DNA of 4,141 nucleotides, from the IMG/VR virus record IMGVR_UViG_2617270961_000003, one strand, 5' to 3'. This document shows positions 1 through 4,141 of the stretch, one piece after another (positions within the stretch are counted from its first letter, which is position 1; every line of letters begins with the position of its first letter). A program made the position numbers and the translations under genes. The DNA comes from a virus (Duplodnaviria; Heunggongvirae; Uroviricota; Caudoviricetes). The notes under the pieces are model-generated. The model saw only the letters and a program-made list of their open reading frames with translations. It ran no database searches and was not told the origin of the DNA.

Positions 1-118
1 AGACGATGACGTCACTGCCCGGCTGTATGCGCGAGGTTACCGACTGCGGCCTGAGTTTTTTAAGTGACGTAAAATCGTGTTGAGGCCAACGCCCATAATG
101 CGGGCAGTTGCCCGGCAT
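1..118 (-). CDS. insB: IS1 InsB, 5' portion (partial, cut by the window edge; continues at 3746..4141 if the ends are joined)
   Basis: ATG at 118..116 followed by CCG GGC AAC (M-P-G-N), the recalled InsB N-terminus MPGNSPHYG. It is in the -1 frame relative to insA and overlaps the insA 3' end. Confidence 0.75.
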
Positions 119-312
119 CCAACGCCATTCATGGCCATATCAATGATTTTCTGGTGCGTACCGGGTTGAGAAGCGGTGTAAGTGAACTGCAGTTGCCATG
201 TTTTACGGCAGTGAGAGCAGAGATAGCGCTGATGTCCGGCGGTGCTTTTGCCGTTACGCACCACCCCGTCAGTAGCTGAACAGGAGGGACAGCTGATAGA
301 AACAGAAGCCAC
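37..312 (-). CDS. insA: IS1 InsA (transposition inhibitor / N-terminal part of the InsAB' transposase)
   Basis: 91-aa [46 protein letters not shown]... is the IS1 InsA sequence as I recall it, with a zinc-finger-like CxxC...CxxC N-terminus. Confidence 0.95.
55..63 (-). other. IS1 programmed -1 ribosomal frameshift motif (A6C) joining insA to insB'
   Basis: Window 55..63 gttttttaa is the reverse complement of TTAAAAAAC at the 3' end of insA, the known IS1 frameshift site for InsAB' production. Confidence 0.8.
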
Positions 313-344
313 TGGAGCACCTCAAAAACACCATCATACACTAA

Positions 345-367
345 ATCAGTAAGTTGGCAGCATCACC
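345..367 (-). repeat. IS1 terminal inverted repeat (IRL), 23 bp
   Basis: Window 345..367 atcagtaagttggcagcatcacc is the reverse complement of GGTGATGCTGCCAACTTACTGAT. It is an imperfect inverted match to the other terminus at 3731..3753. Confidence 0.9.
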
Positions 368-506
368 TTAAGTTGCATCTCAATTGTTTCTTCAGCGTAA
401 ACAGAGTTTTTATACAAACTGACACTCTGGGTATCATAGTGTAGTTTTTACGATTGTAAATATCCTGCATGCAGGAACTCATCCTTTTGGATGATATCGC
501 ATACAA

Positions 507-1466
507 TTAATTTACCATCAGTCTTAGAGCCAGTTCGTCCGGATAGGGATCGAAGTAATTCTGTGTAAGCAAGTAATCATTAGGATACTCACCCAGATAA
601 TGCTTCAGCAGAGTCAACGGCGCAAGAAGAGGTAATGTGCCAGAACGATAGTTAAGTATAACCTCGCTCAACTCTTTACGCTGGCGTGTACTTAAGTAGT
701 TACTAAAATACCCCTGTATATGCATCAGCACATTCGTGTGATTTTTACGTGATGCAGGTTTTCTGAGAATCGCCATCAGCTTATCACGATACACCTCAAA
801 GTATGATTCAAGGTCCGCCCACTCGTGTATTGCAGCCACAAATGGTCCCATATCTTTATAGCCTGCCTGACTATGCGCCAACAACTGAAGCTTATAACGA
901 CTATGAAAAGCTAATAACTCTCTTCTTGATAATTTCTCCTTGTAAAGGTGATTGAGCTCATGCAAAGCAAAAACTCTTTCAACAAAATTCTCACGAAGCA
1001 CTGGATCATGTAATCGCCCATCCTCTTCAACCGGTAGCCAGGAAAACTTTTCCATCAAAGTGCTCGTAAATAGTCCCACTCCATCTTTACGACCTCGATT
1101 ACCATTTTCATCATAGACACGCACGCGCTCCATGCCACAGCTGGGAGATTTAGCACAAACCACAAACCCCGATACATCCTTTAATTTGTCCATATAAGAA
1201 CGACTAAACTCTGTCATTCTCTCTGTCACATCCTCATTCTGGTCGTGGCTGAAACACATCCGTATATTTCCTTGCGTCGAGCGCACAAGACGTAGAGCAG
1301 GACGCGGAACTGGCAGCCCTATAGCCATTTCCGGACATACTGGTCTGAATGTTACCCATTCCACTAATTTGTCCATTAAAAAGTCAGTTCTTTTGTGACC
1401 ACCATCAAAACGAACAGCAGAACCGGCCAAACAACCGCTGATTCCAATCACAGGTTTTTTTATCAT
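507..1466 (-). CDS. DUF523/DUF1722 fusion protein (TudS-like thio-nucleobase desulfidase-type N-terminal domain, YbgA-like C-terminal domain)
   Basis: 319-aa ORF. The N-terminal third has DUF523/TudS hallmarks: GISGCLAG (Cys12), RPVCPEMAIGLPVPRP (Cys44) and KSPSCG (Cys104, Cys110). The C-terminal half looks like the YbgA/DUF1722-type helical domain. A strong Shine-Dalgarno (GGGGGAG) sits 5 nt upstream of the ATG at 1466. Confidence 0.8.
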   Translation of the reverse strand: MIKKPVIGISGCLAGSAVRFDGGHKRTDFLMDKLVEWVTFRPVCPEMAIGLPVPRPALRLVRSTQGNIRMCFSHDQNEDVTERMTEFSRSYMDKLKDVSGFVVCAKSPSCGMERVRVYDENGNRGRKDGVGLFTSTLMEKFSWLPVEEDGRLHDPVLRENFVERVFALHELNHLYKEKLSRRELLAFHSRYKLQLLAHSQAGYKDMGPFVAAIHEWADLESYFEVYRDKLMAILRKPASRKNHTNVLMHIQGYFSNYLSTRQRKELSEVILNYRSGTLPLLAPLTLLKHYLGEYPNDYLLTQNYFDPYPDELALRLMVN

Positions 1467-1658
1467 ATTCTCCCCCTTGACTAATTCATTAACACATAAA
1501 CTGTGTAGTGCACGGAATAAATTGCCTTTCTGGCGTCATCACTGACAATTTTTCTGTTATGGACTATTCCTAATATAGTATGGAAGTTCTTTAAGTGATC
1601 GGTCGTAATCATCTATCTTTCATACTTACTCTCAACTATCAAAAGTACAGGATTTATT

Positions 1659-2183
1659 ATGAAGTTATGGCCTGTGTTGACTGGCATTGCACTCTCTTTC
1701 ACTCTTATAGCATGTAAGGCCCCGACACCACCTAAAGGTGTGCAGCCGATTACAAATTTTGACGCCAACCGCTACCTCGGAAAATGGTATGAAATAGCTC
1801 GCCTCGAGAACCGGTTCGAACGTGGTCTGGAACAGGTCAGCGCTACTTATGGAAAACGGAACGACGGAGGGATTCGTGTACTTAACCGTGGATACGATCC
1901 AACGAAAAATAAATGGAGCGAGAGCGAAGGTAAAGCATACTTTACTGGAGATACTAAAACTGCAGCATTGAAGGTTTCGTTTTTTGGCCCCTTCTATGGT
2001 GGCTATAATGTAATCAAACTGGATGATGAGTATAAGTATGCTCTTGTCAGTGGTCCGAACAGAGAATACCTATGGATTCTGGCAAGGACCCCAACTATTC
2101 CAGATAAAGTAAAAGCAGACTATGTGCGAACCGCTCAAAAGTTGGGATTCAATGTCAATGAATTATTATGGGTTAAACAATAA
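1659..2183 (+). CDS. blc: Outer-membrane lipoprotein Blc (bacterial lipocalin)
   Basis: 174-aa ORF with a lipoprotein signal peptide and lipobox (LIAC, Cys19). Long collinear similarity to E. coli Blc as recalled (NFDAxRYLGxWYEIAR, FERGLExV, SEGKAYFTG, AALKVSFFGPFYGGYNVI, YLWIL.RTPTI), but clearly divergent from it, roughly two-thirds identity by eye. Confidence 0.9.
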   Translation: MKLWPVLTGIALSFTLIACKAPTPPKGVQPITNFDANRYLGKWYEIARLENRFERGLEQVSATYGKRNDGGIRVLNRGYDPTKNKWSESEGKAYFTGDTKTAALKVSFFGPFYGGYNVIKLDDEYKYALVSGPNREYLWILARTPTIPDKVKADYVRTAQKLGFNVNELLWVKQ

Positions 2184-2211
2184 AATCCCTACCCGAAATA
2201 ATACTTATTAG

Positions 2212-2240
2212 AAAAAAACCAGCCTTTGGGGAGGCTGGCT
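2212..2240 (-). terminator. Rho-independent terminator for minus-strand transcription (candidate tR' of the Q-controlled late unit)
   Basis: On the minus strand: GC-rich stem CCAGCCT / AGGCTGG (2238..2232 and 2225..2219), 6-nt loop CCCCAA, then a T7 run (2218..2212). On the plus strand the hairpin has no following T-tract, so it is unidirectional. Confidence 0.55.
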
Positions 2241-2297
2241 AAATCAGGAAACAAGCTGTTATATGATAATAACTACGTTGCGATTCCAACATTTAAA

Positions 2298-2326
2298 ATG
2301 TTAGACTAATGACAATCAGACAGCAA
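2298..2326 (-). promoter_or_regulatory. Candidate sigma70 promoter immediately downstream of Q (PR'-like late promoter)
   Basis: Minus strand TTGCTG (2326..2321), 17-nt spacer, TAACAT (2303..2298). Position just after the Q stop and before the terminator matches lambdoid PR'/qut architecture. Sequence match to consensus is only moderate. Confidence 0.3.
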
Positions 2327-2338
2327 CTTTTCCTTTAA

Positions 2339-2716
2339 TTATTTCGAACAATCAGCATCCATCTCCAATCGGAGATCCAACACCATCAGCATACCCTCCA
2401 CTACGCCCTCAGCTTTCTGAAGCATCCTGCCAACCCAACAATCAGATCGCCCATGCTTACGTGCAAGCGCCATAAAAGTCATGCCGCCGACATAATAGTC
2501 CACCAATAAATCATGCAAATCGCTGTTGTTCTTTTTCAGACGGGCCATGCACCCGCAAATGATCATCGCGTCATCGTCACAACATTGTGGGCGAGATTTT
2601 ACTTTTGAAGGAATTAATCCCTTAAAACCGGCGGCAATGGACGACCAGGTCACATCTTCATGATTATTAGCCGCCCACGCTCCCCAACGCTCAAGAACCA
2701 TCTGAATATCACGCAT
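2339..2716 (-). CDS. quuD: Phage antitermination protein Q (DLP12 QuuD-like)
   Basis: ORF-track protein contains [35 protein letters not shown]...[16 protein letters not shown] (a Cys-rich zinc-binding motif), matching the DLP12-type Q antiterminator as recalled. I place the start at the first ATG (2716..2714), which has GGAG 7 nt upstream; the track's 2731 start is a TTG and less likely. Confidence 0.8.
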
Positions 2717-2801
2717 CAACTTACTCCACAAAACTCAGACCAGAACGCCAATTACAAGCAAAAATCAACAAAACAGTATTAGTTGATTGTTATCTCTGAC
2801 T

Positions 2802-2939
2802 TCATACTCCTGCTCCTGTCAGTGTTTTGGCGTAATTCTTCAGTATTCGGTAATCGGTCAAAACAGAACCGGGGAAACGATATAAGCGCAGACGCCCCCA
2901 GCGGTGGCGAAGAAGTTCTGCCATATTAAACTCAAACAT
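2802..2939 (-). CDS. ylcG: Small ORF (45 aa) between rusA and Q, position-equivalent to DLP12 ylcG
   Basis: My own translation: [45 protein letters not shown]. Its ATG (2939..2937) overlaps the rusA stop (TGATG), and GGGG lies about 8 nt upstream. It is below the ORF-track size cutoff. The identification rests on synteny and size from memory. Confidence 0.45.
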   Translation of the reverse strand: MFEFNMAELLRHRWGRLRLYRFPGSVLTDYRILKNYAKTLTGAGV

Positions 2940-3301
2940 CATTCATTCCCCATTTCGGTGATGGTCAGTTCCAGCCTCCCACCTTTGGTAACAGGCATCT
3001 TCACAACGCGGTAATCAACGACCTGAGCATCATCCAGCCAGAAACCTGCTTTAGTGAGTGCGTCAAAAGCGGCTTTTTGCAGATTATCCAGGTCACGGCG
3101 ACGGCGATCCGGCATGTGGCACTCAATGCGGATTTTCACAGGCATAGTCAGGCCGATATCCAGCATTGCGTTTTTAATGATTCGGGCGACGTTATCGCGG
3201 TATGCCTGCCCCTCTGCGCTGACGTGCGTGCGCCCGCGATTATGGCGGTAATAGCGATTATTGCTCGGAGGCCAGGGTAATGTGATGCTGTAGGTATTCA
3301 C
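2939..3301 (-). CDS. rusA: Crossover junction endodeoxyribonuclease RusA (Holliday junction resolvase), lambdoid prophage type
   Basis: 120-aa [40 protein letters not shown]...[10 protein letters not shown], essentially identical to E. coli K-12 DLP12 RusA as recalled. The start codon in this sequence reads GTG and overlaps the upstream ybcO-frame stop (GTGA). Confidence 0.95.
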
Positions 3302-3426
3302 GCCTTAATAACCCCCTCTTTCAGCCAGATAACCTGTGTTCTCGCCATACCTTCCAGCGCGCATTCTTTTGCATATGCAGCATCGACTTGCTTGGCATGC
3401 CCTTTACCGGCAATCTTCTGTATGCG
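3298..3426 (-). pseudogene. ybcO: ybcO-like remnant: only the C-terminal ~42 codons remain open upstream of rusA
   Basis: Minus-strand frame ending at TGA (3300..3298) translates ...[40 protein letters not shown], matching the recalled YbcO C-terminus. The same frame is closed by TAG codons at 3429..3427 and 3435..3433, and no ORF of full YbcO size exists. Confidence 0.5.
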
Positions 3427-3507
3427 CTAAACCTAGATAGAATCCACTCTGTGCACATTGAAGCCCGCTCTATGCTTCCTTTCAGGTATTGAAGGGATTG
3501 AGATGGG

Positions 3508-3744
3508 CTAAGCATTATTGGCCTCCTGCATCAGGAGAAAGACAATCATGGAGGCGCGGAGAGGTCTGGTATCAAATATTGGGCTTACGCCTTTTGCATC
3601 CACACACCATTCAGTTAACTGGTCTAAGATAGAAATCCTGTATTTCTCAATAATCGGCCATGAAGCGCTCGGATCATTGCAGTAGTCAGGCAAATGATTT
3701 AATGGCTCAAAAGTTGTATCAGCATTTCCGGGTAATGACTCCAA
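3508..3744 (-). CDS. Hypothetical 78-aa ORF of unknown family; 5' end lies inside the IS1 terminal repeat (possible IS1-truncated gene or hybrid ORF)
   Basis: ORF-track frame starting at TTG 3744..3742, which is inside the IS1 inverted repeat. It is in the same frame as the ybcO-like remnant but separated from it by amber stops. I recognise no family. Coding status is uncertain. Confidence 0.25.
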
Positions 3745-3753
3745 CTTATTGAT
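3731..3753 (-). repeat. IS1 terminal inverted repeat (IRR), 23 bp
   Basis: Window 3731..3753 ggtaatgactccaacttattgat is the IS1 right-end repeat and pairs imperfectly with IRL at 345..367. Confidence 0.9.
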
Positions 3754-4141
3754 AGTGTTTTATGTTCAGATAATGCCCGATGACTTTGTCATGCAGCTCC
3801 ACCGATTTTGAGAACGACAGCGACTTCCGTCCCAGCCGTGCCAGGTGCTGCCTCAGATTCAGGTTATGCCGCTCAATTCGCTGCGTATATCGCTTGCAGA
3901 TTACGTGCAGCTTTCCCTTCAGGCGGGATTCATACAGCGGCCAGCCATCCGTCATCCATATCACCACGTCAAAGGGTGACAGCAGGCTCATAAGACGCCC
4001 CAGCGTCGCCATAGTGCGTTCACCGAATACGTGCGCAACAACCGTCTTCCGGAGCCTGTCATACGCGTAAAACAGCCAGCGCTGGCGCGATTTAGCCCCG
4101 ACATAGCCCCACTGTTCGTCCATTTCCGCGCAGACGATGAC
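3746..4141 (-). CDS. insB: IS1 InsB, 3' portion (partial, 5' end lies beyond the window edge / at 1..118)
   Basis: Track [51 protein letters not shown]...[12 protein letters not shown] matches the C-terminal ~125 aa of IS1 InsB as recalled. The frame stays open to the window end. Confidence 0.9.

Follow-up and report, generated by a model that had tools for sequence, protein, structure and literature searches.

A small contig with complementary IS1 ends is probably a chromosomal prophage segment lying between direct IS1 copies

The window considered here, the whole 4141-bp stretch of DNA that was analysed, is most probably part of a degraded lambda-like prophage, situated in the chromosome between two same-orientation copies of IS1, and it would owe its circular look to the points at which the assembler stopped. 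We put the probability of this reading at roughly 0.8. It is the best reading of the data, and it describes an ordinary arrangement of a kind already known. The reverse complement of the window is the complete contig JNSA01000143.1 of the draft assembly GCA_000704985.1 (E. coli-type), and the ends of the window were therefore set by the assembler and not by the placement of the window. The 3363-bp segment between the two IS1 parts (368-3730) is a prophage nin/Q region, lambda-like and sited at the lambda attachment site (Table 1).

The initial annotation described the two ends as complementary parts of a single IS1 and the first and last 10 nt as identical, and both observations are borne out. 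Positions 3731-4141 joined to 11-367 give exactly 768 nt, and window positions 1-10 and 4132-4141 both read AGACGATGAC, which corresponds to IS1 coordinates 358-367. This repeat is the sole redundancy between the contig ends, as no other terminal overlap was present among the lengths of 1-199 nt that were checked. The joined element, on the minus strand, has the length (~768 bp) and the imperfect terminal repeats (~23 bp) of the IS1 family; IRL is GGTGATGCTGCCAACTTACTGAT at window 345-367, IRR is GGTAATGACTCCAACTTATTGAT at window 3731-3753, and the two match at 18 of 23 positions. It also carries the coding organization of the family, with insA, an overlapping insB' frame, an A6C -1 frameshift site, and the InsA and DDE_Tnp_IS1 domains (PF03811, PF12759 and PF03400). 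The joined IS1 agrees with the IS1A of E. coli C at 767 of 768 positions and is 90.6% identical to K-12 IS1F. The only mismatch to the E. coli C copy, at IS1 coordinate 601 (window 3898), produces a rare Ser-to-Cys change in InsB, and the best of the full-length IS1 matches listed in complete E. coli genomes is 99.9% identical. The IRL-side part, in turn, matches the IS1 ends of contigs L010-L014 with 100% identity, and the IS1 copy of ET650 is identical over the same part.

Table 1. Features of the 4141-bp window, in window coordinates.
Feature	Position	Strand	Basis or remark
IRL-side IS1 part	1..367	-	IS1 coordinates 367 down to 1; contig end inside the IS
insA, 91 aa	37..312	-	ORF list; Pfam Zn_ribbon_InsA + HTH_Tnp_IS1
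A6C programmed frameshift motif AAAAAAC	55-61	-	Motif position
Target sequence TTAAGTTGC adjoining IRL (junction A)	368..376	.	ET650 comparison
YbgA-family protein, 319 aa, 2-thiouracil-desulfurase-like (DUF523) + DUF1722 domains	507..1466	-	Pfam PF04463, PF08349
Lipocalin lipoprotein (Blc-like), 174 aa; prophage cargo	1659..2183	+	Pfam Lipocalin_2, E = 7e-44; annotation
Terminator-like hairpin, ~100 nt downstream of Q	2217..2240	-	Hairpin followed by T run
Late antiterminator Q, 125 aa	2339..2716	-	Pfam Phage_antitermQ, E = 2e-51; annotation
ylcG, 46 aa	2802..2942	-	STEC309 annotation at matching position; PF26818 recorded in source contig
rusA, Holliday-junction resolvase, 120 aa	2939..3301	-	Pfam RusA; annotation
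DUF1364 (ybcO-like) gene, C-terminal remnant	3298..3387	-	Pseudogene in STEC309 at matching position
ninX interrupted by IS1, C-terminal 74 codons left	3508..3730	-	Pfam Phage_P22_NinX, profile positions 46-114 only
Flank GCATTTCCG adjoining IRR (junction B), within ninX	3722..3730	.	PSS-08-2 comparison
IRR-side IS1 part	3731..4141	-	IS1 coordinates 768 down to 358; contig end inside the IS
insB' frame, DDE transposase part	3746..4123	-	Pfam DDE_Tnp_IS1, E = 7.7e-74
Terminal 10-nt repeat AGACGATGAC	4132..4141	.	Identical to window 1-10

The segment carries ninX, rusA, ylcG and Q in the colinear arrangement of a lambdoid nin-Q region, and in relatives it is integrase-adjacent at the lambda attachment site. 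Of 5426 complete E. coli genomes, 627 contain 80% or more of it. The segment shares 99.9% identity with the chromosome of STEC309, where it lies within a prophage whose integrase abuts ybhC, and 94% with the free lambda-like phages Lambda_ev087 and 1H12; the annotated prophage context was examined in STEC309, ET650, PSS-08-2 and HeN100. The YbgA-family gene is prophage cargo downstream of Q, with the RefSeq entry WP_000592546.1 in both STEC309 and ET650. Two genes of the segment are incomplete: ET650 carries a full DUF1364 gene and its homology to the window stops at 3387, while ninX has lost the first 119 nt of its 342 nt, the intact STEC309 gene mapping to window 3508-3849. The hairpin downstream of Q is a putative tR'-type late-operon terminator. 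A sub-threshold Rfam match also falls on this hairpin and is taken as chance.

Each of the two IS1 junctions has an exact, same-orientation counterpart in one complete chromosome. Junction A is found in ET650 as a simple IS1 insertion with a 9-bp duplication of TTAAGTTGC, and junction B in PSS-08-2 as an IS1 within ninX; the two together occur in none of the collection's complete E. coli genomes. Across the circular joint (...GCATTTCCG, IS1, TTAAGTTGC...) a 9-bp target duplication was not found, and since the two flanks differ, the two ends derive from different insertion events or copies. IS1 lies at or near the two sites in ET650, PSS-08-2, HeN100 and CAVP888, always in the orientation of the window. 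Three of those four copies (HeN100, PSS-08-2 and CAVP888) show adjacent deletions, in which one IS1 flank joins DNA ~5 kb away or the ybhB side and target duplication is absent. The gal / lambda attachment site / bio region is a classical setting for IS1-mediated adjacent deletions.

A short segment between direct IS1 copies also matches the architecture of Tn9 (an element cited in PMC7986276), and IS1, segment and IS1 could have moved as one composite unit to a plasmid or to another chromosomal site. Such a transposition is very unlikely, as the inner junctions are in situ: junction A retains the 9 bp that are duplicated by simple insertion in ET650, and junction B is the ninX junction that PSS-08-2 has in its lambda-attachment-site prophage. 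Furthermore, no PLSDB plasmid carries the unit.

The initial annotation considered chance placement of the window an unlikely source of these ends. The match to one IS1 is indeed far beyond chance, but the ends are assembler-set and one of them falls at a recurrent stop. Six unrelated contigs from four other draft assemblies with nearby accession numbers (JJLT01, two from JNMO01, JNMV01 and two from JOQS01), found through a 39-aa product cut at the contig end, all run into IS1 from the left and break off at IS1 coordinate 365-368. These contigs carry ordinary chromosomal genes, for example ppk/ppx, dinB and bet. Owing to this recurrence, the stop of the window at 367 is not peculiar to the contig. 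A second IS1-bracketed contig, JOQS01000155.1 (L014), has its start at IS1 coordinate 197 and its end at 367, with a self-overlap of 171 nt instead of 10, and this group of assemblies thus yields segments bracketed by IS1 whose closure overlap is not fixed. On the IRR side, the stop at 358 was probably assembler-determined as well. By simple arithmetic, an overlap of 0-20 nt would be expected by chance in ~3% of cases, supposing that the other end fell independently and with uniform probability along the IS. The exact complementarity of the two ends is accordingly suggestive, a pointer to closure and not proof of it, and may reflect some closure logic of the assembler. Assemblers normally leave a k-mer or read overlap of more than 10 nt on a closed circle. 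Repeats common to several replicons block assembly, and the Recycler tool often pulled out mobile elements that were not plasmids (bioRxiv 10.1101/086744).

If the window is a chromosomal remnant, the prophage would occupy the lambda attachment site, with ybhC on one side and ybhB/bioA on the other; one IS1 would lie upstream of the YbgA-family gene in an AT-rich spacer (target TTAAGTTGC) and the other inside ninX. The source strain probably has both IS1 copies in its chromosome, in single copy, and the left outer junction expected there would run ...CCAACTTTAAGTTGC directly into GGTAATGAC. Starting from the unique 3363-bp segment, the assembler would have run into IS1 at either end and, unable to cross the multi-copy 768-bp element, would have stopped at sequence-determined points, namely IS1 coordinate 367 on the IRL side and 358 on the IRR side. 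The two stubs would then sum to one IS1 plus 10 nt, and would mimic a circular permutation. Through direct IS1 repeats of this kind, RecA-dependent recombination can delete or duplicate the segment, and IS1 also generates adjacent deletions, as seen at this locus in related genomes.

One point against a chromosomal remnant is the private IS1 SNP, which would be unexpected if many copies had collapsed into a consensus. The SNP fits reads drawn from one or two specific IS1 copies, and a real circle or an amplified unit would give the same. That the contig is a real, abundant 4131-bp unit, whether an IS1-generated circle or a chromosomal tandem amplification, is nevertheless unlikely. In the r-determinant of R100.1/NR1 and in Tn9, recombination between direct IS1 copies gives either a non-replicative circle with one IS1 or a tandem amplification (PMC7986276). 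Following this precedent, unequal recombination between the direct copies could have produced at least two head-to-tail units of segment plus one IS1, subsequently collapsed by the assembler; the contig is built exactly as a single repeat unit would be, and the private SNP fits IS1 copies descended from one another. A single-copy, IS1-flanked segment would give the same ends, however, given the stop at IS1 365-368, and the cargo genes are without obvious selectable dosage benefit. A 10-nt overlap, moreover, is no signature of collapse, and amplification is on these grounds quite unlikely.

Alternatively, an extrachromosomal circle of 4131 bp (segment plus one IS1) could have been sequenced along with the chromosome, having arisen either through RecA recombination of the two IS1 copies or as the excised product of intramolecular replicative transposition of IS1 (adjacent deletion). 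A joint running from IRL through TTAAGTTGC...GCATTTCCG to IRR without duplication is the expected product of either process, IS1-mediated adjacent deletions occur at this locus in related genomes, and non-replicative r-determinant circles with one IS1 are documented (PMC7986276). We consider such a circle extremely doubtful all the same, because it would have no replication or partition function, so that an abundance sufficient for assembly would be out of reach in culture, and because both junctions are stable and chromosomal in other strains and the contig ends at assembler-typical stops.

A replicating molecule is more remote still. The window is small and apparently terminally redundant, as a small cryptic plasmid would be, but the earlier statement that it has no replication initiator or origin-like region was confirmed by each of the searches made. 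These found no Rep or Mob domain in the tested ORFs of at least 40 aa (Pfam), and in the window no replication-control or origin RNA (Rfam), no family of iteron-like repeats and no DnaA box, even with one mismatch allowed. Among 72,556 PLSDB plasmid records there is no whole-window match and no similar small plasmid; the records containing 58% or more of the window have lengths of 0.28-4.9 Mb, and the one such record examined, CP061260.1 (280 kb), has an uninterrupted prophage. All of the non-IS content is colinear with chromosomal prophages. The replicon, PLSDB and prophage-colinearity results together effectively refute a small cryptic plasmid, whose probability is close to nil. The ranking of a plasmid below an IS1-bracketed unit or an assembly collapse thus agrees with the lack of replicon functions and with a cargo of common chromosomal prophage DNA.

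The proposal of a circle or of a directly repeated IS1 unit is, by comparison, retained in part. An IS1-bracketed segment and an assembly effect are best supported, since both junctions are separately chromosomal and in the same orientation. The step from complementary halves to a circle or tandem array is weakened by the window being a whole draft-assembly contig, by the recurrent stop, by the 171-nt overlap of JOQS01000155.1 and by an overlap that, at 10 nt, is shorter than assemblers normally leave on a circle. The present data lend no support to a real circle, to a mobile unit of the Tn9 type or to an amplification.

The meaning of the contig is mainly cautionary. Complementary parts of a multi-copy IS at the two ends of a contig resemble a circle and can come from assembler stops within the repeat, and screens of draft assemblies for small "circular" contigs will catch IS-bracketed chromosomal segments. 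The locus also illustrates a known process, in which, at the lambda attachment site, IS1 copies of one orientation gradually erode a lambda-like prophage and leave behind direct repeats able to delete or duplicate the intervening DNA. Were the unit abundant, the dosage of the Q antiterminator, the Blc-like lipocalin and the 2-thiouracil-desulfurase-like YbgA-family gene would be raised, and the locus would constitute an r-determinant-like amplifiable unit with prophage cargo in place of resistance genes. Amplification, if shown by read depth, would be a modest example of IS1-driven dosage change in prophage cargo genes.

Compared with known systems, the element itself is of the IS1A type of E. 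coli and Shigella, with which it shares the 768-bp length, the terminal repeats, insA, insB' and the A6C site; it differs in one rare SNP and in being divided between both contig ends. The gene order of the segment (ninX, DUF1364 remnant, rusA, ylcG, Q, lipocalin and YbgA-family gene) is common to STEC309, Lambda_ev087 and 1H12, whereas in the window IS1 cuts ninX short and another IS1 stub stands upstream of the YbgA-family gene. Classical IS1 adjacent deletions are resembled by the loci of HeN100, PSS-08-2 and CAVP888, while the window is without outer flanks and no deletion endpoint is therefore visible in it. The r-determinant and Tn9 likewise have two direct IS1 copies around a segment, and the circle that results from them has the topology that the initial annotation had inferred; they carry selectable resistance genes, however, and their circularization or amplification was shown experimentally, whereas the window holds prophage cargo and the equivalent of one visible IS1. 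Although its 10-nt overlap is no standard k-mer overlap, the contig is in other respects like the repeat-bounded contigs of short-read assemblies, in which a multi-copy IS breaks the assembly and cycles of IS plus segment can be mistaken for small circles.

Joined across the ends of the window, nucleotides 3731-4141 and 11-367 form exactly 768 nt, a complete IS1 on the minus strand. The first and last 10 nt are identical (AGACGATGAC), and comparison of the window ends found no other terminal overlap of 1 to 199 nt. The initial annotation, which read the two ends as complementary halves of a single IS1, is thus correct to the base. The joined element belongs to the IS1 family by every internal feature, its terminal repeats being alike at 18 of 23 positions, and 767 of its 768 nt are identical to the IS1A copy of E. 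coli C. The lone mismatch, at IS1 coordinate 601 (window 3898), replaces a Ser of InsB by Cys (HVISKRY to HVICKRY). Among the matches listed from 5426 complete E. coli genomes, the closest full-length IS1 is 99.9% identical. The 125-aa InsB variant with this Cys is also encoded by a 5.4-Mb contig (GCA_922829415.1) and by a metagenome scaffold, in IS1 copies that differ otherwise; the cut 131-aa InsB product is absent from the clustered protein collection. Over the apparent circular joint the element is flanked by GCATTTCCG and TTAAGTTGC, which are unlike and form no target duplication, and the two IS1 ends therefore do not stem from one simple insertion.

Features of the joined IS1 and of the prophage segment, in window coordinates; segment genes were called from Pfam and from the RefSeq annotation of near-identical chromosomes, and all but the lipocalin gene lie on the minus strand
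Feature	Coordinates	Strand	Basis or sequence
insA	37-312	-	ORF; both InsA domains by Pfam
Frameshift motif AAAAAAC	55-61	-	Motif position in joined IS1
IRL	345-367	-	GGTGATGCTGCCAACTTACTGAT
YbgA-family protein (2-thiouracil-desulfurase-like/DUF523 and DUF1722)	507-1466	-	Pfam and RefSeq annotation
Blc-like lipocalin lipoprotein	1659-2183	+	Pfam and RefSeq annotation
Antiterminator Q	2339-2716	-	Pfam and RefSeq annotation
ylcG	2802-2942	-	Pfam and RefSeq annotation
rusA	2939-3301	-	Pfam and RefSeq annotation
DUF1364 (ybcO-like) C-terminal remnant, 90 nt	3298-3387	-	Pfam and RefSeq annotation
ninX, lacking the first 119 nt of the gene	3508-3730	-	Pfam and RefSeq annotation
IRR	3731-3753	-	GGTAATGACTCCAACTTATTGAT
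insB' frame	3746-4123	-	ORF; DDE_Tnp_IS1 by Pfam

A look-up of the product cut off at the contig end led to the origin of these ends: the window is the reverse complement of the complete 4141-bp contig JNSA01000143.1 of the NCBI draft assembly GCA_000704985.1. The assembler, and not the placement of a window, thus set these ends, and the sequence was not deposited as a plasmid. The complementary ends could be taken for those of a circular plasmid, which the initial annotation had already considered less likely for want of a visible replication initiator or origin. Searches of the window bear this out, as they returned no Rep or Mob domain (Pfam), replication RNA (Rfam), tRNA, iteron-like repeats or DnaA box, and PLSDB holds no plasmid matching the unit. 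No replication function or plasmid relative was found, and a plasmid is extremely improbable. CP061260.1, whose match begins exactly at 368, was rejected as a plasmid relative: in this 280-kb record the prophage runs on uninterrupted, without an IS1 at that point.

The 39-aa product cut at the IRL-side end recurs at the ends of six other contigs, from the draft assemblies JJLT01, JNMO01 (two), JNMV01 and JOQS01 (two); four of the six are 19-36 kb long and carry housekeeping genes. Each of the six runs into IS1 from IRL and breaks off at IS1 coordinate 365-368, so the window's stop at 367 is a recurrent, sequence-determined one, common to this group of assemblies. Once one end is fixed at such a stop, the other needs only to lie within some tens of bases of it for the two to be complementary. 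JOQS01000155.1 (2084 bp), also among the six, has direct-orientation IS1 stubs on both sides as well, starting at IS1 197 (197-768) and ending with IS1 1-367. Were the assembler closing circles, the overlap should be constant; this contig overlaps itself by 171 nt, against 10 nt in the window. Ten nucleotides also falls below the k-mer lengths and read overlaps in common use. JOQS01000155.1 encloses 1145 bp with a single 201-aa ORF lacking a family assignment, and SNPs at 393, 396 and 444 mark its IRR-side IS1 as a variant. The IRR-side stops directly precede sites at which IS1A and the IS1F of K-12 differ (358 in the window, before 357; 197 in JOQS01000155.1, before 196), and those on the IRL side, at 365-368, come 4-7 nt ahead of the next such site, 372. 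This placement is suggestive, if unproven, of branch points among IS1 variants. The count of three samples with this contig was set aside as a measure of reproducibility; other contigs count one or two, and mirrored copies of one record are possible.

Of the 5426 complete E. coli genomes, 627 carry at least 80% of the 3363-bp segment (368-3730), the top matches being 99.9% identical. In STEC309 it lies within a lambda-like prophage whose integrase adjoins ybhC, the lambda attachment site, and free lambda-like phages hold it at 94% identity. The lipocalin and YbgA-family genes, both conserved at that 94% identity in the free phages, form a cargo (507-2183) between Q and the lysis cassette in this prophage family, the position at which Stx phages carry toxin genes. 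In the spacer 3' of Q (2184-2338), a strong terminator-like hairpin (2217-2240, minus strand) with a T run on the Q strand is placed like the late-operon terminator tR', back to back with the end of the convergent lipocalin gene. A match to Rfam RF02278 ("Betaproteobacteria toxic sRNA") on this hairpin scored 28.6 bits against a threshold of 50 and was rejected as chance. Between the DUF1364 remnant and ninX, about 120 nt hold no annotated gene; ET650 has an intact DUF1364 gene, and homology to it stops at 3387. The 3298-3507 region is a mosaic or deletion scar common to the window, STEC309 and PSS-08-2. The protein look-up found no record of the 78-aa truncated ninX ORF with its IS1-derived start codon.

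Among complete E. coli genomes, each of the two inner junctions is found exactly in a single strain. Junction A (367/368) occurs in ET650, where IS1 lies between an HTH gene and the YbgA-family gene as a simple insertion flanked by a 9-bp duplication (TTAAGTTGC). Junction B (3730/3731) occurs in PSS-08-2, where the far side of IS1 is joined, with no duplication, to DNA near xis/int about 5 kb off in STEC309 coordinates; this arrangement is an adjacent deletion. HeN100 has its IS1 58 bp deeper in ninX with a comparable 5-kb deletion, and in CAVP888 an IS1 71 bp from junction A is joined to the ybhB side. All four IS1 copies are oriented as in the window. Each inner junction is thus documented, in direct orientation, as a stable chromosomal junction of this prophage; that the two coexist in the source strain is an inference. 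No complete E. coli genome was found with both, and the junction sequences had no match among IMG/VR viral contigs, GTDB representative genomes or JGI metagenome contigs. In PSS-08-2, HeN100 and CAVP888 alike, an IS1 at or near one of the junctions has one flank joined to distant DNA without duplication, a pattern indicating that repeated IS1-mediated adjacent deletions erode this prophage from either side of the lambda attachment site. The ET650 IS1 at junction A (6333-7100 of the ET650 locus; also 4593-5359) is itself a mosaic, identical to the window IS1 over coordinates 1-461 and with 29 differences from 462 on, nearly all at sites where the IS1F of K-12 differs too. The pattern points to recombination or gene conversion between subtypes of IS1, and demonstrates that IS1A/IS1F mosaics exist.

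The arrangement best fitting these observations, with a probability of about 0.8, is a source chromosome in which two IS1 copies in direct orientation enclose the 3363-bp prophage fragment, each contig end reading into one of these copies. The left outer junction would then read ...TGACTGGCATGTTTACCAACTTTAAGTTGC/GGTAATGACTCC, the IRR end of the left IS1. The right one would read ...GGCAGCATCACC/GCATTTCCGTAATACCATTTG after simple insertion with duplication, or CATCACC/CAGTGCCGTAAG if the deletion partner were that of PSS-08-2. The private SNP at 3898 leans slightly towards specific copies over a collapse of all IS1 copies, and is equally compatible with two sister copies in the chromosome. The preference in the initial annotation for an IS1-bracketed unit or an assembly effect over a plasmid is supported; its inference of a circle or an amplification is not.

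Most of the alternatives are not mutually exclusive with IS1 bracketing. Tandem amplification of the segment is very unlikely. A Tn9-like unit moved elsewhere, whose outer flanks would lie beyond the contig ends, is less likely still, the inner junctions being those found in situ. A free circle, formed by recombination or transposition, could not replicate and is highly improbable.

The feature is an ordinary one of a known kind. Short-read assemblies are known to fragment at repeats that several locations have in common, and in a benchmark an assembly-graph cycle extractor often returned non-plasmid mobile elements (bioRxiv 10.1101/086744). In architecture the unit matches segments flanked by direct IS1 copies such as the r-determinant of R100.1/NR1 and Tn9, in which RecA-dependent recombination between the copies gives rise both to a non-replicative circle with one IS1 and to amplification (PMC7986276). 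By analogy, the arrangement in the window could in principle yield a circle or an amplification.

Follow-up and report, generated by a model that had tools for sequence, protein, structure and literature searches.

Transposition of IS1 generates a direct duplication of the target, 9 bp or rarely 8 bp in length, that flanks one copy of the element. In Tn9, direct repeats of IS1 enclose a passenger. A direct pair of this kind could in principle move together with what it encloses, and recombination between its two repeats could also excise or amplify it. IS copies without a target site duplication have been attributed to recombination between two IS elements or to an adjacent deletion (PMC11708052). 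Here we analyzed a stretch of phage-derived DNA of 4,141 nucleotides, referred to as the window, both ends of which lie in IS1. A sequence-only reading had singled out the unmatched 9-nt flanks of the two IS1 junctions as an anomaly, and had ascribed them to two bracketing copies or to IS1-mediated deletion or recombination. According to our analysis, the window probably stems from a defective lambdoid prophage with two direct IS1 copies 3363 bp apart, of which the left one is most likely an ordinary insertion and the right one most likely a deletion or recombination joint.

At its left edge, the window contains the IRL half of an IS1, and at its right edge the IRR half of a second one. The left piece (1..367, minus strand) comprises IS1 nt 367 down to 1. 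It contains insA (37..312, minus strand), whose product matches the Pfam domains InsA Zn-ribbon (E 1e-21) and HTH_Tnp_IS1 (E 5e-31), and it terminates in the 23-bp IRL (345..367) with the IS1 tip at 367. The A6C motif TTAAAAAAC for the −1 frameshift between insA and insB can be read from the sequence in reverse complement at about 54..62 (minus strand). The right piece (3731..4141, minus strand) comprises IS1 nt 768 down to 358, starts with the 23-bp IRR (3731..3753, tip at 3731) and carries the 3′ part of insB (3746..4123, minus strand; Pfam DDE_Tnp_IS1, E 8e-74). The remainder of the left copy lies outside the window past its left edge, and that of the right copy past its right edge. Boundaries were checked against IS1A of Escherichia coli K-12, an annotated 768-bp mobile element, to which the left piece has one mismatch (in nt 1–367) and the right piece two (in nt 358–768). 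The window begins and ends with the same 10 nt, and merging the two pieces via this overlap yields 768 bp with three mismatches to IS1A and canonical tips (GGTGATGCTGCCAACTTACTGAT... and ...ATCAATAAGTTGGAGTCATTACC). Structural hallmarks of the IS1 family are present as halves from two copies: a length of ~768 bp with imperfect inverted repeats of ~23 bp (GGTGATGCTGCCAACTTACTGAT / GGTAATGACTCCAACTTATTGAT), insA with Zn-ribbon and HTH domains, the A6C −1 frameshift site, and insB with its DDE_Tnp_IS1 domain. Both pieces are on the minus strand, i.e., in direct orientation, and bracket a segment of 3363 bp; two bracketing copies were among the arrangements proposed by the sequence-only reading.

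The nine nucleotides outside the IRL tip of the left IS1 (TTAAGTTGC, 368..376) and the final nine nucleotides of prophage DNA ahead of the IRR tip of the right IS1 (GCATTTCCG, 3722..3730) are identical at two of nine positions by direct comparison, with a chance expectation of about 2.25. The absence of a match is therefore a true observation without statistical surprise, as a mismatch of unrelated 9-mers is the null expectation. A target duplication belongs to a single IS copy, whose two ends it borders, and each copy in the window exposes one flank only. Agreement between the inner flanks of two different copies is therefore never expected. The mismatch is a consequence of this geometry and in itself no evidence of rearrangement, so that its portrayal as an anomaly has to be given up. 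Within the window, counting both strands, each of the 9-mers is found only once. The sequence-only reading had allowed that other IS1 boundaries might render the flanking 8–9 nt identical, and boundary shifts of up to 6 nt with duplications of 8 or 9 nt were tried; the best of them gave six matching bases and no duplication. The empty sites of strain STEC309 provide an independent comparison, in which the breakpoints fall on precisely the same bases, so that the alignment to IS1A, the canonical tips and the empty sites all agree on IS1 ends at 367 and 3731.

The DNA between the two IS1 copies (368..3730, 3363 bp) represents the nin/Q/moron region of a lambdoid prophage. Many IS1-free chromosomes of E. 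coli contain it without interruption (100% coverage, 99.8–99.9% identity, hundreds of them collinear), 627 genomes cover at least 80% of it, and it is also found in lambdoid phages at 94–99%. Since the segment is collinear in IS1-free E. coli, a distance of 3363 bp separates the two IS1 sites within a single lambdoid prophage (positions 4001 and 7363 of the STEC309 locus); the flanks do derive from different target sites, as had been suggested, and these belong to the same prophage. From left to right, the segment contains a YbgA-family gene with a 2-thiouracil desulfurase/DUF523 domain and DUF1722 (507..1466, minus strand; PF04463, E 3e-40; PF08349, E 2e-40; named after the RefSeq label in STEC309) and a moron gene for a Blc-like lipocalin lipoprotein (1659..2183, plus strand; Pfam Lipocalin_2, E 7e-44; STEC309 annotation). 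A consensus scan detected a terminator-like hairpin with a T-run about 100 nt downstream of Q (2217..2240, minus strand), a possible tR′-type late terminator, but the scan found no more terminator-like sites than in shuffled sequences and is weak evidence. The gene of the antitermination protein Q follows at 2339..2731 (minus strand; Pfam Phage_antitermQ, E 2.5e-51; STEC309 annotation); RefSeq places its start at the position equivalent to 2716. A small ylcG-family gene (2802..2942, minus strand), for which no Pfam match was obtained, was transferred from STEC309 (L002 6435..6575, offset 3633). It is succeeded by rusA, encoding a Holliday-junction resolvase (2939..3301, minus strand; Pfam RusA, E 2.6e-23; STEC309 annotation), and by the remnant of a ybcO-like DUF1364 gene (3298..3387, minus strand), which is annotated in STEC309 as a pseudogene lacking the N-terminus and is equally a remnant in IS1-free genomes. 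A mosaic boundary of the nin region is located at 3387, and the matches to strain ET650 and to phage IdasGreatGrand end at about 3381–3387. Finally, the 3′ 223 nt of ninX occupy 3508..3730 (minus strand), and match only profile positions 46–114 of the 114 in Pfam Phage_P22_NinX. The right IS1 cuts off the 5′ 119 nt of this 342-nt gene, which is full-length in STEC309 (L002 7141..7482).

At the left site (367/368), ET650 carries an IS1 inserted at exactly this base and bordered at either end by TTAAGTTGC, a perfect 9-bp duplication, and the empty site of STEC309 contains TTAAGTTGC once. The 9-mer at 368..376 is thus most likely the inner copy of a duplication made by the left IS1, whose partner would be expected outside the window on the far side of the element. 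In ET650, IS1 nt 1–367 are identical to the left half in the window, including a T at nt 262 that is shared by only two of 12 full-length comparison copies. As a private marker of descent from the ET650 insertion, this T is weakened by its presence in a distinct IS1 copy of strain Z226-5. The same strain has a further IS1 junction 7 bp from the left site.

The right junction (3730/3731) was found in identical form, as a single 300/300 piece, in only one of 5,426 genomes, that of strain PSS-08-2. There, IS1 adjoins GCATTTCCG on one side and CAGTGCCGT, next to xis/int, on the other, without a duplication; GCATTTCCG occurs once in the PSS-08-2 locus (L005). Relative to strain 104, PSS-08-2 has lost 12,084 bp at this junction, from ninX through lprI. 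A single IS, unrelated flanks and missing DNA, which together characterize an IS1-associated deletion or recombination joint, are therefore all found in PSS-08-2 at the identical junction, of which the window holds the near flank only. The junction being a 12-kb deletion joint in the sole genome that shares it lends support to the earlier proposal that IS1-mediated deletion or recombination was involved. The partner junction that a simple insertion at the right site would have (the IS1 IRL tip followed by GCATTTCCGTAATACC...) is absent from the 5,426 genomes. In order to tell which end is ancestral, the outer site of the PSS-08-2 element was likewise examined for a simple insertion (...CAGTGCCGT followed by the IRR tip), and none was detected. 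The right IS1 half of the window differs from the PSS-08-2 copy at four of 411 positions, so that a separate event at a hot spot, rather than shared descent, could account for the common junction. A hot spot would also be favored by strain GN02270, which has an IS1 junction in opposite orientation 1 bp from the right junction; on the sequences at hand, the right copy of the window could be a simple insertion after all.

Both types of event recur in further IS1 copies of this prophage. In four cases, a 9-bp duplication marks a simple insertion (the left site of ET650, GN02270, 51489 and MINF_9A), and in five, a single IS1 copy without duplication lies beside a deletion or rearrangement (HeN100, PSS-08-2, GN02270, MB1 and the second ET650 copy). 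Additionally, NCTC9080 contains a genuine IS1 composite in the same prophage, which carries corA and has an 8-bp duplication. The two junctions of the window were not encountered together in any collection, including the E. coli genomes. Exact patterns of 30–31 nt for both junctions had zero matches in GTDB representatives, IMG/VR and JGI metagenomes, and megablast of the whole window against PLSDB and phage records retrieved no record with both. Exact lookup of the chimeric ORFs spanning the junctions (78 aa, with an alternative start giving 61 aa, and 47 aa), including M-start sequences, found none on record. The whole-window candidates H41–H55, with an apparent cover of 92–99%, were discarded, as their IS1 is located elsewhere in or near the segment and not at both junctions.

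The host locus of these events would be one of the defective lambdoid prophages that E. coli carries between ybhC and ybhB/bioA. The left copy most likely arose when IS1 transposed in the ordinary way into the AT-rich spacer that separates the gene of an HTH regulator from the ybgA-like gene, an event that would have duplicated TTAAGTTGC and placed the second 9-mer past the window. The right copy, which breaks ninX, is most likely the joint of an IS1-associated deletion or of IS1-by-IS1 recombination; this event would have removed early genes of the prophage and left the copy without any duplication. The source genome can accordingly be expected to resemble ET650 in its left and PSS-08-2 in its right outer flank. 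As the two 9-mers flank the IRL end of one copy and the IRR end of the other, they represent two independent target sites and no match between them is needed.

What a simple linear excerpt leaves unaccounted for is the identity of the 10 nt at the window ends, which counts against two copies in a prophage and hints at a cyclic contig. The window could then be a circularly permuted circle of 4131 bp consisting of one IS1 and the 3363-bp segment, either as an assembly artifact, because a segment between direct IS1 repeats cycles in the assembly graph, or as a real product of homologous recombination between direct IS1 copies, which either excises a circle or amplifies the segment in tandem, as in IS1-flanked r-determinants. 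In either form, the two junctions would still originate from two different target sites. Beyond the identical ends, the IS1 pieces join to exactly one element of 768 bp, two independent cuts would come to lie this close in IS1, 10 nt or less apart, with a chance of only ~2.7% (21/768), and the joined IS1 is merely two mismatches away from a real single copy in Z226-5. However, a linear excerpt from IS1 to IS1 yields the same sequence, and 10 nt is not the size of k-mer overlap expected from common assemblers. Moreover, no such circular record exists in PLSDB, IMG/VR or the metagenomes, no replication function is among the Pfam matches of the segment, and each junction was found separately in chromosomes with the prophage in situ. 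We therefore regard a circle of either origin as unlikely. Its biological form, a real extrachromosomal circle or tandem amplification unit of 4131 bp with IS1 and the Q–rusA–lipocalin–ybgA segment, formed by recombination of direct IS1 copies in a decaying prophage, is very improbable; if true, it would parallel, for IS1, the translocatable units of IS26 or the amplification of r-determinants.

Also very improbable is a Tn9-like composite transposon that moved as a whole with the Q, rusA, lipocalin and ybgA-like genes. Such a transposon would carry a target duplication at the outer ends of the unit, which lie past the window edges. Two copies of the same IS in direct orientation do enclose a passenger here, as in Tn9, and the corA composite of NCTC9080 is an example from this prophage. 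However, a record with both junctions, and hence the whole unit in more than one genomic context, was not found in any collection, and each junction on its own occurs in genomes where the segment runs on into neighboring prophage genes. One end of the segment also falls in a spacer and the other inside ninX, with the prophage being collinear otherwise, as two events in situ would produce. A single IS1 insertion, with a duplication that was misjudged owing to wrong boundaries or has decayed by point mutation, had been doubted before and is now refuted by the empty-site alignment. Nothing beyond the caveat of the sequence-only reading speaks for it. The boundaries are exact with at most 6/9 matches upon shifting, IS1-free genomes separate the two flanks by 3363 bp, and the IS1 halves are found on the outer sides of the flanks rather than between them.

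Two direct IS1 copies in a defective prophage are ordinary, already known biology. Beyond annotation, the significance is slight: unmatched flanks at window edges bounded by IS halves reflect geometry, not an anomaly. The locus is one more case of IS1 eroding a lambdoid prophage through insertion and deletion, in which ninX is inactivated and the Q–rusA–moron block lies between direct repeats, where homologous recombination could delete or amplify it.

Compared with known systems, the element itself shows nothing unusual: half of each copy lies within the window, and in coverage of the 768 nt, 23-bp inverted repeats, insA, A6C motif and insB DDE domain it corresponds to the IS1A/IS1B-type iso-forms of E. 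coli K-12, whose 9-bp duplication is likewise found at the left target site in a relative. With Tn9-type composites and IS1-flanked r-determinants the locus shares the direct IS1 copies around a passenger, here of 3.4 kb, but it differs from Tn9-type composites in that there is no sign of movement as a unit and the passenger still matches its native prophage neighborhood. A likeness to the IS deletions and IS-by-IS joints described previously (PMC11708052) is seen in PSS-08-2, HeN100, GN02270 and MB1, with unrelated 9-mers and DNA missing relative to intact relatives; for the right copy of the window, the far flank of which lies beyond the edge, the same is suggested by a relative. The prophage resembles the defective DLP12-like lambdoid prophages at the ybhC/bio attachment site, with the same order of ninX, ybcO remnant, rusA, ylcG, Q, morons and the lysis genes essD/rrrD, and likewise with the integrase beside ybhC and ybhB/bioA at the opposite end. 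Here, a lipocalin, a YbgA-like protein and an HTH regulator make up the morons that separate Q from the lysis genes, whereas PSS-08-2 and strain 104 have a porin instead.

The IS1 geometry of the window follows from its sequence and from an alignment with IS1A as annotated in E. coli K-12. The left piece (1..367) corresponds to IS1 nt 1–367 in reverse complement, with the IRL tip at 367, and carries the A6C frameshift motif besides insA (37..312, minus strand). The right piece (3731..4141) corresponds to IS1 nt 358–768, again in reverse complement; its IRR tip lies at 3731, and the 3' part of insB occupies 3746..4123, likewise on the minus strand. InsA (Zn-ribbon and HTH) and the IS1 DDE domain were both matched in Pfam. 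Since both pieces lie on the minus strand, the window contains parts of two IS1 copies of the same orientation (copy A on the left, copy B on the right), and its path leads from mid-IS1 out via the IRL end, through 3363 bp, to the IRR end of the second IS1.

The bracketed segment (368..3730) encodes a YbgA-family protein (DUF523/2-thiouracil desulfurase plus DUF1722), a lipocalin lipoprotein, antiterminator Q, YlcG and RusA, contains a DUF1364 remnant, and ends on the right in the 3' 223 nt of ninX, covering NinX profile positions 46–114 only. It is collinear at 99.8–99.9% identity in many IS1-free E. coli chromosomes, in 627 genomes the match extends over at least 80% of its length, and viable lambdoid phages match it at 94–99% identity. 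In the IS1-free strain STEC309 it runs on unbroken at both ends, into an HTH regulator and then the essD/rrrD lysis genes on the left, and into the remaining ninX, ninE, a methyltransferase gene, ninB, ren, P, and O on the right. Related prophages have xis-int adjoining ybhC at one end and ybhB/bioA at the other. Because the segment is continuous in these relatives, the two junctions represent two positions within one lambdoid prophage. The stretch between rusA and ninX (3298..3520) consists of the DUF1364 (ybcO-like) remnant plus some 120 non-coding nt, a scar also present in IS1-free genomes; a lambdoid mosaic boundary falls at about 3387, where matches end for genomes whose nin region is of the ybcO-ninE-ybcN type. 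A consensus scan, whose total site count was no higher than in shuffles, returned a 9-pair hairpin followed by a T-run at 2217..2240 (minus strand), about 100 nt downstream of Q. Lambdoid phages carry the late terminator tR', the target of Q action, at such a position.

The IS1 boundaries at 367 and 3731 are exact according to both the IS1A alignment and the STEC309 empty site. In direct comparison, the flanking 9-mers TTAAGTTGC (368..376) and GCATTTCCG (3722..3730) agree at 2/9 positions, which is chance level. Shifting the boundaries by up to 6 nt gave at best 6/9 matches, so that no alternative boundaries yield the identical flanks that would have spoken against the sequence-only reading, and neither 9-mer occurs a second time within the window. 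A target duplication occupies both sides of one IS copy. As each 9-mer is the inner flank of a different copy, a mismatch is expected, and its best account is simply that two IS1 copies are involved. The proposal of two copies at two target sites is supported, and IS1-free relatives place the original sites at STEC309 locus positions 4001 and 7363, 3363 bp apart.

The search for the partner 9-mers, also suggested by the sequence-only reading, turned up a copy in a relative for the left site and none for the right. In strain ET650 an IS1 at the identical base has TTAAGTTGC on both sides, and the STEC309 empty site contains it once; this is a textbook insertion with a 9-bp duplication. The visible 367 nt of copy A are identical to the ET650 IS1, including T at nt 262, which 2 of 12 full-length comparison copies possess (that of ET650 and a distinct Z226-5 IS1 7 bp away). 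The missing TTAAGTTGC partner therefore most probably lies just past the window's edge, at the other end of copy A. The left target stretch has 67% A+T versus 56% for the whole segment, and further IS1 junctions lie at roughly -7 bp (Z226-5) and -70 bp (MB1) from it. The ET650 element (L003 2600..3367) is a mosaic: its nt 1–461 match the IS1A-like sequence of the window exactly, and nt 462–768 contain 29 mismatches, a pattern suggestive of recombination or conversion involving diverged iso-IS1 elements.

On the right, only PSS-08-2 gave an unbroken match, at 100% identity, to a 300-nt junction probe. The complete IS1 there is bordered by GCATTTCCG towards ninX and by CAGTGCCGT at its other end. 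The latter precedes a small ORF by about 250 bp, and xis and int come after this ORF. PSS-08-2 lacks 12,084 bp present in the intact sister prophage of strain 104, comprising 5' ninX, ninE, ninB, ren, P, O, cII, cro, cI, N, gam, bet, exo, through lprI. The partner junction of a simple insertion (IRL tip plus GCATTTCCGTAATACC...) was absent from 5,426 complete genomes, and no simple insertion was found at the outer site of the PSS-08-2 IS1. With both searches empty, the joint fits either an adjacent deletion or recombination between two IS1 copies, started from either end. Copy B differs from the PSS-08-2 IS1 at 4/411 nt, so the shared junction could reflect common descent followed by IS1-copy conversion or a preferred site that was hit more than once. 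Two more IS1 copies without duplication interrupt ninX, one in GN02270 (1 bp from the right site, opposite orientation, 291-bp deletion) and one in HeN100 (at a distance of 58 bp, and likewise joined near xis/int).

IS copies without duplications have been explained by IS–IS recombination or adjacent deletions; in the study PMC11708052, ordinary IS movements all left duplications, whereas deletion-associated ones all left none. The IS1 loci of this prophage split in the same way: four simple insertions (ET650 left site, GN02270 lipocalin gene, 51489, MINF_9A) have perfect 9-bp duplications, and five single copies without duplication (HeN100, PSS-08-2, GN02270 ninX, MB1, the second ET650 copy) all adjoin missing or rearranged DNA. 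On the best account, copy A is a simple insertion, and copy B, interrupting ninX, probably sits at a deletion joint.

IS1 junctions cluster at two spots of the STEC309 locus (~3930..4001 and 7363..7421), both 67% A+T: three within ~70 bp upstream of the ybgA-like gene (window/ET650, Z226-5, MB1) and three inside ninX, spread over 58 bp (window/PSS-08-2, GN02270, HeN100). Chimeric ORFs cross the IS1 tips at both junctions on the minus strand, a 78-aa NinX C-terminal fragment with a TTG start inside IRR (3508..3744) and a 47-aa ORF with its stop codon within the IRL tip (363..506); neither is recorded as a called gene. The same prophage in NCTC9080 (L006 4623..7864) carries, inserted in the lipocalin gene with the 8-bp duplication GTTTTTTG, a composite element in which two inverted IS1A copies carry corA and ysgD, a case of a chromosomal housekeeping gene mobilised by IS1.

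The sequence of positions 1..10 recurs at 4132..4141 (AGACGATGAC), and joining the two IS1 pieces gives exactly 768 bp, so that the closed window is a 4131-bp circle with one IS1; with independent cuts, the chance that both edges lie no more than 10 nt from the same IS1 position is about 2.7%. The window may accordingly be a cyclic contig, an outward-primer product, or an effect of window cutting. Among the circle readings, an assembly-graph cycle arising from two direct repeats is the most likely, and a real excised or amplified unit is less so. A circle would leave the origin of the two junctions unchanged.

The element itself is an ordinary IS1, and the arrangement resembles Tn9 in form only. 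Since no record in the collections searched contains both junctions together, and each is found alone in an in-situ prophage, there is no sign of movement as a unit. Overall, the locus represents IS1-driven erosion of a defective lambdoid prophage, a process already well known.

Follow-up and report, generated by a model that had tools for sequence, protein, structure and literature searches.

The whole analysed stretch of DNA, hereafter the window (4,141 nucleotides, IMG/VR record IMGVR_UViG_2617270961_000003), carries at positions 368..2356 the Q-proximal two-thirds of an accessory ("moron") module of ~3.1 kb, which, in a common group of E. coli prophages resembling lambda and DLP12 and in sequenced temperate phages, lies between Q, the gene of the late antiterminator, and the holin gene. 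The DUF523/DUF1722 gene of this module is predicted from its domains and conserved residues to encode RudS, a [4Fe-4S] tRNA 4-thiouridine desulfidase converting s4U8/9 to uridine. In our opinion, it is probable that this is a phage moron module with RudS and the lipocalin Blc, expressed in the lysogen and additionally subject to Q-driven late transcription through rudS. The cassette is a common, previously described accessory element of lambda-like Escherichia coli phages and not a new kind of element; both blc and rudS were earlier reported as phage accessory genes in passages of two papers (PMC6969025, PMC11417400).

The features of the window are as follows.

1..367, minus strand: IRL-proximal part of an IS1, with insA at 37..312 (minus); its end abuts the cassette at 367/368
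368..506, minus strand: initial 139 bp of the spacer that in the intact cassette separates rudS from the PsrA-like AraC gene
507..1466, minus strand: rudS (DUF523/DUF1722), 319 aa, co-oriented with late transcription
1467..1658, no strand: divergent spacer between rudS and blc, 192 bp, 34% GC
1659..2183, plus strand: blc-like lipocalin gene, 174 aa, antisense to late transcription
2207..2240, minus strand: strong intrinsic terminator found by the terminator scan, candidate tR'
2241..2356, minus strand: 3' end of Q and Q-tR' spacer, the expected home of PR' and the Q-loading site
2339..2716, minus strand: Q, late antiterminator, 125 aa, PF06530
2802..2942, minus strand: ylcG, a nin-region gene upstream of Q
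2939..3301, minus strand: rusA, a nin-region gene upstream of Q
3508..3730, minus strand: C-terminal part of ninX (PF10765, profile positions 46-114), cut by the right-hand IS1
3731..4141, minus strand: IRR-proximal part of an IS1, oriented as the left-hand IS1 part

The lipocalin, DUF523/DUF1722 and Q genes recognized in an earlier, sequence-only reading were all found at the positions and in the orientations given there, and the cargo does lie beyond Q and a terminator, with one terminator-like site (2207..2240, minus strand) followed by blc and then rudS. That reading also pointed out the absence of lysis genes before the IS1. Indeed, no holin, endolysin or spanin ORFs were found between Q and the IS1 end at 367, but this is not a property of the cassette, because the IS1 at 367/368 interrupts it 139 bp after rudS. 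This cause, as well as the RudS identity of the DUF523/DUF1722 gene, had been missed. The alignment to intact relatives begins exactly at 368, at the boundary of IS1 and cassette. The same left junction recurs in E. coli ET650, where IS1 has simply inserted and duplicated the 9 bp TTAAGTTGC, and therefore the DNA past the IS1 is not revealed by the window. The possibility that the left IS1 is the end-point of a deletion that removed the rest of the cassette was rejected on the basis of this identical junction. The right-hand ninX/IS1 junction has an identical counterpart in E. coli HeN100, and exact searches for the IS1 junctions in IMG/VR gave 0 matches.

The impression that the cargo is more AT-rich than the rusA-Q block was borne out by calculation, with 41.4% GC at 368..2338 vs 48.6% at 2339..3301, and with GC3 values of 0.40 for both rudS and blc vs 0.50 for Q and 0.59 for rusA. 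A search of the whole window against Rfam (E≤1) gave nothing at the gathering score, the best match, on the terminator hairpin, reaching 28.6 bits against the 50 required.

The rudS product contains the Pfam domains PF04463 (2-thiour_desulf, residues 7-149, 2.7e-40) and PF08349 (DUF1722, residues 192-309, 1.9e-40), i.e., the two-domain RudS architecture with an N-terminal TudS/DUF523 and a C-terminal DUF1722 part. It is identical in 297 of 319 positions (93%) to gp66 of phage 1H12 (H3V29_gp66), the gene of which was cloned as RudS_vir by Jamontas et al. (Nucleic Acids Res 2024, PMC11417400). Both proteins have 319 aa and the same Cys ligands, and both genes are flanked by the same blc, Q and tR', whereas 22 substitutions separate them and the window copy is followed by IS1 in place of the AraC-like gene. 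The cysteines liganding the [4Fe-4S] cluster are kept as Cys12 (ISGCLAG), Cys44 (RPVCPEM) and Cys110 (SPSCGME); Cys12, Cys44 and Cys110 are also the cluster cysteines of RudS_vir and RudS_ST (Table 1 in PMC11417400). The catalytic residues of RudS_KT are Glu51, Ser111, Ser113 and Arg60, and its Cys, Glu, Ser and Arg mutants were inactive (PMC11417400). Their counterparts in the window protein are Glu46, Ser107, Ser109 and Arg55, as located through their constant distance from the Cys ligands in the CPE and SPSC motifs and not by alignment to RudS_KT.

The s4U residue is described in the literature as the UVA sensor of tRNA. Every RudS variant tested by Jamontas et al., including RudS_vir, lowered s4U in E. 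coli tRNA; RudS_vir was apparently less active on tRNA than RudS_ST at comparable protein levels (PMC11417400), so that a lysogen with a single gene copy may lose little s4U. Overexpression of RudS_KT diminished the UVA-induced growth delay, and this published phenotype belongs to the over-expressed Pseudomonas enzyme, not to the phage RudS (PMC11417400). The same paper states that E. coli lacks RudS homologues, and the words "prophage" and "lipocalin" are absent from its main text and abstract (PMC11417400).

The second cargo protein is predicted to be a Blc-type outer-membrane lipoprotein. It matches PF08212 (Lipocalin_2, 7e-44) in Pfam and the NCBIfam model PRK10477 "outer membrane lipoprotein Blc" with 316 bits at a cut-off of 267, resembles crystallised E. 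coli Blc (structure 3mbt, E 3.5e-69) and is identical to chromosomal Blc in 99 of 155 positions (64%). Its signal peptide, read from the sequence as MKLWPVLTGIALSFTLIA-C19-K, has the lipobox L-I-A-C with Cys19 and, with Lys at +2, no inner-membrane retention residue. Both window ORFs are full length and nearly or completely identical to copies in an intact prophage (318/319 for RudS, 174/174 for Blc). The two phage alleles of rudS, 92% identical in nucleotides, gave a dN/dS of 0.11, and those of blc gave 0.06; both genes are kept in this family by strongly purifying selection.

The divergent spacer between these genes is the expected site of the cargo's own promoters. Promoter-like matches in its 192 bp are weak (9/12) and not commoner than in shuffled sequence, one of them being directed toward rudS (1635..1608, minus strand). 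The best sigma-70-like match of the region, TTTACA-16-TATGAT at 460..433 (10/12), lies beyond rudS and now faces into the IS1. The rudS ATG is preceded by a strong Shine-Dalgarno sequence, GGGGGAG. The 43-aa ORF at 1481..1612 has an annotated counterpart in phage IdasGreatGrand, but in 1H12 a stop codon breaks it, and it was therefore not accepted as a gene.

The Q protein belongs to PF06530 (Pfam, 2e-51) and is distantly related to Q21 (6p18 chain P, E 1.9e-8). Some 100 nt past its stop codon lies the sole terminator-like site within 360..2800, a 9-bp stem (2240..2217, 5 G-C pairs) with a loop of 6 and a T7 run on the minus, late-transcription strand; the same hairpin is situated 34 nt past the blc stop codon. 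The terminator is identical in phages IdasGreatGrand and 1H12, the mean column identity over 2150..2760 is 98% among four relatives, and the region 2241..2356 has a fold z of -3.9. A consensus scan for PR' gave no convincing -35/-10 pair between Q and tR'. The match to the K-12 prophage DLP12 breaks off within Q, in its 3' end (window 2357), and is picked up again 11 bp ahead of essD, which encodes the holin. The coding regions are ~96% identical in DNA, and the DLP12 late region has only short motifs, e.g., ATATAACAG, in common with the window. Since DLP12 homology begins at 2357, the segment 2241..2356 belongs to the exchangeable module. The GC content changes as well, being 38% in the Q-to-holin module vs 50% in the nin-Q region and lysis genes.

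As for intact relatives, the phage gene order is Q, blc on the opposite strand, rudS, a 243-aa HTH gene, holin, endolysin and spanin. This order and its spacing are retained in at least 70 of 80 IMG/VR loci, and in almost all of these 80 viral loci blc runs against the direction of the late operon. The gene following rudS in intact phages has 732 bp and is of AraC type (HTH_18, Pfam); its identification with the MerR-type regulator found beside Salmonella ORF319 was rejected, as it is a PsrA homologue. In a scan of an E. coli prophage, tR' was the only terminator-like site between Q and holin. In 1H12 the scan additionally flagged a short hairpin within blc and, just behind the AraC-like gene and ahead of the holin, a second terminator-like site, which was undetected in the E. 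coli prophage. This second site in 1H12 fits a putative moron unit that is complete in itself and would be passed by Q-modified polymerase alone. That Q-dependent read-through would occur may be soundly inferred from the gene order, since the lysis genes of intact phages lie beyond the cargo.

The block is carried by 1153 of 5426 complete E. coli genomes (21%), where it sits at several places in the chromosome, in prophages of the DLP12-like as well as the Qin-like type. Wherever the match of an inspected row extended to the Q end, Q was annotated beside the block. The block was also found in 12 phage genome records and 127 IMG/VR contigs. In a plasmid collection, practically all matches were chromosomes under a wrong label or records of very large size. 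Each of the three cargo proteins is represented by a PHROG family of its own, and none of them (RudS, Blc and the AraC-like protein) matched a PADLOC defence model. The cassette is a frequent target of IS elements, with insertions of IS1, IS2, IS3, IS200/605 and ISVsa5 and with truncations as in the BL21 lineage. Neither of the two laboratory strains checked has an intact copy: a BL21(DE3)-derived strain carries a copy truncated by IS3, and in K-12 the slot of DLP12 contains nmpC.

The latter case agrees with the proposal that the post-Q position is a cargo slot. The nmpC module of DLP12 occupies the same place between quuD (Q) and essD (holin), is ~3.1 kb long and likewise has its cargo antisense to late transcription. 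It differs in that the cargo is unrelated, being a porin gene disrupted by IS5, and in that its PR'/tR' stretch is unlike that of the window save for short motifs. In EHEC lambdoid prophages, stx comes after Q, PR' and tR', has the orientation of late transcription and is known to depend on Q; as in the window, accessory genes directly follow Q. The psrA gene of Sakai Sp4 (EHEC) also follows Q, and its product is 47% identical over 159 aa to that of the AraC-like gene of the cassette, although the window itself is without a psrA homologue. The infant-gut lambda phages (Lambda_ev*, 1H12) carry the cassette at 91.7% nucleotide identity. In the relevant passages of Mathieu et al. (Nat Commun 2020, PMC6969025), blc is described as a moron in >50% of infant-gut lambda phages, and these passages are silent on the neighbouring DUF523/DUF1722 gene, the post-Q position and the chromosomal ancestry of the pair.

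This ancestry can be traced in other Enterobacteriaceae, in line with the suggested non-phage origin of the cargo. RudS homologues with 66-76% aa identity occur in ordinary chromosomal settings in Citrobacter, Enterobacter, Kluyvera, Leclercia, Klebsiella and Pectobacterium, and a Blc-like gene (69-82% aa identity) is divergently located upstream of rudS in 43 of 62 chromosomal loci. Chromosomal RudS proteins of Citrobacter sedlakii, Enterobacter cloacae and Salmonella (ORF319, i.e., RudS_ST) also have 319 aa and the same Cys positions. In two chromosomal loci, blc and rudS are directly adjacent, as in the phage; that of C. sedlakii has blc divergent across a gap of 188 bp vs 192 bp in the window. 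In Enterobacter loci, by contrast, a MerR/MlrA-type regulator and a transthyretin-like gene stand between blc and rudS; this MerR/MlrA-type gene was seen in no other setting. The chromosomal loci differ from the phage copy at the level of identity given above, their intergenic DNA is unalignable, and phage genes were undetected nearby. No Q or holin homologues were detected in the 62 loci, with neighbouring genes inspected in two, where rudS stands among transporter, pseudouridine-synthase or MerR-type regulator genes.

The phage-borne copy has 43% GC, which is 15 points below the median of the chromosomal homologues (58%, range 47-62%), and among 5.8 billion proteins the closest one outside the E. 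coli/phage cluster is 76% identical. A recent donor was sought and rejected in view of this value and of the unalignable Citrobacter intergenic DNA. Since the divergent pair exists in the chromosomes of Citrobacter, Enterobacter and Leclercia at 66-82% aa identity, blc-rudS is an old chromosomal pair of Enterobacteriaceae, which a phage acquired in one piece in the distant past. Nothing usable emerged from the literature on a connection of the lipocalin with the LitR light regulon.

According to the moron reading preferred here, rudS and blc would be expressed during lysogeny from promoters in the 192-bp divergent spacer. RudS in the lysogen would lower tRNA s4U and thereby lessen UVA-triggered tRNA cross-linking, growth delay and ppGpp signalling, which would amount to lysogenic conversion. 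Upon induction, RNA polymerase modified by Q at PR' would ignore tR' and cross blc antisense and rudS sense on its way to the lysis genes; because of this read-through, rudS would also be a late gene and blc would be opposed by antisense transcription. AT-rich DNA is prone to H-NS silencing in lysogens, and since the cassette is AT-rich (31-43% GC), such silencing may affect it. In the window copy, IS1 stands in place of the early region from which Q would be driven, and rudS is no longer joined to the PsrA-like regulator; the regulation of this copy may differ or be lost.

It may also be supposed that RudS is chiefly a tool of host takeover in the lytic cycle, stripping s4U late under Q control instead of converting the lysogen. 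Translation would then be sustained after UV by blocking the s4U-dependent arrest and stringent response, or tRNAs targeted by defence systems would be altered. UV is a well-known inducer of lambdoid prophages, s4U senses UVA in tRNA, the UVA growth delay was diminished by RudS over-expression, and rudS, co-oriented and situated between tR' and holin, must be crossed by Q-modified polymerase. However, rudS has its own strong ribosome-binding site, its conserved divergent spacer was inherited with the pair, and a terminator-like site ends the 1H12 unit ahead of the holin, all of which are typical of morons expressed in lysogens; besides, there were 0 matches to defence or anti-defence families. 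We regard this explanation as rather unlikely, and it is compatible with the moron reading, the two not being mutually exclusive.

A bolder combination is tentative and, in our opinion, improbable: a Q-controlled eraser of tRNA modification would serve as an induction-coupled device of lambda-like phages, and Blc would be the envelope arm of an ancestral light/oxidative-stress pair. The prophage is induced by UV, which at the same time photo-cross-links s4U8 in the tRNA of the host. RudS made late, and perhaps also at a basal level, would strip s4U, so that no UVA-triggered block of aminoacylation or stringent response would arise and late phage proteins would be translated. If this were true, a prophage would set about 1 in 5 E. 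coli strains apart from K-12 in their UVA physiology and in the dynamics of tRNA s4U.

It is decidedly unlikely that the window cassette is an inert relic, with intact genes stranded between IS1 copies and neither expressed nor functional. Through IS1 on either side, the early region, the AraC-like regulator and the lysis genes have been lost or cut off, and the cassette is often hit by IS elements and truncations; yet both ORFs are full length and match the intact-prophage copies as given above, the divergent spacer with its candidate promoters is undamaged, and the family is under strongly purifying selection. Very improbable, too, is the convergent layout being a selected switch, in which antisense RNA from Q read-through shuts blc off at induction. 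Such a switch would suit the antisense blc of nearly all 80 viral loci and the likewise antisense nmpC of DLP12, but in 43 of 62 chromosomal loci blc is already upstream on the opposite strand, so that the orientation was inherited with the captured block. Moreover, morons opposed to late transcription, such as bor in lambda, are common and have no known switch role.

Finally, despite the homologous chromosomal pair in other Enterobacteriaceae, it is hardly credible that blc and the DUF523/DUF1722 gene form an ordinary host locus beside which a prophage fragment landed, since the block occurs in only 21% of complete E. coli genomes, at several positions in DLP12-like and Qin-like prophages alike, with Q adjacent in all inspected rows reaching the Q end, lies between Q and holin in sequenced phages and IMG/VR contigs, and has a GC content 15 points under that of its chromosomal homologues.

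Summarizing what these data mean, the annotation "YbgA family" or "DUF523-DUF1722" in these prophages can be corrected to RudS, a tRNA 4-thiouridine eraser, the phage allele of which is experimentally supported. Of the complete E. coli genomes, 21% possess a rudS that looks functional, as against the statement in the RudS paper that E. coli lacks it (PMC11417400). The practical value is modest, and the window presents a true case of cargo after Q. The conservation of blc-rudS synteny among Enterobacteriaceae offers a small new clue to the role of bacterial lipocalins, and where strains differ in their tRNA s4U content, UVA growth delay or ppGpp response, this may be traceable to the cassette.

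The part of the window lying behind the late antiterminator gene Q contains a lipocalin gene, blc, and a DUF523/DUF1722 gene, rudS. This cargo had been described in the sequence-only reading, and the present analysis agrees with it in every detail of ORFs, terminator and position of Q.

Features of the window (coordinates, strand, description)
1..367, IS1, IRL-proximal part
368..506, spacer, 139 bp
507..1466, minus strand, rudS ORF, 319 aa, Pfam 2-thiouracil desulfurase (DUF523/TudS) and DUF1722 domains
1467..1658, spacer, 192 bp, 34% GC
1659..2183, plus strand, blc lipocalin, 174 aa, above the NCBIfam cut-off for 'outer membrane lipoprotein Blc', lipobox LIAC
2207..2240, single intrinsic terminator, T-run on the minus strand
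2339..2716, minus strand, antiterminator gene Q
2802..2942, minus strand, ylcG
2939..3301, minus strand, rusA
3508..3730, ninX, C-terminal fragment
3731..4141, IS1, IRR-proximal part

The earlier mere impression that the cargo is richer in AT is borne out by values computed on the window: GC is 41.4% in the cargo versus 48.6% in the rusA-Q block, and GC3 is 0.40 versus 0.50-0.59. The interval between rusA and the ninX fragment (3302..3507) contains what is left of ybcO (DUF1364), a short piece that carries a 'partial' annotation in E. coli HeN100; a 64-aa ORF at 3321..3515 (minus strand) gave no family match. The interval resembles a scar left by recombination within the nin region.

Megablast of 400..2340, the kind of BLASTN comparison that had been proposed, showed that 1153 of 5426 complete E. 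coli genomes carry the block, some of them at as many as three sites, and that it is also in 12 phage genome records (IdasGreatGrand, 99.5%; Jouyvirus 1H12 and the Lambda_ev series, 91.7%). A near-identical copy is present in 127 IMG/VR contigs. In the listed megablast matches, including a sample spaced evenly down the ranking, an 'antiterminator Q family protein' is annotated under every match that reaches the Q end. The block is thus phage cargo and not an ordinary host locus beside which a prophage fragment has merely been inserted, since Q adjoins it and phage records carry it. In annotated phages and one intact prophage the gene order is Q, blc (opposite strand), DUF523/DUF1722 gene, a 243-aa HTH gene, holin, endolysin and spanin, and the same order and spacing were found in at least 70 of 80 IMG/VR loci. 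In DLP12, the cryptic prophage of K-12, the same slot between quuD (Q) and essD (holin) is occupied by nmpC instead, likewise in antisense orientation. Homology to DLP12 breaks off at window 2357, within the 3' end of Q, and restarts 11 bp before essD; these break-points delimit an exchangeable module of about 3.1 kb that includes the late-promoter/terminator stretch. Copies of Q, blc, rudS, the AraC-like gene and holin (94-100% aa identity) also occur on two short contigs (L059, L064) of the 'Candidatus Nanosynbacter sp.' MAG D148_maxbin.008 (Patescibacteria), almost certainly as contamination of the bin by E. coli prophage DNA.

Jamontas et al. (NAR 2024, PMC11417400) gave the fusion of TudS and DUF1722 the name RudS and described it as a [4Fe-4S] desulfidase converting 4-thiouridine (s4U) of tRNA into uridine. 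RudS_vir, one of the six enzymes tested there, is gp66 of phage 1H12 and belongs to the same cassette. All tested variants, RudS_vir included, reduced s4U in E. coli tRNA, RudS_vir being apparently less active than RudS_ST, and over-expression of RudS diminished UVA-induced growth delay (PMC11417400). The window protein is identical to RudS_vir at 297 of 319 positions and has Cys12, Cys44 and Cys110 as well as Glu46, Arg55, Ser107 and Ser109 in the catalytic motifs. That study used E. coli BL21(DE3) and described E. coli as being without TudS/RudS homologues (PMC11417400), a statement which is contradicted by the presence of the cassette in 21% of complete E. coli genomes. Nico21(DE3), a BL21(DE3) derivative (comparison DNA L072, 3501..4897), has in a Qin-like prophage (rem, hokD) Q and blc together with a rudS that IS3 has truncated after the first ~49 codons.

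Over its mature part, the window lipocalin shows 64% identity to the E. coli Blc known from crystal structures. An earlier study of infant-gut lambda phages, 1H12 among them, had recorded blc as a moron of over half of these phages (PMC6969025). The gene following rudS in intact copies, absent from the window, is of the AraC type (31% GC); its product shows 47% identity over 159 aa to PsrA of the O157 Sakai prophage Sp4, which is also located behind Q. RudS, Blc and the AraC-like protein each form their own PHROG family labelled 'unknown function', and the PADLOC defence models gave no match to these three proteins.

When one genome per species was scanned, chromosomal relatives of RudS (66-76% aa identity) turned up in Citrobacter, Enterobacter, Kluyvera, Leclercia, Klebsiella, Pectobacterium and others. 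Of 62 loci of this kind, 43 have a Blc-like gene upstream on the other strand, whose products are 69-82% identical to the window Blc and closer to it than the native Blc of E. coli. Citrobacter sedlakii and Citrobacter sp. JGM124 have the two genes side by side, while in Enterobacter and Leclercia a MerR/MlrA-type regulator gene and a transthyretin-like gene lie between them. Homologues of Q or holin were not found in the chromosomal rudS loci, and the neighbours in two examined loci are transporter, pseudouridine-synthase, acetyltransferase and regulator genes. This pairing apart from phage genes argues that blc and rudS were captured as a unit. No recent donor was found among 5.8 billion proteins, the next relative beyond the E. 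coli/phage cluster (2556 members) being 76% identical; the GC content is 43% in the phage allele versus a median of 58% in chromosomal homologues. Between two phage alleles dN/dS is 0.11 for rudS and 0.06 for blc, indicating that both genes are kept by selection in phages.

Homology to intact relatives starts exactly at window 368 in the alignment. The left junction (367/368) is identical in E. coli ET650 (L153, 6270..7050), and there it stems from simple insertion of IS1 with a 9-bp target duplication, TTAAGTTGC; hence the window shows an interruption of the cassette, which explains why it contains no lysis genes. In ET650 the AraC-like gene resumes past IS1, and the lysis genes were removed by a second IS1. 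The right junction, with IS1 in ninX, is the same as in HeN100. Both ends of the window carry an identical 10-base sequence, AGACGATGAC, and the IS1 parts of the window (367 and 411 bp, minus the 10-bp overlap) make exactly one 768-bp IS1, so that the window reads as a circular permutation of IS1 plus 3363 bp. This could result from the collapsed assembly of a segment with a direct IS1 copy on either side, from tandem amplification or from excision as a circle. The sequences at the two junctions, TTAAGTTGC and GCATTTCCG, do not form a target duplication. The IS1 end in ET650 (GGTAGTGACTCC...) differs from the right-hand IS1 end of the window (GGTAATGACTCC...), and the two IS1 parts therefore probably come from different copies. 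In E. coli NCTC9080 (L004, 5295..9069), as well as in YZB902 and HE302, a composite IS1-corA-ysgD-IS1 of ~3.2 kb lies inside blc. The cassette of other genomes was hit by IS1, IS2, IS3, IS200/605 or ISVsa5, and, given these repeated insertions, the AT-rich module seems to be a hot spot for IS elements.

By analogy with lambda and from the order of the genes, Q-modified RNA polymerase from the late promoter PR' would have to cross the terminator tR', blc (antisense) and rudS (sense) before the lysis genes. Scanning of an E. coli prophage gave tR' as the only terminator-like site on this route; in phage 1H12 a short hairpin within blc was flagged too. Between the AraC-like gene and holin, 1H12 has a terminator-like hairpin with a T-run (L002, 2334..2355, minus strand); none was detected at the matching place in the prophage of E. 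coli FDAARGOS_497. The 1H12 site would close a moron transcription unit and fits a self-contained moron. The cargo's own promoters would be expected in the conserved 192-bp divergent spacer, where only weak promoter consensus matches were found. PR' was not located in the Q-tR' stretch, where the motifs in common with DLP12 are few and short; the coding regions next to it are ~96% identical in DNA. One of these motifs, the 9-mer ATATAACAG (window 2262..2270, minus strand; ~6400 in K-12, L006), holds a -10-like TATAAC and may be a core-promoter element or a sigma-dependent pause element. Among the sigma-70-like matches in the region, TTTACA-16-TATGAT (433..460, minus strand; 10/12) is the best one and is conserved in all relatives. 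It presumably serves the PsrA-like AraC gene as promoter and, at 66 bp from the IS1 end, is now directed into insA.

Literature or annotation already covers three of these points: the use of the site behind Q for cargo, the status of blc as a moron of lambda, and the catalytic activity of the phage RudS. In the searched literature, as far as its texts were accessible, we found no description of blc and rudS as a joint cassette with chromosomal ancestry, of its constant position behind Q or of the 21% prevalence of the rudS cassette in E. coli. The outcome is a useful annotation and a testable idea rather than a new kind of system. Extrapolation from the over-expression data of PMC11417400 leads to the hypothesis that in lysogens RudS would lessen UVA-induced cross-linking of tRNA and/or would protect translation after UV induction.

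Follow-up and report, generated by a model that had tools for sequence, protein, structure and literature searches.

A lambda-like prophage remnant trimmed by IS1 very probably carries rudS, a tRNA modification eraser gene, next to blc

The gene at positions 507..1466 (minus strand) of the 4,141-nt stretch of viral DNA analysed here, referred to below as the window, is very probably rudS, whose products form a characterised family of enzymes that erase tRNA modifications. This identification is the best joint explanation of the gene, including its likely mechanism and its context. ORF analysis of the window showed a full-length, uninterrupted reading frame with an ATG start, encoding a 319-aa TudS–DUF1722 fusion protein. 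A Shine-Dalgarno-like sequence, AAGGGGGA, lies at 1471..1478 on the minus strand, 4 nt 5' of the ATG. The original prediction had described a two-domain DUF523–DUF1722 protein, and the Pfam search bore this out with about 138 bits for each half. Residues 7-149 (1020..1448, minus strand) matched PF04463 (2-thiour_desulf, formerly DUF523; 138.1 bits against a cut-off of 34.7, E = 2.7e-40), an assignment to the catalytic TudS/DUF523 domain that conservation and the structural model also supported. Residues 192-309 (540..893, minus strand) matched PF08349 (DUF1722; 138.2 bits, cut-off 22.5, E = 1.9e-40) and were all-helical in the model.

Jamontas et al. (Nucleic Acids Res 2024, PMC11417400) gave the TudS–DUF1722 fusion the name RudS and described it as a [4Fe-4S] desulfidase converting 4-thiouridine (s4U) in tRNA to uridine. 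Overexpression of six RudS orthologues in E. coli lowered tRNA s4U 4.7- to 26-fold, cysteine mutants were inactive, stand-alone TudS or YbgA had no effect on tRNA s4U, and purified RudS_KT was active in vitro (PMC11417400). Sequencing pointed to uridine at position 8(9) after RudS action. From docking, molecular dynamics and mutagenesis, the catalytic part was located in the TudS domain, with RudS_KT residues Cys17/49/114, Glu51, Ser111, Ser113 and Arg60, and DUF1722 was identified as the part that binds the anticodon arm of the tRNA (PMC11417400). All of the published in vivo data on RudS come from overexpression. RudS_vir, the gp66 protein of Escherichia phage 1H12, was among the six orthologues assayed in vivo; Cys12, Cys44 and Cys110 are listed for it (PMC11417400). 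The literature has thus contained the family with its mechanism, the function of DUF1722 and one phage-borne orthologue since 2024.

The window protein was 93.1% identical to RudS_vir (H3V29_gp66) over all 319 residues; the two share their length and the Cys12/44/110 set, and none of the 22 substitutions between them falls on a catalytic or cluster residue. The copy in phage IdasGreatGrand was closer still (99.4% identity), a single residue separated the window protein from the allele of a near-complete prophage, and identity to Salmonella-type proteins of 319 aa was about 74%. The window protein has the domain architecture and catalytic motifs of RudS_ST (ORF319, STM1389, Salmonella LT2) and RudS_KT (Pseudomonas putida KT2440); RudS_ST is likewise 319 aa long with Cys12/44/110. 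Every feature of RudS that can be checked in sequence was found, namely the TudS/DUF523 domain, the C-terminal DUF1722 fusion, the three cysteines and the Glu/Ser-x-Ser/Arg residues. With matching domains and residues, the gene belongs to a known, experimentally defined family, of which a near-identical phage orthologue has been assayed. By analogy with RudS_vir in vivo and RudS_KT in vitro, the window allele would carry out Fe-S-dependent conversion of s4U to U in tRNA.

The motifs GCLAG, VCPE and SPSCG, to which the original prediction had drawn attention, are present in the protein as GC12LAG, VC44PE46 and S107-P-S109-C110-G. Conservation was assessed in an alignment of the window protein with 91 full-length relatives (92 sequences, down to 35% identity). 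The relatives were drawn from 7687 matches with E <= 1e-5 among 8000 scored candidates, and from a second protein search that gave 6593 cluster representatives with E <= 0.001. P45, E46 and R55 were invariant in this alignment, and C12, C44, S107, P108, S109, C110 and R19 were kept in at least 90% of the sequences. Cys12, Cys44 and Cys110 are the predicted cluster ligands of the catalytic domain, with Glu46, Arg55, Ser107 and Ser109 as further predicted residues. By motif offset from the cysteines and by family conservation, these last four are the counterparts of RudS_KT Glu51, Arg60, Ser111 and Ser113. A two-domain ORF with an intact cysteine triad is far beyond what chance would give.

An AlphaFold2 model built on the 92-sequence alignment had a mean pLDDT of 96.5 and a pTM of 0.93, with helices at residues 155-300. 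When the model was searched with Foldseek, the only significant solved-structure matches of the N-terminal domain were the TudS entries 6z92, 6z93, 6z96 and 6zw9 (TM 0.73-0.76 normalised to TudS, rmsd 3.0-3.6 Å, 25-27% identity). The protein was also matched to TudS 6z92 by phmmer. The same Foldseek search found no solved structural relative of the helical C-terminal half. The earlier expectation of an Fe-S-dependent, TudS-related desulfuration enzyme was therefore right in kind, the N-terminal domain of the model matching TudS structures alone. TudS (DUF523Vcz; 6Z92/6Z93/6Z96/6ZW9) shares with the window protein the fold of the N-terminal half, the cysteine triad and the Glu/Ser catalytic residues. 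TudS, however, consists of one domain (about 150-166 aa) and acts on free bases and nucleotides, whereas the window protein has longer loops and a helical DUF1722 region of about 165 residues, by which its activity would be redirected to tRNA. Because the window protein has two domains, it falls outside the definition of a stand-alone TudS.

The substrate is the point on which the original prediction, which had named thiouracil-type compounds, needs revision. A salvage enzyme of the TudS type, which would desulfurate small molecules such as free thiouracil or thiouridine-like compounds and in which DUF1722 would be an appendage without a characterised role, would be in keeping with the genuine TudS fold and full catalytic set of the N-terminal domain, and PMC10611767 reports that TudS enzymes use 2- and 4-thiouracil and s4UMP. 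Against this, the RudS fusions, including the phage one, gave no TudS-like rescue of a uracil auxotroph on thiouracils, all of the fusions lowered tRNA s4U while stand-alone TudS did not, and DUF1722 residues add to tRNA binding (PMC11417400). We therefore regard free-base salvage as very improbable and tRNA s4U as the likely substrate. The statement that DUF1722 has no established function has likewise been overtaken, as it is a tRNA-binding domain in RudS (PMC11417400).

The naming of the protein in databases follows its C-terminal half. The C-terminal 156 residues (160-315) align to nearly the whole YbgA model, and this alignment accounts for the RefSeq name 'YbgA family protein'; 'DUF523 and DUF1722 domain-containing protein' is also used in RefSeq. 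YbgA of E. coli K-12 is a stand-alone DUF1722 protein whose gene adjoins the photolyase gene phr; it has no catalytic domain, and its overexpression left tRNA s4U unchanged (PMC11417400). The window protein scored 190.8 bits against the NCBIfam YbgA equivalog NF007549, below the cut-off of 237. As it has the features of RudS and fails the YbgA equivalog, the RefSeq names are incomplete. PHROGs families 3275, 2809 and 1450 match RudS, Blc and the AraC-like protein of the complete phage module (see below) over their full length, and all three are labelled 'unknown function'. With labels such as YbgA, DUF and 'unknown function' in RefSeq and PHROGs, the protein will keep being flagged as unknown.

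The genes around rudS are those of a lambdoid phage. The blc gene, encoding an outer-membrane lipoprotein lipocalin of 174 aa, is located at 1659..2183 on the plus strand (PF08212, E = 7e-44; NCBIfam Blc, 316 bits, cut-off 267). It is separated from rudS by a divergent intergenic region at 1467..1658, and its strand is opposite to that of the phage late genes, so that it is antisense to the presumed late transcript. The antiterminator Q gene (2339..2731; PF06530, E = 2.5e-51), ylcG (2802..2942) and rusA (2939..3301; PF05866 RusA) follow on the minus strand; Q is annotated in relatives, ylcG and rusA belong to the lambdoid nin region, and a phrog_2705 match and the RefSeq annotation of relatives also support the ylcG–rusA region. 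The last gene is a ninX remnant on the minus strand (PF10765), truncated at its 5' end by the right-hand IS1; it covers 3508..3730, the ORF extending to 3744 with its first codons in IS1. Only positions 46-114 of the PF10765 profile are covered, and the full gene in prophage L001 has 342 nt. From the Q, YlcG, RusA and truncated NinX genes, together with the IS1 ends, the window is a piece of a lambda-like prophage read from right to left.

The same gene order was found in complete or nearly complete phages. A near-complete prophage of STEC309, inserted beside ybhC, carries on the late strand Q, blc (in the opposite orientation), rudS, an AraC-family gene (243 aa), holin, endolysin and spanin genes, and phages 1H12 and IdasGreatGrand have an identical order. 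The 243-aa AraC-family protein is YdeO/GadX-like, with scores under the cut-offs of those models. The window shares Q, blc and rudS with 1H12 and differs from it in having IS1 in place of the downstream module of AraC-like, holin, endolysin and spanin genes, the window prophage being defective. The pair thus occupies a lambdoid moron-module position, between Q and holin, that recurs in functional phages. PADLOC, searched for an anti-phage defence role, gave no match for RudS, Blc or the AraC-like protein. The stx genes of Stx phages are moron cargo in the corresponding slot of the lambdoid genome, between Q/tR' and the lysis cassette. Other examples of lambdoid moron cargo 3' of Q are blc and bor, both on the list of Mathieu et al. 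2020 (PMC6969025).

The original prediction knew of no description of this genomic context, and on the novelty of the context it was wrong. 1H12 and related phages were isolated by Mathieu et al. 2020 (PMC6969025), who already named blc among the morons, with a presence in over 50% of infant-gut lambda phages, and a phage RudS has been tested (PMC11417400). The adjacent rudS is not discussed by Mathieu et al. 2020, and the word 'YbgA' is absent from their text (PMC6969025). The supplementary material searched for the RudS paper makes no mention of lipocalin, Blc, 1H12, MerR or prophage (PMC11417400), and no discussion of blc and rudS as a linked pair was found in the literature searched. The phage context of blc-rudS is therefore already described, save, in that literature, for the linkage of the pair as such.

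Both ends of the window are parts of IS1 on the minus strand. The left part, on the insA side with InsA domains, covers 1..367 and ends 139 bp 3' of the rudS stop codon; its terminal sequence GGTGATGCTGCC (reverse complement) ends at 367. The right part, on the insB side, covers 3731..4141 and contains DDE_Tnp_IS1. The two pieces are co-oriented, and 3731..4141 joined to 11..367 gives exactly 768 bp, one full IS1, while window bases 1-10 repeat bases 4132-4141. With one 768-bp IS1, a 3363-bp segment and a 10-nt end overlap, the window is a circular permutation. Its possible origins are a repeat-bounded contig that was joined to itself and, with less probability, a circle formed by IS1–IS1 recombination. 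The two partial copies may thus represent one IS1 in a circle or a collapsed repeat.

The description of an IS1-bracketed, prophage-linked segment is accurate as to the IS1 pieces at both ends and the prophage genes between them; the bracketing itself is incidental, as the module exists without IS1. As an alternative, IS1 could be the mover of blc-rudS, with the pair as cargo of a composite transposon or of a circular translocatable unit; this would be suggested by two co-oriented IS1 parts flanking the segment and by the recombination-circle shape of the window (one 768-bp IS1, 3363 bp of other sequence and ends that overlap by 10 nt). However, IS1 is absent at these sites in 1H12, IdasGreatGrand and the STEC309 prophage, where the gene order at the phage position is identical, and the pair is present in about 1150 genomes, almost always on the chromosome. 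The inner IS1 flanks in the window contain no matching duplication, and a self-closing, repeat-bounded contig is a common assembly artefact. The marks of a composite transposon, an outer target-site duplication and the occurrence of the unit at unrelated sites, were not found, the outer flanks lying outside the window.

In other strains, the IS1 junctions occur singly at the edges of prophage deletions, by ybhB or near int–ybhC. HeN100 has the right junction (within ninX) alone, and its IS1 abuts the int-proximal prophage end by ybhC. In CAVP888, an IS1 just 3' of rudS replaces the AraC-like gene and the later late genes, by ybhB, a junction that may correspond to the left one of the window. 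As such junctions are single and at deletion edges elsewhere, the IS1 copies are deletion scars and not the vehicle of the pair, and transport by IS1 is highly unlikely. The window derives from an E. coli prophage at the lambda attachment site that was cut down by IS1-associated deletions on both sides to ninX'-rusA-ylcG-Q-blc-rudS. The remnant between the IS1 pieces measures about 3.4 kb, and the AraC-like and lysis genes are gone.

To trace the origin of the pair, chromosomal orthologues from Citrobacter, Enterobacter, Klebsiella, Serratia, Pectobacterium and related genera were compared; they were 66-76% identical to the window RudS. In 62 species-representative rudS loci, examined with 6-kb flanks, blc was located divergently, 5' of rudS, in 42. 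The arrangement of 38 loci was divergent blc, then a MerR/MlrA-like gene, a gap of about 600 bp and rudS; in Enterobacter this gap is the gene of a small secreted protein. Divergent blc without a MerR gene was found in 3 loci, and blc and a MerR gene before a long operon in 1. The remaining loci contained the long operon with no blc seen in the 6-kb flank (15 loci, 2 of them with a MerR gene), a MerR gene alone (2 loci), or neither blc nor a MerR gene (3 loci). The long operon comprises SDR, amine oxidase, DUF1365, cyclopropane-fatty-acid-synthase-like, DUF2878, chalcone-isomerase-like and DUF3833 genes, with rudS last. The 174-175-aa and DUF3833 genes before rudS in this operon were considered as possible lipocalin relatives and rejected (BLASTP against the window Blc, E > 2 and E 15), and Pfam gave only a weak chalcone-isomerase-like hint for the genes before rudS. 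The pairing with a lipocalin noted in the original prediction was confirmed by these loci, and a lack of recurrent linkage, which would have counted against that prediction, was looked for and not found.

The Serratia blc that adjoins chromosomal rudS encodes a protein 78% identical to the window Blc, in line with the 74% identity for RudS. These matching values indicate that blc and rudS were captured together. The pair was taken jointly from a chromosomal Enterobacterales locus composed of blc and, divergently, a MerR gene and rudS. The RudS_ST and RudS_KT genes are also chromosomal and lie by MerR-family (light-responsive) regulators, and MerR-type regulators by rudS have been linked to light induction (PMC11417400). 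Chromosomal rudS is preceded by a conserved promoter-like element with the palindrome CTTACACAAA-N8-TTTGTGTAAG. This element does not align with the phage intergenic region 1467..1658. In contrast to the chromosomal genes, the phage copy has neither regulator nor palindrome and so has lost the regulator and the probable operator.

The position of rudS in the phage suggests how it may be expressed. A terminator-like hairpin with a T7 run is located at 2217..2240 (minus strand), just 3' of Q and just past the blc stop codon, in the position of lambda tR'. In the intact prophage L001, the late strand from Q to holin held no terminator-like site other than the hairpin after Q, which places rudS and the AraC-like gene within the presumed Q-antiterminated late transcript. 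Scans of the region 5' of rudS gave weak promoter matches at background level and no convincing sigma-70 promoter. Judging from this geometry, rudS is probably transcribed by Q-modified polymerase together with the late genes, possibly with a promoter of its own in addition.

A dead prophage remnant could carry an intact-looking gene that is unexpressed or physiologically irrelevant. In favour of such a functionless passenger, the remnant is short, at about 3.4 kb, its downstream AraC-like and lysis genes have been deleted, and the scans 5' of rudS found no strong promoter. RudS_vir is also among the weaker enzymes, with desulfidation below that of RudS_ST at comparable soluble protein (PMC11417400), and disrupted copies exist elsewhere, rudS being cut by IS1 in MINF_9A and reduced to a 49-codon stump by IS3 in E. 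coli B. However, the ORF in the window is full length with all catalytic residues and is one residue away from the allele of the near-complete prophage, and Q and the sequence just 3' of Q still lie 5' of rudS. Between the diverged alleles of the window and phage 1H12, dN/dS was 0.11 for rudS and 0.06 for blc, which points to purifying selection on both genes while they were phage-borne. The pair is, moreover, kept in independently eroded remnants that have lost late or early genes. We therefore consider a functionless passenger unlikely.

The blc-rudS pair is widespread in E. coli. Of 5426 complete E. coli genomes, 1153 contained the 1.9-kb blc-rudS stretch, and 1064 (about 20%) contained at least 80% of the rudS CDS at 90% identity or more, almost always on the chromosome. 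A search of plasmids gave four matches, all classed as non-mobilizable; two were chromosome-sized (about 4.8 and 4.9 Mb) and two were large (280 kb and 730 kb). The rudS gene is thus essentially never present on true plasmids. E. coli has been said to lack RudS (PMC11417400), and a 2026 review says the same. This statement holds for K-12 and for B, but it fails for the species as a whole.

The mechanism proposed for the window enzyme maps the biochemistry of the family onto the window sequence. Cys12, Cys44 and Cys110 would hold a [4Fe-4S] cluster, the fourth iron of which would bind the s4U sulfur at position 8 (or 9) of the tRNA. Glu46, Ser107, Ser109 and Arg55 would then support a non-redox, hydrolytic desulfuration that yields uridine. 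The helical DUF1722 domain is predicted to dock on the anticodon arm of the tRNA, which would make the whole tRNA the substrate rather than a free base. In a lysogen or on induction, RudS may lower the s4U content of host tRNA. Less s4U may in turn mean less UVA-induced s4U8–C13 cross-linking, growth delay and stringent response.

Taken together, these points allow a tentative reading of the phage module, which we consider possible rather than probable. The phage may have taken a light-stress pair, blc-rudS, stripped it of its MerR-type regulator and operator, and put it behind Q/tR', with the result that erasure of s4U8 would be tied to prophage induction or be constitutive in lysogens. Since UV sets off prophage induction by way of the SOS response, removal of the UVA-sensitive s4U8 mark would, if this is true, protect the translation of late phage proteins in sunlight, or RudS would alter the near-UV response of the lysogen. 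About one fifth of E. coli strains would then differ from K-12 in tRNA s4U, UVA growth delay and stringent response. The presence of prophage rudS in about 20% of genomes could confound comparisons of s4U levels and near-UV responses between strains. Phage rudS also offers a natural system in which the role of a tRNA eraser for a temperate phage can be tested.

The first ten bases of the window (1-10) were the same sequence as its last ten (4132-4141), and the IS1 parts at its two ends (1..367 and 3731..4141) summed to exactly one 768-bp IS1. Therefore, the window is a circular permutation made up of IS1 plus a 3363-bp segment, and represents either a contig that closed on itself when a repeat was collapsed or a genuine circle formed by IS1 recombination. 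In some strains, the lipocalin gene blc was interrupted by inserted DNA that contained corA and was flanked by IS1 (L079, E. coli NCTC9080, 7295-11069), the two IS1A copies pointing in opposite directions. This interruption shows that IS1 has repeatedly targeted the blc/rudS prophage region.

In intact phages, rudS was followed by a gene encoding a 243-aa AraC-family protein, located at 11060-11791 in L001 (the intact prophage of E. coli STEC309) and at 6279-7010 in L002. This gene was missing from the window, where IS1 (1..367) took its place. The AraC-family protein most resembled YdeO and GadX, two regulators of acid resistance, with scores far under the cut-offs for both, and belonged to phrog_1450, a PHROG of unknown function. 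At the other end of the segment, the stretch from rusA to ninX (window 3302-3507) contained a 64-aa ORF on the minus strand (window 3321..3515) that gave no family match. Relatives carried a truncated DUF1364/ybcO pseudogene at this position, and thus the nin region had already decayed here.

On the chromosomes of many Enterobacterales, a conserved promoter-like element lay immediately upstream of rudS (L025:5940-5990; also L058, L062, L075 and others). It contained the palindrome CTTACACAAA-N8-TTTGTGTAAG, which is probably the operator of the adjoining MerR/MlrA-like regulator. The palindrome-bearing element was absent from the phage rudS copies. In another chromosomal arrangement, found in L004, L010, L013 and 13 further loci from Citrobacter, Klebsiella, Pectobacterium and others, a long conserved operon ended in rudS, which was preceded, in order, by SDR, amine oxidase, DUF1365, cyclopropane-fatty-acid-synthase-like, DUF2878, chalcone-isomerase-like (175 aa) and DUF3833 genes.

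In Salmonella (L007-L009, protein P0031), a 74% identical rudS stood alone, with integrase fragments on one side and a DUF1367 phage gene on the other, an arrangement that looks like a second, independent prophage-remnant setting for rudS. Its neighbours were dbpA and a 311-aa PF01171 (ATP_bind_3) gene, the latter taken to be ttcA, encoding tRNA 2-thiocytidine synthase. E. coli phage genes were also found on two short contigs binned in a 'Candidatus Nanosynbacter' Saccharibacteria MAG (JARKOR01). On one contig (L072), identity was 99-100% for Q and blc and 99% over the first 98 RudS residues; on the other (L067), it was 94% over RudS residues 80-319 and 99% for the AraC-like gene. The presence of these phage genes in this MAG is almost certainly binning contamination.

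In the E. coli B lineage (L081, B-ZidR), rudS was cut by IS3 and reduced to a 49-codon stump (4001-4147) adjoined by intact blc and Q. The same prophage region carried another tRNA-modification gene, queH (7648-8313), encoding epoxyqueuosine reductase. BL21 derives from the E. coli B lineage. BL21 was the host in the published RudS assays (PMC11417400).

E. coli has been described as lacking RudS (PMC11417400; 2026 review PMC13602947). When complete E. coli genomes were counted at a criterion of at least 80% of the gene at at least 90% identity, rudS was present in prophages of 1064 out of 5426. The prophage-borne rudS of these strains contradicts the published claim that E. coli is without RudS.

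Follow-up and report, generated by a model that had tools for sequence, protein, structure and literature searches.

Organisation of the locus

The window, which here denotes the whole stretch of 4,141 nucleotides that was analysed (IMG/VR virus record IMGVR_UViG_2617270961_000003), contains a lipocalin gene on the plus strand that is surrounded by prophage genes on the opposite strand (Table 1). On one side lies rudS, which is divergent from the lipocalin, 192 nt away from it, and has the orientation of the late operon. On the other side the antiterminator gene Q and a remnant of a nin region are found. The preliminary description of this DNA had already called a Blc-type lipocalin adjoining a DUF523/DUF1722 gene and a prophage Q module, and these assignments proved correct based on the exact open reading frame and the Pfam, NCBIfam, and PDB matches. 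Neither ampC nor sugE/gdx is present in the window, and the same is true for ISEcp1. For frd, ampC, gdx/sugE, and ecnB, the window and the intact prophage of Escherichia coli R32_14_1F were both searched without a match. An Rfam scan of the window yielded nothing above the gathering thresholds.

Table 1. Coordinates of the genes, mobile element parts, and putative regulatory sites in the window.
Feature	Position	Strand	Basis
insA end of IS1 (inverted repeat up to 367)	1..367	-	Pfam InsA domains; IS1 end sequence
rudS (TudS/DUF523 fused to DUF1722), 319 aa	507..1466	-	Pfam 2-thiour_desulf + DUF1722
Conserved upstream region, presumed lipocalin promoter	1555..1658	+	Allele conservation
AATATAGTATGGAAG in lipocalin upstream region	about 1572-1586	+	
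-10-like CATACTTA in lipocalin upstream region	1621-1628	+	
Ribosome-binding site AGGA for lipocalin	1649-1652	+	Read from sequence
Lipocalin gene (phage-borne Blc, clade B)	1659..2183	+	ATG-to-TAA ORF, 174 aa
Type II (lipoprotein) signal peptide MKLWPVLTGIALSFTLIA-C19-K20	1659..1715	+	Read from translation
Intrinsic terminator, 9-bp GC-rich stem then T7	2210..2240	-	Terminator scan
Candidate pR' of the late operon, just downstream of Q (TTGCTG, 17 nt, TAACAT)	2298..2326	-	Read from sequence
Antiterminator Q, convergent with lipocalin	2339..2716	-	Pfam Phage_antitermQ 2.5e-51; RefSeq annotation in R32_14_1F prophage
Prophage nin-region remnant	2802..3744	-	
ylcG	2802-2942	-	
rusA	2939-3301	-	
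DUF1364 fragment	about 3298-3387	-	
ninX, truncated by IS1	3508-3730	-	
IS1, insB end	3731..4141	-	Pfam DDE_Tnp_IS1

RudS proteins combine a TudS desulfidase with DUF1722 in one fusion, take 4-thiouridine (s4U) off tRNA, and lessen the UVA-induced growth delay (PMC11417400). RudS_vir of phage 1H12 (H3V29_gp66) has been cloned and lowered the s4U of tRNA (PMC11417400; 2024). Its cysteines Cys12, Cys44, and Cys110 are all present in the RudS of the window. PADLOC did not match the lipocalin, RudS, or the AraC-like protein to any defence system.

Both ends of the window consist of IS1 sequence, which the preliminary description did not mention. The first 10 nt of the window are identical to the last 10 nt (AGACGATGAC), and the two IS1 pieces add up to exactly one 768-bp IS1 (367 + 411 - 10). 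Because of this end overlap and the length arithmetic the window represents a circularly permuted loop of one IS1 and 3363 bp. It contains a single IS1 equivalent split over both ends, and the outer flanks lie beyond the window. The left IS1 junction is identical to one in E. coli ET650, where IS1 has inserted into the chromosome. The right junction was found nowhere else, and the IS1 of HeN100 is located about 58 bp further into ninX. An exact-match scan of IMG/VR found neither of the two IS1 junctions, and PLSDB contains no 4-kb plasmid resembling the window. The simplest reading is that a prophage in decay was flanked by two direct IS1 copies and was collapsed into this loop by the assembly.

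The lipocalin protein

Judged from its sequence, the window protein is an intact Blc-subfamily lipoprotein. Residues 35-174 match the Lipocalin_2 profile of Pfam (PF08212; E=7.2e-44; profile positions 2-146 of 146), and the NCBIfam model NF007786 ('outer membrane lipoprotein Blc') is matched over the full length with 316.1 bits, compared to a cut-off of 267 and to the 345 bits of K-12 Blc. The protein also matches phrog_2809 of PHROG over its full length and is identical to RefSeq WP_000780581.1 ('lipocalin family protein'). At the nucleotide level, there is not a single difference to the gene copy in E. coli R32_14_1F. The preliminary description had stated that the gene is not the K-12 allele. 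In agreement with this, the protein shares only 60% identity with the Blc of K-12 (from MG1655) over 174 residues with zero gaps, which is far from the near-identity expected for the host's own chromosomal blc. The best matches to solved structures are those of E. coli Blc (3MBT with E=3.5e-69, 1QWD and 2ACO with E about 1e-68). An AlphaFold2 model built from a shallow alignment of 26 close homologues is of low confidence (pLDDT 57.7). The eight-stranded β-barrel fold of the lipocalins is nevertheless near-certain because of the ungapped 60% identity to the solved Blc.

The lipobox comprises L16-I17-A18-C19 and is followed by K20, a non-Asp residue, at the +2 position. Cys19 and the lipobox are kept in both Blc clades described below, and Cys19 is invariant across the 26 homologues. 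According to the Lol +2 rule, a non-Asp residue at this position leads to sorting to the outer membrane, and the window lipocalin is thus predicted to be sorted there via Lol. R52, which reportedly lies where the pocket opens in K-12 Blc (PMC7026729), is conserved.

Putative promoters and terminator

The two main prophage alleles of the cassette are 95% identical over about 100 nt upstream of blc and about 83% identical in the rudS-proximal half of the rudS-blc intergenic region. The stretch upstream of the phage lipocalin aligns with CAATATACTACGAATAT and CTACACTTA, which are conserved 5' of the chromosomal clade-B lipocalins. At the position equivalent to the phage -10-like element, the K-12 blc has TCTACACTTAG, which we take to resemble an extended -10 as found in sigma-S promoters. 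Compared to K-12, the element of the phage is weaker, being T-CATACTTA or T-AATACTTA depending on the allele, and has no T at -12 (CATACT, and AATACT in the other allele). A scan for consensus sigma-70 sites gave none in the lipocalin upstream region. Because the phage -10 is weaker and the scan found no consensus site, we can only infer the blc promoter, and the lipocalin would be transcribed from its own promoter within the conserved 100 nt. The K-12 blc has been reported to be induced in stationary phase (PMC8177097).

The only strong terminator near the lipocalin faces the opposite strand. Its fold has an energy of -26.9 kcal/mol (z = -4.3), and its stem is invariant among the alleles while the flanks are variable. 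It is also located 3' of the lipocalin, but a U-tract is missing on the plus strand. Since the terminator lies directly downstream of Q, it is likely to be tR' of the prophage late operon. The candidate pR' does not appear in the output of a consensus promoter scan. In the 1H12 allele its -35 is conserved and its -10 is TAATGT, which retains the TAnnnT form. Judged by their position, the two elements would constitute the pR'/tR' pair of the late operon.

Distribution in E. coli genomes, prophages, and phages

The part of the window that is not IS1 (365-3730; 3.36 kb) is found as one block with 99.8-99.9% identity in many complete E. coli chromosomes. In R32_14_1F this block is part of an intact lambda-like prophage next to ybhC (the attachment site), and no IS1 is present. 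The genes there are arranged in the order ninX, rusA, ylcG, Q, lipocalin (on the opposite strand), rudS, AraC-like gene, essD, rrrD, and Rz, and terminase, head, and tail genes follow beyond Rz. The order Q, blc, rudS, AraC-like gene, essD, and rrrD is also found in RM14516, BL21(DE3), and phage 1H12.

The phage-type lipocalin is present in 1141 of the 5426 complete E. coli genomes, including BL21(DE3). It is almost always a single and chromosomal copy (a median of 1 place per genome, and 2 plasmid places only), and its setting is always a lambdoid prophage. RudS is encoded in 1136 of the 5426 genomes, with its identity bands distributed as for blc. The DNA of the chromosomal blc is too divergent to be reached by distant blastn with the window lipocalin, which only returned the blc of plasmid CMY units (67% DNA identity over 75% of the gene), and the MG1655 blc was therefore searched separately. 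This search, which also answers the question raised in the preliminary description whether the hosts have a canonical blc, found the gene in 5425 of the 5426 genomes. The window lipocalin is accordingly an extra copy, and the horizontal acquisition that had been suggested for it is supported by its presence in lambdoid prophages of genomes that also have the canonical gene.

Several isolated, plaque-forming phages contain the cassette with the lipocalin annotated as 'Lipocalin Blc', namely 1H12, Lambda_2E9, Lambda_4B5, the ev series, and IdasGreatGrand. In phage 1H12, gp66 (RudS) adjoins gp65, the lipocalin. At least 130 IMG/VR contigs contain the blc-rudS cassette. Of these, 80 loci were retrieved, and the order EssD, AraC, RudS, Blc, and Q is kept in 78 of them as far as the contigs reach, with a gap of exactly 192 nt between rudS and blc in 76. 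Phages ev243, mEp332, ev099, and others share the block from Q to ninX but do not have the cassette. Because such similar phages exist, blc-rudS is regarded as accessory, having been inserted downstream of Q at the site that is classic for morons. The cassette is not always intact. The lipocalin is split by IS1-corA-IS1 in NCTC9080 and truncated in several other E. coli matches, and BL21(DE3) has an intact lipocalin but a destroyed rudS. In E. coli, blc and rudS form a fixed two-gene cassette without a regulator, which is located between Q/tR' and the AraC-like and lysis genes.

The cassette represents neither a fresh nor an unusual acquisition but is fixed, widespread, and published as a lambda moron (PMC6969025). 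In that study of 19 lambda-type phages of infant-gut E. coli, blc, 'a bacterial lipocalin', is a moron in more than 50% of the phages (Mathieu et al. 2020, PMC6969025). The phage blc moron is therefore already known: it was published in 2020, and more than a thousand complete E. coli genomes have the gene annotated.

Two clades of Blc in the Enterobacterales

The closest non-phage proteins have 82% identity to the window lipocalin (metagenomic, Enterobacter-like), and proteins from Cedecea, Scandinavium, Klebsiella, Pantoea, Kosakonia, and Raoultella have 74-80%. For the comparison of enterobacterial lipocalin loci, one genome per species was scanned and the neighbourhoods were typed by tblastn. 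The loci belong to two clades. The proteins of clade A share 57-64% identity with the window protein and 75-79% with K-12 Blc, and all clade-A loci have the neighbourhood frdD-(ampC)-blc-gdx/sugE-ecnB. Members are found in Salmonella, Citrobacter (C. freundii), and Atlantibacter, and the second copy of Buttiauxella belongs here as well. The proteins of clade B share 74-82% identity with the window protein and their genes are divergent from an MlrA-like MerR gene. Clade B is present in Enterobacter, Leclercia, Buttiauxella, Raoultella, Klebsiella, Cedecea, and Scandinavium. In seven Enterobacter species, Leclercia, Buttiauxella, Raoultella, and metagenomic contigs, a 319-aa RudS is encoded behind the MerR gene, with an optional HIUase/transthyretin-like gene between the two. 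Huaxiibacter has the HIUase-like gene and RudS, and no MerR match was found there. Cedecea, Scandinavium, and Klebsiella have an operon of SnoaL, SDR, amine oxidase, DUF1365, CFA-synthase, and DUF2878 behind the MerR gene. Buttiauxella izardii has both clades in one assembly.

In a neighbour-joining tree the window protein is nested within clade B, on a longer branch. Its mean identity is 79% to clade B versus 60% to clade A, and at the fixed differences between the clades (P30, E50, N51, D80, K83, S131) it has the clade-B residue in 6/6 and the clade-A residue in 0/6 cases. In addition, the RudS of the window shares 70-73% identity with its counterparts in the clade-B loci. The lipocalin had been described as uncoupled from its usual ampC/sugE neighbourhood. 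This description does not hold because the gene belongs to a separate Blc clade whose native neighbourhood is the MlrA-like MerR gene and RudS. Since RudS is part of the clade-B locus in the closest relatives, the DUF523/DUF1722 gene is the original partner of the lipocalin and not an odd new one, and the 'uncoupling' is a misreading of paralogy.

Because of the shared lipocalin clade and RudS, the phage cassette looks like an Enterobacter-type clade-B locus minus the MerR and HIUase-like genes. An MlrA-like MerR gene next to the lipocalin is absent from the window, the whole R32_14_1F prophage, and all 80 retrieved IMG/VR loci, and pseudogene remnants of MerR or HIUase are present neither in the window nor in the whole R32_14_1F prophage. 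All chromosomal clade-B lipocalins have the exact 10-mer TGCACTACAC upstream. The phage has it in inverted form upstream of rudS, and it may be an operator, a promoter element, or the scar of a rearrangement. The GC content is 43.8% for blc and 43.3% for rudS, compared to 47.9% for Q, 51.4% for ylcG-rusA, and 51-60% for the chromosomal homologues. The low GC content of the cassette fits a joint capture followed by a long stay in phages, or a donor of low GC content outside the sampled genomes. A chromosomal donor with more than 82% identity was not found. Because of this and because the GC content is unlike that of the sampled homologues, co-capture from one locus is plausible but unproven; what the sequences suggest is that the phage blc was plausibly captured together with rudS from a MerR-linked locus.

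A general link of more distant lipocalins to MerR, RudS, CFA-synthase, and photolyase was considered and rejected. Among about 50 loci of distant lipocalins from gammaproteobacteria, Bacteroidota, and other groups, photolyase is found near two and RudS near one. The association with MerR and RudS is therefore only claimed for the enterobacterial clade B.

Comparison with known systems

The blc moron of the lambda-type coliphages (1H12 gp65, WP_000780581.1, phrog_2809) is the same gene with 97-100% protein identity and is located at the same position between Q and the rudS/lysis genes. The window differs in that its surrounding prophage has been cut down by IS1 on both sides, and in nothing else of substance. 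Blc of K-12 (b4149; 1QWD, 2ACO, 3MBT), which is encoded in the ampC-blc-gdx(sugE) locus, belongs to the same NCBIfam subfamily and has a length within 3 residues. Both proteins have Cys19, GxWYEIAR, FFGPFYGGYNV, and R52 in common and align without gaps. However, the window lipocalin differs at all six clade-diagnostic positions and does not have frd, ampC, gdx, or ecn neighbours, and the phage gene adds a copy and replaces none. The chromosomal clade-B lipocalins share the N-terminus ACK(S/A)PTPPKGVQP, have RudS nearby (Enterobacter type), and share part of the upstream elements. In contrast to these, the phage copy comes with neither MerR nor the HIUase-like gene, has a GC content of 43-44%, and resides in a phage late region. 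The ISEcp1-blaCMY-2-blc-sugE units, which originated from Citrobacter freundii, likewise represent a mobilised Blc-family gene in E. coli. Their blc, however, belongs to clade A, is plasmid-borne, and has ISEcp1 as vehicle, whereas the vehicle of the window gene is a phage. Like the window protein, Bor, Cor, and T5 Llp are small envelope lipoproteins that are encoded by prophages and not needed for phage growth, and Bor is found in the same phages. They act in serum resistance or receptor blocking. The window protein has no sequence relationship to any of them and has the ligand-binding fold of the lipocalins.

Proposed role of the phage lipocalin and alternatives

The window gene is the blc-type lipocalin moron of lambdoid coliphages, and we give this reading, together with the mechanism proposed below, a probability of about 0.75. 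The two main prophage alleles of blc differ at 25-26 of the 525 nt and at 5 of the 174 residues, and the resulting dN/dS of 0.06 indicates that the phage blc is kept functional under strong purifying selection. For rudS, the dN/dS between the alleles is 0.11. The precursor would be exported, lipidated at Cys19, and sorted by the Lol system to the periplasmic face of the outer membrane. Based on the homology to Blc, the cavity of the β-barrel could bind hydrophobic envelope molecules, namely lysophospholipids, fatty acids, and possibly tetrapyrroles, and the outer membrane of the lysogen might be helped in this way under stationary-phase, osmotic, or photo-oxidative stress. For K-12 Blc, binding of lysophospholipids has been described, and haem or other tetrapyrroles are possible further ligands (PMC7026729, PMC8177097). 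The physiological role suggested here for the phage lipocalin is drawn by analogy from this K-12 protein, which is only 60% identical, and literature searches on the function of the phage lipocalin or on a link between LitR and lipocalins gave nothing specific. As a moron, blc would be expressed in the lysogen from its own upstream promoter. Because blc is convergent with Q, the lipocalin is antisense to late transcription. By contrast, rudS, the AraC-like gene, and the lysis genes have the orientation of the late operon. Transcripts from pR' that are antiterminated by Q would pass tR', cross blc in antisense, and lead to the expression of these genes.

A more specific scenario connects the cassette to photo-stress. 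Lambdoid phages would have lifted blc-rudS from a locus controlled by an MlrA/LitR-like MerR regulator. The clade-B lipocalins would be a distinct Blc paralogue that is tied to light-induced or oxidative damage of the envelope and might bind, for example, photo-oxidised lipids or photosensitising tetrapyrroles. RudS, expressed from the late operon, would remove s4U from tRNA so that translation could continue after UV-triggered induction, and blc would be on in the lysogen and be silenced by the antisense late transcription. Taken jointly, the regulator-stripped cassette, the distinct clade-B paralogue, the late-operon rudS, and the antisense-silenced blc make up a tentative proposal, which we consider possible and not probable.

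Instead of handling lipids, the lipocalin could be an outer-membrane lipoprotein for superinfection exclusion or receptor masking, like T5 Llp or the lambdoid Cor. It is a prophage-encoded lipoprotein of the outer-membrane type among surface morons, with Bor being nearby in phage 1H12, and membrane proteins predominate among the lambda morons (Mathieu et al., PMC6969025). However, the protein has retained about 80% identity to the chromosomal clade-B lipocalins including R52 and the residues at all six positions that distinguish the clades, PADLOC has no match for it, and the close association with rudS suggests a stress cassette. An exclusion function is thus improbable.

Even less can be said for the lipocalin being a passive hitch-hiker, which is carried along or decaying while selection acts on rudS or the Q-lysis region. 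This would agree with blc being antisense to late transcription and with the disrupted copies, such as that of NCTC9080 and the several truncated matches. But the open reading frame is intact and evolves with a dN/dS of only 0.06 despite the 25-26 nucleotide differences between the alleles. In addition, the 100 nt upstream of blc are more conserved than the remaining intergenic region, and BL21(DE3) has kept the lipocalin while its rudS has been destroyed. Hitch-hiking is therefore very unlikely.

To a similarly small degree we believe in a mobile unit, an IS1 composite transposon or circle comprising the IS1-bounded 3.36-kb segment, that moves the lipocalin independently of the phage. The 10-nt end overlap of the window, with its one IS1 and 3363 bp, implies a circular topology, and IS1 composites do form in this region as shown by IS1-corA-IS1 in NCTC9080. 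However, such a loop is the expected artefact of a short-read assembly between two direct IS1 copies, and the left junction is a simple chromosomal IS1 insertion in ET650. A second location of the segment was not seen (median of 1 place per genome, 2 plasmid places only), and the junctions are absent from IMG/VR.

There is practically no chance that the lipocalin arose by an IS1-mediated relocation, be it of the host's blc or of the Citrobacter-derived copy in a blaCMY/ISEcp1 unit: although IS1 flanks the segment in the window and blc is known to travel with blaCMY units (as in the plasmid matches), such an origin is refuted by the 60% identity to K-12 Blc, the mismatch to the plasmid blc (67% DNA identity over 75% of the gene), the additional presence of the canonical blc, the assignment of C. 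freundii Blc to clade A, the absence of ampC, sugE, and ISEcp1 from the window, and the same 3.36 kb being colinear at 99.9% in intact prophages without IS1.

Implications

The finding of a lipocalin moron at this locus is correct but ordinary, as it concerns a common lambda moron whose neighbour RudS has been characterised biochemically. The new insight is modest and consists of the two clades of Blc paralogues in the Enterobacterales, with the phage copy belonging to the clade linked to MerR and RudS. Work in which 'blc' counts as one gene, SNP-association analyses of gut E. coli among it, may therefore be confounded in the roughly 21% of strains that have a second copy with 60% identity. 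Similarly, the statement that E. coli lacks RudS is true only of strains without a blc-rudS prophage cassette. The combination of a lipocalin with a tRNA-s4U desulfidase, in a type of locus that is thought to be light-responsive, provides a testable lead on the physiological role of bacterial lipocalins.

Terminal IS1 and the nin region

The ends of the window overlap by ten nucleotides within IS1 (Table). Because the two IS1 pieces add up to one complete element once this overlap is considered, the window is a circular permutation consisting of IS1 plus 3363 bp. Either the assembly closed a loop between two IS1 copies in direct orientation, or the circle is real and bounded by IS1. The remnant of DUF1364 (ybcO) is also found in intact-looking prophages such as L001, the lambda-like prophage of E. 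coli R32_14_1F; the decay of the nin region is already present independently of IS1.

Table. Coordinates of the features in the window and in the loci compared
Feature	Sequence	Position	Strand	Remark
Overlapping window ends	window	1-10 and 4132-4141		within IS1
IS1 pieces	window	1-367 and 3731-4141		sum to exactly one 768-bp element
rudS	window	507-1466	-	DUF523-DUF1722 gene
10-mer TGCACTACAC	window	1503-1512	-	exact match
blc (phage lipocalin)	window	1659-2183	+	
Decayed nin region	window	3298-3744		DUF1364 (ybcO) reduced to a 90-nt fragment between rusA and ninX
AraC-family regulator	L001	17060-17791		243 aa; outside the window, just past the left IS1
Interrupted phage lipocalin	L087 (E. coli NCTC9080)	7295-11069		
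Intact phage lipocalin and truncated rudS	L091 (BL21(DE3))	3221-4084		Qin-type prophage

Neighbouring genes and a shared 10-mer

In intact prophages an AraC-family gene is located between rudS and the holin gene, and it has been kept in nearly all of the 80 IMG/VR loci carrying the rudS-blc cassette. The L001 regulator belongs to phrog_1450 and is distantly YdeO/GadX-like, at 127 bits, which is below the cut-off. The chromosomal clade-B loci, in which blc stands beside an MlrA-like MerR gene, have a periplasmic-type HIUase/transthyretin-like gene of variable presence between the MlrA-like regulator and rudS (position taken from the Enterobacter-type loci L014, L004, and L008-L013), and this gene was never found in the phage cassette. 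Of the 14 MerR/RudS-linked clade-B loci checked, 12 carry the exact 10-mer TGCACTACAC about 43 nt upstream of where the lipocalin gene starts, and the other two (L011 and L017) lack it. It occurs once in the phage, inverted and about 40 nt upstream of rudS, at a chance expectation of about 0.2 with one mismatch allowed. It may be an operator, a promoter element, or a rearrangement scar.

Lipocalin copies in other strains and contigs

The phage lipocalin of BL21(DE3) is intact, and one of its four substitutions is R52W, at the entrance of the pocket; the rudS of this prophage, by contrast, has been truncated by IS3. Two Blc-type proteins are therefore present in BL21(DE3), a common expression strain. 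In E. coli NCTC9080 the phage lipocalin is interrupted by two inverted IS1A copies that carry the chromosomal corA and ysgD genes, and the insert resembles an IS1 composite transposon with a captured magnesium transporter gene. The 2113-bp contig L007 (JARKOR010000135.1), binned in a public 'Candidatus Nanosynbacter sp.' MAG (Saccharibacteria), is 99% identical over its whole length to the rudS'-blc-Q fragment of this E. coli prophage and is almost certainly a mis-binned contaminant.

Base composition of the cassette

The GC contents of rudS (43.3%) and blc (43.8%) are nearly equal and low, the closest chromosomal homologues of both genes having 51-60%. This suggests that the two genes have long resided together in phages, or else that they came from a donor richer in AT that has not been sampled.

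Follow-up and report, generated by a model that had tools for sequence, protein, structure and literature searches.

Between positions 3298 and 3744 of the window (the whole 4,141-nt stretch of DNA that was analysed), the minus strand is a patchwork of five pieces: the end of an IS1 element, a remnant of ninX, a stub of ninF, a spacer and a remnant of ybcO (Table 1). We read this stretch as the scarred nin region of a lambdoid prophage, and not as a single gene, with a probability of about 0.93. The only intact gene fed by it is rusA. Judging from the truncations, functional NinX, NinF or YbcO proteins would not be expected from the three remnants.

Table 1. Features of the nin region and of the IS1 parts at the two ends of the window, with positions counted from the first letter of the window.
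Feature	Coordinates	Strand	Description
IS1, insB-proximal part	3731..4141	minus	terminal inverted repeat GGTAATGACTCC... from 3731
IS1, insA-proximal part	1..367	minus	ends ...GGCAGCATCACC at 367
insA	37..312	minus	from the ORF list
insB, part	3746..4123	minus	from the ORF list
Stops in the frame of TTG 3744	TAG 3510..3508, TAG 3435..3433, TAG 3429..3427, TGA 3300..3298	minus	
ninX remnant	3508..3730	minus	last base of codon 40, codons 41–113 and native TAG 3510..3508
ninF stub	3453..3515	minus	ATG 3515..3513 and first 21 ninF codons; frame differs from that of TTG 3744
64-aa chimeric ORF	3321..3515	minus	21 NinF residues and 43 from the spacer and out-of-frame ybcO DNA
Spacer	3388..3452	minus	65 nt; contains TAG 3435..3433 and TAG 3429..3427
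ybcO/DUF1364 remnant	3298..3387	minus	last 29 codons and TGA, native frame
rusA	2939..3301	minus	Holliday junction resolvase gene; intact, next downstream; ORF list and RefSeq annotation

The minus-strand frame that runs from TTG 3744 to the TGA at the rusA start contains exactly four stops, as seen from translation of 3298..3780 and a stop count in each frame. A sequence-only reading of this DNA had described the frame as open apart from three TAG codons, and both the translation and the stop count agree with it, also on where the codons lie. It had further assigned the first 14 nt of the resulting 78-aa ORF to IS1. Since the IS1 end is at 3731, positions 3744..3731 do belong to the element. 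The TTG (3744..3742) follows the TAA stop of insB (3748..3746) by 1 nt and is a fortuitous start codon inside the IS1 terminal repeat.

The 78-aa segment had been thought to match no recognised family, yet its translation matches the Pfam family PF10765 (Phage_P22_NinX / DUF2591) with 50.1 bits and E = 4e-13, well above the cut-off for this family (gathering score 22.6 bits). The match spans profile positions 46–114 of 114 only. Alignment with residues 41–113 of phage L NinX gave 69 identical residues out of 73 (95%), and the two sequences end at the same ...ANNA stop. On the basis of this identity and the common end, TAG 3510..3508 is the native ninX stop. A complete NinX has about 113 aa and a start of its own; here residues 1–40 have been replaced by IS1, and the piece is a gene fragment rather than a member protein of the NinX family. 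The equivalent stretch in the genome of PSS-08-2 is annotated in RefSeq as ‘NinX family protein, incomplete, missing N-terminus’. The position of the remnant is also that of ninX in the ninE-ninX-ninF order of its relatives: the overlap between the ninX stop and the ninF start is kept, while the ninE side has been lost to IS1. A scan of the three translated pieces against NCBIfam returned nothing meaningful. One substitution within the remnant is private to the window (position 3552, T on the minus strand where 7/7 relatives have G) and changes an Ala of NinX to Ser.

The start codon of ninF overlaps the stop of ninX by 8 nt (3515..3508, ATGCTTAG), and the same overlap is found in phage L. From 3730 down to 3453 the window has 94.2% nucleotide identity to the ninX-ninF region of phage L, and the similarity ends at 3453. 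At the protein level, 16 of the first 22 residues are identical to phage L NinF. Both the overlapping start and the conserved N-terminus typical of NinF are thus present, with NinF recognisable over 21–22 residues only. Homology stops after residue 22. The Cys-rich part that makes up the rest of NinF (CANCG...VCSDCC in phage L) is missing, and the remaining 42 residues of the 64-aa ORF do not resemble NinF. Neither the ninF start with its 21 codons in another frame, nor the 65-nt spacer, nor the 64-aa chimeric ORF (3515..3321) had been mentioned in the sequence-only reading.

The spacer that follows matched neither phage L nor the DLP12-type prophage in nucleotide comparisons. A sensitive blastn search of phages and E. 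coli genomes located it in two contexts only, the mosaic itself and Stx1-phage DNA. In the mosaic context, 583 complete E. coli genomes have it at no less than 99% identity, and it is also found in 27 phage records. In the Stx1 phages AU6Stx1 and SH2026Stx1 a version with about 88–91% identity lies in unannotated DNA after ninE, and this context is also found in about 249 mostly STEC genomes. Inspection of the context in phage AU6Stx1 revealed no gene there. The Stx1-phage and STEC copy is preceded by a scrap of ninF, roughly codons 12–21. When the mosaic and Stx1-phage copies were compared, none of the six frames had an excess of synonymous change. The predicted RNA fold of the spacer is no better than that of shuffled sequence (z = +0.89), and Rfam gave no match in the region. 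The spacer thus behaves as non-coding filler.

A YbcO-like C-terminus had been proposed for the end of the frame, and the last 29 codons are indeed 100% identical to that of YbcO. Compared with the DLP12-type ybcO of strain LH13-b, the remnant is identical at 90/90 nt and 29/29 aa, the latter corresponding to YbcO residues 68–96. It scores 18.2 bits against Pfam PF07102, below the gathering score of 29.9 bits, and covers only profile positions 62–92 of a domain of about 92 positions. The full-length LH13-b YbcO, by comparison, matches PDB 3G27 at E = 3e-62. Upstream of 3387, neither the DNA nor the protein comparison gave an alignment to ybcO, and the Cys-rich residues 1–67 are missing. Genomes with an intact ybcO give the same picture, as their match also starts at 3387 or within 6 nt of it. 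In matching genomes RefSeq labels the remnant ‘DUF1364 domain-containing protein, incomplete, missing N-terminus’. The TGA overlaps the GTG start of rusA (GTGA), as it does in DLP12-type prophages.

Intact versions of the region are known from other phages. Phages L, P22 and ST64T (ninE-ninX-ninF-orf101-orf136-rusA, with orf136 as the YbcO homologue) have the same gene order and orientation as the window; in phage L this reads ninX-ninF-orf101-orf136(DUF1364)-rusA. The window shares 94% DNA identity with the phage L type over ninX and the initial 21 codons of ninF, and in that type a 96-aa DUF1364 gene is found directly upstream of rusA. Compared with this type, the window has lost the remainder of ninF, orf101 and 67 DUF1364 codons, which are replaced by 65 nt, and its ninX is cut by IS1. 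In E. coli AW1.7 a KilAC antirepressor gene takes the intermediate position (ninX-ninF-KilAC antirepressor-DUF1364-rusA). The DLP12 type (ybcN-ninE-ybcO-rusA-ylcG-quuD, represented by strain LH13-b) has the 3′ end of ybcO in common with the window (100% over 90 nt), together with the GTGA overlap of ybcO and rusA, and the rusA, ylcG and Q-type antiterminator genes. Unlike the window, it has an intact 96-aa ybcO, carries ybcN in place of ninX, and lacks a ninF stub.

The truncated arrangement, with ninX, the ninF stub, the spacer and the ybcO tail in front of rusA, was found in 569 of 5426 complete E. coli genomes (about a tenth), counting genomes in which the mosaic covers at least 80% of the query. 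It is also found in 27 phage records, which are 98.8–99.8% identical over 3298..3730, and the genomes sampled from the 569 are 98.6–99.8% identical over the same positions. Phages ev099, ev207, ev243, mEp332, PhiR11_1, Chlobot and others have, like the 569 genomes, the same mosaic with the three TAGs and the 64-aa ORF. These phages and genomes carry the full 113-aa ninX, whereas in the window, as in PSS-08-2, codon 40 is the site of IS1. Base-by-base comparison with related loci showed the three TAGs and the TGA to be identical in 7/7. The suspicion that the TAGs could be sequencing errors was addressed by this comparison of sequences, and on this basis they are not errors, since the mosaic carries all three in so many complete genomes and phage records. 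RefSeq (PGAP) names the mosaic pieces ‘phage protein NinX family protein’ and an incomplete DUF1364 protein. The pieces are thus already annotated publicly as pseudogenes, and the locus is a known kind of thing, namely scarring of a lambdoid nin region together with truncation by IS1.

From these comparisons a plausible history can be proposed. The ancestor would have had the order ninX-ninF-(one or more accessory genes)-ybcO-rusA, as is still the case in phage L and E. coli AW1.7. One or two illegitimate recombinations may then have joined ninF codon 21, through 65 nt of foreign DNA, to ybcO codon 68. The product, a ninF stub with a ybcO tail, would subsequently have spread widely among lambdoid phages and prophages of E. 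coli. Later, in the lineage of the window, IS1 probably inserted into ninX between 3730 and 3731, and the first 40 codons were removed. We infer these steps from the sequences compared; the anatomy that they would have left is seen directly in the window.

The recombination would also have created the 64-aa chimeric ORF, which stops 19 nt before rusA. In RefSeq this ORF is labelled ‘protein ninF’ in phage ev099 and hypothetical protein in phage mEp332, and at least 1000 contigs carry exactly this 64-aa sequence, again named ‘protein ninF’. As only the first 21 residues are NinF, the name is misleading and represents a propagated misannotation. The ORF might nevertheless be a genuine, expressed and useful protein that is translated via the start/stop overlap of ninX and ninF. 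It has retained the ninF start context (ATGCTTAG), is open in 7/7 of the loci compared and in 15 protein variants, and is present both on those 1000 or more contigs and in inducible or free phages. Against this, 43 of the 64 residues are not NinF and the Cys-rich part is gone, and PGAP leaves the ORF uncalled in the complete genomes examined. In the ybcO-derived part, 3/3 substitutions are non-synonymous in the chimeric frame, including a Trp to Gly change, a sample from 7 loci that is too small to judge selection on the ORF. Its spread is explained equally well by hitch-hiking beside rusA and Q. A useful protein is therefore unlikely, and we regard the ORF as a by-product of recombination. 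The more specific idea of a young new protein, coupled to ninX in intact phages and kept in ∼10% of E. coli for its function, seems very unlikely. In the window itself, IS1 has severed ninX from the upstream operon, and coupled translation of the 64-aa ORF would need transcription out of IS1.

The IS1 parts at the two ends of the window add up to one 768-bp element (367 + 411 − 10), and RefSeq genomes carry IS1 transposase annotations on the matching DNA, which identifies the element as IS1. Homology to IS1-free phages ends at 3730. The window begins and ends with the same 10 nt (AGACGATGAC). Given this identity and the single 768-bp IS1, the window closes into a circle of 4131 bp that consists of IS1 and 3363 bp of prophage DNA. 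The closed window stems either from an assembly that collapsed two direct IS1 copies flanking the segment into one, or from a genuine circle formed by IS1-IS1 recombination. Among complete genomes, the junction at 3730/3731 is identical only in PSS-08-2, where ninX is marked incomplete, and the left junction (at 367) only in strain ET650. The two junctions together are found in no complete E. coli genome.

Several other strains have acquired IS1 independently in the same region. In HeN100 the element lies 58 bp further into ninX, and in GN02270 it lies 1 nt away with the other IS1 end at the junction, which gives the opposite orientation. S1-CAM-04-C has IS1 inside ninE with a target duplication, and the matching annotation points to the same for EC6868. 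The nin region beside rusA may therefore be a local hot spot for IS1. Beyond IS1, the genomes of PSS-08-2 and HeN100 continue directly with the xis/int end of the prophage, next to ybhC; the early region appears to have been deleted in association with IS1.

The location of IS1 ∼430 bp upstream of rusA raises the idea that the element switches on a quiescent rusA, by read-out or by transcription from a hybrid promoter. In K-12 the rusA gene is silent and can be activated by IS2 or IS10 insertions upstream (PMC1636454). The K-12 alleles resemble the window in having an insertion sequence upstream of rusA in a defective lambdoid prophage (PMC1636454), but they involve IS2 or IS10, whereas the window has IS1 with no promoter-like site at the junction. 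The insAB genes are on the same strand as rusA, and IS1 has arrived independently in this nin region in several strains. These repeated arrivals may, however, reflect target preference only. When 2900..3900 was scanned for promoters, no sigma-70-like site turned up at the IS1/ninX junction or close to it; the sole hit is inside rusA, and the number of hits is below the shuffle mean. The scan found no terminator in 2900..3900. Classically, insertion of IS1 has polar effects. In PSS-08-2 and HeN100, moreover, IS1 appears to be part of an IS1-mediated deletion that merely inactivated the prophage. Activation of rusA by IS1 is hence possible but unsupported, and we judge it highly unlikely in the window. 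The recurrence of IS1 near rusA could still be of use to those who study how insertion sequences activate cryptic rusA.

For the frame as a whole, the sequence-only reading had offered two explanations: a once-longer gene that had decayed by nonsense mutations, or a different truncated gene that had ended up in frame by chance. The second has proved correct, with a NinX remnant followed by a ybcO remnant, while the first fails at both ends. The upstream part is NinX and its TAG is the native stop, and at the ybcO end the first 67 codons were lost through deletion or recombination and not through nonsense mutations. Two independent remnants would be expected to share a frame with a probability of 1/3. 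From the ninX stop to the ybcO remnant there are 40 codons, which hold 2 stops where 2.14 are expected (P(≤2) = 0.64 from base shuffles). The shared frame and the stop count are thus a coincidence, with no residual coding signal. Of the three TAGs, the first ends ninX as in intact phages, and the remaining two are stops that occur by chance in non-coding spacer DNA. That all three internal stops are TAG is mildly unusual, as TAG makes up 5/23 of the stop trinucleotides on the minus strand. The oddity is weakened because one of them is conserved as the stop of ninX and the remaining two, separated by 3 nt, belong to a single short motif, TAGGTTTAG, which is also found in the Stx1-phage version.

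The idea of a single gene that once began before the IS1 site, extended to the start of rusA and was killed by three amber mutations is favoured only by the shared frame and by how few stops that frame has. The two ends, however, belong to different Pfam families (NinX, PF10765, and YbcO, PF07102), and intact phages carry ninX and ybcO as two genes with at least one further gene in between. TAG 3510..3508 ends NinX natively in every intact relative, and the spacer shows no homology to ninX or ybcO and has stops at a chance number. The Pfam families, the gene order of phage L, the DNA comparison and the NinX alignment together led us to reject the single decayed gene, which we consider exceedingly improbable. 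Read-through of the TAGs, by a suppressor tRNA or by programmed decoding, to give a NinX-YbcO fusion protein has nothing in its favour beyond the three internal stops all being amber, and its chances are practically nil: the frame of TTG 3744 has no coding signal between the first and the last TAG, conserved coding capacity in the same frame past the stop was not found, the ninX remnant has neither a start of its own nor the N-terminus, and intact NinX stops at this TAG in all relatives. What appears to be a long ORF interrupted by amber codons is instead a coincidence of frame among three gene remnants in a very common prophage mosaic.

Immediately past the Q antiterminator gene the window carries a YbgA-family gene (DUF523 + DUF1722; 507..1466, minus strand) and a lipocalin-family gene (1659..2183, plus strand). 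S1-CAM-04-C has YbgA-family and lipocalin genes between Q and the holin gene, where other relatives have a porin gene. The two are non-phage-like cargo and look like moron genes. On the minus strand at 2210..2253, Rfam reports ‘Betaproteobacteria toxic sRNA’ with 28.6 bits, below the gathering score of 50. The match lies on a GC-rich hairpin that directly follows the lipocalin gene and is most likely nothing more than a terminator.
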